A DNA stretch of 64,000 nt, from positions 602,582-666,581 of the forward strand of contig CAVPHR010000001.1 in the NCBI GenBank assembly GCA_963704775.1, read 5' to 3'. The DNA comes from an uncultured Chloroflexia bacterium. Its GTDB lineage: Bacteria; Chloroflexota; Limnocylindria; Limnocylindrales; CSP1-4. Position 1 is the stretch's first letter. Every line of letters starts with the position of its first letter. Both the position numbers and the translations under genes were made by a program. This document shows positions 1 to 64,000 of the stretch, one piece after another. The notes below the pieces were generated by a model, which searched no databases, was not told the origin of the DNA, and was given only the letters and a program-made list of their open reading frames with translations.

Positions 1-111
1 CCGAGGACAAGACCCATCCTGCCCGGGGCCCCGGGGCGGTTCTATAGGCCGAACTGACCCGGTCAGCCGGAGCCGAAATCGCCCGGCTGAGCGCCCGGAT
101 CCCATCTGCGC

Positions 112-192
112 GGTGGACTCCCCTGCCTGAGGGTGTCGTGGGGTGCGGTGCGCTGATGTATGGAAAGTACGGGCATCTCGCCGAGGTCTCGG
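112..192 (+). repeat. 81-nt conserved intergenic element, copy 1 (candidate structured RNA, class unknown)
   Basis: Gapless 65/81 identity to 2242..2322. Invariant blocks are GGTGGACTCC, GAGGGTGTCGTGGGGTG, GGTGCGCTGATG, GGAAAGTAC and CGAGGTCTCGG; mismatches cluster in two 8-10 nt blocks. Plus strand is inferred from base changes that keep pairing only as G-U on that strand. Confidence 0.5.
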
Positions 193-235
193 TCGCGGAG
201 CGGGGTCAACACGTGGTCGCGGCACACCGGACATG

Positions 236-265
236 ACGAAGGCCGGGCACGTGCCCGGCCTTCGT
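236..265. terminator. perfect 15+15 nt GC-rich palindrome, probable bidirectional terminator
   Basis: ACGAAGGCCGGGCAC/GTGCCCGGCCTTCGT lies just 3' of the stop (283) of the minus-strand lyase-like gene and 44 nt 3' of repeat copy 1. It is followed on the plus strand by TTCGTTCGT. Confidence 0.6.
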
Positions 266-282
266 TCGTCGAGGGGGTCGGC

Positions 283-1770
283 TCAGGAGCCGTACAGCCA
301 GTCGGTCCAGCCGAAGTTCTTGCCGTTGCTGGCCGGCGCCGAGCCACGGAACGAGGTGCCGTAGCGGGCGTCGATGAGCCACGGCTGCCACTCGTCGTCA
401 CCGGTGGCTGCCCAGCCGATGTCGTCGTACAGGAAGCGAGCGGCGCGGAGGAGCGCCTTGTTCTCCCAGTTCCACGTGTCGTAGCCGGCGCGTCGCAGGA
501 GCTCGGCCTCGAGGACCGCGCCCTGGAGCGCTTCCCACGGGTAGCCGGTGGCGGTCGGCGGCCAGTTGAAGCTGGCGCCTCGGCGCATGTCGTCGGGGAG
601 GGCGCCGCCGATGGCGTGGCCACCCTTGTCGCAGGTCGCGTTGATGCCGACCGGCTTGGACGGATCGCACTGCCAGGTCACGTCGCCGTATTCGAAGCCG
701 GCGTACGCGGCCCGGTCGCCCAGCCAGCCGTGGAAGACGGTGGCCGCGCGGGCGAGCTCGGCGTCATCGCCGAGGTAGAGGGCGACAGCGACGCGGGCCG
801 CGCCGGCATGCGTGCCCCAGTTATTCGGCCGGCGCTCATGGGTGGATCGCAGCGTCTGACCATCGAGGTTCTCGGTCAGCAGCGATCGCAGCCATGGCTT
901 GAACGTGTTCTCGTTGAAGGCGGGCTCGACGGCCGGCAGGTCGACGAGGTTCGCCGCGAGGATGTAGCCGGGCAGGTTCCGGGCGAGGGCCAGCGTGCGA
1001 CCGCCGTTCTCGGTCTGGACCGCTGCCTTGATGGCGGCGACCGCCCTGGTGCGGTAGGACTCCTCGCCGGTCCGGGCGAAGACGAGCCCCGCGGCAAGCA
1101 CGTTGAGGTCGGCGTCGTCGTCCTGGTCGCTGATGTTCGGACTGCCGATCGCCTTGTCGGCCTGAGCCTTCAGATGGGTCCAGGCGGTGCCGGACATCGG
1201 CAACGACTTGACCGTGTTGGCGCTGTAGAGGGCGCCCGCGAGATCGCTCGGATCGCTGGGCGGCGAGACCGGCGGCTTGGCCGTCGGCTTCGGTGTCGGC
1301 TTGGCCGTGGGCTTGGCGGTCGGCTTGGGGGTCGGCTTGGGGGTCGGCTTGGCCTTGGCCCCGTCGGTCGGGGCCGCGCCCGGCGGGTCGACCACCGGCG
1401 GCTTCGGCTTCGTGGCCGGCTTCTGCTTGCCGATGAACACGCGAAGGCGGGCGAGGGTGTCACGGGTCGTTCCGACCGTGGTCACCTTCATGAAGTGAAG
1501 GCCCTTCTTCTGGTCGGCACGGACCCGGAACGTGGCCCAGAACTTGCCGTTCTTGTTCGTCGTGACGCGGACCATCGGGCGTGCATCCCAACGGACCACC
1601 ATCGTGACGCCGGGCGCGAAGCCGACGCCCTTCACCTTGAGGATCTTGCCCGCGACCGGGTGCCTTGGCGACACGGACAGGGTCGGGCCCGAAGCGAACG
1701 TGCTCATGAATGGGAGCAAGAGTGCAGGGATCAGAAGGATGATCGGGAGCGTCGCCAGCATGTTGCGCAT
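283..1770 (-). CDS. secreted polysaccharide (alginate)-lyase-like protein with Ig-like domain and PT-rich linker
   Basis: Track ORF 283..1977. I prefer ATG 1770 (MRNMLATLPIILLIPALLLPFMSTFA, signal-peptide-like). An Ig-like segment and a (K/A)PTP linker are followed by an alpha/alpha-toroid lyase-like domain with RPNNWGTHAG. Paralog of 7966..9963. Confidence 0.6.
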   Translation of the reverse strand: MRNMLATLPIILLIPALLLPFMSTFASGPTLSVSPRHPVAGKILKVKGVGFAPGVTMVVRWDARPMVRVTTNKNGKFWATFRVRADQKKGLHFMKVTTVGTTRDTLARLRVFIGKQKPATKPKPPVVDPPGAAPTDGAKAKPTPKPTPKPTAKPTAKPTPKPTAKPPVSPPSDPSDLAGALYSANTVKSLPMSGTAWTHLKAQADKAIGSPNISDQDDDADLNVLAAGLVFARTGEESYRTRAVAAIKAAVQTENGGRTLALARNLPGYILAANLVDLPAVEPAFNENTFKPWLRSLLTENLDGQTLRSTHERRPNNWGTHAGAARVAVALYLGDDAELARAATVFHGWLGDRAAYAGFEYGDVTWQCDPSKPVGINATCDKGGHAIGGALPDDMRRGASFNWPPTATGYPWEALQGAVLEAELLRRAGYDTWNWENKALLRAARFLYDDIGWAATGDDEWQPWLIDARYGTSFRGSAPASNGKNFGWTDWLYGS

Positions 1771-2241
1771 GCGCCGTCTGGGCGCGGGACCTCGAGCGGG
1801 CTCTGGCTTGGGGGCCTCGAAGACCCAATCTCGACGATCGGCGATGGCGATGTTCCGCAATGGTCTGACCTCCTGGGGCCGGGGGTTCCGAAGCGACCTC
1901 GGGTCGGTCACCGAGAGGGCGACGCGGCCCTGTTCGGCCGGTGAGCGCTTCGGGATCGGGGAACCTGTGTCGTCCACAGGTCCGTTGGCTGAGCGGCGGC
2001 GCCTCCTATGGGGCGGGACGTGCCGAGCGATCCGTTCCAGTGGTTGGGCTGGACCGCAAGTGGTCTGCCCTCATGTGGCGCGCGACCCGGCCGGCCGAAA
2101 TGGCCCGTCGGACCCCTTGCCGCCGCGCTGTGTGAGGACTGGACCGACCATCACCCTGGGCTCGGACCGGGTCCATAGCCCATACGACCCCACCAGACCG
2201 GGCACGTATCGTTGCGTCGACGCCCGATCGCGCCATTCCGG

Positions 2242-2322
2242 GGTGGACTCCCAACCGGGAGGGTGTCGTGGGGTGTGGTGCGCTGATGCACGGAAAGTAC
2301 CGAGTCGCCGGCGAGGTCTCGG
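2242..2322 (+). repeat. 81-nt conserved intergenic element, copy 2 (candidate structured RNA, class unknown)
   Basis: Same element as 112..192 (65/81 identical, no gaps), 144 nt upstream of the plus-strand membrane-protein gene at 2466. A short GGUG/CACC hairpin plus GUUUUCC follows at 2325..2347. Confidence 0.5.
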
Positions 2323-2377
2323 CTGGTGCAGTCGGTCACCGTTTTCCGTGTGGAGCGGGTCCGGGGCCGCCCCACGA

Positions 2378-2389
2378 CCCAGTACTGGG
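2378..2389. promoter_or_regulatory. perfect 12-bp palindrome CCCAGTACTGGG next to a -10-like TAGCAT
   Basis: Read directly from the sequence. The palindrome abuts TAGCAT (2391..2396), about 70 nt upstream of the 2466 start. Candidate operator/promoter; no regulator assigned. Confidence 0.3.
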
Positions 2390-2465
2390 GTAGCATCCGC
2401 CGGCGGACCGCGACCGACCCCCACGCGGCTCCGGACAGGCATCGCCCGAGCAGCGAGGTCAGGTC

Positions 2466-3281
2466 TTGGTGAAGCGACTCTGGGACACGGTCATGGCCCG
2501 GTTCGACGACGACAATGCCGAGTGGGGCCTGTCACGCCGGACGGCGACGCTCATCTTCCTCGCGCCGTTCGCCCTCGCCGTCGTGGCGGTCGTCCTCATC
2601 CCCTTCCGACCCGCCTTCGGCGTCCTCGCGAACGAGGACGGCATCGCCGAGTGGGGCCAGTGGTTCTTCCTCGTCGGCCTCGTCGTCATCTACGCCCGGC
2701 TGGCGATCGCGCTGTGGCAGCAGAAGCAGCGCCCGATCGCGCTCCTCTACCTGCTCGCGATGGTGGCGGTCATCTTCACGGCCGGGGAGGAGATCTCGTG
2801 GGGCCAGCGGATCTTCGGCTGGATGACGCCCGGAGCCCTCGACGACATCAACAATCAGGGCGAGACGAACATCCACAACATCGGCTCGATCCTGAAGATC
2901 TTCAACCTCGTGATCATGACCGTCGCGTTCATCGCGGCCCTGCTGCCGATCGTGCGCTGGACCACGTGGCGCGCCCGGGCTCGGTCGATCGCGGGCTACG
3001 CGCTCATCCCGCCGGCCGCCCTCATCCCGGCATTCGGGATGGAGTTCGCGTATCGGGCGATCCGGTATCTGTTCCTGCCGGCGCCGCGGTACACCCTGAC
3101 CAAGCTCTCCGAGATCGCCGAGCTCTCGTTCTACTTCGCGCTGTTCGTGTTCGGCGTCCTCGCCTGGCGCGTCATCGTCCGCGGCTGGCGGCCGACGACG
3201 GGCGTGACCGCCGAGACGAGCGCTGCGCCTGCCACCGAGCCGCCGGCCGTCGAGTCGCCGGCCACCGAATCGGGCGCTTGA
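2466..3281 (+). CDS. hypothetical polytopic membrane protein
   Basis: 271-aa ORF with GAGG 8-11 nt upstream of TTG 2466/GTG 2469. Several hydrophobic helices and a GEEISWGQRIFGW motif; no family recognised. Confidence 0.6.
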   Translation: MVKRLWDTVMARFDDDNAEWGLSRRTATLIFLAPFALAVVAVVLIPFRPAFGVLANEDGIAEWGQWFFLVGLVVIYARLAIALWQQKQRPIALLYLLAMVAVIFTAGEEISWGQRIFGWMTPGALDDINNQGETNIHNIGSILKIFNLVIMTVAFIAALLPIVRWTTWRARARSIAGYALIPPAALIPAFGMEFAYRAIRYLFLPAPRYTLTKLSEIAELSFYFALFVFGVLAWRVIVRGWRPTTGVTAETSAAPATEPPAVESPATESGA

Positions 3282-3285
3282 CCCT

Positions 3286-4179
3286 TTAGCCGCCCTCCGG
3301 ATCCGCGGGCGCCGGCGGGCGCCCGCTCTCGGCGAGGCGCTCGTCGTAGCGCCGGTCCCGCCAGGCAAGCGCCGCCTTCAGGCCATCGCGCTTCACGATC
3401 GTGTCCCACTCCCGCTGCTCGGGCGTGTCGGCTGCGTTGATGATCGCGCCGAGGTCCAGGCCGGCCTCGACCGCCATCCGGAAGCCCGCCGCGTCCATCG
3501 CCCGGTTCAGCATCATCTTGGTCGGCGCCATGACCTCGGGCGGGGTCCGGGCCAGTCGATCGGCCAGCGCGTCGACTTCGGCCGCCAGCCTGTCGGCGGG
3601 GACGACCCGGTTGACCAGGCCGATCCGCTCCGCCTCGGCCGCATCGATGAGGTCGCCCGTCAGCAGGAGCTCGCGCGTCTTCTTCTGGCCGATGAGGTAC
3701 GGCATGAGGAGCGTGACCGGCGCGGAGCCATAGCGGATCTCCGGCTCGCCGACCTGGGTGCCCTCGGCCGCCACGATCAGGTCGCAGGCCATGGCGAGCT
3801 CGAGACCACCGGCCAACGCATAGCCGTGGATCTGGGCGATGACGGGCTTGGGGCAGTCGAGCACGCGCAGCGTCGCCTCCACGTCGACGGCCAGCAGGCG
3901 CCGCCAGCCGACCGGGCCGCCGACGCCACCCTCCGATTCCTCGGTCAGGTCGTAGCCGGCCGAGAACGCCCGACCCGCGCCCTCGATGACGATGACCCGC
4001 ACCCGCGCGTCGGCGATCGCCGCATCGAGCGCATCGACGAGCGCCTCGACCAGCGGCCCGGAGAGGGCGTTGAGCTTGGCCGGACGGTTCAGGGTCAGGC
4101 GGACACCCCACGGCTCGGCCGTCATCAGGACGAGTGCCTCGTCTCCCGCGGTGCCGCCCCCGGCCGGCTCAGCCGGCAT
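3286..4179 (-). CDS. enoyl-CoA hydratase/isomerase (crotonase) family protein
   Basis: LTLNRPAKLNAL...VIVIEGAGRAFSAGYDL crotonase signature. Start chosen at ATG 4179 (MPAEPAGG), overlapping the upstream stop by 11 nt. Confidence 0.85.
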   Translation of the reverse strand: MPAEPAGGGTAGDEALVLMTAEPWGVRLTLNRPAKLNALSGPLVEALVDALDAAIADARVRVIVIEGAGRAFSAGYDLTEESEGGVGGPVGWRRLLAVDVEATLRVLDCPKPVIAQIHGYALAGGLELAMACDLIVAAEGTQVGEPEIRYGSAPVTLLMPYLIGQKKTRELLLTGDLIDAAEAERIGLVNRVVPADRLAAEVDALADRLARTPPEVMAPTKMMLNRAMDAAGFRMAVEAGLDLGAIINAADTPEQREWDTIVKRDGLKAALAWRDRRYDERLAESGRPPAPADPEGG

Positions 4180-6418
4180 CGCCGTCCTCCTCCAGCACGA
4201 CCAGGGCATCGACCGCGAGCGCCCCGCTCGACAGGGCGATCACGGGGTTCAGGTCCACCTCCAGCACGTCCTTCCGGTCGGCGCCGAGCCGTCCGAGCGC
4301 GACCAGCATCTCGGCGATCATCGCGCGATCGATGCCGCGTCGGCCGCGGACGCCATCGAGCACCCGCCGGCCGCGCAGGTCGTCGAGCATCGACATCGCG
4401 ACACGGGGCGTGACCGGGGCGAGCCGGATGGCGACGTCGTCGAGGACCTCGGCCAGGACCCCGCCGAGACCGACGAGCACGGACGCGCCGAACAGCGGGT
4501 CGCGCCGGAGCCCGAGGATGAGCTCGACACCCGGCGGCGCCATCGGCTGGACGAGCAGCCCCTGGACCGCGAGGCCGCGCTGGCGGGCGTTCTCGAGCAT
4601 CGAGAGGGCGGCGACGTAGACGGCGTCATCGTCGGAGAGGCCGAGCGCCACCCCGCCGACCTCGCTCTTGTGGACGAGGCCCGCGGCCTCGAGCTTCAGG
4701 GCTACGGGTCGGCCCAGTTGCCGTGCCGCCGTGACGGCCTCGGACGCGTTCCGGACCGCGATCGACGTCGTGACGGCGATCCCCGCCGCACCGACGAAGG
4801 CGAGGCTGTCGCGTTCGGACAGCGGCCGCGGCGGTCGGGTCGGGGGCGGCATGGGCTCCGGGTCCGCGCCGTGACTCGTCCGATCCGCGGCCAGGGCAGG
4901 CCACCCGCCCCGCCAGGGTCCGACCGTGCGGCGCAGATCGCGACGCGTTTCCCAGCGGGCGACTTTCGCGATGGCCGTGAATGCCTCGAGACCGCCCCGC
5001 AGCAGCGGCGCACCCGAGCCCTCCGCGTCGAGGAGCGCCTTCGTCTCGGGCGGCGGCTCCCCGGAGGTGAGCGAGACGTAGACCGGCAGGATCGAGGGCC
5101 GGTGGCGTGTCGCCTCGAGCAGCGGCAACGTCACGTCGTTGGCCGTCGCGACCTCCGATGACAGCGAGCGGTACGGGAAGTCGTGGACGATTGCCAGCAC
5201 GTCGTAGGCGCCCGACGCGGCCATCGCCTCGAAGCTCGCGCCGTACGCGATCGCGGGCTCCGCGGCGCCCCACGGGTCGAGCGGGTTGGCGACGTACCCC
5301 ATGGTCGGGAGCGCCGCCAGGATGGCCGCGCGCGCGGACTCGGGCAGCGGCGGCAGGTCGATGCCGGTCTGGGGCGCCTGGTCGGCGATGAGCGACGCCT
5401 CCCCGGTCGACACCGTCACGACGCCCGTGCGGCCGCGACCGACGGCACGGCCCGTCCGGCGCGTCCCCTCGACGAGCTCCGCCGTCTCCAGCAGGTGGTC
5501 GAGGTCGTCGCAGACGATGACACCGGCCGCGTCGAGGGCCGCGTCGGTGACGCGCGCCTCGCCCGCCAGGGAACCGGAGTGGGCGATCGCCGCGACCTGG
5601 GCCTGCTGGCTGCGGCCGACCTTGACCGCCATGATCGGCTTGCCGAGCTCGAGGGCGCGGTCCGCGAGGGCGAGGAACCGCTCCGGGCGCTTGAAGCCTT
5701 CCACGAAGAGGATGACCGAGCTGGTCGCCGGGTCGTCGAGGCAGTAGGCGAGATAGTCGCAGACGTCGAGGGCGACCTCGGACCCGCAGCTGATGATCCT
5801 GCTGAAACCGATCCGCGACCCGGAATGGACGAACGCGTCGGTGACCGACCCGGACTGGGCGATCCCTGCGACGCCGCCGAGGGGGAGGTACGGCGAGACG
5901 TCCCCGATGTACGTCGCGGCGTTCGCGACGAGGTCGATGACGCCCATGCAGTTGGGCCCGACGAGGGCCAACCCGTGCTCGCGGGCGATCCGCGCGACGT
6001 CCGCCTGCATCGTCGCAGCCGCCGCGCCGCCCTCCACGACGCCCCCGCCGGGAATGATCACCGCGGGCACGCCGGCTGCCGCCGCCGCCTCGGTCATGGA
6101 TGCGGCCCGGGTCGTGCCGACGGCGAGGATCGCGACGTCCGGCCGCTCGGGCAGCGCCTCGAGGCTCGGGTAGCAGGGCTGGTCGTGGAGCTCCTCGTAC
6201 TTGGGGTTCACGAAGTGGCAGCGGGTCGCGCTGCCCATCACGCGCAGGTTGTCGCGGACCGTCTCGGCGATCCAGCTCCGCGGTGACGCGCCGACGACCG
6301 CCACGGAGCTCGGTGCGAAGAGCGGCCGCAGGTCGATGACGCCGCTGACGGCCGGCGCCGGGCCCGACGCGGCCGGCGCGTCGTCCGGCGTCGCCGTCGA
6401 GTCCGAGACGACGTCCAT
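4169..6418 (-). CDS. ADP-forming acyl-CoA synthetase (acetate--CoA ligase family, CoA-binding plus ATP-grasp)
   Basis: Begins MDVVSDS at ATG 6418, overlapping the ACAD stop (ATGA). Has the CoA-binding N-terminus SSVAVVGASPR, succinyl-CoA-synthetase-like flavodoxin domains and a C-terminal ATP-grasp. The 1237-aa track ORF is an upstream read-through. Confidence 0.8.
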   Translation of the reverse strand: MDVVSDSTATPDDAPAASGPAPAVSGVIDLRPLFAPSSVAVVGASPRSWIAETVRDNLRVMGSATRCHFVNPKYEELHDQPCYPSLEALPERPDVAILAVGTTRAASMTEAAAAAGVPAVIIPGGGVVEGGAAAATMQADVARIAREHGLALVGPNCMGVIDLVANAATYIGDVSPYLPLGGVAGIAQSGSVTDAFVHSGSRIGFSRIISCGSEVALDVCDYLAYCLDDPATSSVILFVEGFKRPERFLALADRALELGKPIMAVKVGRSQQAQVAAIAHSGSLAGEARVTDAALDAAGVIVCDDLDHLLETAELVEGTRRTGRAVGRGRTGVVTVSTGEASLIADQAPQTGIDLPPLPESARAAILAALPTMGYVANPLDPWGAAEPAIAYGASFEAMAASGAYDVLAIVHDFPYRSLSSEVATANDVTLPLLEATRHRPSILPVYVSLTSGEPPPETKALLDAEGSGAPLLRGGLEAFTAIAKVARWETRRDLRRTVGPWRGGWPALAADRTSHGADPEPMPPPTRPPRPLSERDSLAFVGAAGIAVTTSIAVRNASEAVTAARQLGRPVALKLEAAGLVHKSEVGGVALGLSDDDAVYVAALSMLENARQRGLAVQGLLVQPMAPPGVELILGLRRDPLFGASVLVGLGGVLAEVLDDVAIRLAPVTPRVAMSMLDDLRGRRVLDGVRGRRGIDRAMIAEMLVALGRLGADRKDVLEVDLNPVIALSSGALAVDALVVLEEDGDAG

Positions 6419-7593
6419 CAGCCGACCACCCGGTCCACGCCGCGGCGCTCGAGCGCTCGGGCGACGATGAGTCGCTGGATCTCGGACGTGCCCTCCCAGA
6501 TCCGGTCCACCCGGAGCTCGCGGAAGAACCGCTCGGCCGCGAACTCGCGCATGTAGCCGCGCCCGCCGAACACCTGCACGACGCGATCGGCGCAGCGGAA
6601 GGCGGCCTCGGACGCGAACAGCTTGGCCAGCGACGCCTTGGCGTGGACGACCTTGGGGTCTGCGCCGCTGTCGGCCAGCCATGCGGTCTCGCGGGTGAGC
6701 AGGCGGGCGGCCGAGGCGTCGGCGGCCGAGTCGGCCAGCGGGAACGAGACGCCCTGGAAGTCGTAGATACGTTCGCCGAACTGGACGCGCTCCGTGGCCC
6801 ACTCGACGGCGAGCGTCAGCAGTCGCTCCATCGCCCCGGCGCAGCGCGCCCCGATGTGGATGCGCTCCTCGACGAACCACTCGTTGGTCAGTTCGTCCGC
6901 CGCCCCGACCGCGCCGAGGATCGCGCTCGCCGGCAGCCGGACGTCCTCGAGGACGAACTGCGGGTGGCGGTCCGCGAACGTGTGCATGTAGTCGGGATCG
7001 TGGCTCACCCGGAGACCGGGCACGTCGTAGTCGACAAGGAACAGCGTCGGCAGGAGCCGGTCGCCGTCGACCACGTTGCAGTGGAAGATCATGAAGTCGG
7101 TGTCGTCCGGGCCGGTGACGAACCACTTCTCCCCGTTGAGGACGTAGTCGCCCGTCGCGCCGTCCCGGACCGCGGTGGCCTTGAGCGATCGCGCGTCGGA
7201 CCCGGCCTCGTCCTCGGTGATGGCGTAGCTCCCTGACCGTTCGCCGCGCATGGACGGGTCGAGATAGCGGGCACGTTGCGCCGGGTCGCAGTGGATGAGG
7301 GCGTTGTACGGGCCGGGGATGTACGACCACAGCCCGCCTGTCCCCTGCCCCAGCTGCTCGTGGACCAGCACCTGGTCCATCGCCGACCAGCCCTGGCCGC
7401 CGAGCTCGACCGGGAACGAGCCGCCGTGCAGGCGTGCCTCGATGGCCGCGCGGCGGATCGGCGCGCCCCACTCGCGAGACACCTTGCCCCCGGCTTGCTC
7501 GAATTCGACCTCGCGGGGCTGCAGGACGTCTCGCACGAACGCGCGGGCGCGGGCCTGGAGTTCGAGCTGCGCGGGGGTGAGGGTCAGGTCCAT
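6418..7593 (-). CDS. acyl-CoA dehydrogenase
   Basis: 391-aa ORF with typical ACAD N, middle and C domains (YAITEDEAGSDA, ...GGRGYMREFAAERFFRE). Confidence 0.9.
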   Translation of the reverse strand: MDLTLTPAQLELQARARAFVRDVLQPREVEFEQAGGKVSREWGAPIRRAAIEARLHGGSFPVELGGQGWSAMDQVLVHEQLGQGTGGLWSYIPGPYNALIHCDPAQRARYLDPSMRGERSGSYAITEDEAGSDARSLKATAVRDGATGDYVLNGEKWFVTGPDDTDFMIFHCNVVDGDRLLPTLFLVDYDVPGLRVSHDPDYMHTFADRHPQFVLEDVRLPASAILGAVGAADELTNEWFVEERIHIGARCAGAMERLLTLAVEWATERVQFGERIYDFQGVSFPLADSAADASAARLLTRETAWLADSGADPKVVHAKASLAKLFASEAAFRCADRVVQVFGGRGYMREFAAERFFRELRVDRIWEGTSEIQRLIVARALERRGVDRVVG

Positions 7594-7965
7594 CCCGCCA
7601 AGGATGCGTCACCCCGGCACGCAACCACGGCTGGCGTCGCGGGGCGCGGGACGGCGGGAAGGCGCCAACCAGCGTCCCGGCCGGTGCTCGGCAGGCGACG
7701 GCGCCGGCCGGTTGGTGCGCGAATGCACCTCGTTGCACAGAGCGGTACCGCAACCCTCCCGCTCCATAGGCTGCACCGAGCCGCAATGCACGGCGCGCTC
7801 GAACGGTGCACACTGGCACCCGACGAGGACACCCGGGGAAGGCCCCCACCCGCCCCCCAGCGGGACCCAGCTCCGTCGGCATCCCCTCGTTCGCCCCCGC
7901 GACGGAGCCATGGCCATCGTTCGCCGCGCCCCCACATCCGCGGCGTCCAGGTAGGAAGGAGCACC

Positions 7966-9963
7966 ATGTCGTCGGTCCGTCACGGCGCCCAGTGGGCGTC
8001 TAGCCCCCAGTCGACGCAAACCCTCAATTCCCCCACCGACGTCCGAGCCCCTTCCCCCGACTTCCCAGCCCCGTCACTCGACCCCCGATCCCGTCCGTCA
8101 CGGACCCGCCGCCGCTCACGATCGTCGAGCGCTGCGGCCCTCTCGATCGGTCTGGTCGTCGCCCTTCTGCTCACCGTCGCCGCGTTCAGCACGTCCGCCT
8201 CCGCGGCCGGCGGCTACATCCTGATGCCCCGCTCCGAGCTCCTCGCGCGCCCGATGAGCGGCACGGCATGGGCGAATCTCGTCGACGTGGCCAATGGCAG
8301 CCTCGGCAGTGCCGACTTGTGCGATATCAACTCCGATCATCATCTGCGCACGCTGGCCGCCGCCCTCGTCTTCGCTCGCACCGGGGACGCGGCATACGGC
8401 ACGAAGGCTCGCGCCGGCGTCATGGCCGGGATCGCCAGCCAGAGTGATGGCTGCGGGAACGCCGTCCTGGCACTCGGTCGGCAGCTCACCGGATACGTGT
8501 TGGCGGCGGATTTCGCCGGCCTGTCGGGCGCCAATGAGACCGCGTTCCGCGCCTGGCTCAGCGCTATCCGGACGAAGAACATCGGTGGGCATTCGACGCG
8601 ATACGCCCTCAACCGCACCCACAACATCTCGGTGAACAACTGGGGTGCGTACGCGGGCGCATCGAGGATCGCGGCCGACCTGTACCTCGGCGATGACGCC
8701 GACCTCGGGGCCGCCGCGAAGGTGACCCGTGGCTTCCTGGGGGACCGCGCGGCCTACGCCGGGTGGGACGCAAACCTCGAATCCGACGACCTGTCGTGGT
8801 CGTGCACCGGAGCCGCCGGTTTCACCCCGGTGAACGACGCGTGCACCAAGAGTGGGGTCAACCTTGACGGCGGCGTCGCCGCCGACATCAGCCGCGGCGG
8901 GTCGCTCACCTGGCCGCCGCCCAAGACCGGCGTCCAGTACCAGCTCGACTCGATCCAGGGCCTCGGCCTCCAGGTCGAACTCCTGTATCGCAACGGCTAT
9001 GCCAACGCGTGGTCCTGGTCGAACTCAGCCCTCAAGCGGATGGCCGCCATGGTCACCCGATCCGCCAATGCCGGCGGGACCGGCTGGAACGCAACGAACA
9101 CCAGCCGGCAGATGCCGTGGCTGCTCAACGAGCGATACGGCACGTCGATCCCGACGTCCTGGTCCGGCATGGGCCGTGGCATCGGGTTCACCGACTGGCT
9201 CTACGGGAATGGCGGCGGCAGCGCTGCGCCGAAGCCGACGTCCAAGCCCAAGCCGACGCCGAAGCCGACTACGACGCCGAAGCCGCCCGGCGGCGGGAGC
9301 GATCCGGTCGTCACCACGCCTGCCCTCCGACTGGCCAGGAAGGCCGTCGCCCCGGCGGTCGGCGTGCCGGCTCTCGTGACCTGGAGCCTCGCGGGCAGTC
9401 TGAGTGGCCTCCGCCGCTACGACCTGCAGTACAAGCGCGACGGCGGCGCCTTCACGAAGGCGTCGCTCACGTCTGCCGGCGCCCGATCCAAGTGGGTGAC
9501 CCTCTACGGGGGCCACACCTACACCTTCCGCGTTCGCGCGGTCGACAAGAAGGGTCGCGTCGGCGAATGGAAGACGGTCGGGCCACGCCTGGGTGCCCGG
9601 GTATCCGACGCCTCGGCGTCGATCACCTGGAAGGGCAAGTGGGCGGCCGTCAAGCTCAAGAAGTACTTCGGCGGCGCGGCCCATTGGACCAAGATCAATG
9701 GCGCCACCGCCACGCTTCGCTTCAAGGGGACCAGCGTCGCCTGGGTCGGACCGGTCGGCGGGACCCGTGGCAAGGCGAAGGTCTATATCGACGGCAAGCT
9801 GGTGACGACGGTCGACCTCAAGACGGCCGCGTTCCATCCCCGTCGCGTCGTGTTCGCAGCGAGCGTGAAGAATGGTTCCCACACGCTCGTCATCAAGGCG
9901 CTCGGTACGCGCGGCCGACCAACGGTCGCCATCGACGCCATCTACGTCGTGGCGCCGAGCTGA
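7966..9963 (+). CDS. secreted polysaccharide-lyase-like protein with PT linker, FN3-like and carbohydrate-binding-like C-terminal domains
   Basis: ATG 7966 is preceded by AGGAAGGAG. TM/signal segment LSIGLVVALLLTVAAFSTSASA; lyase-like domain paralogous to 283..1770 (NNWGAYAG). The linker PKPTSKPKPTPKPTTTPKPP is followed by YDLQYKRDGG...YTFRVRAVD and a beta-rich module. Confidence 0.65.
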   Translation: MSSVRHGAQWASSPQSTQTLNSPTDVRAPSPDFPAPSLDPRSRPSRTRRRSRSSSAAALSIGLVVALLLTVAAFSTSASAAGGYILMPRSELLARPMSGTAWANLVDVANGSLGSADLCDINSDHHLRTLAAALVFARTGDAAYGTKARAGVMAGIASQSDGCGNAVLALGRQLTGYVLAADFAGLSGANETAFRAWLSAIRTKNIGGHSTRYALNRTHNISVNNWGAYAGASRIAADLYLGDDADLGAAAKVTRGFLGDRAAYAGWDANLESDDLSWSCTGAAGFTPVNDACTKSGVNLDGGVAADISRGGSLTWPPPKTGVQYQLDSIQGLGLQVELLYRNGYANAWSWSNSALKRMAAMVTRSANAGGTGWNATNTSRQMPWLLNERYGTSIPTSWSGMGRGIGFTDWLYGNGGGSAAPKPTSKPKPTPKPTTTPKPPGGGSDPVVTTPALRLARKAVAPAVGVPALVTWSLAGSLSGLRRYDLQYKRDGGAFTKASLTSAGARSKWVTLYGGHTYTFRVRAVDKKGRVGEWKTVGPRLGARVSDASASITWKGKWAAVKLKKYFGGAAHWTKINGATATLRFKGTSVAWVGPVGGTRGKAKVYIDGKLVTTVDLKTAAFHPRRVVFAASVKNGSHTLVIKALGTRGRPTVAIDAIYVVAPS

Positions 9964-9988
9964 CCCCCTCCGCGCCACATACGGGACC

Positions 9989-10022
9989 CCAGGACGCTCC
10001 GGCATTCGCCGGGGCGTCCTGG
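9989..10022. terminator. bidirectional terminator hairpin between convergent genes
   Basis: CCAGGACGCUCCGGC-AUUC-GCCGGGGCGUCCUGG (15-bp stem with one G-U), then AUUCUC on the plus strand. Lies between the stops at 9963 (+) and 10070 (-). Confidence 0.7.
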
Positions 10023-10069
10023 ATTCTCAGGCGCGGCTGGGCCGCCGGTGAACTGCCCTGGCGCGCCCC

Positions 10070-11515
10070 CTAGCTGGGCTGGGCCAGGACCATGATGCGG
10101 ATCTCCGTCATGTCCTCGATGGCCCAGCGGAGGCCTTCGCGGCCGAGGCCTGAGTCCTTGACCCCGCCGTAGGGCATGTGGTCCGTCCGGTACGTCGGCA
10201 CGTCGTTGATGATGACGCCGCCGACCTCGAGCTCACCGAATGCCCGCCACGCACCGGCGAGGTCGTTGGTGAAGACGCCGGTCTGGAGCCCGAACATGCT
10301 GTCGTTGACCATCGCGATCGCGTCGTCGAGCTCGCGGAACTTCGTCGCGACAACGAGCGGCGCGAACGCCTCGTTCGAGCAGACCGCGGCGGTCCGCGGG
10401 ACGTCGGTCAGGATCGTCGGCGGGAAGAACGTGCCGTCGGCCTTGCCGCCGACGAGGATCTTGCCGCCGAGGTCGACGGCCTCGTCCACCCAGCGCTGGG
10501 TCCGCGACGCCGCGTTCTCGTCGACCATCGGCCCGACGTCGGTCGTCGGGTCGAGCGGGTCGCCGACCTTGAGCGCCGCCGCCCCTGCCGAGAACTTGTC
10601 CATGAACTCGTCCCAGACGTCCTCGTGGATGAACGCCCGCTGGACGCTGATGCAGACCTGGCCCGCATAAGCGAAGCCGCCGACGAGGTTCCGCTTGACG
10701 GCCCAGTCGATGTTCGCGGACTTGTCGACGATGACGCCGGCGTTGCCGCCCAGCTCGAGCACGACCTTCTTCTTGCCGGCCCGCTCCTTCATCCGCCAGC
10801 CGACGGACGGCGAGCCGGTGAATGTCAGGAGCTTGAACCGTTCGTCGGCCACCATCCGGTCGCCCAGCTCGCGCGTCATCGGCAGGATGCTGACGGACCC
10901 TGCCGGCACGCCGGCCGACTCGATGATCTCGGCCACTGCCAGCATCACGAGCGGGTCCTTGGACGGCGGCTTGAGCACGATGGGATTGCCCGACGCGATC
11001 GCCGGCGACACCTTGTGGGCCGCGAGGTTCAACGGGAAGTTGAACGGGCTGATGCCGGCGATCGGGCCGATCGGGAAGCGCCGGGTGATCCCCACGCGGT
11101 CCTTGGACGCGGGCGCGATATCGAGCGGGATGAGCTCGCCGGTCATCCGCTCGGCCTCCTCGGCGCCGAGGCGGAACGTGATCACGGCCCGGTCGACCTC
11201 GACGAGCGCATCACGGATCGGCTTGCCGGCCTCAAGAGCGATCAGCCGCCCCAGCTCCTCGCGACGCGCCTTGATCCCGGCGCTGATCTCGCGCAGGATC
11301 CGGCCCCGCTCGTAGGCGGGCAGGTGGCGCGTGACCTCGAACGCGGCGACCGCCGCCTCGACCGCCTCCTCGTACTGCGCCTCGGTGGCGTTGAACGTCG
11401 AGCCGGCCGGCGTGGACGGGTCCGCCGGGTTGGCGACGACGAGCGGATCGGGCGAGTCCACCCAGCGCCCGGCAAGGAAGATCGGGTGTGGCTTGGCGCC
11501 GGCGGCGATGGTCAT
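10070..11515 (-). CDS. NAD(P)-dependent aldehyde dehydrogenase family protein
   Basis: 481-aa ORF with ALDH hallmarks (FTGSPSVG, ELGGNAG, GQVCISVQR catalytic Cys region). Confidence 0.9.
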   Translation of the reverse strand: MTIAAGAKPHPIFLAGRWVDSPDPLVVANPADPSTPAGSTFNATEAQYEEAVEAAVAAFEVTRHLPAYERGRILREISAGIKARREELGRLIALEAGKPIRDALVEVDRAVITFRLGAEEAERMTGELIPLDIAPASKDRVGITRRFPIGPIAGISPFNFPLNLAAHKVSPAIASGNPIVLKPPSKDPLVMLAVAEIIESAGVPAGSVSILPMTRELGDRMVADERFKLLTFTGSPSVGWRMKERAGKKKVVLELGGNAGVIVDKSANIDWAVKRNLVGGFAYAGQVCISVQRAFIHEDVWDEFMDKFSAGAAALKVGDPLDPTTDVGPMVDENAASRTQRWVDEAVDLGGKILVGGKADGTFFPPTILTDVPRTAAVCSNEAFAPLVVATKFRELDDAIAMVNDSMFGLQTGVFTNDLAGAWRAFGELEVGGVIINDVPTYRTDHMPYGGVKDSGLGREGLRWAIEDMTEIRIMVLAQPS

Positions 11516-11569
11516 CGGATGGGTACCTCAGGTCGAGGGAGTGCGTGTCGGCGATGGTATCGCCTTGCC

Positions 11570-12052
11570 TCAAGCGGGGGTCGAGCCGTTGCCGTCCAGC
11601 CGCTCGACGGCGGTCTTGATCTGCTGCTCGAGCGAGAGGATGGTGTGCTCGAGCGACTCGACCCGCTCGAGGATCTCCCTGTTGCCCTTCAGGAGGCGCT
11701 CGTTCTGCTCCTCCTCGAGGTCGCCCTCAGCCGCCGCGTGCTCGAGGGTCAGCCGGTCCCGCATCTCGGTCCGGTTGCCGGCCAGCAGGATCAGGGGCGC
11801 CGCGTATGCCGCCTGGGTGGAGAACGCGAGGTTGAGGAGGATGAACGGGTACGGGTCGAAGTGGAAGAGCAGGATCACGTTCCCGCCGATCCAGATCACG
11901 ACGAGGATCGTCTGGATGACCAGGAACCGCCAGCTGCCGAGGAACCCGGTCACGCGGTCGGCGATGCGGGCACCGAGGGGCGCGTCGACATCCATCGCGA
12001 CGTTGACGGGGTGACGCAGTCGGGACAGTCTGGATGCGGTCGCTGGCATCAT
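11570..12052 (-). CDS. DUF1003-like membrane protein
   Basis: GSWRFLVIQTILVVIWI...DPYPFILLNLAFSTQAAYAAPLILLAGNR matches the DUF1003 pattern as I recall it. Start moved to MMPATAS (12052) to avoid overlapping the divergent PPK2 gene. Confidence 0.65.
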   Translation of the reverse strand: MMPATASRLSRLRHPVNVAMDVDAPLGARIADRVTGFLGSWRFLVIQTILVVIWIGGNVILLFHFDPYPFILLNLAFSTQAAYAAPLILLAGNRTEMRDRLTLEHAAAEGDLEEEQNERLLKGNREILERVESLEHTILSLEQQIKTAVERLDGNGSTPA

Positions 12053-12119
12053 CGGGATCGGCTCCTGTGGTCGGTCGTTCGGGGTCCACGCACGGGACCC
12101 GCCGTGCGACGATACGCCG

Positions 12120-12929
12120 ATGGCTGATCTTCGCTCGCGACTGCTCGTCGAACCGGGCAACCCCATCCAGCTGGAGAAGCTGGATCCCGGCGCGACCCAC
12201 GGCTACGACAAGGCGGCCGGCGCCACCGAGACCTCCAAACAGCTCGATCGCCTGGCCGATCTGCAGGACCGGATCTGGGCCGAGGCCAAGCACAGCGTCC
12301 TGGTCGTCCTCCAGGGGATCGACGCCGCCGGCAAGGACGGCACGATCAAGAAAGTGATGGAGGCCTTCAACCCGCAGGGTTGTCCGGTCACGAGCTTCAA
12401 GGTTCCCAGCACCGAGGAGCTCAGCCACGACTACCTCTGGCGCGTCCATCAGCACGTCCCGCGCAAGGGCGAGATCGGGGTGTTCAACCGCTCGCACTAC
12501 GAGGACGTCCTCGTCGTCCGCGTCCATGGCTTCGTGCCCAAGTCGGTCTGGTCGAAGCGCTACCGGCAGATCAACGACTGGGAGCGGATGCTGACCGAGT
12601 CCGGGACGACGATCGTCAAGTTCTTCCTCTCGATCGATCGCGACGAGCAGCGCAAGCGCTTCCAGGCCCGCTACGACGATCCCACGCGGCGCTGGAAGTT
12701 CTCGCTCGGCGACCTCGAGGAGCGCAAGCTCTGGGACGACTACCAGGCGGCGTTCGACGACGCCCTCTCGAAGACGTCAACGTCGTGGGCGCCCTGGTAC
12801 GTCATCCCGGCGAACAACAAGTGGTTCCGGAACCTGGCCGTCTCGATGATCCTGGCCGACACGATCGCGGCCCTCAAGCCCGCCTATCCGGCGCCGCCGG
12901 ACCTGCCCAAGAACCTTGTGATCGAGTAG
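12120..12929 (+). CDS. ppk2: polyphosphate kinase 2 (PPK2) family protein
   Basis: LVVLQGIDAAGKDGTIKKVM Walker A-like motif, YLWRVHQHVPRKGEIGVFNRSHYEDVLV; 269 aa, single PPK2 domain. Confidence 0.9.
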   Translation: MADLRSRLLVEPGNPIQLEKLDPGATHGYDKAAGATETSKQLDRLADLQDRIWAEAKHSVLVVLQGIDAAGKDGTIKKVMEAFNPQGCPVTSFKVPSTEELSHDYLWRVHQHVPRKGEIGVFNRSHYEDVLVVRVHGFVPKSVWSKRYRQINDWERMLTESGTTIVKFFLSIDRDEQRKRFQARYDDPTRRWKFSLGDLEERKLWDDYQAAFDDALSKTSTSWAPWYVIPANNKWFRNLAVSMILADTIAALKPAYPAPPDLPKNLVIE

Positions 12930-12951
12930 TCCCGGGCCCGTCCCGCCGCGA

Positions 12952-14629
12952 CTACTTGGACTTGCCGCCGCCGAAGAGGGTGCCGAAGACGCCGCGGATG
13001 ATGTCCTGGCCGAGGCGCGACGTGACGACCTTGCCGCCGGTCCGGATCGCGGTGTCCACCGACTTCTGGCGCTGCCGCGCAGCCGTCGCCGCCGCCTTCT
13101 CCTCGGCCTTGCGCTGGCGCTCCGCCTCCTTGGCCGCCGCCTTCTGGGCCGCCTCGTACTCGCGTTGCTGCCGGGCCATCTCGCGCGCCTGCTGGGCCGG
13201 CGTCATCGAGTTCATGCCGGTCGCGGTCGTCGGGTCGACACCGGCCCGCATCGCGGCATCGACCGTGGCCTGACGCGCGGCCGGCAAGCCGCGCCGTGAT
13301 CCGCTCGTGCGCGCTGTCCCGATCGATGGTCGCGCCGTACTTCGCCTGGAACGGGCTCGTCGCGATGCGGCCCTGGAACTGGACCGCGTCGATGGGCGCC
13401 ATCAGCGAGTCCGGAGCCTGGAGCCGGGTCGCCGCCAGCGGCGTCGGCACGCCCCGCGGCGAGAGGACCGTGACCAGCGCCTCGCCCGTCCCGAGCGAGG
13501 TGATCGTCCGCTCGACGTCGTAGAAGTCGGTCATCGGGAACGTCCGGGCGGTCTTGCGCAGCGCGTCGGCGTCGTCGGGCGTGTAGGCCCGCAGCGCGTG
13601 CTGGACGCGGTTGCCGAGCTGGGCCAGGACCGGCGACGGCACGTCGGTCGGGGTCTGCGTGACGAAGTAGACGCCGACGCCCTTCGAGCGGATGAGCCGG
13701 GCGGTCCGCTCGACCTGGTCCATCAGCGCCTCGGTGGCGTCGTCGAAGAGCAGGTGCGCCTCGTCGAAGAAGAAGCACAGCTTCGGCTTGGGCAGGTCGC
13801 CGGCCTCGGGCAGGCTCTCGTACAGCTGGGCCAGCATCCAGAGCATGAACGTGGAGAACAGCCGCGGCTGGTCCATGACATCCGAGAGCTCGAGGATGCT
13901 GATGATCCCCTCGCCTTCCGGCGTCGAGCGCACGAGGTCCTCGACCTCGAACTCCGGCTCGCCGAAGAAGACGTCCGCGCCCTCCTGCTCGAGGACGACG
14001 ATCGAACGCAGGAGCACGCCGACCGACGCCGCCGACATCCCGCCGTAGTCGGCGAGGATCGGCTTGCCCTCGTCGGACGACAGGAACTTGAGCGTCGTCG
14101 CGAGGTCCTTGAGGTCGAGCAGCGGCAGGTCGTTGTCGTCGCAGTACTTGAAGATCAGCGCGAGGATGCTCGTCTGCGTCTCGTTGAGGTCCAGGACCTT
14201 CCCGAGCAGGAGCGGTCCGAACGAGTGGACCGACGCCCGCACCTGCGCCCCGAGCTTGCCCGACAGCGACAGGAATTCGACCGGATGACCCGACGCCTGG
14301 AACTCCAGGCCCAGCGACGTCATGCGCTCGACGACCTTGGGGTTCGTCGCGTCGCCGGGTGCGGCCAGGCCGGTCAGGTCGCCCTTGATGTCCGCGACGA
14401 ACACCGGGACGCCGGCCTTCGAGAGCTGCCCGGCCATCAGCTGGAGCGTCTTGGTCTTGCCGGTGCCGGTGGCCCCCGCGATGAGGCCGTGGCGGTTGAG
14501 CATCGAGAGGGCGACCTGGACGTGGACGTCGTTGAACAGCTCGCCGTCCCGAAGGGCGCTGCCCAGCACGACACCCGGCTCGGTGAGCGTATAACCGGCC
14601 GTCATGGCATCGCGGAACGCCTGGTCCAT
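12952..14629 (-). CDS. DUF853/HerA-like P-loop ATPase (one apparent frame shift near 13285..13292)
   Basis: ATG 14629 with GGAGGG upstream; Walker A GATGTGKTKT. The body lies in frame 12884..15022 up to ...ERITARL. The characteristic tail ...QDIIRGVFGTLFGGGKSK continues in ORF 12952..13287. Confidence 0.75.
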
Positions 14630-14809
14630 CAGTCCCTCCGGAGGCGCGCGAACGATGGTCGAGCGGGGAAAGCCAAGCGTATCATCGGCCTCCTGCCCCT
14701 GGCCGGACCCAGTCACGGCCACGGACGATGACGTCGAGGAGGACGGCAGATGGCGAGCATCGAAGACGTCGAGTGGATCGGCCCGGTCGACGGCCAGAAC
14801 CACTGACCC

Positions 14810-15184
14810 ATGGGCGGGTTCCGTGAGTTCCTGACCAGGAGCAACGCCCTGGCCCTGGCGATCGGCGTCGTCATCGGCGTCGCCCTTGGTGGCGTCGTGA
14901 ACTCGCTCGTCAACGACGTGATCATGCCGCCCATCGGCTACGTGCTGGGCGGCGTCAACTTCGATCAGCTGAAGATCGTGCTCGGGACGAACACGACCAC
15001 CGGCGAAGAGGTCGCGATCCACTGGGGCCGCCTGGTCAACGCGGTGATCGTCTTCGTGGTCGTGTCGTTCGTCGTCTACTGGATCAGCAAGGCCTTCATC
15101 AAGGAGGCGCCGCCTGCCGGCCCCTCCGCCGAGGAGACCTTGCTGACCGAGATCCGCGACGAGCTGCGCAAGCGCCCGTCGTAG
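14810..15184 (+). CDS. mscL: large-conductance mechanosensitive channel
   Basis: 124 aa with the classic MscL N-terminus FREFLTRSNALALAIGVVIGVALGGVVNSLVNDVIMPPIG. Confidence 0.95.
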   Translation: MGGFREFLTRSNALALAIGVVIGVALGGVVNSLVNDVIMPPIGYVLGGVNFDQLKIVLGTNTTTGEEVAIHWGRLVNAVIVFVVVSFVVYWISKAFIKEAPPAGPSAEETLLTEIRDELRKRPS

Positions 15185-15190
15185 GCGCCG

Positions 15191-18052
15191 CTACTCGAAG
15201 TAGCCCGTGACGTCCAGGATGAGGTGGGTCCTGCCGGACGCCGCCCTGTAGATGAGGCTCATGTTGCCGCTCCCGTTGAGCGGGACGGTGACCCCATTGG
15301 CGCGCGTGTCGCCGAGCGGGAAGTTGATCGTCGATGTCGTGGGTGCCGGATCCGTGTCCGGCGTGATCGCGACGAATCCGCCCTTGGTCTGGCCGGTGAC
15401 CGTGAGGTTGCCGGTCACGGCCTTCGCCCCGGCGGGCACGCCCCAATGGCCGTCGGTGTCGAGCGCACGGGACACGTTGTGGTTGAACGATCCCGTCAGG
15501 CCGGACAGCAGGCTGGTCCTGGTATCCATGACCCGCCCGGGGTTGAGGGCGTGGAACAGCAGGCCGTCGCCGGCCGGCAGGTAGTAGCCGGTCACGTCGA
15601 GGATCAGGTCCGTCCGTGAACCGGCCGGCCCCTTGTACACGAGCCAGATGTCGCCGCCGGCTCCAAGCTTCGCCGTGAGCCCGTTGGCCCGGGTGTCGCC
15701 GATAGGGAAGTTGATGTTCGACGTCGTCGGGGCTGAGTCGGACGTGGGCGTGATCGACACGAAGCCGCCCTTGGTCTGGCCGACCACGGTCAGGTTGGCC
15801 GTCACCGCGACGGCGTCGGCCGGGAACGCCGTTGTTGCCCGCGATCACGAGCTGGCGGGGCACACCGGTCTGGAACCGGTTGGTCAGGCCGATCCCGTAG
15901 GCCGCCCGGCTGTCGAGGACACGAGTCGGGGCCAGCGTGTTGTAGGCGGCGTCCTCGGTGCCGGGCAGGAAGTAGCCGGTGACGTCGAAGAGGATGTGGG
16001 CCTTCTTGCCGGCGGCCGCCTTGTAGACGACGGACAGCGTGCCGTTCGAGGCCACAGGGGAGGTCACGTTGTTGGCCCGCGTGTCCGTTGAGCGGGAAGT
16101 TGATGGTCGACGAGCCCGGGGTGCTCGTCGGCGTCGTCGTGACGGACGCGAAGCCGCCGGCCGTCTGGCCCGTGATCGTGACGTTGCCGGTCACTGCGAT
16201 GGCGTCGGCGGGGATGCTGCCGACACCGGCGACGGCGAACGTCTTGGGCGTGCTCGCGTTGAAGATGCCGGTCACGCCGACGTTGCTCCGACTGTCGAGC
16301 GACCCGCAGTGGAGCGATCGGGACGTACGTCGCGCCGCCGGTCTGGAGCTGCGAGACCTTCGTCTCCCAGTTGTGCCCGCCGGTGGCGAACTGGTTCGCC
16401 TGCCAGACGGCGTCAGGAACCTGCGGGTCCTGCGCCACACCGACGAAGTCGCCCCAGCGCTCGCCGGTGAAGGTGCCACCGATGCCGTTGGCGATCTCAT
16501 GGAATCCCCGCAGGGTATTGGCCGCATCCGTGGGGAGTTGATACGCGGTCTGTGACGCCGGCTCATCGCCCGCCGTCGCCGACGAGCGAGTCCAGACGAC
16601 GTGGAGCGTCCCGTTGCCGGACTGACCGATCCCGCCGAAGTAGTTGTCGATCCCGTTCTCGGCGATCACGAAGTCCTGGGCGGCGGTCGGTGGCGATGTG
16701 ACCGCTCCGCCCGTGTTCAGCTGCGTCACGCGGACGCAGTCCCGCAGCGTGGAATCGCCCGTCCGGCATGCAGCCATTCGTCGAGACCCAGGTGAAGAGA
16801 CCGTTCTGCCAGATCGCGTCGGTGGGACGCGTGTCGATCGCAGTCGTGACGCGATCGACCGCCGGGCTGTGCAGGGCTCCCAGGCTGGCAGGGCGATCGT
16901 TTCCGCCGACGATCCCGGCATCGGTCAGTTGGGTCTCGAACGGGAAGGCGATGGTCCCCGCGACGGTGCCGGTGATCCTGAGGTAGTAGGGAGTGCGAAC
17001 CGAGTTCGGGAAGACGCCTGTCGTGCGCTCGGCCACGTAGTGCAGCGTCGCGGACGTCGCGGGTGACTGGACGCGCGACTCGTCCCGTGTTGTACTCGGG
17101 GCTGACCAGGGCGAAGGCGTCGAAGTCCACGAACCCGTTCGATCCGCCGAACGCCAGGACGTCGGCCCAATCGGTGACGATGAGTCTCCGTGCGACTCTC
17201 CACCGGGGCGAAAAGGCAGTCGGGGACCGGGCTCAACGTGAACATGTTGGCGGTGAACGCGAGCTTGTCGGTCGACGTGCCCGGGGCCGGGAAGTCGGGC
17301 AGCTCGTTCAGGAAGCCGAAGAAGTACAGGTCCCACACGCCGGTCGGGTCCGCGGTCCGCGACACGATGAAGTCGATGTAGCCGATCGGGTCATCGGCGG
17401 TGGCGTCGCCGTCGCCATCGCAGGTCCAGCTGACCTCCGTGCCGACCCATCGGCCGTGGAGGCTGTCGTAGATGACGCGCGGGTCGGAGTTGCCGAAGCC
17501 CGGTGGGAGGTTGAAGAGCTCCGGGATGCCGATCTCGGTCTGGGGGATCTCGACTGCGCCAACACGGTCGAAGATCTGGAGGACCGTATTGACGGTCTGC
17601 ACGACGTGCTCGGGCCCGACCGCGACCCAGGGATCCGGAGGTTGGGACAGGGCGTCGGCGAACGAGAAGCCGTCCCACGCCGGACCGGTCGCCGGGGCGA
17701 CCAGGTCTTCTACGGGCGTGATCATGGCAGTCGGAGGTGGGACCGCCAACGCCCCGACGCCGGCCGGACCGCTCGCGGCACCCGCATGGAGTCCCTTGGA
17801 CGAGTTCCCCAGGAATGGAAGCTGCGGCCGCGAAGAGCGAGACTGCACCGGCTTCGAGAGCTTGCTGACGTTGATCGATCCGCGCGACCCGCCACGCACG
17901 CCCGAGTCCTTCTTGACGGCGCTGGCCTTCGCGCCGTCGGTCTTGGGCCCGGCCGCGAGGGCGGCGGGCGACACGGTGAAGGCCGTCGTCGCGACCAGCA
18001 TCGCGAGAGAGGCGAGGACGAGCAGGCGGGAGCGGCGGACTGGGCGGCGCAT
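15191..18052 (-). CDS. large secreted protein with three tandem ~100-aa C-terminal repeats (about 7 apparent frame shifts)
   Basis: Signal peptide MRRPVRRSRLLVLASLAMLVATTAFTVSPAALA with GGAGGG upstream. The sequence continues through ORFs 16925..18052, 16726..17130, 16563..17336, 16064..16921, 15802..16566, 15099..16067 and 15191..15805. Repeats follow AVTGN(L/V)T(V/I)TGQT.GGF...TP....P.TS(T/N)INFP.GDTRANG...DVTGY(F/Y). Confidence 0.65.
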
Positions 18053-18130
18053 CGTTTCCCTCCAGGCGATGACCTGATCCCGGACCTGCGCGGTCGCGTG
18101 GCCGGAGGATAGCGGATGACCGGCCCGCGT

Positions 18131-18805
18131 CTAGCCCTTTTCTTCGGCGGGGATCGGAACGGTGCCCAGAGGGATCGTCGCGGCCTCGGCCATGACCCGG
18201 TTGGACCTCGCCAGCTCGATGGCCTCGATCGCGAACGAGTCGCTCCGGATCCGGCGCCGGCGCGCGACCGTCGCGATGAACGCCGGCGTCGGCCGGACGG
18301 TGCATCGGACGATCGTCGTCCACATCAGCCGGTCGCGGAACACGGCCTCGATCCCGGTCGATCCCCCGGTGCCCCAGCGCCCGCGGAGGACCCGGCGCGC
18401 GCCGACGAGGTCGCCGCCGGACGCCTCGATGCGGGCGTAGACCGTCGACGAGCCGAAGTGGAGGCCGGTCACGCGGAGCCGCGTCCCGGCGACCATCGGC
18501 GCGATGTCGCGAAGGTCGTCGAGGATCGATGCCGGCGGCTGGTCCGGCAGGCCGGCGGGACCGACGACCGTCATGTGGATCGACGCCGCCGGATACGCGT
18601 ACTGCCCCGGCTGGACCGCCGCGAACTCGTCAGCGAGGTCATGGAGTCGCGCGGCGATCGCGGGCGGCAGCCAGACGACGCTCGTGACGATGTCGCTCGG
18701 CGCGCCAGGGTCGGCATGGTCGGGTTCGATGCGTCGGTTGCGCAGGCCGCGCCCGGTCAGGCGGCGCAGCAGCCATTCGACCTCGAGCAAGGCCGATGTC
18801 AGCAT
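18131..18805 (-). CDS. hypothetical protein, possibly 2H-phosphoesterase-like
   Basis: 224-aa ORF 16 nt downstream of pheA. One HxTx motif (SIHMTVVG) is present; the second expected motif is degenerate (MWTTIVR). Family assignment is weak. Confidence 0.4.
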   Translation of the reverse strand: MLTSALLEVEWLLRRLTGRGLRNRRIEPDHADPGAPSDIVTSVVWLPPAIAARLHDLADEFAAVQPGQYAYPAASIHMTVVGPAGLPDQPPASILDDLRDIAPMVAGTRLRVTGLHFGSSTVYARIEASGGDLVGARRVLRGRWGTGGSTGIEAVFRDRLMWTTIVRCTVRPTPAFIATVARRRRIRSDSFAIEAIELARSNRVMAEAATIPLGTVPIPAEEKG

Positions 18806-18821
18806 CGCGAGACGGCGTCGT

Positions 18822-19667
18822 TCAGGTCTCGACCGCCGCGGGATAGCTCCCGAGCACGCGCACCATCGTGGTCACGGCGCCCAGCTCTGCCAGCGCGGCC
18901 GCCGTCGCCGGGTCGGCCGTGTCGGCATCGAGGTCGATCCAGAAGACGTACTCCCAGGCGCGCTCGCGGCTGGGCCGCGACTCGAGCTTGTGCATGTTGA
19001 GGCGGTGCTCCGCGAACACCGCCAGCACCGCGAGCAGCGTCCCGGGCTCGTTGCGGACCGCGACGACGAGCGTCGTCCGGTGCGCCGTTCCACTCCCGAG
19101 CAGGCGCGGGGCCGGCCGGTCCGGTCGCGCGAGCACGAGGAAACGGGTCTTGTTGTCGGGCAGGTCGCCGATCCCGTCGGCGAGGATCTCGAGCCCGAAC
19201 AGCGCGGCCGCGCGCGGCGAGAGGACGGCGGCCGCGCCGCGCTCCCCCTTGTCGGCGATGGCCTTGCCCGCGCCCGCCGTGTTGTAGGTCGTCAGCAGCT
19301 GCCACGGCCGCGAACGCAGGAACGCCTCGGCCTGGCCGAGCGCCTGGATGTGCGAATAGACCCGCTCGATGCCGTCGACCCGCTCCCCCGGCAGCGCGGC
19401 CAGGCACAGGCTCACCGGCACGACCACCTCGCCGCGGATGACGAGATCGTGCTCGATGAGCAGGTCGTAGTTCTCGCGGACCGTGCCGTTGATGACGTTC
19501 TCGATCGGCACGACGCCGGCCGGCGCGTCGCCGGTCGCCACGGCCTCGAAGACGGCACGGAAGCTGCCGAGCGGCGTCCGCGGCACGTCCCCGAACGCGG
19601 CCAGGACGGCATCCTCGGCGAACGCGCCGGGCTCACCGGCATAGGCGACGGCAGTCGGGTCGGGCAT
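18822..19667 (-). CDS. pheA: prephenate dehydratase
   Basis: PDT domain (VAYAGEPGAFAE..., TRFLVLAR) followed by an ACT domain (TTLVVAVRNEPGTLLAVLAVFAEHRLNMHKLESRP). Confidence 0.9.
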   Translation of the reverse strand: MPDPTAVAYAGEPGAFAEDAVLAAFGDVPRTPLGSFRAVFEAVATGDAPAGVVPIENVINGTVRENYDLLIEHDLVIRGEVVVPVSLCLAALPGERVDGIERVYSHIQALGQAEAFLRSRPWQLLTTYNTAGAGKAIADKGERGAAAVLSPRAAALFGLEILADGIGDLPDNKTRFLVLARPDRPAPRLLGSGTAHRTTLVVAVRNEPGTLLAVLAVFAEHRLNMHKLESRPSRERAWEYVFWIDLDADTADPATAAALAELGAVTTMVRVLGSYPAAVET

Positions 19668-19705
19668 GGTCGCCGAAGTCTAGCGGGCCGCCCGGCCCCG
19701 ACCGG

Positions 19706-20263
19706 CTACTGGTTGAACCAGTCGGTCGTGTCGATCTCGCCGGCGTCCTCGTCGAGTTCCGCGCGCCGGGCGCGGGCCTCGCCGGCGGGGACCGGCGTGC
19801 TCTTGCGAGCTCGCGTGCCGGTCGCCACGGCCGCTTCGGGCGCGCCCTCCCAGTGCGTCTCCGCGAGCATCGCGTTGAGCGCCGCGAGATACGCCTCGAT
19901 CGAGGCCGCGATGATGTTCGTGCTGCGGGCCTCGCCGGCGTACTCGCCGGTGCCGCGTGCGCCCGCGACGTCGGGCGGCGCGACCCGTACGGTGACGACC
20001 CCGATCGTGTCGGTGCCCTCGCCCAGCGCGTGGATGTCGTAGGCGAGCAGCCGCGGATGGCCGGTCAGGATCTCGGCCAGGGCCTTGTCGACGGCTTTGT
20101 AGAGCGCGTCGATCGCGCCATTGCCCTCGGCGGACGCGCGCCATTGGTGGTCACCCGACGAGATGAGGACCGCGCCGCGGCTCTGGGCGTTGCTGCCCGA
20201 CGTGACGGTCCAGCGGCTGAGATGGATCGTCGGCGTGGCGGCGGGGCTGGTCGGCTCGGGCAT
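19706..20263 (-). CDS. stand-alone LeuA-dimer (LeuA allosteric/regulatory) domain protein
   Basis: ATG 20263 has GGAGGT 8 nt upstream, 5 nt after the cimA stop. WTVTSGSN...ASAEGNGAIDALYKAVDKAL...YDIHALGEGTDTIGVVTVRV...STNIIAASIEAYLAALN aligns with the C-terminal regulatory domains of the leuA and cimA products in this window. No catalytic TIM-barrel part. Confidence 0.7.
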   Translation of the reverse strand: MPEPTSPAATPTIHLSRWTVTSGSNAQSRGAVLISSGDHQWRASAEGNGAIDALYKAVDKALAEILTGHPRLLAYDIHALGEGTDTIGVVTVRVAPPDVAGARGTGEYAGEARSTNIIAASIEAYLAALNAMLAETHWEGAPEAAVATGTRARKSTPVPAGEARARRAELDEDAGEIDTTDWFNQ

Positions 20264-20268
20264 CCGGG

Positions 20269-24753
<4,485 letters not shown>

Positions 24754-24757
<4 letters not shown>

Positions 24758-25806
24758 CGGGAGGCTCCCGGGGTCGTCGCGGCGGCCTGGGCCTGACCGG
24801 CCTCGACCTCGACCGGGTTCAGGAAGGGCATCTGGGCGCGCAGCCGGCTGCCGACCCGCTCGATGAGGTGGTCGTGGTCGGCCGCCCGGAGGCGCTCGAA
24901 CTCGACCCGGCCGTGCTCGTTCTCCTCGATCCAGCGCTGGGCGAAGCTGCCGTCCTGGATCTCGCGAAGCACCTGCTGCATCGTCTCGCGGACGTGGCCG
25001 TCGATGATCCGCGGGCCGCTGACGTAGTCGCCGTACTCGGCGGTGTCGCTGACGCTGAAGCGCATGAAGTTGAGCCCGCCGCGGTACATGAGGTCGACGA
25101 TGAGCTTGAGCTCGTGCATCGTCTCGAAGTACGCGAGCTCCGGCTGGTAGCCGGCCTCGACGAGCGTCTCGAACGCCATCTTGACGAGCGACGCGGTGCC
25201 GCCGCACAGGACCGACTGCTCGCCGAACAGGTCCGTCTCGGTCTCCTCGGCGAAGGTCGTCTCGAGGACGCCGGCCCGGGTCGAGCCGATCGCCCGCGCG
25301 TAGGCGAGCGTCCGGTCGCGGCCTGTGCCGGACTGGTCGCGATGGACCGCGAACAGCGACGGCACGCCGCCGCCCGCCTGGTAGACGCTGCGGAGCAGGT
25401 GGCCCGGGCCCTTCGGGGCGACCATCCCGACGTCGACGATGCCCGGCGGGTCGATCCGCCCGAAATGGATGTTGAACCCGTGGGCGAACATCAGGAGATG
25501 GCCCGCGTGCAGGTTCGGCGCGATCTCGGCGTCGTAGACGGCCTTCTGGGCCGTGTCGGGGACGAGGATCATCACGACGTCGGCGGCCTTGACGGCATCC
25601 CCGACATCCATCACTTGGAGGCCTGCGTCCTCGGCGATCCTGCGGCTCTTCGATCCGGGCGCGAGCCCGACGATCACCTCGACCCCGGATTCGTGGAGGT
25701 TCAGGGCGTGGGCGTGGCCCTGGCTCCCGTAGCCGATGATCGCGACCGTCTGGCCGGCCAGCGCGGTGGGGTCCGCATCGCTGTCGTAGTACATCTTCGC
25801 TGTCAT
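24754..25806 (-). CDS. ilvC: ketol-acid reductoisomerase
   Basis: [17 protein letters not shown] Rossmann motif and class I KARI length (350 aa). Start overlaps the ilvN stop. Confidence 0.95.
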
Positions 25807-26474
25807 CGCTTGATGGCCTCCTCGATGGATCCGGAGCCCCGGGCCATGACGACGGCGCCGGTGCGGACCAATTCCTTGATGCCGTAGTTGCGAACGAGCG
25901 CGACGAACGCGTCGATCTCTGATTCGGTGCCGGTGACCTCCACGACCACCGAGCCGTCGGCCAGGTCGACGACCCGGCCGCGCGACAGCTCGACCAGCCG
26001 CAGGATCTCGGCCCGGTTCGATTCGGTCGAGCGGACCTTCACGAGCGCGAGCTCGTGCTCGACGGTCGGCTCGGACGTGACGTCCTGGACCTTGAGCACG
26101 TCGATCAGCCGGTAGAGCTGCTTCGCGGCCTGCTCGACCGCGACATCGTCACCGTGCAGGGTGATGGTCATCCGGCTCGTGTCGGGACGGTCCGTGTGGC
26201 TGACCGCGAGCGAGTCGATGTTGAAGTTGCGGGCGCGCATGAGGCTGGACACGCGGTTGAGCACGCCCGGCTTGTCGAGCACGATCGCGATGAGCACGTG
26301 ACGACGGTGTTCGCCGCCACCGGGCAGCGCCCGCGGAGGCGGCGCCGCGTGGGCCGGGCCGCCGGTGGATCCGGCGAACGTCCCGTTGTTCGACTCGACG
26401 GGCGAGAGATCCTCGCTCTCCGAGGTCGGAGGCTGAGCCCCGCGAGGCCATCCGTCCGAGGATTTACCGGTCAT
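25803..26474 (-). CDS. ilvN: acetolactate synthase small (regulatory) subunit
   Basis: ATG 26474 overlaps the ilvB stop (ATGA). ACT domain [33 protein letters not shown] plus the C-terminal ALS_ss_C part; ~50-aa low-complexity N-terminal extension. Confidence 0.85.
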
Positions 26475-28349
26475 TCGTCGGCCCCGCCCCACTTCTCGAT
26501 CAGGTCCGACAGGCCCTTGCCGGCGGGCATCATCGGGAAGACGTTCTGCTCCTCGGCGATCTCGAACCAGATGAGCGCCGGGCCGTCGACCGCCTGGGCG
26601 GCCTTGATGGCGGTGTCGACGTCGTCGGGCGTCCGGGCGCGGAAGGCCGGGATGCCGTACGCGTCGGCGAGCTTCGCGAAGTCGGGGCCGGGCAGGTTGG
26701 CCGAGTGGTAGTTGCCCGCGTAGATGATCTCCTGCCACTGGCGGATCATCCCGAGCTTCTTGTTGTCGAGGAGCGCGATCTTGACCGGGATGTGGTCCGC
26801 GACGAGGGTCATGAGCTCCTGCGAGGTCATCTGGAACCCGCCGTCGCCGGTGATCGCCCAGGTCTCGCGGTCGGGCCGCCCGAGGGCCGCGCCCATCGCC
26901 GCGGGGACGCTGAAGCCCATCGTCCCGAGGCCGCCCGAGCTCACGTGGCTGTTCGGGTGGCGGAACCCGGTGTAGCGGGCCAGCCACATCTGGTTCTGGC
27001 CGACGTCCGCGATGTACGTGGCGTCGTGGTGGGTCAGCTCCCCGATCCGCTCGACGACGTAGTCGGCCGAGAGCAGGCCGTCTCGCCACGCGCCCGAGCC
27101 ATGCCACGAGGACGCGACCGAGTCGGTCTTCCATTCGGCCAGCTGGTCGAAGTAGGGCTGGCGCGAGGCCGGGCTGACCTCGTCGACCAAGGCGGTGAGC
27201 CCGACGAGGACCCGCTTCGCGTCCCCGACGATCGGCACCTCGACCGCGACGTTCTTGCCGATCTCGGCGGGGTCGATGTCGGCGTGGATGATCCGGGCGT
27301 ACGGAGCGTAGGTCCGGACGTTGCCGGTCACCCGGTCGTCGAAGCGCATGCCGATCGCGATGAGCAGGTCGGCGGTCTGGATCGCGCGGTTCACGTGCTT
27401 CCAGCCGTGCATGCCCATGTAGCCGTAGGCGAGCGGGTGCGTCTCGTCCATCGCCCCGATCCCCAGCAGCGTCCAGGCGACCGGGATCTGGGTCTTCTCG
27501 GCGAAGGCCCGCAGCTCGTCCCACGCCTCGGCGTGGAGGACGCCGTGGCCGGCCAGGATCACCGGCCGCTCGGCCTTCGCGATCTCGGCCGCCGCGAGCT
27601 TCAGCTGGCGGGGGTGGCCGTCCATGTTCGGGCGGAACCCGGGCAGGCCCGCGATGACCTCGTCTTCGCTCGGGTGCTGCGCCCGGGTCTCCTGCTGGAG
27701 CGCGTCCTTGGTGATGTCGATGTGGACCGGGCCGGGTCGGCCGGTCCGGGCGATGTGGAACGCCTCGGCCACGACCCGCGGCAGCTCGTCGGCGTCGCGG
27801 ACCAGGTAGTTGTGCTTCGTCATCGGCAGGGTGATGCCGTTGATGTCGATCTCCTGGAACGCGTCCTTGCCGATCAGGGCGCCGGGCACGTTGCCGGTGA
27901 TCGCCACCATCGGGATCGAGTCCAGCAGAGCAGTCCCGATGCCCGTGACGAGGTTGGTCGCGCCCGGACCCGATGTGCCCATGCACACGCCCGACCCGGC
28001 CGGTGACCCGGGCGTAGCCGTCGGCGGCGTGGGCGCCGCCCTGCTCGTGGCGGACCAGGATGTGGCGCAGTTCCGGGTAGTCGCCGAGGACGTCGTAGAG
28101 CGGCAGGATCACGCCGCCCGGATAGCTGAAGAAGACGTCGACCCCTTGGCGCAGCAGAGCCTCGCACAGGACGTCCGCCCCGATGCGCGTCCGCTTGAGG
28201 TCGCGCGCCTCATGGAGCATGCCCTTGCGGGCGCGCTCGACCGCGATCGCCTCCGGGCTCCCGTCGCCGGGCACGTGACTGCGCCGGGTGGCCGTCTTGG
28301 ACGTGCCCGGACCCGGTGGCCTGGACGGTTCGCTCTTCGCCATCGTCAT
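26471..28349 (-). CDS. ilvB: acetolactate synthase large subunit (one apparent frame shift near 27990)
   Basis: The N-terminal ~120 aa ([23 protein letters not shown]...[17 protein letters not shown]) lie in frame 25803..28601. The remainder ([16 protein letters not shown]... to the end) is ORF 26471..27988. The break coincides with an extra G/C in a GGG/CCC run. Confidence 0.9.
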
Positions 28350-28385
28350 CGATCGGGTCCCTTCTACCTGGTGCCGTTCGTTCGG

Positions 28386-28420
28386 ACAAATAGAAAGACC
28401 CTCGCCACCCGGCGAGGGTC
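28386..28420 (-). terminator. intrinsic terminator/attenuator hairpin in the ilvB leader
   Basis: On the minus strand GACCCUCGCC-GGGU-GGCGAGGGUC (perfect 10-bp stem) is followed by UUUCUAUUUGU, about 40 nt upstream of the ilvB RBS (GAAGGGA) and ATG 28349. Confidence 0.7.
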
Positions 28421-28747
28421 CCCTTGGTCTTCGGTGGTGTCGGGCGCTACGAGCGCTCGTTCCTCCGCGTTCCTCGGTCCCGCCGGGAGCCGGTAATAAG
28501 GCCGAGAAGGCCGTCAAGCCCCGGAAGCGAGCGAAGGATTTCGAGGAGGGATACGTCGAAGAGGCCGGCGGGCTCGATGGGCACGTGGATGCGGCGGCCA
28601 TCGCTCGTGGCGACGATGGCGACGCGCCGACGATCCTGTCGATCGAACCGACCCAATATGGCCTCCCGGTGACGCCTCATCGCCCGGTGACCGGACGACG
28701 TGACGCGCAGTCTACGAGGCAGATCGGCATCGTGCAACCCGTACCAA

Positions 28748-30289
28748 TCACGTCGGCATCGTCCGCAATCGTTCGATCAGCCAGTCGGCGCCCTTGACGA
28801 GGCCCGGCAGGTCGATCGATTCGGTCGAGGGACGGTCCGTCGGACGGCCCAGCAGGTAGCCCTGGCCGGCCCCGATCCCGAGCGAGCGGACGACCTCGAG
28901 CTGCGCCGGTGTCTCGATCCCCTCGGCGATCACCAGGGCGCCCCAGCGGTCGGCCAGGTCGCGCAGCGTCTTGACGACCTCGAGCGAGGTGTCGCGGACG
29001 GCCCCGCCCTGGACCAGCGAGAGGTCGATCTTGACGATGTCGAAGCGGAGCTGGCTGAGCAGCCGCAGGCCGGCGTTGCCGGCCCCGACGTCGTCGGCGG
29101 CGAGGCGGATGCCCGCGACCCGGCACGCGTCGCAGGCGCGGCGCAGGCGGTCGACGTCCTCGACGGCCTCGCGCTCGGTCAGCTCCACGACGATGTTCCG
29201 GGGATCCAGGCCGTGGCGGACGATCATCCGCAGGAGCGCGTGCACGCTGAAGTCGTCGCTCTCGAGCGTCCGCGGGGACAGGTTGACCGTGAGCGATCCG
29301 GGGAGGCGCAGCCGGGCCGCGGTCTCCATGACCGTGTTGAGGCACGCGATGTCGAGCTCGCTCGTGCGACCCGTGGCCTCGGCTGCCTCGAAGAGCGAGC
29401 CGGGATCGGTGAAGCCGCTGTCCGGGAGCGGCCGGACGAGGCCCTCGTAGCCGCGCGGCGCACCGGTGGAGAGATCGAAGATCGGCTGGAAGACCGCCCG
29501 GATGGCGCCGGTGGCGGCGACCTGTGCGACGGCCGCGGACAGCTCGGCCGCCGGGCGCTCGGTCACGTGGCTGTCGTGGCTCGAGTCGTAGATCGTCACG
29601 CAGGTCCGGCCGTGCCGCTTGCTCCAGAACAGCGCGCTGTCCGCCTGGCGGTAGAGCGACTCGCGGTCCAGGGCGGGCGTCGGGCCGGCGCTGATCCCGG
29701 CGGAGAACGAGACGGTGTTCGCCGCGCCCCTGCCGACCTCCCCGTCGAGACACGCGGCGAGCAGCCGGCGGACCAGCACCTGCGCCCCGTCGACGTCGGT
29801 GTCCGAGAGGATGAGCGCGAACTCGTCGCCCCCGACGCGGAACGCCCGATCGGAGCGGCGCGTGTAGGCGGCCATCGTCGTCGCGGCCTGGCGCAGGACA
29901 AGGTCGCCAGCGGCGTGCCCGCTCGAATCGTTGAGCCGCTTGAAGTCGTCAAGGTCCAGCAGCGCCAGCGCCATCGAGCGGCCGGTCCTGGCGGCGATGG
30001 CCCACTGGCGTTCCATCTCCTCCTGGAACGCGCGGTGATTGCCGAGGCCGGTCAGGGTGTCGCGCAAGGCCTCGGCCCGAGCCCGGTCGTAGGCATCCTC
30101 GAGGATGCGCCGGGTCTCCTCGAGACGCTCGGCCGGCTCGAGGACGCGCCGCGCCAGCCACACAGTCAGCGCACCCAGGAGCAGGGCCATCGAGAGGAGG
30201 ACGACGGTCGGGACCAGGAGCGACGTCCCCGATCGCGAGGTGAGCCCGTAGATGAAGGGCGCCGCGATGATGATCGGGATCGCGAACAT
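28748..30289 (-). CDS. membrane-anchored GGDEF-EAL protein
   Basis: Two N-terminal TM helices, a GGDEF domain (LTGLGNHRAF, RVGGDEFALI) and an EAL domain (YEGLVRP variant of the EAL site, VVELTE, DDVGAGNAG, AEGIET, QGYLLGRP). Confidence 0.9.
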   Translation of the reverse strand: MFAIPIIIAAPFIYGLTSRSGTSLLVPTVVLLSMALLLGALTVWLARRVLEPAERLEETRRILEDAYDRARAEALRDTLTGLGNHRAFQEEMERQWAIAARTGRSMALALLDLDDFKRLNDSSGHAAGDLVLRQAATTMAAYTRRSDRAFRVGGDEFALILSDTDVDGAQVLVRRLLAACLDGEVGRGAANTVSFSAGISAGPTPALDRESLYRQADSALFWSKRHGRTCVTIYDSSHDSHVTERPAAELSAAVAQVAATGAIRAVFQPIFDLSTGAPRGYEGLVRPLPDSGFTDPGSLFEAAEATGRTSELDIACLNTVMETAARLRLPGSLTVNLSPRTLESDDFSVHALLRMIVRHGLDPRNIVVELTEREAVEDVDRLRRACDACRVAGIRLAADDVGAGNAGLRLLSQLRFDIVKIDLSLVQGGAVRDTSLEVVKTLRDLADRWGALVIAEGIETPAQLEVVRSLGIGAGQGYLLGRPTDRPSTESIDLPGLVKGADWLIERLRTMPT

Positions 30290-30514
30290 GATGACGAGCG
30301 CGAGGAACAGGCGAAGACGAACCAGTCGCAGGTTCGTCGATTCGCCTAGCAGGGCGTCCGGAGCAGCAGGATCGTCGCGGATGGTCCTCTCCCGAGAGTG
30401 CGGTGAGGTCCGTTATAGCCGGGACGAGTCGTGGGCGGACGAGCACCGTCGTACCGGTGCGGATAGGACCAACGGGTCGCCGCCGGGCAACGGGCGCGCG
30501 GTCACGCTGACACC

Positions 30515-31102
30515 GTGTTCATCCTCTACGGGGTCGTGATCGGCCTCCTGGTCGGCGTCCTGACGCGTGGTTCGCCCGCCGGTCTCGGGCAGCTCCGCTT
30601 CCGGTGGAGCCTCCTCGTCATGGTCGGCATGGCCGCCCAGCTGCTCCTGTTCTCGTCGCCACTGGGGAACTCCCTCGGGCTGGCGGCCCCCGCGGTCTAC
30701 ATGGCCACCAACGGCGTCGTGCTCGTCGTGGTCGCCCGGAACCTCGCGATCCCGGGGCTGCCATTGGTCCTGCTCGGCGGTGCGTCGAACCTGCTCGCGA
30801 TGATCGTCAACGGCGGCTACATGCCGGTCAGCCGCGCCGCTCTCGAGGCGATGGGACACGGGCCGGGGACCTCCGGGTACTCCAACAGCGCGCTGCTCGA
30901 GCACGTCACCCTGGCCCCCCTGACGGACATCTTCGCGATGCCGGTCTGGCTGCCGGTCGCCAACGTCTTCAGCGTCGGGGACATCCTGATCGGCGTCGGC
31001 GTCGCGGTCGCCATCGTGGCCGGCATGCACGGGCGCGGGCCGCGCATCGAGGCGCCCGTGGTCGGCGGCCATCCGGACGCCGTTGGTGCGCCCGGGCACT
31101 GA
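30515..31102 (+). CDS. DUF5317-like polytopic membrane protein
   Basis: 195-aa hydrophobic ORF (GTG start), ...NLLAMIVNGGYMPV...LTDIFAMPVWLPVANVFSVGDILIGVGV resembles DUF5317 as I recall it. Divergent from the GGDEF-EAL gene at 30289. Confidence 0.6.
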   Translation: MFILYGVVIGLLVGVLTRGSPAGLGQLRFRWSLLVMVGMAAQLLLFSSPLGNSLGLAAPAVYMATNGVVLVVVARNLAIPGLPLVLLGGASNLLAMIVNGGYMPVSRAALEAMGHGPGTSGYSNSALLEHVTLAPLTDIFAMPVWLPVANVFSVGDILIGVGVAVAIVAGMHGRGPRIEAPVVGGHPDAVGAPGH

Positions 31103-31194
31103 CCCGCACGGGCGGTGCGAATAGGACTATCTCGCCATGGTGACGGGACCATGGTCCGGCCACTCTTCGAGCACGGAGCGAAGGTCGTTCCCCT

Positions 31195-31290
31195 CGATCG
31201 CCATCGTCCAGGGCAAACCCGTCGTGAGACGGCGACGCAAAGCCAGGGATCTCCCCCGGGAGACCGCCCGGCCGCCGGTGACGATCGACT
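31195..31290 (+). promoter_or_regulatory. c-di-GMP-I (GEMM-I) riboswitch aptamer
   Basis: CAGGGCAAACC-[CCGUC GUGA GACGG]-CGACGCAAAGCC at 31209..31245. P2 is capped by a GNRA tetraloop. P3 is 31242..31272 (GCC-A-GGG...CCC-GGC, inner UCUCC/GGAGA). P1 is AUCGUC 31203..31208 with GACGAU 31280..31285. Both 11-nt conserved blocks match the V. cholerae Vc2 aptamer from memory. Confidence 0.8.
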
Positions 31291-31316
31291 TGGCGCACAA
31301 CCACAAGGTAGGTGCC

Positions 31317-31412
31317 GTGAAGGCGAACCTGGCGCGCTTCACATTTGCCATCACGCTTCTGGCGACGATGGCTATGTCCCTCGGCGCGGGCATCAAGTGG
31401 TTCTGGGACTGA
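31317..31412 (+). CDS. 31-aa hydrophobic micro-protein (single predicted TM helix) downstream of the riboswitch
   Basis: AAGGUAGG (31305..31312) lies 4 nt before GTG 31317. Product is VKANLARFTFAITLLATMAMSLGAGIKWFWD. 27 of 31 codons end in G/C, like bona fide genes here. In frame with track ORF 31137..31412. Confidence 0.5.
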   Translation: MKANLARFTFAITLLATMAMSLGAGIKWFWD

Positions 31413-31536
31413 ACGTGATGTTCGATCCCAAGGCCACCCACCTGTCCGACACCGGCCGACCTGGACCCGAATCCGGTCATCGCTGGCGCTGAGCAGCCGG
31501 CGGTCGCCCGACCCCGTGTCGGCGACCCCGAACGAA

Positions 31537-31568
31537 GAGCGGCCCCGATCGGGGCCGCTCTCTCGATT
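31537..31568 (+). terminator. intrinsic terminator closing the riboswitch/micro-ORF unit
   Basis: GAGCGGCCCC-GAUC-GGGGCCGCUC (perfect 10-bp stem) followed by UCUCGAUU. Confidence 0.65.
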
Positions 31569-31587
31569 CCGGGCATAGGACTTTCAG

Positions 31588-34272
31588 GTGGGCGAAGGCC
31601 GGATAGGCTCGGGCGACACTGGCAGCTCGGGACGCCCCAGTCGACGAGCATGCATGCCCCAAACCTCCGGATCGCCGACAACGACACCGACTGACCCACC
31701 CTCGCGCGCGGGCGCGGCAGGGTTACGGCCACAGTGGCTGCACGCCGCCATTCGCGTGCGGCTGTTCATCGTGAGCCTCGTCATCGTCGGGATCTTCGGC
31801 TACCTCGCGATCATCCGCGGGATGCCCCCGGTCGCTGGGAATTTCGTCCTGCTGTGGCCCCTGGCGGCACTCGGCTTCTATCTCGGCGAGACGAATGTCG
31901 TCGTCGTGCACTTCCTGCGCGAGCGGCACTCCTTCTCGCTGAGCGAGCTGCCCGGGGTGATGGGCCTGTTCCTCCTGAGCCCGACGGACTACGTCCTCGC
32001 CTATGTGGTCGGTGCCGGCGCCGCGCTCCTGCTCGACCGCAATCAGTCCGGGGTCAAGCGCGCCTACAACATCGCCCAGGTCTGGATCTGTGCGATCGTG
32101 GGCCTGGCTGTCTTCCACGCCATCGCCGAGCCCGGCCCGACCGTGGGCCCGCGCGACTGGGTCGCCGCGTTCGCGTCGAGCGGCGCGACAGCGGCCCTCG
32201 GAGCGGTCCTCGTCGCGACCGTCATCTCGCTGTCCGGTGGGGCGCCGCAGTTCACGAAGCTGCCCGAGATGCTGCGTTTCAGCAGCATGGTCGCGATGGC
32301 CAATACCAGCCTCGCGCTGCTCGCGGTCATGGTCATCAAGGTGGACCCGCGGTCGGCCCTGCTGCTCGCGGTGCCGACGGCGATCGTCTTCCTCGCCTAT
32401 CGGGCCTACATCGGCGAGCGGGAGAAGCACGAGCGCCTGGAGCTGCTCTACGAATCCAGCCGGCTCCTGCATTACGCGCCGGAGCTCGATTCGGCGATCT
32501 CGGCGCTCCTCGACCATGCCCGCAAGATGTTCCGGGCGGAGCGCGCGGAGATCCTGCTCTTCCCCGATCCGGCCAGTGACGCGGCACTCCGCTCGAGCGC
32601 CGGGGGCGTCGCGGGCCCGGAGACCATGACGCCCCAGGTCGTCCCCGCCGGCGATGCCCTGCGGTCGCGCACGCGTCACGAACACGGGGCGTTCCACGCG
32701 AAGGTGACCGCCGCGTGGACCACGCATCCCGACGCGGTCCAGGAGGCGATGGTCGGCCCGCTCGTCGGCGAGCACGGGACGTTCGGCGCGGTCACGATCA
32801 TCAACCGCCTCGGCGAGGGCAGCCGGTTCGAGGCCGACGACCTGCGCCTGCTCGAGACCATCGCCAACCAGGCGGCCGTCGCCCTGGAGAACGGTCAGCT
32901 GGAGCAGTCACTGCACGAGCTGTCGCGACTCAAGGAGCAGCTCCGGCACCAGGCCTACCACGACTCGCTGACGGGTCTCGGGAACCGGGCGCTCTTCGTC
33001 GAAGAGGTCGAGCGCCGGCTGGCCGGTCCGCGTGACCCCGCCTCCCCGCCCTGTGTCGTGTTCCTGGACCTCGACGACTTCAAGGTCGTCAACGACACGT
33101 ACGGTCACCCGGCCGGCGACGCGTTGCTCGTCGATGTCGCGGAGCGCCTCGGGGCCGAGCTTCGGGACGGCGACCTGCTCGCGCGGTTCGGCGGCGACGA
33201 GTTCGCGGTCCTGCCGCGGGACGGGGCGAGCGTCGAGGACGCGATGGCCATGACCGAGCGGATCATCGTCGCGCTCGAGCTGCCATTCCCGGTCGCGGGG
33301 ACCGACGTCATCGTCGGCTGCAGCGTCGGGATCAGCGTCGCCCGCGGCGGCGAGCTCGTCGACGAGTTGCTGCGCGACGCCGACGTGGCGATGTACCGGG
33401 CCAAGGCCGACGGCAAGCGCCGCGCCGAGGTCTTCGACCCGAAGATGCACCGCTCGATCGTCGAGCGGCACGAGCTCAACACCGACCTCGGTCGCAGCCT
33501 CAAGCAGGGCGACCTGGCGGTCTTCTACCAGCCGATCGTCCAGCTCACAACGGGCCGGATCGTAGGCGTCGAGGCGCTGGTGCGCTGGCGACACCCGACC
33601 CGCGGCCTCGTCGACCCGGCCGACTTCATCCGCCTCGCCGAGGAGAACGGCAAGATCGTCGCGCTCGGTCGGGCGGTCCTCCAGACGGCCACGCGCCAGG
33701 TGGTGGAGTGGCACCGTCTGCCCGGGCTCGAGACGCTCGCGCTCAGCGTCAACCTCTCGCCGCTCCAGCTCCAGCACGAGGGCTTCATCGACGAGGTCAC
33801 CGTCGACCTGCGCGAATCCGGCATCGACCCGCGCGACCTGACGTTCGAGATGACCGAGACCGCGATGTTCCGCGACACCCAGGCCACCATCGTGACGCTC
33901 GACGTGCTGCGCGAACTGGGCGTGCGGATCGCGATGGACGACTTCGGGACGGGCTACTCGTCGCTCGCCTACCTGCGTCGCTTCCCTGTCGACATCCTCA
34001 AGATCGCCCGCGAGCTCATCGGCGGGCCGGGCGAGGCGGAGGAGCGCGAGGCATGGGCCTTCGCCAAGGCGATCCTGGCGCTCGGGCGCTCGCTCGGGCT
34101 GACGGTCGTCGCGGAAGGCATCGAGACAGACGAGCAGCTCCGGATGCTGCGTCGTCTCGGCTGCGAGCTGGGTCAGGGCTACCTGCTCGGCCGCCCGGCC
34201 TCTGCCGAGGAGATCGAGGCTCACCTGCTCGAGAATGCGCTGGGCCCGCTCGACGAGCGCGTCACCGCCTGA
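31588..34272 (+). CDS. polytopic membrane sensor with GAF-like, GGDEF and EAL domains
   Basis: Track ORF from GTG 31588 (alternative ATG 31654). About 8 TM helices, then LTGLGNRALF, RFGGDEFAV, VEALVRW, EMTE, DDFGTGYSSL, AEGIET, QGYLLGRP. Both catalytic motifs are canonical. Confidence 0.9.
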   Translation: MGEGRIGSGDTGSSGRPSRRACMPQTSGSPTTTPTDPPSRAGAAGLRPQWLHAAIRVRLFIVSLVIVGIFGYLAIIRGMPPVAGNFVLLWPLAALGFYLGETNVVVVHFLRERHSFSLSELPGVMGLFLLSPTDYVLAYVVGAGAALLLDRNQSGVKRAYNIAQVWICAIVGLAVFHAIAEPGPTVGPRDWVAAFASSGATAALGAVLVATVISLSGGAPQFTKLPEMLRFSSMVAMANTSLALLAVMVIKVDPRSALLLAVPTAIVFLAYRAYIGEREKHERLELLYESSRLLHYAPELDSAISALLDHARKMFRAERAEILLFPDPASDAALRSSAGGVAGPETMTPQVVPAGDALRSRTRHEHGAFHAKVTAAWTTHPDAVQEAMVGPLVGEHGTFGAVTIINRLGEGSRFEADDLRLLETIANQAAVALENGQLEQSLHELSRLKEQLRHQAYHDSLTGLGNRALFVEEVERRLAGPRDPASPPCVVFLDLDDFKVVNDTYGHPAGDALLVDVAERLGAELRDGDLLARFGGDEFAVLPRDGASVEDAMAMTERIIVALELPFPVAGTDVIVGCSVGISVARGGELVDELLRDADVAMYRAKADGKRRAEVFDPKMHRSIVERHELNTDLGRSLKQGDLAVFYQPIVQLTTGRIVGVEALVRWRHPTRGLVDPADFIRLAEENGKIVALGRAVLQTATRQVVEWHRLPGLETLALSVNLSPLQLQHEGFIDEVTVDLRESGIDPRDLTFEMTETAMFRDTQATIVTLDVLRELGVRIAMDDFGTGYSSLAYLRRFPVDILKIARELIGGPGEAEEREAWAFAKAILALGRSLGLTVVAEGIETDEQLRMLRRLGCELGQGYLLGRPASAEEIEAHLLENALGPLDERVTA

Positions 34273-34340
34273 CCGGTCGAACCGGTCGGCTCTGATACGC
34301 TCTCAACCCCAAATCGACCGATCGCAGAGAGCCACGCCCG

Positions 34341-35780
34341 ATGACCCAGCCTCGCACCATCGTCTCCAAGATCTGGGACGACCATGTCGTCACCCAGGAC
34401 CCCGGCGCCCCCGCGGTCCTCGCGGTCGACCTGCACCTCATCCACGAGGTGACCAGCCCACAGGCCTTCTCCGGTCTTCGCGCGCGCGGGCTCAGCGTGC
34501 GTCATCCGGGCCAGACGGTCGCGACGGCTGACCACTCCATCCCGACGACGCCGCGCGACCTGCCGATCCTCGACGAGATGGCCGCCGCCCAGGTGCGCCA
34601 GCTCGAGGCGAACTGCGCCGAGTTCGGCATCCCGCTCCATGGCATCGGGTCCCCGAGCCAGGGCATCGTGCACGTCATCGGTCCGCAGCTGGGGCTGACC
34701 CAGCCGGGCATGACCATCGTCTGCGGCGATTCGCACACAAGCACGCACGGCGCGTTCGGGGCGCTCGCGTTCGGGATCGGGACCAGCGAGGTCGAGATGG
34801 TCCTCGCGACCCAGACCCTGCTCCAGCGCGACCCTCTGACCTACGAGGTCCGCGTCGACGGGCGGCTCGCCCCCGGCGTGAGCGCCAAGGACATCATCCT
34901 CAACCTCATCTCGCGGATCGGCATCGGGGGCGGGACCGGCCACGTCTTCGAGTACCGGGGCGAAGCGATCCGGGCGCTGACCATGGAACAGCGGATGACG
35001 ATCTGCAACATGAGCATCGAAGGCGGTGCCCGGGCCGGGCTGATCGCCCCGGACGACACGACGTTCGAATACCTGGCCGGACGGCCGCACGCGCCGGCCG
35101 GCGCCGCCTGGGACGCCGCGGTCGACCGCTGGCGCGGCCTGCCGAGCGACGACGGCGCGACCTTCGACAAGGCGATCACGATCGACGCGGACGCCCTCGA
35201 GCCGATGGTCACCTACGGCACCAACCCGGGCATGGGCATCCCGATCACCGGCAACGTGCCATCGCCCGACGAGCAGGCCGACCCGGCCCAGCGGCGCGCC
35301 CTCGAGCATGCCCTCGAGTACATGGACCTGCGCCCCGGTCAGGCGATCCTCGGCCAGAAGGTCGACGTCGTCTTCGTCGGGAGCTGCACGAACGGGCGGA
35401 TCAGCGACCTGCGTCTCGCGGCCGCGGCGCTCAAGGGCCGGCACATCGCCGATGGGGTCCGCCTGATGGTCGTCCCCGGCAGCGACGAGGTGAAGCGCGA
35501 GGCCGAGGCCGAGGGCCTGTCCGAGATCTTCAAGGCGGCCGGCGGCGAATGGCGCGAGGCCGGCTGCTCGATGTGCATCGCGATGAACGGCGACCAGCTC
35601 ACGCCGGGCCAGTACGCCGTCAGCACCAGCAACCGCAACTTCGAAGGTCGCCAGGGCAAGGGCGGCCGGACGTTCCTGGCCTCGCCGCTCACCGCGGCGG
35701 CCAGCGCGATCAGCGGCGTCGTGAGCGACCCGCGGCGATTGCCCGGCATCGAGACCCTGGCCGCGGTCGGCGGGCGCTGA
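34341..35780 (+). CDS. leuC: 3-isopropylmalate dehydratase large subunit
   Basis: 479 aa with aconitase-family motifs ([50 protein letters not shown]). Confidence 0.95.
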
Positions 35781-35782
35781 CG

Positions 35783-36406
35783 ATGGGCGAGCCCATCACG
35801 GTGTTCACGAGCAAGGTCGTGCCGATCGCGGCGGAGAACGTCGACACCGACCAGATCGTTCCCGCCCGCTATCTCAAGATCACCGACAAGCTCGGCCTCG
35901 CCGATGCGCTCTTCCGGGACTGGCGGTTCAACGAGGACGGGTCGCTCAAGGACCCGCCGTTCATCCTCGATCAGCCGAGCATGACGGGGCGGAAGATCAT
36001 GCTGGTCGGCGACAACTTCGGGGCGGGCTCGTCACGCGAGCATGCCCCCTGGGCCCTGTCGGCCTGGGGCGTGCGCGCGATCATCTCGACCTCATACGCC
36101 GATATCTTCCGGAGCAACAGCCTCAAGAACGGGGTCCTGCCGATCGCGGTCGATGCGGCGACCCATGCCCGTCTCGTGGAGCTGGTCCGGGCCGATCCCG
36201 ATGCCTCGCTGACCGTCGACCTCGCCGAGGGCGGCATCCTGCTGCCGGACGGAACGACCATCGACTTCGAGATCGACCCGTTCGCGAAGCGGATGCTCCT
36301 GGCGGGAACGGATGAGCTCGGCTACCTCCTTTCGAAGGACGCCGAGCTCAGGGCCTGGGAGGCAGCCCATCCGCCCCGGATCGACTCGCTCGCCGGAGCG
36401 AACTGA
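35783..36406 (+). CDS. leuD: 3-isopropylmalate dehydratase small subunit
   Basis: ATG 35783 is 2 nt after the leuC stop. NVDTDQIVPARYL and GDNFGAGSSREHAPWAL motifs; 207 aa. Confidence 0.95.
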   Translation: MGEPITVFTSKVVPIAAENVDTDQIVPARYLKITDKLGLADALFRDWRFNEDGSLKDPPFILDQPSMTGRKIMLVGDNFGAGSSREHAPWALSAWGVRAIISTSYADIFRSNSLKNGVLPIAVDAATHARLVELVRADPDASLTVDLAEGGILLPDGTTIDFEIDPFAKRMLLAGTDELGYLLSKDAELRAWEAAHPPRIDSLAGAN

Positions 36407-36446
36407 CCGATCTGGCGCGGCCCGAGATGGTAGACGGATCGGGCGA

Positions 36447-36617
36447 TCAGCCGAGGCGGGGCGAGCTCCAGCGGATCTCGATGGCATGCATCGGCTGGCG
36501 GCGGATACACGCGGGGCACCCGAGGAACGGCGTCGGGAGGTGGTCCCGATGGGCCTCGGCGGCGGAACGGGTGAGGCGGAACGGACGGGTGGCGGCGTGG
36601 CCGGTCGGGCGGGACAT
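36447..36617 (-). CDS. hypothetical 56-aa His/Cys-containing small protein
   Basis: ATG 36617 has GGAG 9 nt upstream. Product is MSRPTGHAATRPFRLTRSAAEAHRDHLPTPFLGCPACIRRQPMHAIEIRWSSPRLG, with high GC3. It is the only plausible ORF in the 400-nt gap after leuD. No family recognised. Confidence 0.3.
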   Translation of the reverse strand: MSRPTGHAATRPFRLTRSAAEAHRDHLPTPFLGCPACIRRQPMHAIEIRWSSPRLG

Positions 36618-36812
36618 GGCAGGACTCCAGTCGGTTCGGGTCGGGATGTGGTGTTGCGAGCACGACGGGCGATCCGGACGTGCTCGCCAGGGCACCTTGA
36701 CGCAGCCGGCCCCGCCGCCCCATCGGCAGCAGGCGCCTCCGCGCATCGACGGATGACAACACCGGTCATGGACAGCGCGGAACCCACGGCCCGGTGCGCC
36801 CGTCTGCCGCGC

Positions 36813-37358
36813 ATGCAGACCCTTCGCCGGCTTGCCGGCCCTCTCGCCCTCGTCCTCCTCGTGACGGCCTGTACCGGCACGGCCGCGCCATCGGGCAGCG
36901 CCGCACCGAGCGCCGCCCCCGCCTCCATTTCGCCATCGCCCAGCGCGGATCCGCCTGCGAGCGTCGACCCGAACGAGCCGGTGGGCACGGACGTCCCGCC
37001 CAGCGGCGGCGTCGTCGGCAACGGCCCGCTCACCGTCCCCAAGCCGGGCCAGGTGGATCCGCGGCCGGTCAAGTTGGAAGAGCTCACGGCCGACGTGCTC
37101 GGACGGCACGTGCAGGTCGTCGCGACATGGACGAGCGGCGTCGAGCCGTGCTACGTCCTCGACCGGATCGTCATCGAGAAGGGGGCCGATTCGTTCACGA
37201 TCACCCTGTTCGAGGGCCGCGGACCCGGCGAGCCCATCTGCATCGAGATCGCCAAGACCAAGCAAGCCTCGGTCGACCTGGGCATGCTCGAGCCCGGCAC
37301 GTACACGATCGCCGACGGCGCGGGTGGCGCGGCCCCGATCGTGGTGACCGTCGGCTAG
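36813..37358 (+). CDS. lipoprotein of unknown function
   Basis: Start at MQTLRRLAGPLALVLLVTAC (lipobox LVTAC), a Ser/Ala/Pro-rich linker, then a ~110-aa beta-rich domain. Confidence 0.6.
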   Translation: MQTLRRLAGPLALVLLVTACTGTAAPSGSAAPSAAPASISPSPSADPPASVDPNEPVGTDVPPSGGVVGNGPLTVPKPGQVDPRPVKLEELTADVLGRHVQVVATWTSGVEPCYVLDRIVIEKGADSFTITLFEGRGPGEPICIEIAKTKQASVDLGMLEPGTYTIADGAGGAAPIVVTVG

Positions 37359-37433
37359 GCCTCCGCCCCGCCGCCCGGGCGGCCCATCGAGGCGGAGCCG
37401 CCGCGAATCCGGCGCCTGTGCGACGATCGGGCG

Positions 37434-38619
37434 GTGAACCCGCTGGACCTGGTCGCGATCCTGCTGGTCGTCGTCGGAGCACTCCTCGGCTTCCGTTCCG
37501 GCGCGCTTCCGCAGATCGGTGGCCTCATCGGGGCCATCGGCGGCGCGGCCATCGTGATCGTCGGCCTCCCCTTCCTCGCCGACCAGCTCGAGAAGGTCGA
37601 ACCGTCCTTCCGACCCGTTCCTCGTCCTCGCCGGCCTGCTGATCGCGGTCGCGCTCGGTGAGTCGATCGGGTCGACGATCGGCCGGCGCGTGGCGACGGG
37701 CCTCGGGACCGGAGTCCTGGGTGCGGCGGATCGGATCTTCGGCTCCTTCGTCGGGGTCGCGCAGGCGATCCTGATCGTCTGGCTTGTCGGCGGGCTCGTC
37801 GCCTTCGGCCCGATCCCGCGCCTGACCGAGGCGGCCCAGACCTCGCGGGCGATCCGGGTCCTCAACGTGCTGCTGCCGGCCCCGTCCGAGTTTGCGGTGG
37901 AGCTGGGGCGGCTCCTCGACAGCACCGGCCTGCCGGCGGTCTTCGTCGGCTTCGAACCGATCCCGGCGCCGCCGATCGACCGGCCCGACGACCCCACCGC
38001 GCGTCGCCTCGCCCAGGGCGCGGTCGCGAGCACGGTCAAGGTGTCGGCCGCCGCGTGCGGCTACGAATCGGTCGGGACGGGGTTCGCCGTCCGGCGCAAC
38101 TACGTCGTGACCAACGCCCATGTCGTCGCCGGGGCGGACCGGCGCGCGATCCGCGTCGCCACGGCCGACGACCGGCTGCTCGACGGCACGGTCGTGTCGT
38201 TCGACCCGGAGTTCGACATCGCGGTCATCCACGTCCCGGGCCTCGGGGTTCCCGGCCTGCGGTTCGCCTCGGGCGACCCCACCCGGGGCGCGATCGGGGC
38301 GACGCTCGGGTATCCGGGCGGCGGTCGCCTCGAGGTTCTGCCGGCCGTGGTCAGCGGCGCGTACGCCGCCACCGGGCGCGACATCTACAGCAAGAAGACC
38401 GTCCGGCGCCAGATCCTCGAGCTGCGCGCCGCGATCGACCGGGGCGACAGCGGTGGGCCGCTGATCCTCCAGGACGGCACGGTCGGCGGGGTCGTCTTCG
38501 CGGAGGCGCGGACCGACCCGGATGTCGGGTACGCCCTGTCCCCGACGGAGGTTGCGACCCGCGTCGCTCCCGCGATCGACCGGACCGAGGCGGTCGACAC
38601 GGGCGCCTGCGCCCGCTGA
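37434..38619 (+). CDS. CvpA-domain membrane-anchored trypsin-like serine protease (MarP-like; one apparent frame shift near 37612..37620)
   Basis: N-terminal CvpA-like TM helices are ORF 37434..37661 and continue ([17 protein letters not shown]...) in the frame of ORF 37690..38619. Protease triad context is [20 protein letters not shown]. The break sits at a CCC run. Confidence 0.8.
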
Positions 38620-38680
38620 TCGCACGCTCCGCGCCCCTTTACACTGGCGGTCCCCATCGAGACCGAGCAAGGACGACCCG

Positions 38681-40423
38681 ATGCCCGACGAGCGCCATCC
38701 ATACGACCGCCCGAGCGACCCGGCGAAACGCCATTCCGCGGCCCTGACCGACGGCCCCGATCGGGCCGGGGCGCGCTCGATGCTCAAGGCCATCGGGTTC
38801 ACCGACGAGGACCTCGCGAAGCCGCTCGTCGGCGTGGCGACGACCTGGATCGAGACGATGCCGTGCAACTACAACCAGCGGCGTCTGGCGGAGCACGTGA
38901 AGGACGGGATCCGGGCCGCCGGCGGCACGCCGATGGAGTTCAACACGATCTCGGTCAGCGACGGCGTCACGATGGGCACCGAGGGCATGAAGGCCTCGCT
39001 CATCAGCCGCGACGTCATCGCCGACTCGATCGAGCTCGTCATGCGCGGCCACCTGCTCGATGGGCTCGTGTGCCTGGTCGGCTGCGACAAGACGATGCCC
39101 GGCGCGGCGATGGCGATGGGCCGCCTGGACGTGCCCAGCCTCGCGCTCTACAACGGCACGATCTACCCCGGCGTCTACAAGGGCCAGCGCAACGCCACGG
39201 TCGTGACCGTGTACGAGGCGATCGGCGCGTACCGGGCCGGCAAGATCACGCTCGACGAGCTCTACGAGGTCGAGAACGCAGCCTGCCCGGGCGCGGGCGC
39301 GTGCGGCGGCCAGTTCACCGCGAACACGATGAGCATGGTCCTCGAGTTCATCGGCCTCTCGCCGGCCGGGCTCAACGGCATCCCGGCCGAGGATCCCGCC
39401 AAGGACGCGGCCGCCCGAACGTCCGGTGAGCTCGTGATGGACCTGGTCCGGCGCGACGTCCGGCCGTCATCGATCGTCACACGCGCGGCGCTCGAGAACG
39501 GGATCGCCGCGGTCGCGGCCACCGGGGGCTCGACGAACGGCGTGCTGCACATGCTCGCCATCGCCCACGAGTTCGGCCTCCCGCTCGACATCGACGAGTT
39601 CGGGGCGATCGCGGACCGGACACCGGTGGTCGCCGACCTGCAGCCAGGCGGCCGTTTCGTCGCGAGCGACCTGTACGACGCGGGCGGCGTCTCACTGGTC
39701 ATGCGCGAGCTGCTGAAGCGGCCCGGTCTCCTCCACGGCGACGAGGCGACGGTCGACGGGCGGACGATCGCGGAGATCGCCGCGAGCGCGACAGAGACGG
39801 CCGGCCAGCAGGTGGTCGTGCCGATCGAGCGGCCGCTCAAGGCGACCGGCGGCCTGGCCATCCTGCGCGGGTCGCTCGCGCCCGACGGCTGCGTCGTGAA
39901 GCTCGCCGGACACGAGCGGCGGCTGCATCGCGGCCCGGCCCGCGTCTTCGAGTCCGAGTCCGAGTGCTACGCGGCGGTCCGCGACCAGCGGATCGTCGCC
40001 GGCGACGTCGTCGTCATCCGCAACGAGGGGCCGGTCGGCGGACCCGGGATGCAGGAGATGCTGAGCGTCACCGCGGCCCTCGTCGGCGAGGGCCTGGGCG
40101 ACACGGTGGCCCTCCTGACGGACGGCCGGTTCTCGGGCGGGACCCACGGCCTGATGATCGGCCACGTCGCGCCCGAAGCCGCGCTCGGCGGCCCGATCGC
40201 GGTCGTCCACGAGGGCGACTCGATCGTCATCGACGTCGATCGCAAGGCGCTCGACCTGGAGGTCCCGGCCGATGAGGTCGCCACGCGTCTCGCGAGCTGG
40301 ACGCCGCCGGCGCCGCGCTACACGGGCGGCGTCATGGCCAAGTACGCGGCGCTGGTCGACTCGGCCTCGCGCGGGGCGGTGACGACCGGCGACCGGATGA
40401 CCTCGGCCCTGAGCCGGCGCTAA
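38681..40423 (+). CDS. ilvD: dihydroxy-acid dehydratase
   Basis: ATG 38681 (MPDERHPYD). [47 protein letters not shown]. Confidence 0.95.
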
Positions 40424-40433
40424 GCCCGTATCC

Positions 40434-41344
40434 ATGACGACGGCGCGACGGGTCGAGATCGGGATCAAGACCTCGCCACAGGGCGTCGACTGGCCGACGC
40501 TCGAATCGGCCTGGGCGCGGATCGGCGAGCACGACGTCTTCGACAGCGTCTGGATGAACGACCACCTCACCGACATCGGGCGCGAGCGGGCGGGCCCGTC
40601 GTTCGAGGCGTTCACGGCGATGGCCGCGCTCGCCCACCACGTGCCCGGCAAGTGGCTCGGCCATGCCGTGCTCTCGGCGACCTTCCGGCACCCGTCGGTG
40701 CTCGCCAAGGCCGCGACGGTCATGGACCACGCCACGGGCGGGCGCTTCATCCTGGGCCTCGGCGCCGGCTGGTTCGACCCGGAGCACACGCCGTTCGGGA
40801 TCCCGTTCCCGCCGATGCCCGAGCGGTTCGACCGGTTCGAGTCGGCGGTCCACACCATCCGGGCCCTCTTCTCGGACGAGGCGGCCACCGACGCGGGCGT
40901 GACCCGGCCCGACCCGTTCTACCCGCTCGTCGGCGCGACGAACGATCCGGCCCCGCTGACGCCCGGCGGACCGCCGATCTGGCTCGGCGGCCAGAAGCGG
41001 CGCGGCATCGCCCTCGCGGCGGCCACCGCCGACGGGTGGCTGCTGCCGGCCGTCACCCCCGACAAGAACCCGACCGACATGACGCTACTTCGCCGATCGG
41101 CGGGACGCGATCCTCGCCGCGCTCGAGGCGATCGGGCGTGACCCAGCCACGTTCGCGCTGACCGCCCAGGTCCCGGCCGGGACGACCGCCGAGAGCCGTC
41201 GCGAGGGTCTCGACGGCGGCGAAAGAGGCGGTCCGGCTCGGCGCGACCCACCTCATCATCGGCATGCCGCCGCGCCTCGGGCCGGCTGGCGTCGACGACA
41301 TCGCCCGGTCGATCGCCGAGCCGTTGCGCGAGGCGATCGGATGA
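40434..41344 (+). CDS. luciferase-like (LLM class, probably F420-dependent) oxidoreductase (two apparent frame shifts near 41090 and 41220)
   Basis: FDSVWMNDHL, RFILGLGAGW. The C-terminal part (YFADRRDAILAALEAIGRDPATFALTAQV..., then AVRLGATHLIIGMPPRLGP...LREAIG) continues in other frames and ends at a TGA overlapping the next ATG. Confidence 0.75.
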
Positions 41345-42285
41345 CGGTCGCCGTGCGACCGGCCGTCGACGACGCGGACTTCGAGACCATCGCCGGCATC
41401 GTCAACCGCGTCAGCCCCGAAGAGCCGACCTCGGTCGCGGAGATGCGCTGGGCGGACGAGACCTACCCGGGCGGCGCGCGCCTGCTCGCCGAGCTCGACG
41501 GCACGCCGGTCGGGGCATCGACGGTCGGGCGGATCTACATGTACCCGCCGGAGTTCGACGCGTACTGGGGCACCCTCGACGTGCTGCCCGATGCGCGCCG
41601 ACAAGGCGTGGGGAGCGCCCTCCTGGTCGCCATCTCGGACGTGGCACGCGACGCAGGCAAGTCGTGGCTCCACATCCCCGCGAGCGAGGAGCGACCCGAC
41701 GGTCTCGCGTTCCTCGAGCATCGCGGGTTCACCGAGTTCGACCGGACCAAGTCCCTCCGCCTCGACTTGTCCGGGGTCACGGCGCCGACGCCTCGACCGC
41801 CCGACGGGGTCGTGATCACGACGCTGGCCGAGCGGCCCGACCTCGTGCCGGGCGTGCACGAGGTCGCGCTGGAGACCTTCGCCGACATCCCCGGCGACGA
41901 GCCGATGGCGCCGGGCGACCTCGCCGAGTTCCGCGCGCGCGACGTCGATCGACCGGCCATCGCGCCCTGGGGGTTCGCGATCGCGGTGGACGCCGACGAT
42001 CGCGTCGTCGGGTACGCCAGCCTGATCCTGGTCCCCGGCAGCGAGCGGATCGCCTGGCATGACATGACCGCGGTCAGGCGGTCGTGGCGGGGACGCGGGC
42101 TGGCGATGGCACTCAAGGCGACCACCATCGGGGCCGCGATCGAGCACGGCCTGACGGCCCTCGAGACCGGCAACGACATCGACAACGACGCGATGCGGGC
42201 CCTCAACGCCCGCCTCGGCTACCGGGCCCAGCCGGATCTGCTCACGATGCGTGGTCCGCTCGTCCACGGCATCATGGAGCGGTGA
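41341..42285 (+). CDS. tandem-GNAT N-acetyltransferase (MshD-like architecture)
   Basis: Two acetyl-CoA binding cores (RRQGVGSALL and RGRGLAMALK) in 314 aa. I cannot confirm mycothiol synthase identity. Confidence 0.7.
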   Translation: MTVAVRPAVDDADFETIAGIVNRVSPEEPTSVAEMRWADETYPGGARLLAELDGTPVGASTVGRIYMYPPEFDAYWGTLDVLPDARRQGVGSALLVAISDVARDAGKSWLHIPASEERPDGLAFLEHRGFTEFDRTKSLRLDLSGVTAPTPRPPDGVVITTLAERPDLVPGVHEVALETFADIPGDEPMAPGDLAEFRARDVDRPAIAPWGFAIAVDADDRVVGYASLILVPGSERIAWHDMTAVRRSWRGRGLAMALKATTIGAAIEHGLTALETGNDIDNDAMRALNARLGYRAQPDLLTMRGPLVHGIMER

Positions 42286-42551
42286 CCGAACTCGACGCGA
42301 CGCCGAGATCCGACGAGGCCCCGGTCGCGCTGCCGCCGGATCCCGCCGCATACGACGCGGCGCGCAACGTGCAGGCGCGCGCCCGCGGGCTGCCGACCGC
42401 GTACATCCCCGGCGGCACCGACCCGGACCCGATCCCGGCCCTGCGCGAGGAGCGCTACTACGGCCGGCTTCTGCTCGGCATGGTCCTGGTGCTGATCCTG
42501 GGCGGGTTCATCGTCGGTGCCGTCCTCGCGCTCATCGGCTCGGGCGCATGA
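42282..42551 (+). CDS. small protein with C-terminal TM helix
   Basis: GTG 42282 overlaps the GNAT stop (GTGA) and its stop overlaps the next ATG (ATGA). 89 aa ending RLLLGMVLVLILGGFIVGAVLALIGSGA. Confidence 0.5.
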   Translation: MTELDATPRSDEAPVALPPDPAAYDAARNVQARARGLPTAYIPGGTDPDPIPALREERYYGRLLLGMVLVLILGGFIVGAVLALIGSGA

Positions 42552-43984
42552 CCGGGGCCGTCGCCGCGCCATCCGGACGGCTCGACGATGCGACATGGGC
42601 GGCGGCCCACGATTCGCTGATCGCGACGCTGGGCGACCTCATCCGGATCCCGTCGGTCAACCCGCCCGCCCCCGAACACCCGGACCAGGAACTGGCCGCG
42701 GCGCGCCACATCGCGGGCCTGCTCGAGGCCGAGGGTCTCCGGCCGGAGATCGTCGAGCCCGTGCCCGGGCGCGGGTCGGTCCACGTGCGGTTGCGCGGCG
42801 ACGGGACAGGCGGCGAGCCCCTCCTGCTGCTCTCGCACCTCGACGTCGTGCCGGCGCCTCCCGATCGCTGGAGCCACGGTCCATTCAAGGCCGAGATCGC
42901 CGACGGCTACATCTACGGCCGCGGCGCGGTCGACATGAAGGACATGGTCGCGATGGAGCTCGGTGTCGTCCGCCTGCTGGCGGGTGAGGCCCGGGCGGCC
43001 GGCCTGGACCCGGCGCGGGACCCGATCCCGGGGCTTCGGCGCGATGTCCTGTTCACCTGCACCGCCGACGAGGAGGCCGGTGGCCTCGCCGGCGCGAAGT
43101 GGATCGCCGAGCATCGGCCCGAGTGGCTGCGGGCGGCCGGCGGCCTCAACGAGTGCGGCGGCGTCGCCACGACGGTCGCGGGCGTCCGCCTCTATCCGAT
43201 CCAGGTCGCGGAGAAGGGCTACGCCGCCTACCGGATCGCCGTCCGCGGGACCTGGGGGCACGGCTCGATGCCGCGATCGGACAACGCGGCCGTGCTGGCG
43301 GCGGCCATCGTCGGACGACTGGCCGTGCCCGGACCGATCCGCGTCACGCCGGTGATGGCCCGGTTCATGGCCGCGGCGGCCGAGGTGCTCCCCGCCGATC
43401 ACGCCCGCGTGCTGCGGGCGCTCCTCGGCGACGATCCGGTCCGCGCGGACGCGACGCTCGAGGCGATCTGCGACCCGGCGTATGCGCGGACGCTGCGGGC
43501 GCTGCTCCGCGACACGATCAGCCCGGACATCATCACGGCCGGCATCAAGTACAACGTGATCCCCGGCGACGCCACGATCGAGGTGGATTGCCGCCTCCTG
43601 CCCGGGACCACGGAACCGGAGATGCGCGCCGAAATGCTGCGCCGGATCGGGCCCGAACTCGCCGAGGCCTGCGAGATCGAGCTCACGGTGTTCGGCGCCC
43701 CGACCGAGGCGCCGGCCGAGGGCCAGCTCTACGAGATCCTCGAGGCTACGATCCGCGACCACGACCCCGACGGCATCCCGCTGCCGTTCATGGTCCCGTT
43801 CGCCACCGACGGCAAGCACACGGCCCCGCTCGGCGTCCCGACCTACGGGTTCTCGCCGCTCCGGACCGCGCCCGACGAGCGATTCGTCGAGCGGTTCCAC
43901 GGCGTCGACGAGCGCGTGGCCATCGATGCCCTGCGCTGGGGGTTGCCCGTCCTCTACGACGTCGTCCGCCGCTTCTGCGGCTGA
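42548..43984 (+). CDS. M20 family metallopeptidase
   Basis: LLLLSHLDVVPA, GRGAVDMKD, TADEEAGG motifs; 478 aa. Confidence 0.85.
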   Translation: MTGAVAAPSGRLDDATWAAAHDSLIATLGDLIRIPSVNPPAPEHPDQELAAARHIAGLLEAEGLRPEIVEPVPGRGSVHVRLRGDGTGGEPLLLLSHLDVVPAPPDRWSHGPFKAEIADGYIYGRGAVDMKDMVAMELGVVRLLAGEARAAGLDPARDPIPGLRRDVLFTCTADEEAGGLAGAKWIAEHRPEWLRAAGGLNECGGVATTVAGVRLYPIQVAEKGYAAYRIAVRGTWGHGSMPRSDNAAVLAAAIVGRLAVPGPIRVTPVMARFMAAAAEVLPADHARVLRALLGDDPVRADATLEAICDPAYARTLRALLRDTISPDIITAGIKYNVIPGDATIEVDCRLLPGTTEPEMRAEMLRRIGPELAEACEIELTVFGAPTEAPAEGQLYEILEATIRDHDPDGIPLPFMVPFATDGKHTAPLGVPTYGFSPLRTAPDERFVERFHGVDERVAIDALRWGLPVLYDVVRRFCG

Positions 43985-43997
43985 CGCCGGGGTCGCC

Positions 43998-44207
43998 CTA
44001 CTCCTTCTCGGTCCCGTCGGCGTCCCGGACCATGACCTGTTCGTCGCAGGTCGGACAGACGTACAGCTTGCCGCCGGACCACGAACGCTCCGGATCGTGC
44101 TCCGCCGCGTCGTGATGCTGCGGCCGTGGCTCGAGCCGGCTCCAGCTGCCGTCCGAATGACGGTGCTCCAGGCGGTAGAGCGCCTCGCGCACGTTGAGCT
44201 GGTCCAC
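43998..44207 (-). CDS. hypothetical 69-aa protein with one CxxC
   Basis: ORF MDQLNVREALYRLEHRHSDGSW...YVCPTCDEQVMV lies between convergent and tandem genes. No family recognised. Confidence 0.35.
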   Translation of the reverse strand: MDQLNVREALYRLEHRHSDGSWSRLEPRPQHHDAAEHDPERSWSGGKLYVCPTCDEQVMVRDADGTEKE

Positions 44208-44229
44208 TGGTCCCTCCTCGTCGACGGCG

Positions 44230-44802
44230 CTATTCGCGCGGGGTCCGGATCAATCGGCCGCGCCGGTTGATGGCATGGGTTGCGAGGGCCGCCACGCCCA
44301 TCGCCACGATGGCGCGCTCCGCCGTGGGGAGTGGACGAACCGCACTCAGGAACTGATCGGCCCGCGACCGGTCGACCACGCGGAGAACCGCGTGTCCCCG
44401 CTGCGTCAGGCGGAGGGTCCGCTGCCGGCGATCCTCGGGCTCCTGGTGGCGCTCGACGAGTCGGCGACGGACGAGTCCGTCGATGAGCCGGCTCGTGGCC
44501 GACGGGGACCGGCCGATCTCCTCGGCCAGCTCGCCGACGGTCATCGTGCTGCCATCGGCCAGGACGTACAGCGCCGCGAGCTGCGTGAAGCCGAGCCGCA
44601 GCTCACCGAGCTGGCTGGCGAACCCGATGACCAGCTCCCGCCACAGGGCACGGCCCATGGCCACGCGCTCGCTGATCTGGCGGACGTTCGGCAGGCGATC
44701 GCCCGCGGCCAGGACGGGCGCGGACAGGTCGGCCTCGAACTGGCGGGCGACGGCCCGTCGCGGGACGACGCGACGGCGGATGGAGATCGGCTGCTCGGAC
44801 AC
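44230..44802 (-). CDS. MarR family transcriptional regulator
   Basis: Winged helix: FTQLAALYVLADGSTMTVGELAEEIGRSPSATSRLIDGLVRRRLVERHQEPEDRRQRTLRLTQRG. Divergent from fabD. Confidence 0.85.
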   Translation of the reverse strand: MSEQPISIRRRVVPRRAVARQFEADLSAPVLAAGDRLPNVRQISERVAMGRALWRELVIGFASQLGELRLGFTQLAALYVLADGSTMTVGELAEEIGRSPSATSRLIDGLVRRRLVERHQEPEDRRQRTLRLTQRGHAVLRVVDRSRADQFLSAVRPLPTAERAIVAMGVAALATHAINRRGRLIRTPRE

Positions 44803-44827
44803 GCCAAAATCGTAGGACGACCACGAC

Positions 44828-44837
44828 TTGCATGCAA
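44828..44837. promoter_or_regulatory. perfect 10-bp palindrome TTGCATGCAA in the MarR/fabD divergent region
   Basis: Read directly from the sequence, 25 nt upstream of the MarR start and 54 nt upstream of fabD. Candidate MarR operator and/or a -35-like TTGCAT. Confidence 0.35.
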
Positions 44838-44890
44838 CCGTGCACGCGAATCGGGCCTCTGGCGCGGTTGCGGACGTACCCTCAACAGCG

Positions 44891-45859
44891 ATGACGTCCT
44901 TTGCCTACGTGTTCCCCGGGCAGGGCTCGCAGTCGGTCGGGATGGGTCGCGAGCTGGCCGAACGGTCGGCAGGCGCCCGCGCCAGCTTCGAGGCAGCCGA
45001 TGCCGCCCTCGGCGAGACGCTTGCCGCGCTCACCTGGGACGGGCCGGCCGAACGGCTCGATCTCACCGAGAACGCACAGCCGGCCATCCTCGCGACCTCG
45101 ATCGCGATCCTGACCGCCATGCGCGAGGCGTGGGCCGCCGCCGGGGTCCCCGAACCGCTCCCCGCCTTCGCCGCCGGGCACTCGATGGGCCAGTACTCGG
45201 CGCTCGTCGCGGCCGGCGTGCTCTCGCTCGCCGATGGTATCCGCCTCGTGCGCGAACGGGGCCGCCTCATGCAGGCGTCCGGCGGCGGACAGGACGGCGC
45301 GATGGCCGCCCTCATCGGACTCGACGACGACCGCTTGCCCGAGCTTGTCGCCGCCGCCGCGGCGCATGGCACGTTCGTCGTCGCGAACCGCAACGCGCCC
45401 GGCCAGGTGGTCGTGTCGGGCGCTCGGCCCGCCGTCGAGGCCGGCGCCGAACTCGCCCGGACGCTCGGCGCGAAGCGCGCCATCGTCCTGCCCGTCTCGG
45501 TCGCGGCCCATTCCCCGCTGATGGCCGAGGCCGCCGACGGCATGCGGGCCGTCCTCGCCGACGTGCCGTTCGACGACCCGGCGATCCCGCTCCTCGCCAA
45601 CGCCGATGCCGCCGTGATCACGACGGCCGAGGGGGCGCGTGCCGAGCTAATCGACCATCTCACGGCCGGTGTCGACTGGGTCGGGGCGATCGCCCGGATG
45701 CGCGCGGCGGGCGTGACGACGTTCGTCGAGGTCGGTCCCGGCAAGGTGCTGACCGGGCTCATCAAGCGCATCGCCCCGGATGCCGAGCTCATCGCGGCCG
45801 ACGATCCTGCCTCGTCCGAGCGCCTCATCGACCTGGCCGCCTCGGCCACCCCCGCCTAA
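44891..45859 (+). CDS. fabD: malonyl CoA-ACP transacylase
   Basis: FVFPGQGSQSVGMG and AGHSMGQYSALVAAG active-site motifs; 322 aa from ATG 44891. Confidence 0.9.
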   Translation: MTSFAYVFPGQGSQSVGMGRELAERSAGARASFEAADAALGETLAALTWDGPAERLDLTENAQPAILATSIAILTAMREAWAAAGVPEPLPAFAAGHSMGQYSALVAAGVLSLADGIRLVRERGRLMQASGGGQDGAMAALIGLDDDRLPELVAAAAAHGTFVVANRNAPGQVVVSGARPAVEAGAELARTLGAKRAIVLPVSVAAHSPLMAEAADGMRAVLADVPFDDPAIPLLANADAAVITTAEGARAELIDHLTAGVDWVGAIARMRAAGVTTFVEVGPGKVLTGLIKRIAPDAELIAADDPASSERLIDLAASATPA

Positions 45860-45883
45860 GCCTCACCAGAAGGAGCCCTGAAC

Positions 45884-47160
45884 TTGCGCAAGCCCGACTA
45901 CGAGCGTCGCGTCGTCGTGACCGGTCTCGGCGTCGTCAGCCCGGTCGGCAACGACGTCCAGACGGCCTGGACCAACCTGGTCGAGGGCCACTCCGGCCTT
46001 GGGCCGATCACCCGGTTCGATCCGAGCCCGTACGAGGCCCAGCTGGCCGGCGAGGTCCACGACTTCACCGCGTCCGATTGGATGGACCCCAAGGCCGCCC
46101 GCCGCAGCGAGTCGAGCATGCACTTCGGCGTGGCCGCGGCCAAGCAGGCGCTCGCCGACTCGGGCTTCGAGCTGACCGACGAGAACCGCACCGAGGTGGG
46201 GGTCATCTTCGGGTCCGGAGCCGGTGGCCAGACGCTGATGATCGACAACTACATCGCCCTCCACGAACGCGGCAACCGGACCGTGGCCCCGACGTTCATC
46301 GCCAACGCCCTCGTCGACAGCTGCTCGGGGATGATCGCCATCGAGACCGGCGCCATCGGGCACAACGTCTGCATGGTGTCGGCCTGTGCGACCGGCACGC
46401 ACAACGTGGGCGAGGCGGCCGAGGCGATCCGTCGCGGCGACTGCATCGCCGTGATCTCCGGCTCGACCGAAGCCCCGCTGCTCGAGGTCGGCCACGCCGG
46501 CTTCTCGAACATGCGCGGCATGGGCATGCCCCGACCCGGCGAGGCGGCGCAGACCGTCTCGCGGCCATTCGACCTCACCCGCGACGGGTTCGTGCTCGGC
46601 GAAGGGGTCGGGTTCGCTCTTCCTCGAGGACCTGGAGCTCGCCAAGGCGCGCGGTGCCCGGATCTACGCTGAGGTCGTCGGCTACGGCTCCGCCGCCGAC
46701 GGCTGGGACATGATCCAGCCCATCGACGCCGGCATCGGCTCGGCGCGGGCGATGCAGATGGCCCTCGATCGACGGGGCGTGCCGGCCGACGAGGTCGACC
46801 TCATCAACCCGCACGGGACCTCGACGCCGCTCGGCGACAAGCGCGAGGCGGAGGCCATCTGGACGGTCTTCGGCGAGCGCTCGGCCGCGTCCGCGCGAGT
46901 CGATCGCGATCAGCGCCACGAAGTCGATGACCGGCCACATGATGGGGGCCGCCGGCGCGTTCGAGGCCTTCGCCACCGTCAAGTCGGTCGCCGAGCAGTG
47001 CGCGCCGGCCACGATCAACTATCGCGACTACGACCCCGACTGCGACCTCTGGGTCGTGACCGAGACGCAGTCCCTGCCGATCCGCTACGCGCTCTCGAAC
47101 AACATCGGCCTGGGCGGGCACAACGGCGCCGTCATCTTCGCCCGCTACGACGGGGACTGA
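45884..47160 (+). CDS. fabF: 3-oxoacyl-ACP synthase II-like KAS, copy 1 (apparent frame shifts near 46615 and 46890)
   Basis: TTG 45884 with GAAGGAG upstream. Cys-His-His contexts are SACATGTH, HGTSTPLGD and MTGHMMGAAG. The segments lie in ORFs 45884..46672, the frame of 46710..47177, and 46927..47160. Confidence 0.85.
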
Positions 47161-47215
47161 CGTCGCGACGTTGGTAGCTCTCTACAATCCGGGGACCCGA
47201 CCTTGAGGAACCTCC

Positions 47216-48486
47216 GTGCCTGAACGAGACCCTGCGCGCCGAGCGGTCATCACGGGCCTCGGCGCCGTCATGCCGATCGGCAACGACTTTCCGACCTACT
47301 GGTCGAACCTGGTCGCCGGCGTCACCGGGACGCGGCTGATCCAGAGCTTCGACGCGTCCGCGTTCGAGGTCCGCATCGCGGCCGAGGTCCTCGGCTTCGA
47401 CCCGACGACCGTGATGGACGCCAAGATGGCCCGGCGCATGAGCCGGTTCATCCATCTCGCGATGGGGGCCGGCAAGGAGGCCGTTCGCGACTCGGGCATC
47501 GACTTCGAGGCCATGAGCGAGGACCAGCGGGACCGCGTCGGGGTGGTCGTCAACACCGGCGGCGGCGGCATCGAGGCGATCATCGACGGCACCCACGTCC
47601 ACGACACGAAGGGCCCGCGCTTCGTGAGCGCGTTCGCCGTGCCGGCCCTGTCGGGCTCGATGGGCGCCTGCATGATCTCGATGGAGTACAGCCTGACCGG
47701 CCCGGTCATCACCCAGGTCGCCGCCTGCGCGACCTCGGTCATCGCCTTCCACGACGCCCTGCGGCTCATCCGCTACGGCGAGTGCGACGTCGTCCTCGCC
47801 GGTGGCTCGGAGGCGCCGATCGTGCCCGATGGGCGTGGCGGCCCTGTCGAACATGACCGCGCTCTCGAAGCGCAACGACTCACCCGGAGACCGCCTCGCG
47901 GCCGTTCGACCTGACGCGCGACGGGTTCGTGCTCGGCGAGGGCGCCGGCGTGGTCGTCGTCGAGTCGCTGGCCCACGCGCTCGAGCGCGGCGCCACGCCC
48001 ATCGCCGAGATCATCGGCGGCGCCCTGACCGCCGACGCGTTCCACATCAGCGCCCCGGAGCCCAGCGGCCGCGGCCAGGCCCGTGCGATGACCAAGGCCC
48101 TGCAGCACGCCGACGTCGCCCCCGACGAGATCGACTACATCGTGGCCCACGGCACGTCCACGTCACTCAACGACGTGACCGAGACGCGCGCGATCAAGGC
48201 GGCCTACGGCGACCACGCCTACAAGGTCGCGATCAGCTCGCCCAAGTCGATGATCGGCCACCTCGTGGGCGCCGCCGGCATCGCGAGCGTGCTCGCCGCG
48301 GTCGGGGCGATCCGCGACCAGGTCATCCCGCCGACGGCGAACCTGCACACGCCCGATCCGGAGTGCGACCTCGACTACGTCCCGCTGACCGCGCGCAAGG
48401 CGAAGGTCGACACGGTCGCGGTCGACGGCTTCGGGTTCGGCGGGCAGAACGCGGTCGCGATCTTCCGGCGCGTCACGGACGTCTGA
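47216..48486 (+). CDS. fabF: 3-oxoacyl-ACP synthase II-like KAS, copy 2 (apparent frame shifts near 47827 and 47886)
   Basis: AACATSVIAF, AHGTSTSLND and MIGHLVGAAG. The middle piece PMGVAALSNMTALSKRNDSP is in the frame of ORF 47802..48503. Both breaks coincide with an extra base in CCC/GG runs. Confidence 0.85.
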
Positions 48487-48979
48487 GCGTCCGACCCTCG
48501 TAGGCCTCGATACGCCGCGACGTGCTCGTCCGAGAGGGCGACGGGCGCCGCGGTCGCGTAGTCGTAGCGGACCAGGACCGATTCGCTGACCGCGACAAGC
48601 CGCGGCGCCGTCCCGGAGACCGCGGCGAGCAGCCGGTGCTCGAGCGTGAACGATGAGCGTCCGATGCCGACCGCCCGGGTCTCGACGGTGACGACCTCGC
48701 CGTGGAACGCCGGTGCGCGATAGGTGATCCGGGCCTCCGCGAGGATCAGGCTCTCGGCGTCCTCGGTCCCGAGCGCGATCGGCTCGCCGGTCACGTCGGT
48801 CCAGTACCGGATCCGGGCGATCTCGCAGTAGGTCAGGTACTTCGCGTTGTTGACGTGGCCCATCGCGTCGGTGTCCGCGAAGCGGACGGTGATCTCGACG
48901 CGATGCCGGAACGGGCCGGTCAGGTCGCGCGGGATCCGGCCCGTGGTCGGCGTGATCGTGGTCGGCGTGCGCGGTCACG
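48473..48979 (-). CDS. acyl-CoA thioesterase (4HBT/YbgC-like); both ends uncertain
   Basis: The core is ORF 48375..48863 (VRFADTDAMGHVNNAKYLTYCEIARIRYW). The hotdog N-terminus FRHRVEITVRFAD is in frame but lacks a start, so I propose GTG 48979 with an indel. A more typical C-terminus (RRIEAYEGRTLRRP-stop at 48473) is one frame away. Confidence 0.6.
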
Positions 48980-48997
48980 GCCGCAGTGTACGTGGCG

Positions 48998-51323
48998 TCA
49001 CGCCGCGATCGAGGGCCGCCGCGGCCGAGCACCGCGAAGACGGAGCGAGTTGAGCACCACGGCCACCGACGAGAACGCCATCGCGCCCGCGGCGATCGCC
49101 GGGCTGAGGGTGATCCCGAACGCCGGATAGAGCACGCCCATCGCCACCGGGATCAACAGGACGTTGTAGGCGAACGCCCAGAAGAGGTTCTGACGGATCA
49201 CGGTCATCGTCGAACGGGACAGCTCGATGGCCCGCGCGATCGCCCGAGTGTCGCCACCGAGGAGGGTCACGTCGGAGGCCTCGATCGCGACGTCGGCGCC
49301 TGTCCCGATCGCGACCCCGAGGTCCGCCCGGGCCAGCGCGGGTGCGTCGTTGAGGCCGTCGCCGACCATCGCGACGGTCTGACCCTCGGCCTGGAGCCGC
49401 TCGATCAGCGCGGTCTTGTCGGCGGGCCGGGCATCGGCGAGGATGCGCTCCGGCGGGATGCCGACGGCCCGGCCGACGGCCTCGGCGGTGGCCCGGGCGT
49501 CGCCGGTCGCGAGCCACGTCTCGATGCCGTCCCGCGGTCGAGCGCTGCAACGCCGGCGCGGCGCGTCTTCGCGGACCGGGTCGCTGATCGTGATGAGACC
49601 CGCCGGCGCGCCCGTCGAAGGCGACGAACGCCATCGTCCGGCCATCGGCCGCCGCCGCGAGCGGCGACGTCGTCCAGCGCCGCGAGGTCCACGTCCCGTT
49701 CGCGTAGCCAGCGGGCGCTCCCGACGAGCACGTCGCGCGGCCCGTCCTCGCTGACGACGGTCGCGCCCACGCCGCCGCCGACCGCGGTCGCGAACCCGTC
49801 GATCCGTCGGAAGCCGAGCTCGTCGACCCGGGCGCGCGCGATGATCGCGGCCGCCAGCGGATGCTCGCTCGCCCTTCTCCGCGGACGCCGCGAGGTCGAT
49901 CATCTCGCGGAGGTCGAAGCCGGCGGCCGCGGCGACGTCGTCGACGACGGGCCGGCCGAGCGTCAGCGTCCCGGTCTTGTCGAGCACGACCGCGTCGACC
50001 TTGTGGGCGGTCTCGAGCGCCTCTCCGCCGCGGATCAGGATGCCCGCCTCGGCGCCACGGCCGGTGCCGACCATGATCGCGGTCGGGCGTGGCGAGGCCC
50101 ATCGCGCACGGGCAGGCGATGACGAGCGACCGCGATCGCGGCCACCAGGCGCGTGCGTCAGGCGCGGCTCCGGCCCGACCGCCAGCCAGACGAGGAACGT
50201 GCCGGCGGCGATCACCAGCACGGTCGGGACGAAGACCTCGGCGACGCGGTCCGCCAGGCGGGCGATCGGCGCCTTCGAGCCCTGGGCACGCTCGACGAGC
50301 TCGACGATGCGGGCAAGCGCCGTGTCCCGCCCGACCCGCGTGGCCCGCATGACGAACGTGCCGGTCGTGTTGAGCGTCGCCCCGATGACCTCGTCGCCTG
50401 GGCCCTTGCCGCGCCGGGATCGGCTCGCCGGTCAGCAGCGCCTCGTCGACCGCCGACGACCCTCGACTACGAGGCCGTCGACCGGCACCTTGTCGCCGGG
50501 ACGGACGCGCAGCAGGTCGCCGACGACGACCGAGTCGAGCGGGACGTCCTCCTCGAGCTCGCCACGGACGAGGCGCGCCGAGACGGGCCGGAGCGCGGCG
50601 AGCCGGCGGATGGCGCCGGTCGTCTGGCCCTTCGCGCGCGCCTCGAGCCAGCGTCCGAGCAGGACCAGCCCGATGATGATCGCCGCGCTGTCGAAGTAGG
50701 TGGCGGGCTCCAGGCCGGCGTCCTCGACGACCGACGGCACGAGCGTCAGGACGACGCTGTACGCCCAGGCCGCGCTCGTGCCGATCGCGACGAGCGTGTC
50801 CATGTTGCTGGTCCCGTGGCGTGCGGCCCGCCAGGCCGAGCGGTAGAAGCGGCGCCCGGCCCACACCTGGACGAAGGTCGCGGGCACGATCGCGAGCAGG
50901 TTCCGCTGGGTCATCGTCGCGAGCTCGGCCGGGGCGGCCATGAGGGCCATGATGGCGAGGGCGACCCCGATCGAGACGACGGCCTGGACGAGGAGCAGGC
51001 GCGACTCACCGCGCCCGGCGACGTCGTCGGCCGTGCGCTCGTCGGCCAGCGATGCGGGAGACCGCGGCGTCGGCGGCCGGGCGCTGGCCGGATCTCGTAC
51101 CCGGCCGCCTCGACCGCCCCGACCAGGTCCGCGCGGGCGGCGACCTCGGGGAGGTACACGATCGTCGCGAGCTCGGTGGCGAGGTTGACGTTCGCGGTCT
51201 GGCACGCCGGGTGTCTTGCGCAGGAATCGTTCGATGCGATTGACGCACGAGGCGCAGGTCATGCCCTCGATCGGCAGGGCGACCTCGATCGGCTGGGTGA
51301 CTGGCGATGGGCTGGCTCGACAT
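48998..51323 (-). CDS. copA: copper-translocating P-type ATPase (many apparent frame shifts)
   Basis: HMA domain GMTCASCVNRIE, CPC motif (ACPCAMGLATP), DKTGTLT, GDGLNDAP and C-terminus LNSLRLRG. Pieces are spread over ORFs 51006..51323, 50432..51262, 50911..51159, 48975..50864 and 48998..50350. Confidence 0.85.
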
Positions 51324-51338
51324 ACTCCCTAGGAGTAT
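51322..51338. promoter_or_regulatory. 7-3-7 inverted repeat ATACTCC-CTA-GGAGTAT over the copA start and a TATACT -10-like box
   Basis: Read directly from the sequence. On the minus strand it reads GGTATACTCCTAGGGAGTATG, with TATACT ending 10 nt before the ATG. It resembles CsoR-type operators (ATAC(C/T)CC...GG(G/A)GTAT) as I recall them. Confidence 0.4.
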
Positions 51339-51388
51339 ACCAGTGCCCGATCGCGCGGAACGCGGTCGCCTTCCGGCACACTGGGTCG

Positions 51389-51985
51389 GTGCAGACGACG
51401 GAGGCCGCCAGCGCCATCACCCGGACGATCGCGGGGCCGTGGGGCCCGCTCCACCTGGCGGCCACGACCCGGGGCATCGTGGCGGTCGAGTCGGCCGTGA
51501 CGGACGACGCGTTCATGTCCGCGGTCGCCCGGCGCGTGCACGGCCCGGTCGTCCCGGAAGGGCACGTCGCGCCCGACGATCCGCGGCGGATCCACCTGGA
51601 CCGCGCCGCGGCGGTCATCGCCGATCTCGTCGCGGGCCGGGCGCCACGGGGCGCTCGTGCCACCGATCGATCTCGAGGATCGGCCGGACTGGGATCGCCG
51701 CGTCCTCGGCGAGGTCCGGGCGGTCGGGTGGGGCGAGACGGCCAGCTACGGCGAGATCGCCCGTCGGATCGGGGCGCCGCGGGCGGCCCGGGCCGTCGGC
51801 GGCGCGCTCGGCCGCAACCCGATCAGCCTGCTTGGTGCCGTGCCACCGGGTCATCGCGGCGGACGGCACGATCGGCGGCTACGGCGGCGACGCGTGGGGT
51901 TCGCGCGAGTCTGCGCTCGAACGCAAGCGCACGTTGCTGCGCCGCGAGGGGATCACCGTCGGCCGTTCGCGACCGCGAGGGCTAG
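51389..51985 (+). CDS. ogt: methylated-DNA--protein-cysteine methyltransferase (apparent frame shifts near 51650 and 51830)
   Basis: N-terminal domain IAGPWGPLHLAATTRGIVAVE (frame 50153..51985). WGETASYGEIARRIGAPRAARAVGGALGRNPISLL is in ORF 51657..52154. The active site VPCHRVIAADGTIGGYGG is in the frame of 51307..52329. The exact stop is uncertain. Confidence 0.8.
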   Translation: MQTTEAASAITRTIAGPWGPLHLAATTRGIVAVESAVTDDAFMSAVARRVHGPVVPEGHVAPDDPRRIHLDRAAAVIADLVAGRAPRGARATDRSRGSAGLGSPRPRRGPGGRVGRDGQLRRDRPSDRGAAGGPGRRRRARPQPDQPAWCRATGSSRRTARSAATAATRGVRASLRSNASARCCAARGSPSAVRDREG

Positions 51986-52822
51986 GGCCGGGGCACCGGG
52001 CGCATCGGGTACACGCCGACGACGATCGGCGTGCGGGGGTCGAGCGAGAGCTCGTAGCCGATCTCGCCGGCCAGCAGCAGCTCGCCGAGGAGCTGGCCCT
52101 CGCGCGCCGGCAGGCCGACGAAGATGCAGCCGGGATCGAGCTGGATCGTGCTGACGTCATCGTCGCCGCCGTCGATCGCGAAGCGGCGGCGCAGCTCGTG
52201 CATCGGCACGTACGGGCGGCTCTTGATGAAGCGGCGCAGCTGTGGGGCCGTGCACGGCGAGCCGCGCTCCGCGCCGTTCGGGCCGGGCTGGCCGTTCTGG
52301 CCGGGCTGACCGTGTCTGGCGCGGGCTGACCGTTCTGGCCGTTGGGCGCGTGTTGGGCGGGCTGACCGTTCTGGCCGTTGGGCCCGTGTTGGGCGCGCTG
52401 GCCCCTGCTGGCCAGCCTGTCCGTTCTGGCCTGTCGGTCGAGCCTGCGCGCCGCCATCGGTCGCCGGCGCGTCCGTCGGCCGGCGTCTGCGTGCCGGATG
52501 GCGCGCCGTGCTGAACGGGGTGGGCCTCGATCATCGACGCCCCGTTGGTCGGGGCCGATGGGGTCTCGACGGTCGGTCGATCGGCCGCCGGTTGCGGCGT
52601 CGGCGCGGCCGACGCGTTCGGGGCCGCGACGTCGGGGGTCGCGGCGGCCGCGGTCGCGGGCGGGGTCGGCACATGCTGGTCGGCCGCGACGGTCGGCGGC
52701 GCGACATGGCCGTTTCCGCCCTCGGTCGCCCGGTTCGGGCGTGGTCCGGCGGGCGTCCCCGGACGCGGGGCGCCGTGGTGGCCGCGTTCGTGATGGTGCG
52801 TGCGGCCGTGGCGCCGGCTCAT
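51982..52822 (-). CDS. hypothetical protein: His-rich N-terminus, Pro/Ala linker, (GQNGQP)-type repeats, conserved-looking ~85-aa C-terminal domain (at least 2 frame shifts)
   Basis: MSRRHGRTHHHERGHHG... is ORF 52157..52822. QHGPNGQNGQPAQHAPNGQNGQP is the frame of 51879..52457. GQPGQNGQPGPNGAERGSPCTAPQLRRFIKSRPYVPMHELRRRFAIDGGDDDV...VYPMRPVPRP is the frame of 51982..52209. Confidence 0.5.
52323..52394 (-). repeat. two tandem 36-nt coding repeats (35/36 identical)
   Basis: GGGCTGACCGTTCTGGCCGTTGGGC(G/C)CGTGTTGGGC x2, with partial related units at 52285..52322. Each unit encodes AQH(A/G)PNGQNGQP on the minus strand. Confidence 0.85.
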
Positions 52823-52991
52823 GAGCCGGTGTGGCCGGGTTCGGAGTCCCGGCCGGGGCGGGCGCCGCGGGTGCGGCGCGGTGAGTGGCTGGTCATCGGT
52901 ACTCGGATCTTGGCGGATCGATCGGGCCGATCCGTCGACCGATGATACCGCAGGCGCGCATCGAGACCCGGCCCAGGCGACGGTTCCGGTG

Positions 52992-54154
52992 TCAGCCGTC
53001 GACGACGTACAGCTCGCGAGAGCGCTTCGTTGAGCACGATCGGCCCGTCAGCGCCGCAGACGACGATGTCCTCGATGCGAGCGCCGTACTGCCCGACGAG
53101 ATAGATGCCGGGCTCGACCGAGAACGCCATCCCTTCGCGCAGCGGCAGGTCGTTGCCTGCGATCAGGTACGGGTCCTCGTGGCCCTCGAGGCCGATGCCA
53201 TGCCCGGTCCGATGGAAGAACGCCTCGCCGTAGCCCTCGGCGTCGATCGGCCGGCGCGCGGTGGCATCGATCTCCTCGCAGGCGACGCCCGGTCGAACCG
53301 CCCGCGTCGCCGCGGCCTGCGCCCCGAGCAGCACGCCGAACAGGTGTCGGAATGCCTCGTCCGGCCCGTTCGCCGGGTCGCCGCCGGTGACCCACAGCGT
53401 CCGGGTGACATCCGAGCCGTACCCGCCGAGCGTGCCCCCGATGTCGAGGACGATCGGCTCGCCCGCCCGGATGACCCGCTCGGACGCCTCGTGGTGGGGC
53501 GACGCGGAGTTGGGACCGGAACCCACGATCGCGAACAGCGCCGTGTCGTGGCCCTCTGCGATGAGCCGGTCGCGCACCTCGTGGGCGACATCTGCCTCGG
53601 TCCGCCCGACCAACTGACCCGCGGCGATCTGGGCCACGACCCGGTCGGCCGCCTGGGCCGCGAGTCGCAGCAGAGCGATCTCGTCGGCGTCCTTGATCAT
53701 GCGCAGGTCCGCCAGGACCGGCGATGCGGGCTCGAACCGGGCGGCAGGAAGGGCGGCCTGCAGTCGCAGCAGGTGGCTGGCCCAGAGCGTGTCGGAGACG
53801 GCGATCCGCGGCGCCGCGTGTCCGGTCGGGCCCAGCAGGAGTCCCGTCACGACGTCGTACGGATCGCGGATCTCGTCCCACGTCACGATCGTCACGTCCG
53901 TGCGCAGTCCGGCCTCGGCGGCACCCCGCTCCAGCCGCGGCACGACGATCGTCGGCGCCTGGCCGGGGATCGACCACGAGCATCGTCAGCCGCTCGAGCG
54001 GCATCGCCTCGTATGCGGTCAGGTAGCGCAGGTCCGGGCCGACCGCCACGAGCAGCGCATCGAAACCGTGCTCGGCCGTCGCCTCGGCCGCGCGCCGCAG
54101 CCGGTCCGCATAGCGCTCGGCGGGGATCGTGGGCCGGATCGCCTCCGTGGTCAC
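52992..54154 (-). CDS. M24 family Xaa-Pro peptidase (apparent frame shifts near 53010 and 53950)
   Basis: GTG 54154 overlaps the upstream stop (GTGA). The N-terminal creatinase-like part is in the frame of 53048..54397. The catalytic domain is ORF 52819..53943 (VLDIGGTLGGYGSDVTRT, HRTGHGIGLEGHE, VEPGIY). The natural end RELYVVDG-stop at 52992 is one frame away. Confidence 0.8.
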
Positions 54155-54525
54155 GAGGCTTTCGCGGGGGCCGGAGCTCGCTCCAGCCACGTCGCGATGG
54201 TCGCCGGTCCGTCCTCGAAGAGCTTGCGGTAGGCGAGCACGCGATCTGCGCCCCGCGCGAGGGCTCGCTTGCGCAGGTCGAGGTCGTCGTGGGGACCGAC
54301 GGCGAGCACCCGGGCGCCGAGCGACTGGGCGCGCTCGATCGCCACGAGCGGGTCGTATGCCCGTGCCGCCAGGTCGATGATCGCGAAATCGGCGCACGCC
54401 AGCGCGCGGTCGAATTCGGGCGCCGTCTTGGCCCGCATCGGCGTGGCGCCGGCCGATTCGACGGCCTTGGCCAGGCGGTCCTGCCAGATCAGGTCCTGCG
54501 CGAGGACCGCGATCCGGGTCGTCAT
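54151..54525 (-). CDS. single-domain receiver (CheY-like) protein, partly degenerate
   Basis: 124 aa. The beta3 Asp context FAIIDL is present, but the N-terminal acidic pair is reduced to AQD and the T/S and K positions are unclear. Start overlaps the upstream stop (ATGA). Confidence 0.5.
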   Translation of the reverse strand: MTTRIAVLAQDLIWQDRLAKAVESAGATPMRAKTAPEFDRALACADFAIIDLAARAYDPLVAIERAQSLGARVLAVGPHDDLDLRKRALARGADRVLAYRKLFEDGPATIATWLERAPAPAKAS

Positions 54526-55031
54526 CCGAACGCCTGCGCGAGGTGGTGGAAGACGTCCCGGGCGGTCACGACCCCCGTCGGGCGGCCGTCCTCCACGATG
54601 GGGATGTGGCGGAAGCCCCCGACGGCCATCTTGTGGATCGCGAGCGCGATCGGGTCGTCGTGGCGGAGGACGACCGGGTCCGGGGTCATGAAGTCGCGGA
54701 CGCGGAATGCGTCCAGGGGCTTGCCGGCGGCCTTCGCGACCGCGTCCCGGTCGGTGAAGATGCCGACGAGGCGACCGTCGGTCACGACCAGCACGCAGTC
54801 GACCTCGGCGTCCTGCATCCGCGCGATGGCCGCGTCCACGGGCGTCTCCGGCTCGACCGTGACGGGCGCAGGGGCCCCGAGGTCGTCGAGGTGCTCACCG
54901 AGCAGGCGCCCATGGAAGGACGAGGTCTGCTGCGGCACGTCGTTGCCCATGAGGTCCGATTCGCAGTTCTCGCAGGTATCGGCGTCGGGCAGGTTCTCGA
55001 AGCCGCAGCTCGGACACCGTTTCATCAGCAT
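54522..55031 (-). CDS. zinc-ribbon plus CBS-pair domain protein
   Basis: ATG 55031 is preceded by GGGAGGGAGG, 17 nt after the korB stop. MLMKRCPSCGFENLPDADTCENCESDL (CxxC...CxxC) is followed by two CBS motifs. Confidence 0.75.
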   Translation of the reverse strand: MLMKRCPSCGFENLPDADTCENCESDLMGNDVPQQTSSFHGRLLGEHLDDLGAPAPVTVEPETPVDAAIARMQDAEVDCVLVVTDGRLVGIFTDRDAVAKAAGKPLDAFRVRDFMTPDPVVLRHDDPIALAIHKMAVGGFRHIPIVEDGRPTGVVTARDVFHHLAQAFG

Positions 55032-55047
55032 CGCGACCTCCCTCCCG

Positions 55048-56136
55048 TCAGTCGACGGTCCACGTCTCGCCACCGCTCAGGACACGCGCCAGGTCGCCCT
55101 GGCCGGACTTCGCGACGGCCGCGGTCAGCTGGTCCTCGAGGAGCTGGTCGTGGGTCGGCCGGACCACGGACCGCAGGACGCCCACCGGGACCGGGTAGTC
55201 CGGCCACGACATCCGCGAGAGCATGAGCGCGAGGTATGGCTCGGTGGCGGCCTCGTCGTGGACGAGGAGGTCCGCCTCGGTCACGCCGTTCTCGCCGATC
55301 GTGACGACCTCGGGATGCAGGCCCGCGAGGCGGATGCCCTTGTCGCGGTCCTTGCCGAAGATCATGGGCTTGCCGTGCTCGAGGACGAGCATCCGGTCCT
55401 CGCGCACCTCGCGGTCGGTGAAGTCGCGCCACGCCCCGTCGTTGAAGATGTTGCAGTTCTGGAGGACCTCCACGAACGCGGAGCCCTTGTGGCGGCCGGC
55501 CCGCTCGAGCGTGCCCTGGAGATGCTCGGTGTGCGTGTCGACCGAACGGGCGACGAAGCTCGCCTCCGCGGCGAGGGCGATCGTCAGCGGGATGATCGGG
55601 GTGTCGACCGTCCCGGCCGGCGTCGACTTGGTCCGCTTCCCGAACTCCGAGGTCGGCGAGGCCTGGCCCTTGGTCAGCCCGTAGATCCGGTTGTTGAACA
55701 TGATCAGCTTGATGTCGACGTTGCGGCGCATCGAGTGGATGACGTGGTTCCCGCCGATCGAGAGCGCGTCGCCGTCGCCGGTGATGACCCAGACCATCAG
55801 GTCCGGCCGGGCGGCCTTGAGCCCCGTCGCGAGGGTCGGCGCGCGGCCGTGGATGGTGTGGAAGCCGAACGTGTTCATGTAGTACGGCAGCCGGCCGGAG
55901 CAGCCGATGCCCGAGATGAACACGATGTTCTCCTTCGGGTAGCCGAAGTCGGGCATGACCTTCTGGGTCTGGGCGAGGATCGAGTAGTCGCCGCAGCCCG
56001 GGCACCAGCGGACTTCCTGGTCGGACACGAAGTCCTTGCGGGTCAGCGCGATCACGGCGGCGTTCTCGTCGCTCAGCGGCGGCTGGGCCGGGACGGACGA
56101 CGGTGTCGCGCCGTTGGTGGCGATCGGTTCGGTCAT
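55048..56136 (-). CDS. korB: 2-oxoglutarate/2-oxoacid:ferredoxin oxidoreductase beta subunit
   Basis: WCPGCGDYSIL, GIGCSGR and GDGDALSIGGNH TPP-binding motifs; intact 362 aa. Confidence 0.9.
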   Translation of the reverse strand: MTEPIATNGATPSSVPAQPPLSDENAAVIALTRKDFVSDQEVRWCPGCGDYSILAQTQKVMPDFGYPKENIVFISGIGCSGRLPYYMNTFGFHTIHGRAPTLATGLKAARPDLMVWVITGDGDALSIGGNHVIHSMRRNVDIKLIMFNNRIYGLTKGQASPTSEFGKRTKSTPAGTVDTPIIPLTIALAAEASFVARSVDTHTEHLQGTLERAGRHKGSAFVEVLQNCNIFNDGAWRDFTDREVREDRMLVLEHGKPMIFGKDRDKGIRLAGLHPEVVTIGENGVTEADLLVHDEAATEPYLALMLSRMSWPDYPVPVGVLRSVVRPTHDQLLEDQLTAAVAKSGQGDLARVLSGGETWTVD

Positions 56137-56143
56137 GCGTGGA

Positions 56144-58001
56144 TCACTCCGCGAGGATGCGTTCGGCTTCGGCCACGATCTCGGCGATGGTGAACGGCTT
56201 GCCCCGCACCTTGTCGTAGCCGACGGCGTCGATGAGGTACCTGGCCCGGACCAGCATCAGGAGCTGGCCGAGATTGACTTCGGGGATGAGGACCCGCCGG
56301 TACGAGCGCAGGACCTCCTCGGTGTTGGCGGGGAACGGGTTGAGGTGCCGCAGATGGGCGTGGGCGACCGGCCGGCCGTCGGCCTGCAGGCGCTCGACCG
56401 CCGAGCGGATCGCGCCGTACGTGGAGCCCCAGCCCAGGATCAGCAGCTCGCCGGTCGCCGGACCGTAGACGTCGAGCGGCGCGATGTCCTTCGCGATGCC
56501 GGCCACCTTGGCCGCCCGCAGGAGCTGCATCTTGTGGTGGTTGTCCGGGTCGTAGCTGACATTGCCGGTCCCGTCGGCCTTCTCGAGGCCGCCGATCCGA
56601 TGCTCGAGGCCGGCCGTGCCCGGGACCGCCCACGGCCGCGCGAGCGTCTCCGGGTCGCGGAGGTACGGCTGGAACGGGCCGTCACCCCGGACGGCGTTAT
56701 CGACGCCGATGTCGTTCAGCGTGGCGAGGTCCGGGATCTTCCACGGCTCCGAGCCTGTGGCGAGGAACGCGTCGGACAGGAACGCGACCGGGGTCATGTA
56801 CTTGAGCGCGATGCGCCACGCCTCGATGGCCATGTCGAAGCAGTCACCCGGCGTCGAGGGCGCGACGATCGGGATCGGCGAGTCGGAGTTGCGCCCGAAC
56901 ATGATCTGGAGCAGGTCCGCCTGCTCGTTCTTGGTGGGCATGCCGGTCGACGGGCCGGCCCGCTGGACGTCGATGACCACGAGCGGCAGCTCGACCATCA
57001 CCGCGAGGCCCATCGCCTCGGTCTTGAGCGCGATGCCCGGGCCGGACGAGGCGGTCATGCCGAGCGACCCGCCGTAGCTCGCCCCGATCGCCGCCCCGAT
57101 GGCCGCGATCTCGTCCTCGGCCTGGAAGGTCTTGACGCCGAACGTCTTGTACGTCGAGAGCTGGTGCAGGATGTCGCTCGCGGGGGTGATCGGGTAGCTG
57201 CCGTAGAACAACGGCCGGCCGGCCAGCTTCGACGCGGCCAGGAAGCCGAGCGCGGTCGCCTCGTTGCCCGTGATGTTCCGGTACGTGCCCGGCGGGAGGT
57301 GGGCCGGCTTGACGCGGTAGTGGGTGTGGAAGATCTCGGTCGTCTCGCCGAACGCGTACCCGGCCTTCAGGGCCCGCTTGTTCGCCTCTGCGACCACCGG
57401 CCGGGCCGAGAACTTCTGGTCGATCCAGCGTGATCGTCGGGTCCATGCTCCGCTCGTAGAGCCAGAACATGATCCCGAGCGCGAAGAAGTTCTTGGTCAG
57501 GTCCTTCTGCTTGCTCGTCATCTCGAGCCCGTCGAGCGAGCGCTCGTTGAGCGCCGAGATCGGGACCTCGAAGACGATGAAGTCGCTGAGCGAGCCGTCG
57601 GTCAGCGGGTTGCTGGCGTAGGCGGCCTTGTTCAGGTTCTGCTGCGTGAACGCGTCGCTGTTGACGATCAGGGCGCCGCCGGGCGGCAGATCCATGATGT
57701 TGGTCTTGAGCGCCGCCGGGTTCATCGCGACCAGGACATCGGGCTGGTCGCCCGGGGTGTGGATGTCGGTCGAGCTGAAGCTGATCTGGAACCCGGACAC
57801 GCCCGGCAGCGAGCCGGCCGGTGCCCGGATCTCGGCCGGGAAGTCGGGCAGGGTGCTGATGTCGTTGCCGAAGACGGCGGCGGTCCGGGTGAACTGCGTC
57901 CCGGTCAGCTGCATCCCGTCGCCGGAATCGCCCGCGAAGCGGATGGTGACCCGCTCGAGCTCCGAGATCCCGGGCTCGAGGTCCTTCGTGGTGGTCGTCA
58001 C
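56144..58001 (-). CDS. korA: 2-oxoglutarate/2-oxoacid:ferredoxin oxidoreductase alpha subunit (one apparent frame shift near 57425..57435)
   Basis: The N-terminal gamma-like domain is ORF 56844..58001 ([15 protein letters not shown]) up to ...SMDPTIT. It continues as [24 protein letters not shown]... in ORF 56144..57397. Confidence 0.9.
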
Positions 58002-58498
58002 GCGCCTTCCGGCTCCTTCATGCGCTGATGTGGCCGGGGCGGGAGGTTGAGCAGTTCCTCGGGGAATGACTCGGCCAGGTACTTGATGATGTCGGCCTGC
58101 CGGATGACGCCGACGAGGTTGCCGCCGGCGTCCACGACCGGCACGTTCCGGTAGCGGCCGGTCTGCATCAGGTCGATCGCGTCACGGATGGTCTGGTCGA
58201 GGTCGAGCGTCCGTGGCTCGGTCGTCATGAGCGTCTCGACGGGCTGCGCCAGGTCGACGCGGCCAGCCACGATCCGCGCGAAGATGTCGCGCTCGGTCAG
58301 CACCCCGACGAGTCGTCCGGACTGGTCACACACGAACACTGAATCGCCTGTACCGGTCCGCTGGATCGCGCGAAGGCACTCGGCCAGCGATGTCGCCGGC
58401 GGCACCGTGACCGGCTCGCGCCGGCTGAGCACCCGCAGGCGCTCCTCCAGGATGGCCGGCACGCGGCGGGCGACGGCGGTCTCGGTCAGATCGGTCAC
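57998..58498 (-). CDS. CBS-pair domain protein
   Basis: 166 aa with two CBS motifs ([19 protein letters not shown]; [19 protein letters not shown]). Its stop overlaps the korA ATG. Confidence 0.8.
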
Positions 58499-58596
58499 GC
58501 TCCAAAGTGTAGCGACCGTTGCCGGAACCGGGCGTCAGCCAGCATGATGCGCCGGACGCCCGCCGGCAGACACCGCGGCGCATCGGAGGGGGGCGC

Positions 58597-59760
58597 ATGC
58601 GACGGGACCGGCGGCACGCACCGATGGCGGCCCTTGCGATCGTCGTCCTCGTGGTCGCGGGCGCATGCGGCGACCCGAACGCGACACCGACCCCGGCCCC
58701 CACGACCGCCCCGACCCCGACCGTGGTGCCGACGCCGAGCCCCTCGCCCGTCGACGTCACCGACGACTTCGTCCGGATCATCACGGCGCCGGACTTCAGC
58801 GCGACGGCGACCGTCAATGGGACGGTCATGGTCGGGCCGAACACGGCCGACGTCACCGGGAACGCCATCTTCGCCGGGCCCGACTCGAGCGTCACATTGA
58901 GCGTCACGGGCGGCGAGGTCACGCAGTCGATCGAGTCGGTGGCGATCGGGTCGAAGCGGTGGGGCCGCAAGACGCCCGGGCCGTGGCTCGCGGCCCCGGA
59001 CGCCGACCCGTCGGAGGGGTCCATGTCGGGGACCCTCGCGACCATCGCCTCGGTCAAGGACCTCGGGGTCGAGGAGAAGGACGGCCGGCCTCTCCACCAC
59101 CTCCAGCCGAGCGGCGGCGGCGCCGTCTCGCCGGCGATCCTCGGCTTCGACGTCGAGGGCGCGACGGACCCGGCACTCGTGATGGACTTCCACGCGACCG
59201 ACGACGGGACCCCGGCGGTCATGAGGCTCGATGCCAGCTGGACGCAGACCGTCGACGACGTGTCGCTCCCGATCGACCTCGATCTCGAGTTCGCCTTCAG
59301 CGGCGTCGGGACGTCCCACGCGGTCTCGCCGCCCGAGGACGTCTGGATCGTGAACGCCTCGAAGCCCTTCAAGTACTCGATGGCGCACCCGACGGACTGG
59401 ACCATCGAGTCGTCGAAGACCGAGGACGCCTACGCGATCGACGGGCAGCCATACGTCTATGTGGCCCCGCAGCAGCTCGCCAAGGGCGCGACGCTCGATG
59501 CCTTCGTCGCCGACCTCCAGGCGTTCTACAAGGACGACTTCGGGGTGCCGACCTCACAGACCGCCACGTCGCTGGGCGGGCAGCCCGCCGCTCGACTCGT
59601 GTACCAGTTCACGAACGACCAGGGCCAGGACGTGACCTTCGTCGACGACATCTCGGTCCGCGGCCGGACGGGCTGGGAGGTCTTCCTCGTGACCGCCGGC
59701 GGCGCATCGGACATCCCGGTCTTCGACCAGTTCGTCGCGACATTCCAGTACGCCGACTGA
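58597..59760 (+). CDS. lipoprotein of unknown function
   Basis: ATG 58597 after GGAGGGGGG. MRRDRRHAPMAALAIVVLVVAGAC lipobox, PT-rich linker, ~330-aa beta-rich body. Confidence 0.6.
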   Translation: MRRDRRHAPMAALAIVVLVVAGACGDPNATPTPAPTTAPTPTVVPTPSPSPVDVTDDFVRIITAPDFSATATVNGTVMVGPNTADVTGNAIFAGPDSSVTLSVTGGEVTQSIESVAIGSKRWGRKTPGPWLAAPDADPSEGSMSGTLATIASVKDLGVEEKDGRPLHHLQPSGGGAVSPAILGFDVEGATDPALVMDFHATDDGTPAVMRLDASWTQTVDDVSLPIDLDLEFAFSGVGTSHAVSPPEDVWIVNASKPFKYSMAHPTDWTIESSKTEDAYAIDGQPYVYVAPQQLAKGATLDAFVADLQAFYKDDFGVPTSQTATSLGGQPAARLVYQFTNDQGQDVTFVDDISVRGRTGWEVFLVTAGGASDIPVFDQFVATFQYAD

Positions 59761-59823
59761 GGCTCGGCCCACCGGCCGGCGCGGACGGGCACGGGTGGTC
59801 TCCGGGCTGCTAGCCTCCGGCCG

Positions 59824-60792
59824 ATGGATCGCCGACGCCTGGGCGGGGTCGCCCTCATCCTGGTCTCGGCAGCGGGATTCGGATCCGGGTCGCTCTTCGC
59901 CCAGCCCGTGTACGCGAGCGGTGTCGACTGGCTCGTGTTGTCATCCTGGCGATTCCTCTTCGGGGCCAGCCTGGCGTGGGCCTGGCTCCTCGCGTCGCCG
60001 ACTCGCCGACGCGGCCTGCGCGCCTTCGACCGGCGAGCGGTCGTCGTCGCGCTCGGGCTCGGGGTCCTGTACGTCGGCAATTCGGGGGCCTACTACGCCT
60101 CACTCGAGACCGTCTCGCCGTCCCTGGCCGGCCTCATCGTCTTCATGTACCCGGCGCTCGTCGCTGTCGTCACGCTGCGGGTCGGTCAACGGCTCGAGGG
60201 CCGACGCGCGTGGCTCGCGCTAGGGGTCGCCCTCGTCGGCGTCGCCCTCACGATCGGCGGCATCGACCCCGACGATGCGCCGCCCGTCTCAGGGCTGCTG
60301 CTCGTCATCGCCTCGATGCTCATCTACGTCGTATGGATCGTCCTGGCGGCCCGGTTGGCGGGCGAACGCCGCGACGCGGTCGGCGGCGAGTCGGACACCG
60401 GCGCGGCTGCCTCGGCCGCGACCGCGCTGATGATGGCCGCGACGGCGACCGTCTACTGGCTCTGGAGTCTCGGCAGCGGGCGGCCGGTCCTGCCCTCGCA
60501 GATCCCACCGGAGGCCTGGTTCGGGCTGTTCGGGGTCGGTGTCGTCGCGACGTTCATCGCGATCCAGGCGTTCTACGCGGGGGCTCAGCGGATCGGGGCC
60601 GCCCAGGCCTCGATCATCAGCACCGTCGAGCCGATCTGGACGATCGTGCTCGCCTACCTGCTGTTCGGCTTCGTCCTGACGCCGGTCCAGCTCGTCGGTG
60701 GCGCGCTGATCATCGTGGGCGTCCTGCTGGCCCAGACCGGGCCGGCCGCCGGCCGGGCGCCGAGTCCCGCGATGCGCATCGCCGACGAATAG
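59824..60792 (+). CDS. DMT superfamily (EamA-like) transporter
   Basis: 322 aa, about 10 TM helices and two EamA-like halves. Confidence 0.8.
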   Translation: MDRRRLGGVALILVSAAGFGSGSLFAQPVYASGVDWLVLSSWRFLFGASLAWAWLLASPTRRRGLRAFDRRAVVVALGLGVLYVGNSGAYYASLETVSPSLAGLIVFMYPALVAVVTLRVGQRLEGRRAWLALGVALVGVALTIGGIDPDDAPPVSGLLLVIASMLIYVVWIVLAARLAGERRDAVGGESDTGAAASAATALMMAATATVYWLWSLGSGRPVLPSQIPPEAWFGLFGVGVVATFIAIQAFYAGAQRIGAAQASIISTVEPIWTIVLAYLLFGFVLTPVQLVGGALIIVGVLLAQTGPAAGRAPSPAMRIADE

Positions 60793-60818
60793 GGCCGTGG
60801 GCGCGACGGCGGGCCGGC

Positions 60819-61577
60819 TCAGCCGCCGCGGGCGGCCTCGACCATGCCGCGCGCCCCGGCGGACACGAACCCGAGGTCCGAGCCAAGGCCGATGAACCGG
60901 AACCCGAGCTCGAGGTGGCGCGGCAGCACCGCGCGGTCGTAGAGCAGGATCCCGGCCGCCTTGCCGTGGCGCTCGCACGCGGCGAGGACGGCCCCGATCG
61001 CGTCGAGGTAGACCGGGTCGTCGAACTGGCCTGGGACGCCAAGCGAGTGCGACAGGTCGGCCGGTCCCACGAACAGGACGTCGGCGCCGGGCAGCGCGGC
61101 GATCGCGTCCGCGTCGGCGACGGCCGCCGGGTTCTCGATCTGGAACGCACCGACGACGACGTCGTTGAGCGTGCCGATGTCCGCGTGACCGACCGCGCCG
61201 AAGCCCTGGCCGCGTCCGCCGAGGGCGATGCCGCGCTGGCCCTGCGGCGGGAAGCGCATCCAGTCGAGGGCCTGGCGGACGTCGTCGGCCGATTCGACCC
61301 GCGGGACGACGAGGCCGCCGGCCCCCATGTCGAGCACCCGCGAGATGCGCAGCCGGTCGCTGCGCTCGATGCGGACCATGGGTGTCGCGGCGGTCGTGCC
61401 GATCGCGTACAGCTGCGGCAGGACCGTCGTCTCCGTGGTCATGCCGTGCTCGGTGTCGATGACCAGCCAGTCGAATCCGGCGCGCCCGCACGCCTCCGCG
61501 ACATACGGCGAACCGGTCGAGAGCCAGGTGCCGAACGTCGTCTCGCCGCCGAGGACGCGCTCCCGGAGGGTCGTCAT
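60819..61577 (-). CDS. HpcH/HpaI family aldolase
   Basis: FDWLVIDTEHG, MVRIE, GAGGLVVPRVES and FVGPADLS motifs; 252 aa. Confidence 0.85.
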   Translation of the reverse strand: MTTLRERVLGGETTFGTWLSTGSPYVAEACGRAGFDWLVIDTEHGMTTETTVLPQLYAIGTTAATPMVRIERSDRLRISRVLDMGAGGLVVPRVESADDVRQALDWMRFPPQGQRGIALGGRGQGFGAVGHADIGTLNDVVVGAFQIENPAAVADADAIAALPGADVLFVGPADLSHSLGVPGQFDDPVYLDAIGAVLAACERHGKAAGILLYDRAVLPRHLELGFRFIGLGSDLGFVSAGARGMVEAARGG

Positions 61578-61631
61578 GCCGCGATGATGACCGGTCCGAC
61601 GCGGGCCGTGGTCGCGCCCAGCGGCGTCGAG

Positions 61632-63071
61632 CTAGGGGCCGTTGACCAGCCCGGAGGTGTCGACGACCTGGAGATCGTGGCCCTTGATGACGTCGAGCTC
61701 GTGCATGACGTCGTCATCGAAGTCGGGGTCGCTGACGCCGGTGATGTACCAGGGCGAGCCGTTGTCGGCCAGGATCATGCCGTACTGCTTGAGCGCCTCG
61801 GCGATGACCCGGGCCTGGGGCGAGAAGCCGGACGTGTCGTAGGTGGGCTTCGAGGCGGACGCGCAGGCCCATCGGCGGCAGCGACGCCGAGGTCGAGTCG
61901 CTGGCGTAGTGGCGCGCCGGGTAGATGTACTGCTTGCGGGTCTCGTCGGTCGTGAACCGGAGGGCGTGGTTGATGGCCCCGGCGAGCGACCTCGTCATAG
62001 CGGACGAGGCCGGGCAGGATCGGCAGTCCGGCCGCGTCGGCGCTGGTCCAGCCGGCGGTCCGCAGCGCGTTCGAGTGCATGTCCCAGGTCGCGCCGCTGC
62101 CGGCGCGCCAGGCGCCGTTCACCTTGCGCGCGTTGAACAGCTCGTACAGCCGGCAGGTGTCGGCGTCGACCATGAGGATGTGGCGGTCGCCCGCGCCGGC
62201 GGTCCCGCCGCCCTCGATCTTCGGGCTGGCCGGGATCGGGTACGGGACGTGGTCGGAGTCCTCGTCGTAGTCGAACGTGACGGTCGAGGTCGGGGTCGCC
62301 GAGGTCACGACGTTGTACGGGATGCCGTAGCCCGCGTACGAGCCGAAGTCCATGTGCAGGCCGGCGTTCAGGCCGATCGCCGAGATCATCGTCGCGGAGT
62401 TCGAGGCGACGTCGAGGTGGTCGATCCGGGCGTTCCAGACGTTGTCGGCGGGAAAGACCGAACAGTCGGAGATCCCCGGCAGGGTCGGCACGGCGCCAGG
62501 CGGTGGCGGGACCGGATGGCTGGCGGCATCGAGCGGGTTGGTGCCGTAGGTGACCTCCCAGCCGTCTGAGTAGCCGTCTCCGTCGGTGTCCCGCCTGCGT
62601 CGGATGCGTCCCGCGGCTCTGCTCGCTGCGGTTCGTCAGCCCGTCCTTGTCGGGATCCTCGCGGTCGTCGCGCAGGCCGTCCTTGTCGGAGTCCTTGACC
62701 TTGGGCTTGGTGCCGGCCGTGAACTCGAACTTGGTCTTCAGGCCGTCCTTGTCGGTGTCTTCCTTGTCGTCGCGGATGCCGTCCGTGTCGCTGTCGGCGC
62801 GGCGCGGCTTCATCCCGGCGAGGTACTCCTGACGGTTGTTCAGGGTGTCCCTGTCGGGATCCTCCTTGCCGTCGAGGATGCCGTCCTTGTCCGTGTCGCT
62901 TCTTCCTGGGGTTCGTCGTGCGACCAGTAGTCTCCCACCGACGGGAGGCCGTCCTTGTCGGGATCGGTGGAGGCGGCGGCGGCGGCAGCCAGGGAGCGCC
63001 CCGATGACGACGGCGGCGACCATGGCGACCAGCACGGTGTGGCGCGCTCCGACACGCGGACGACGAGTCAT
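61632..63071 (-). CDS. secreted protein with thrombospondin type 3-like calcium-binding repeats and a conserved C-terminal domain (several apparent frame shifts)
   Basis: Signal-like MTRRPRVGARHTVLVAMVAAVVIG. DxDxDG repeats (DPDKDGL, DTDKDGILDGKEDPDRD, DSDTDGIRDDKEDTDKDGL, DSDKDGLRDDREDPDKDGL, DTDGDGYSDGWE). The C-terminal domain is spread over ORFs 61775..62491, 61714..61998 and the terminal frame ending TAG 61632. Confidence 0.65.
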
Positions 63072-64000
63072 GGCCCCATGGTCGCCCTTGGCGCAACCCT
63101 CGCGACCCACCAACTGGTCCCATGCGGAACGGCCGGTGGTCCTGTTCCCGGTGGCACCGCGCGGCGCGGCTCCGGCGATCGCTCAGTCCGGGAACGCCTC
63201 CGGTCCGCGGTCGCGAGCTCGCGGGCCTCGCCGGAGGCGTCCTCGGCCGGCAGCCACGAGTACGGGTAGCGGGCGTCCTCGAGCGCCGCGGCCTGCCGCG
63301 TGATCCTGAGCGGATGGAAGGTGTCGACCATGACCGCCAGCTCCTCGGTCGCCTCCTTGCCGATGGAGGCCTCGGCGGTGCCCGGGTGCGGCCCGTGCGG
63401 GATGCCGGCCGGGTGCAGCGTGAACGACGAGATGCCCACGCCGCGGCGGCTCATGAAGTTGCCGGCGACGTAGTAGATGACCTCGTCCGAGTTGATGTTC
63501 GAGTGGTTGTACGGCGCCGGGATCGCCAGCGGGTGGTAGTCGAACTTGCGGGGCACGAACGAGCACACGACGAAGTTGCGCGCCGCGAACGTCTGGTGGA
63601 CCGGCGGCGGCTGGTGGACCCGCCCGGTGATCGGCTCGAAGTCGCCGATGTTGAACGCGTACGGCCACAGGTAGCCATCCCAGCCGACGACATCGAACGG
63701 GTGATGCGTGTAGTGGTAGGCCGTCAGCCGGCCGCGCATCTTCACGTGGACCGATGAACTCGCCCGTCGTCGGCCCGGGGCGGGACCTCGTCCGGCAGCC
63801 GGATGTCGCGCTGCGAGTACGGCGAGTGCTCGAGCAGCTGGCCGTAGTCGTTGCGGTAGCGCTTCGGCGGCCTCGATCTCGGACGGGCACTCGAGGTAGA
63901 GCATCCGCTGGGCCGAGCCGGCGTCGGGCTCGAGGCGCCAGGTCGTGCCGATCGGCAGGACCAGGTAGTCGCCCGGGCCGTAGCGGATCGGCCCGAAGAC
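63068..64000 (-). CDS. hmgA: homogentisate 1,2-dioxygenase-like cupin (partial; N-terminus beyond the window; apparent frame shifts near 63750 and 63870)
   Basis: HHPFDVVGWDGYLWPYAFNIGDFEPITGRVHQPPPVHQTF...YNHSNINSDEVIYYVAGNFMSRRG...TLHPAGIPHGPHPG resembles the short bacterial HgmA family as I recall it. The true stop may be 63183 rather than 63068. Confidence 0.6.
   Translation of the reverse strand, partial: VFGPIRYGPGDYLVLPIGTTWRLEPDAGSAQRMLYLECPSEIEAAEALPQRLRPAARALAVLAARHPAAGRGPAPGRRRASSSVHVKMRGRLTAYHYTHHPFDVVGWDGYLWPYAFNIGDFEPITGRVHQPPPVHQTFAARNFVVCSFVPRKFDYHPLAIPAPYNHSNINSDEVIYYVAGNFMSRRGVGISSFTLHPAGIPHGPHPGTAEASIGKEATEELAVMVDTFHPLRITRQAAALEDARYPYSWLPAEDASGEARELATADRRRSRTERSPEPRRAVPPGTGPPAVPHGTSWWVARVAPRATMGP

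Follow-up and report, generated by a model that had tools for sequence, protein, structure and literature searches.

At this locus an RNA resembling a c-di-GMP riboswitch stands directly before a reading frame of only 31 codons, and the question is what such a switch controls and by what means. The locus lies in a window of 64 kb, the whole stretch of DNA that was analysed, from an uncultured soil Chloroflexota bacterium. In the reading preferred here, to which a probability of roughly 60% is given, a c-di-GMP-I riboswitch heads a short, self-terminated transcript for two micro-proteins and is turned off by its ligand through a translational platform inside the first coding sequence. The features of the locus are listed in Table 1.

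Table 1. Features of the locus and its flanking genes (positions counted within the window)
Feature	Position	Strand	Basis
DUF5317 membrane protein gene, invariant upstream neighbour	30515..31102	+	Pfam PF17248, 87.3 bits (cut-off 25)
TAGGACT motif, possible -10-like promoter element of the unit	31122..31128	+	inferred from sequence
Leader hairpin H0 (GGAGCG-AAGGU-CGUUCC), predicted, directly 5' of the aptamer	31175..31191	+	alignment; stem sequences change
c-di-GMP-I (GEMM-I) aptamer	31202..31280	+	RF01051, 53.1 bits; covariation
Aptamer P1	31203-06/31276-79	+	covariation
Aptamer J1/2, UCCAGG	31207-12	+	
Aptamer P2, capped by a GUGA tetraloop		+	
Aptamer A47-equivalent	A31239	+	
Aptamer J3/1, GC	31274-75	+	
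Shine-Dalgarno sequence AAGGUAGG of ORF1	31306..31313	+	GAGGUG-/AAGGAG-type motif 5-10 nt before GTG in all copies
ORF1, 31-aa single-TM micro-protein (V/M)KANLARFTFAITLLATMAMSLGAGIKWFWD	31317..31412	+	homologues, synonymous variation
Invariant 26-mer GUGAAGGCGAACCUGGCGCGCUUCAC, proposed expression platform inside the coding sequence	31317..31342	+	synonymous-site invariance, folding
ORF2 (GTG 31415 or ATG 31418), MFDPKATHLSDTGRPGPESGHRWR, putatively coupled to ORF1 in translation	31415..31492	+	position
Terminator-like hairpin: 10-bp GC stem, GAUC loop, pyrimidine-rich tail UCUCGAUUCC	31537..31570	+	sequence
GAF-GGDEF-EAL membrane protein gene, neighbour outside the riboswitch unit	31588..34272	+	Pfam

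Aptamer, reading frames and gene neighbourhood

When the whole 64 kb window was scanned with Rfam cmscan, a single gathering-level match was obtained, RF01051 (c-di-GMP-I) at 31202..31279 on the plus strand, with 53.1 bits against a cut-off of 35, an E-value of 1.5e-7 and the full model (1-87) covered. The class proposed by the initial annotation is therefore confirmed, and the features it had listed, including the GUGA loop of P2, the Shine-Dalgarno sequence, the GTG at 31317 and the 27 of 31 codons ending in G or C, are all present in the sequence at their given places. The core blocks read CAGGGCAAACC...GACGCAAAGCC. The ligand-contacting positions are G31212 (before GC), A31239 in ACGCAAAG and the C of the J3/1 GC at 31274-75, taken here as G20, A47 and C92 in Vc2 numbering; in alignment to the Rfam consensus these three nucleotides (G, A and C) are invariant in 81/81 sequences, and ACGCAAAGCC, with A at the A47 position, is found in every one of the 81 leaders.

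The helices of the aptamer covary in this set of 81 distinct homologous leaders: paired cells make up 85.9% versus 81.4% in shuffles, double-change cells number 143 versus 58, and none of 500 shuffles reaches the observed value. Pairing amounts to 84% for P1a, 97% for P2 and 94-96% for P3, with double changes at 14 pairs, and the three-helix P1/P2/P3 architecture is upheld by compensatory changes. The P1 originally drawn, 6 bp of AUCGUC with GACGAU, exists in the sequence, but covariation gives an inner P1 of AUCG (31203-06) with CGGU (31276-79), the helix first drawn being a clade-specific outer extension. This extension pairs in 37% of cells in the alignment columns, a test limited by the alignment because of its indels, and as a family-wide feature it is unsupported. 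GEMM-I matches were found in 14/14 diverse relatives scanned, and the core motif lies 99-117 nt (typically ~105 nt) upstream of ORF1 in 80 of 84 copies. Of the four remaining copies, two run into contig ends and two have a variant core with A for G, the latter both still being Rfam matches. By covariance model and alignment, this is a canonical class I c-di-GMP riboswitch, and its predicted ligand is c-di-GMP.

ORF1 begins with GTG at 31317 and stops with TGA at 31410-12. Its best 17-residue hydropathy is 1.84, and the peptide has a basic N-terminus (KANLARF), one predicted TM helix whose AMSLGAG stretch forms a small-xxx-small face, and a C-terminus rich in Trp; the stretch ...L-S-L-G-A-G... 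resembles a lipobox without Cys. Protein homologue searches, with a 42-aa in-frame extension of the 31-aa peptide as a query, yielded 22 + 38 protein clusters in which homologues occur solely as the same peptide. The relatives occupy at least 119 genome loci of Chloroflexota / Ca. Limnocylindria, all with a GTG start, and at codons 9-27 three to five synonymous codons are found beneath invariant residues, which bears out the coding conservation assumed for the micro-ORF. Judged by its sequence conservation, ORF1 is a real and conserved gene for a hydrophobic single-TM peptide. Pfam and NCBIfam profiles assigned no family to ORF1 or ORF2 at E <= 0.1, barring a chance Maff2 match of 13 bits.

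A single micro-ORF had been regarded as the output of the switch; the unit in fact contains two, the second located between the first and the hairpin. ORF2 is present in 76/84 copies, its start overlapping or abutting the end of ORF1, mostly at -10 to +6 nt relative to that stop codon, and at its C-terminal G-H-R-W the Gly and His codons are fully mixed. The coding status of both ORFs is thus supported by protein-level selection, as seen in their codons. In some clades ORF2 is a hydrophobic paralogue of ORF1. The ORF2 of the window, 24-25 aa ending in ...GHRW, retains by comparison only the conserved ...(A/S)GHRW tail of this ancestrally paralogous TM peptide. ORFs of this type, 9-35 aa with a conserved GHRW C-terminus, are now flagged. 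The hairpin that follows has a perfect stem (31537-46/31551-60), as had been described, while its tail, reported as U-rich, is only moderately so and is missed by a simple terminator scan. An equivalent strong hairpin with covarying stems, of mean -23 kcal/mol, is present after ORF2 in most loci.

In all peptide-anchored loci that include upstream sequence, the unit is immediately preceded, on its own strand, by the DUF5317 gene. In 16/57 loci it occurs without the riboswitch unit, which indicates that any partnership would be non-obligatory for DUF5317. The gene downstream of the unit varies by lineage (GGDEF-EAL, leuC or others). GGDEF-EAL genes usually adjoin the unit. In the window, translation of this gene probably begins at ATG 31654 or further in. 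Only the window's clade has it after the unit; in most other clades it stands ahead of DUF5317, and 14/82 loci lack it. The placement between DUF5317 and GGDEF-EAL noted earlier is therefore true in the window, but only the upstream DUF5317 gene is constant across loci. The surrounding genes are housekeeping ilv-leu genes, and in tandem duplicates of the unit each copy has its own aptamer. As the compared loci make directly evident, the aptamer keeps its identity, the unit is conserved and its synteny is maintained: aptamer, both ORFs and hairpin travel together regardless of the next gene, as the initial annotation had proposed in calling the unit self-contained, and sequence comparison shows vertical inheritance of the unit within Ca. 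Limnocylindria (Chloroflexota).

The promoter of the unit may lie at the TAGGACT of 31122, which has CTGACC 17 nt upstream, overlapping the DUF5317 stop codon; further copies of TAGGACT stand at 30464, ahead of DUF5317, and at 31576, ahead of GGDEF-EAL. Sigma-70 promoter and intrinsic-terminator scans of 30500-32500 found nothing, so that co-transcription with DUF5317 is possible. Two other uses of the peptides were considered and rejected. No RiPP-type modification enzymes adjoin the unit in two syntenic loci compared by genes and Pfam domains, and the lineage-variable downstream genes together with the protein-level selection on both peptides speak against a RiPP precursor and an attenuation leader alike.

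The start of ORF1 as a candidate expression platform

Only one synonymous change was found at codons 1-8 of ORF1 among 81 sequences, and in this sole exception (L076) J1/2 is rearranged as well, the change being not clearly compensatory. This synonymous-site invariance, directly visible in the alignment, coincides with two predicted structures. A local hairpin, GUGAAGGCG/CGC-CUUCAC, would bury the GUG start with -10.3 kcal/mol in the window. Alternatively, 31328-36 may pair with 31205-12 and 31322-25 with 31273-76, as CCUGGCGCG and GGCG of ORF1 complement the P1-5'/J1/2 strand (CGUCCAGG) and the J3/1 strand (YGCC); these long-range pairs between the ORF1 start and the aptamer junction are selected by RNAalifold. 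The third position of each of codons 1-8 is paired in one structure or the other, and the start is always GUG, its G1 pairing with C26. No true compensatory covariation is seen for either structure because both use invariant nucleotides.

Set against 18,432 synonymous recodings, the real sequence ranks within the best 0.9% by hairpin stability and the best 3.8% by energy of the junction duplex, and just 14 of the recodings equal it on both measures; limited to G/C-ending codons (72 variants), the test is weak, with 5.6% as good on both. Lineages with an altered N-terminus mostly retain both structures, one of them via a re-registered hairpin, and both are lost together where J1/2 has the usual A-rich AUAAAG. 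The expression platform, left unassigned by the initial annotation, is assigned by these comparative data to the opening 26 nt of ORF1. Between 31280 and 31317 a simple terminator scan detected no terminator-like site. The spacer of ~25 nt from aptamer to Shine-Dalgarno sequence varies freely in length and sequence, and a conserved anti-Shine-Dalgarno element in it was rejected, since RNAalifold finds none. Individual sequences have small hairpins overlapping the Shine-Dalgarno sequence in the linker.

Folding calculations were made with and without constraints. In constrained folds, GUG is unpaired with a probability of 0.40 in the long-range conformer versus 0.12 in the aptamer-plus-hairpin conformer, and the conformers differ little in energy (+2.3 +/- 3.6 kcal/mol). 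In unconstrained ensembles the long-range pairing is almost unpopulated (P ~0.02). Ensemble folding of the 81 leaders, free versus aptamer-enforced, showed no consistent shift in Shine-Dalgarno or start accessibility, and constrained three-state folding gave a weak lean only. In these models, thermodynamics alone does not distinguish ON from OFF.

Direction of control and possible membrane partners

We infer a mechanism, its direction and a partner for the peptide. Control would be exerted on translation initiation, the linker serving as a spacer that bears the Shine-Dalgarno sequence and the first 26 nt of ORF1 as the switch element, which could adopt two mutually exclusive structures, the start-codon hairpin or the pairing with the strands of the junction that contact the ligand. 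In the ligand-free RNA these strands would capture the ORF1 start, the hairpin would open and the exposed GUG would be translated. With c-di-GMP bound the junction would be occupied, the hairpin would re-form and translation would cease. Control is thus probably at translation initiation, from a platform within the coding sequence, and OFF at high c-di-GMP.

The same anatomy could also work with reversed logic, c-di-GMP freeing the ORF start from the junction and turning translation ON, so that the long-range pairing would represent the OFF state. This pairing covers ORF1 +6 to +20, within the ribosome footprint, and could itself block the ribosome; moreover, the conformers are near-isoenergetic and many GEMM-I switches are ON switches. 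Such a scheme would also need the local hairpin to be weak enough in the cell for initiation, or to be melted by a standby ribosome, yet selection keeps a hairpin of -10 to -11 kcal/mol that buries GUG, as evidenced by the invariant third-position C of CGC and UUC and by the universal GUG start. Release of the ORF start would always let this hairpin form, and GUG should therefore be harder to reach with ligand bound (unpaired probability 0.12 versus 0.40); the reversed logic is considered possible but rather unlikely.

Departures from the proposed output were judged far less probable. It is extremely unlikely that the riboswitch controls the GGDEF-EAL gene at 31588 by read-through, with the small ORFs as incidental or leader peptides. 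In the window this gene begins within ~90 nt, after a hairpin with the weakly U-rich tail that escapes the simple terminator scan; elsewhere, GGDEF-EAL is mostly upstream of DUF5317 and leuC or other genes are downstream, yet aptamer, ORFs and hairpin are kept. Selection on both ORFs at the protein level and the TAGGACT between the hairpin and the GGDEF-EAL start, which is common to other units, also oppose read-through, the case that the initial annotation had named as contrary to its own view; it is countered by the confinement of a downstream GGDEF-EAL gene to the window's clade. ORF1 might instead be a type-I-toxin-like or holin-like peptide that perturbs the membrane and has no specific partner, the riboswitch replacing an antisense RNA. 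In its small size, lone TM helix and buried start codon, ORF1 looks like a typical type I toxin, for example TisB or Fst. Against this stand a strict, vertically inherited synteny with DUF5317 among housekeeping ilv-leu genes, the conserved small-xxx-small helix face and invariant N-terminus, which suggest specific recognition, and a context in which no antisense or mobile element was seen; a toxin is considered very unlikely.

In the favoured scheme of ligand-repressed micro-proteins, the most likely targets of the peptides would be, within the membrane, the DUF5317 protein or neighbouring membrane GGDEF-EAL enzymes, giving a c-di-GMP feedback or output arm. The AF2 model of DUF5317 (pLDDT 76.7) had no Foldseek match in the PDB, and a DUF5317 HMM had none among PDB sequences. 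The signal peptidase II / Peptidase_A8 profile (PF01252) matched 26/45 members collinearly, at only 8-13 bits against a cut-off of 25, and hhalign of DUF5317 with E. coli LspA gave an E-value of 0.12 over an FNxAD-like motif only. Membership in Peptidase_A8, for which both catalytic Asp motifs would be required as well, was rejected, the scores being below 25 bits and Foldseek finding no PDB match, and the sequences give just a hint of a remote relationship to signal peptidase II. No similarity was detectable between DUF5317 and the membrane domain at the N-terminus of the GGDEF-EAL protein. A bolder and quite improbable proposal is that DUF5317, as a remote and possibly non-catalytic relative of lipoprotein signal peptidase, takes the micro-peptides as c-di-GMP-gated ligands or pseudo-substrates, and that through it they tune the neighbouring membrane GGDEF-EAL enzymes. 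If true, a feedback loop would run from riboswitch to micropeptide to membrane enzyme, with the switching helix written into the first eight codons of the peptide. DUF5317, a family without literature, gains a first functional context, c-di-GMP signalling with a candidate peptide partner.

Comparison with known systems

Like Vc2 and canonical RF01051 members, the aptamer has a three-helix junction, a GNRA tetraloop on P2 and, in the consensus alignment, G, A and C at the ligand-contacting positions. Unlike canonical RF01051, it has UCCAGG in J1/2 in place of the usual A-rich AAAAAG, which provides the complementarity to CCUGG of ORF1, and its output is a micro-peptide operon. With c-di-GMP-I-GGC (RF03167) it shares a compact GC-rich architecture with P1 in the model, and many relatives score above the RF03167 cut-off (60-71 bits). 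The consensus of that family has ACGCGAA, whereas ACGCAAA, with A and not G, is found in all 81 leaders here; "GGC" presumably refers to positions 20/47/92, in line with the consensus. The variant identity was rejected, as the window aptamer scores 52.4 bits, under the cut-off of 59, and the relatives that pass also have the A, making them within-clan cross-matches.

Riboswitch expression platforms that extend into the coding region are known from btuB and lysC of E. coli. As in these, the first codons of the controlled gene would be used for regulatory pairing that acts on translation initiation. The coding segment here differs in being predicted to pair with the ligand-contacting junction strands themselves, and in being near-frozen at synonymous sites across ~100 species. 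Pairing with the junction where the aptamer binds its ligand is the apparent reason why eight codons are frozen, which makes this a natural case of dual coding and a compact translational switch. Small membrane proteins such as KdpF, AcrZ, MgtS and CydX modulate larger membrane proteins, and ORF1 resembles them as a single-TM peptide of ~30 aa encoded beside a gene for a polytopic membrane protein. Unlike theirs, its expression would be gated by a predicted second-messenger riboswitch, and its partner is a candidate only.

The closest parallel is found in C. difficile, where small membrane-associated proteins of 58 aa, the CD1980.2 family, are regulated by the class I c-di-GMP riboswitches Cdi1_6 and Cdi1_8-11 (bioRxiv 10.64898/2026.06.10.731418), so that the statement of the initial annotation that no effector of this kind had been described no longer holds. 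These switches are OFF switches that act by premature transcription termination, and the family, which functions in sporulation, has no homologues reported outside C. difficile (bioRxiv 10.64898/2026.06.10.731418). By analogy, the OFF direction suggested here would have its precedent in these class I switches for small membrane proteins. Both have a GEMM-I aptamer immediately before the gene of a small membrane-associated protein that had escaped annotation, both come as multicopy or duplicated units, and repression by c-di-GMP, observed there, is proposed here. Compared by description, the proteins differ in phylum and in length (31 aa here versus 58 aa), and a sporulation role would be unexpected in Limnocylindria. 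Furthermore, there is here no terminator between aptamer and ORF, the platform would lie within the coding sequence, and the unit has a coupled second ORF and a DUF5317 neighbour that is always upstream. The locus adds a second case, independent of that in C. difficile and far from it in phylogeny, of a c-di-GMP riboswitch joined to micro-proteins, and not to enzymes, adhesins or flagella, suggesting that small membrane peptides are a recurrent class of second-messenger riboswitch output that is missed by annotation pipelines.

Aptamer identity and conservation

The aptamer, the 31-aa micro-ORF (ORF1), a second small frame (ORF2) and a terminator-like hairpin, whose positions are collected in the table, are well supported by comparative sequence analysis as a real, conserved regulatory unit. 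A class I c-di-GMP riboswitch had been proposed in the initial annotation, and the full RF01051 (c-di-GMP-I) model recovered it with 53.1 bits (cut-off 35; E 1.5e-7); by cmscan, this was the sole Rfam family at gathering level in the whole 64 kb window. The earlier description of 31195-31568 agrees with the sequence, GUGA tetraloop included. The clan sibling RF03167 (c-di-GMP-I-GGC), scored permissively over 31100-31600, stayed under its cut-off of 59 with 52.4 bits, and its consensus ACGCGAA differs from the ACGCAAA of the window solely at the position defining that variant. Judged by its sequence, the aptamer is thus of the canonical type, a regular c-di-GMP-I representative. Its J1/2 strand, UCCAGG, is atypical for GEMM-I, for which the Rfam consensus is A-rich.

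Features of the unit and its surroundings (window coordinates)
Feature	Position	Strand	Remarks
TAGGAC(T/C)	1055-1061	+	
Second GGDEF-EAL gene	28748..30289	-	ilvBN and leuCD beyond
TAGGAC(T/C)	30464-30470	+	before DUF5317; GGTGCG(G/A)A prefix, shared with 31122
DUF5317	30515..31102		upstream flank of unit
TAGGACT	31122-31128	+	CTGACC 17 nt upstream of motif
Leader hairpin	31135-31154		CCAUGGU-GACGGG-ACCAUGG; 5' of aptamer
Leader hairpin	31175-31191		GGAGCG-AAGGU-CGUUCC; most relatives have one, with differing stem sequences
RF01051 aptamer	31202..31279	+	
Long-range pair 1	31205-12 with 31328-36		CGUCCAGG with CCUGGCGCG
Long-range pair 2	31273-76 with 31322-25		YGCC with GGCG
Shine-Dalgarno (SD)	31306-13		AAGGUAGG
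ORF1	31317..31412		GTG start
ORF2	GTG 31415 / ATG 31418 ..31492	+	hydrophilic, MFDPKATHLSDTGRPGPESGHRWR
Hairpin	31537-60		perfect 10-bp stem; tail UCUCGAUUCC
TAGGAC(T/C)	31576-31582	+	before GGDEF-EAL
GAF-GGDEF-EAL, start region	31588..31711		longest-ORF start GTG 31588 probably too far upstream; candidate ATG 31654, ~90 nt past hairpin

In 80 of the 84 copies, a strict GEMM-I core pattern occurs 99-117 nt 5' of ORF1; of the other four, two are truncated by contig ends, and L050 and L067 have GCAAAACC yet are recognised by Rfam. Rfam scans of 14 diverse loci placed the aptamer where expected in every case, and loci with two peptide copies had two aptamers. When 81 distinct leaders were aligned, P1a, P2 and P3 were each supported by compensatory changes. 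Several relatives (L007, L012, L028, L036, L044, L050, L067, L069, L078, L079, L129, L139 and L141) were assigned by Rfam to RF03167 (60-71 bits). Those within the 81-leader alignment all carry A where the variant has G (ACGCAAAG), while the aptamers of L129, L139 and L141 were matched only by a pattern that itself demands ACGCAAA. These look like canonical aptamers, rich in GC, that are cross-assigned within the clan.

The two small reading frames

The micro-ORF held up as annotated, with its SD, GTG start and 31 codons, 27 of which end in G/C. Its 42-aa in-frame extension matched 22 protein clusters, and an exhaustive phmmer search with the 31-mer gave 38 representatives. All homologues are the same peptide, either stand-alone (28-31 aa) or as the C-terminal end of over-called ORFs, the N-terminal portion of which is the riboswitch translated in frame (e.g. 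VQGKP..RGRKARDL). A genome scan using the peptide alignment found relatives at 119 loci, 80 of which were retrieved for analysis; their source labels are nearly all Chloroflexota or Ca. Limnocylindria MAGs, and one locus (L003) is ~98% identical to the window over the flanking genes. Every copy starts with GTG, and lengths range from 28 to 46 aa. Since aptamer-to-GTG spacings include values that are not multiples of three, the loci share no reading frame extending upstream, which fixes the start at GTG 31317. At codons 9-27, each conserved residue (A16, A19, L22, G23, A24, G25) is encoded by 3-5 synonymous codons, which is, on this codon evidence, a signature of protein-level selection. The best 17-residue hydropathy, 1.84, is consistent with one TM helix, flanked by KANLAR on the N-terminal side and (K/R)W on the C-terminal side and bearing an AxxxG/SxxxG face.

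The alignment of downstream sequences revealed that a block 3' of ORF1, GGNCAYCGCTGG, is conserved and precedes a stop codon. This block is the end of ORF2 (9-35 aa), present in 76 of 84 copies. In most copies ORF2 starts -10 to +6 nt relative to the ORF1 stop (e.g. GTGATG or TAGCCATG), and this closeness of start and stop is a hallmark by which ORF2 is predicted to be translationally coupled to ORF1. Its C-terminus reads (A/S)G(H/L/Q/R)RW plus 0-3 residues, and both the Gly codons (GGT/GGC/GGA/GGG, 28/21/12/12) and the His codons (CAT/CAC, 29/24) are mixed, indicating that the tail is protein-coding. In several clades ORF2 is a hydrophobic ORF1 paralogue, MKxxxxxQxFRxLxxLxxLASSALVxEAGHRW (hydropathy ~2), in the window's clade it is hydrophilic (MFDPKATHLSDTGRPGPESGHRWR), and in some it is reduced to MAPLAGHRW; from the 33-aa paralogue down to this 9-aa form, the GHRW tail is retained.

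Tandem duplication of the whole aptamer-peptide unit, with its own riboswitch for each copy, can be seen in L012 (4398-4601 and 4886-5090), L019 (4410 and 4998), L027 (5001 and 5499), L052 (4310 and 4877) and L122 (3349 and 3870). A 70-aa metagenome protein, P0030, joins ORF1 and a hydrophobic ORF2 (VKANLARFT...GAGIQVKAVLRSQ...EAGRRWS), and represents either a genuine fusion or an artefact of gene calling or sequencing.

Proposed expression platform and control

The first 26 nt of ORF1, GTGAAGGCGAACCTGGCGCGCTTCAC, are identical in 80 of the 81 aligned leaders, even at the four-fold sites of GCG, CTG, GCG and CGC, unlike the aptamer-to-SD linker, which varies freely. This synonymous-site invariance can be explained by two predicted structures. 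The 26-mer folds as a hairpin, GUGAAGGCG / CGC-G-CUUCAC (-10.3 kcal/mol), with the start codon buried; RNAalifold favours long-range pairing over it. In the long-range form, the P1 5' strand and all of J1/2, including the equivalent of ligand-contacting G20 (Vc2 numbering), pair with the start of ORF1, as do the P3 end, J3/1 (C92 equivalent included) and the first P1 base. The third positions of codons 1-8 are each paired in one form or the other. Hairpin-loop positions 12 and 15 depend on the long-range form for pairing; G1 of the universal GUG and the last bases of the CGC and UUC codons find partners only in the hairpin. The atypical UCCAGG of J1/2 also speaks for these structures. Set against 18,432 synonymous recodings of VKANLARFT, the native codons place within the best 0.9% by hairpin stability and the best 3.8% by junction-strand duplex energy, and only 14 recodings equal them on both scores, although the test is weak when restricted to G/C-ending codons. 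Metagenome relatives with altered N-termini mostly retain both structures, one lineage having the hairpin in a shifted register. VKDKLTRL copies, like L139 and L141, have lost hairpin and junction complementarity jointly. In L139 (1461-1606) and L141 (1062-1209), J1/2 is AUAAAG, A-rich as is usual, and the ORF begins VK(T/S)ILARLS; this sub-lineage must have a different expression platform.

Control most likely acts at translation; no terminator fits between the aptamer and the SD. With moderate confidence, c-di-GMP is read as an OFF signal: its binding would occupy the junction strands, the ORF1 start would be left unpaired by the aptamer, and the selected hairpin would shut over GUG, so that output of ORF1 and, via coupling, of ORF2 would drop. 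The reverse, ON logic is a serious rival, since the long-range helix likewise lies inside the ribosome footprint. Under explicit constraints, GUG is unpaired with probability 0.40 when the long-range pairs form and 0.12 with aptamer plus hairpin, and the two conformers are near-isoenergetic (G_L - G_A = +2.3 +/- 3.6 kcal/mol). The long-range form is rarely populated in unconstrained folding ensembles, and free and aptamer-enforced ensembles showed no consistent accessibility difference. Classical covariation is absent for both structures because the pairing partners are invariant.

Neighbouring genes, possible peptide role and known systems

Both flanking genes named initially, DUF5317 and the GAF-GGDEF-EAL gene, are present; however, the placement of the unit between them applies only to the window's clade. 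The constant partner is DUF5317, which, by tblastn of window proteins against all loci, lies immediately 5' and in the same orientation at every locus with upstream sequence. In most other lineages the GAF-GGDEF-EAL gene is upstream of DUF5317; it is absent from 14 of 82 loci, and leuC follows the unit directly in L025, L038, L043, L053 and L068. As the downstream gene differs by lineage, the refuting scenario named in the initial annotation, in which the riboswitch serves just to control the gene at 31588, does not apply. The GAF-GGDEF-EAL product has 894 aa here and 853 aa in the L001 orthologue as called.

Among 57 evaluable DUF5317-anchored metagenome loci, 41 have the unit and 16 do not. 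Riboswitch and peptide are absent within 2.5 kb of DUF5317 in L109, L110, L130, L132, L136-L138, L142, L145, L150, L151, L153, L155-L157 and L159, riboswitch absence being judged by pattern alone in L155-L157 and L159. These genes may be paralogues or belong to lineages that lost the unit.

Of the hairpin annotated with a U-rich tail, the perfect stem stands, but the tail is just moderately U-rich, and a simple terminator scan did not call it. A very strong 10-14 bp hairpin with covarying stems and a pyrimidine-rich tail lies ~20-45 nt 3' of ORF2 in most loci. The recurrence of TAGGACT suggests three separately promoted, similarly controlled units (DUF5317, riboswitch-peptide and GGDEF-EAL), and the motif may represent a -10-like element common to them or the site of a regulator; in total, TAGGAC(T/C) is no more frequent than chance predicts (4 sites against 2.8 expected, with at least 4 in 28 of 100 shuffles).

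A literature search found no paper on DUF5317. Its AF2 model (pLDDT 76.7) has five TM helices and a re-entrant region, and neither this fold nor the sequence had a PDB match. The only recurrent secondary signal is a sub-threshold collinear match to Peptidase_A8 (signal peptidase II) in 26 of 45 members (8-13 bits against a cut-off of 25). By hhalign, FSVGDILIGVGVAVAIV of DUF5317 corresponds to FNLADTAICVGAALIV, a motif in LspA from E. coli (E 0.12). The FSxGDxLIGVGxA motif lines up with LspA FNLADTAICVGAA, the first catalytic Asp being apparently absent. Such similarity may be taken as a lead, not as membership. The peptide is likeliest a small TM protein that modulates either DUF5317, its constant companion, or the membrane GGDEF-EAL enzymes encoded nearby, and both options would imply feedback on c-di-GMP turnover; a type-I-toxin-like role for ORF1 is a minor rival.

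Contrary to the initial view that no effector of this kind had been described, c-di-GMP riboswitches acting on small membrane proteins already appear in a preprint of June 2026: in C. difficile, five class I switches act on 58-aa small membrane proteins, function as OFF switches through premature termination and promote sporulation (bioRxiv 10.64898/2026.06.10.731418). The dual-coding signature in the ORF1 described here is unusually clean. Compared to the C. difficile switches, the present unit belongs to another phylum and another peptide family, its control is proposed to be translational instead of by premature termination, with a predicted platform within the first eight codons, and it has a coupled ORF2 and obligate synteny with DUF5317.
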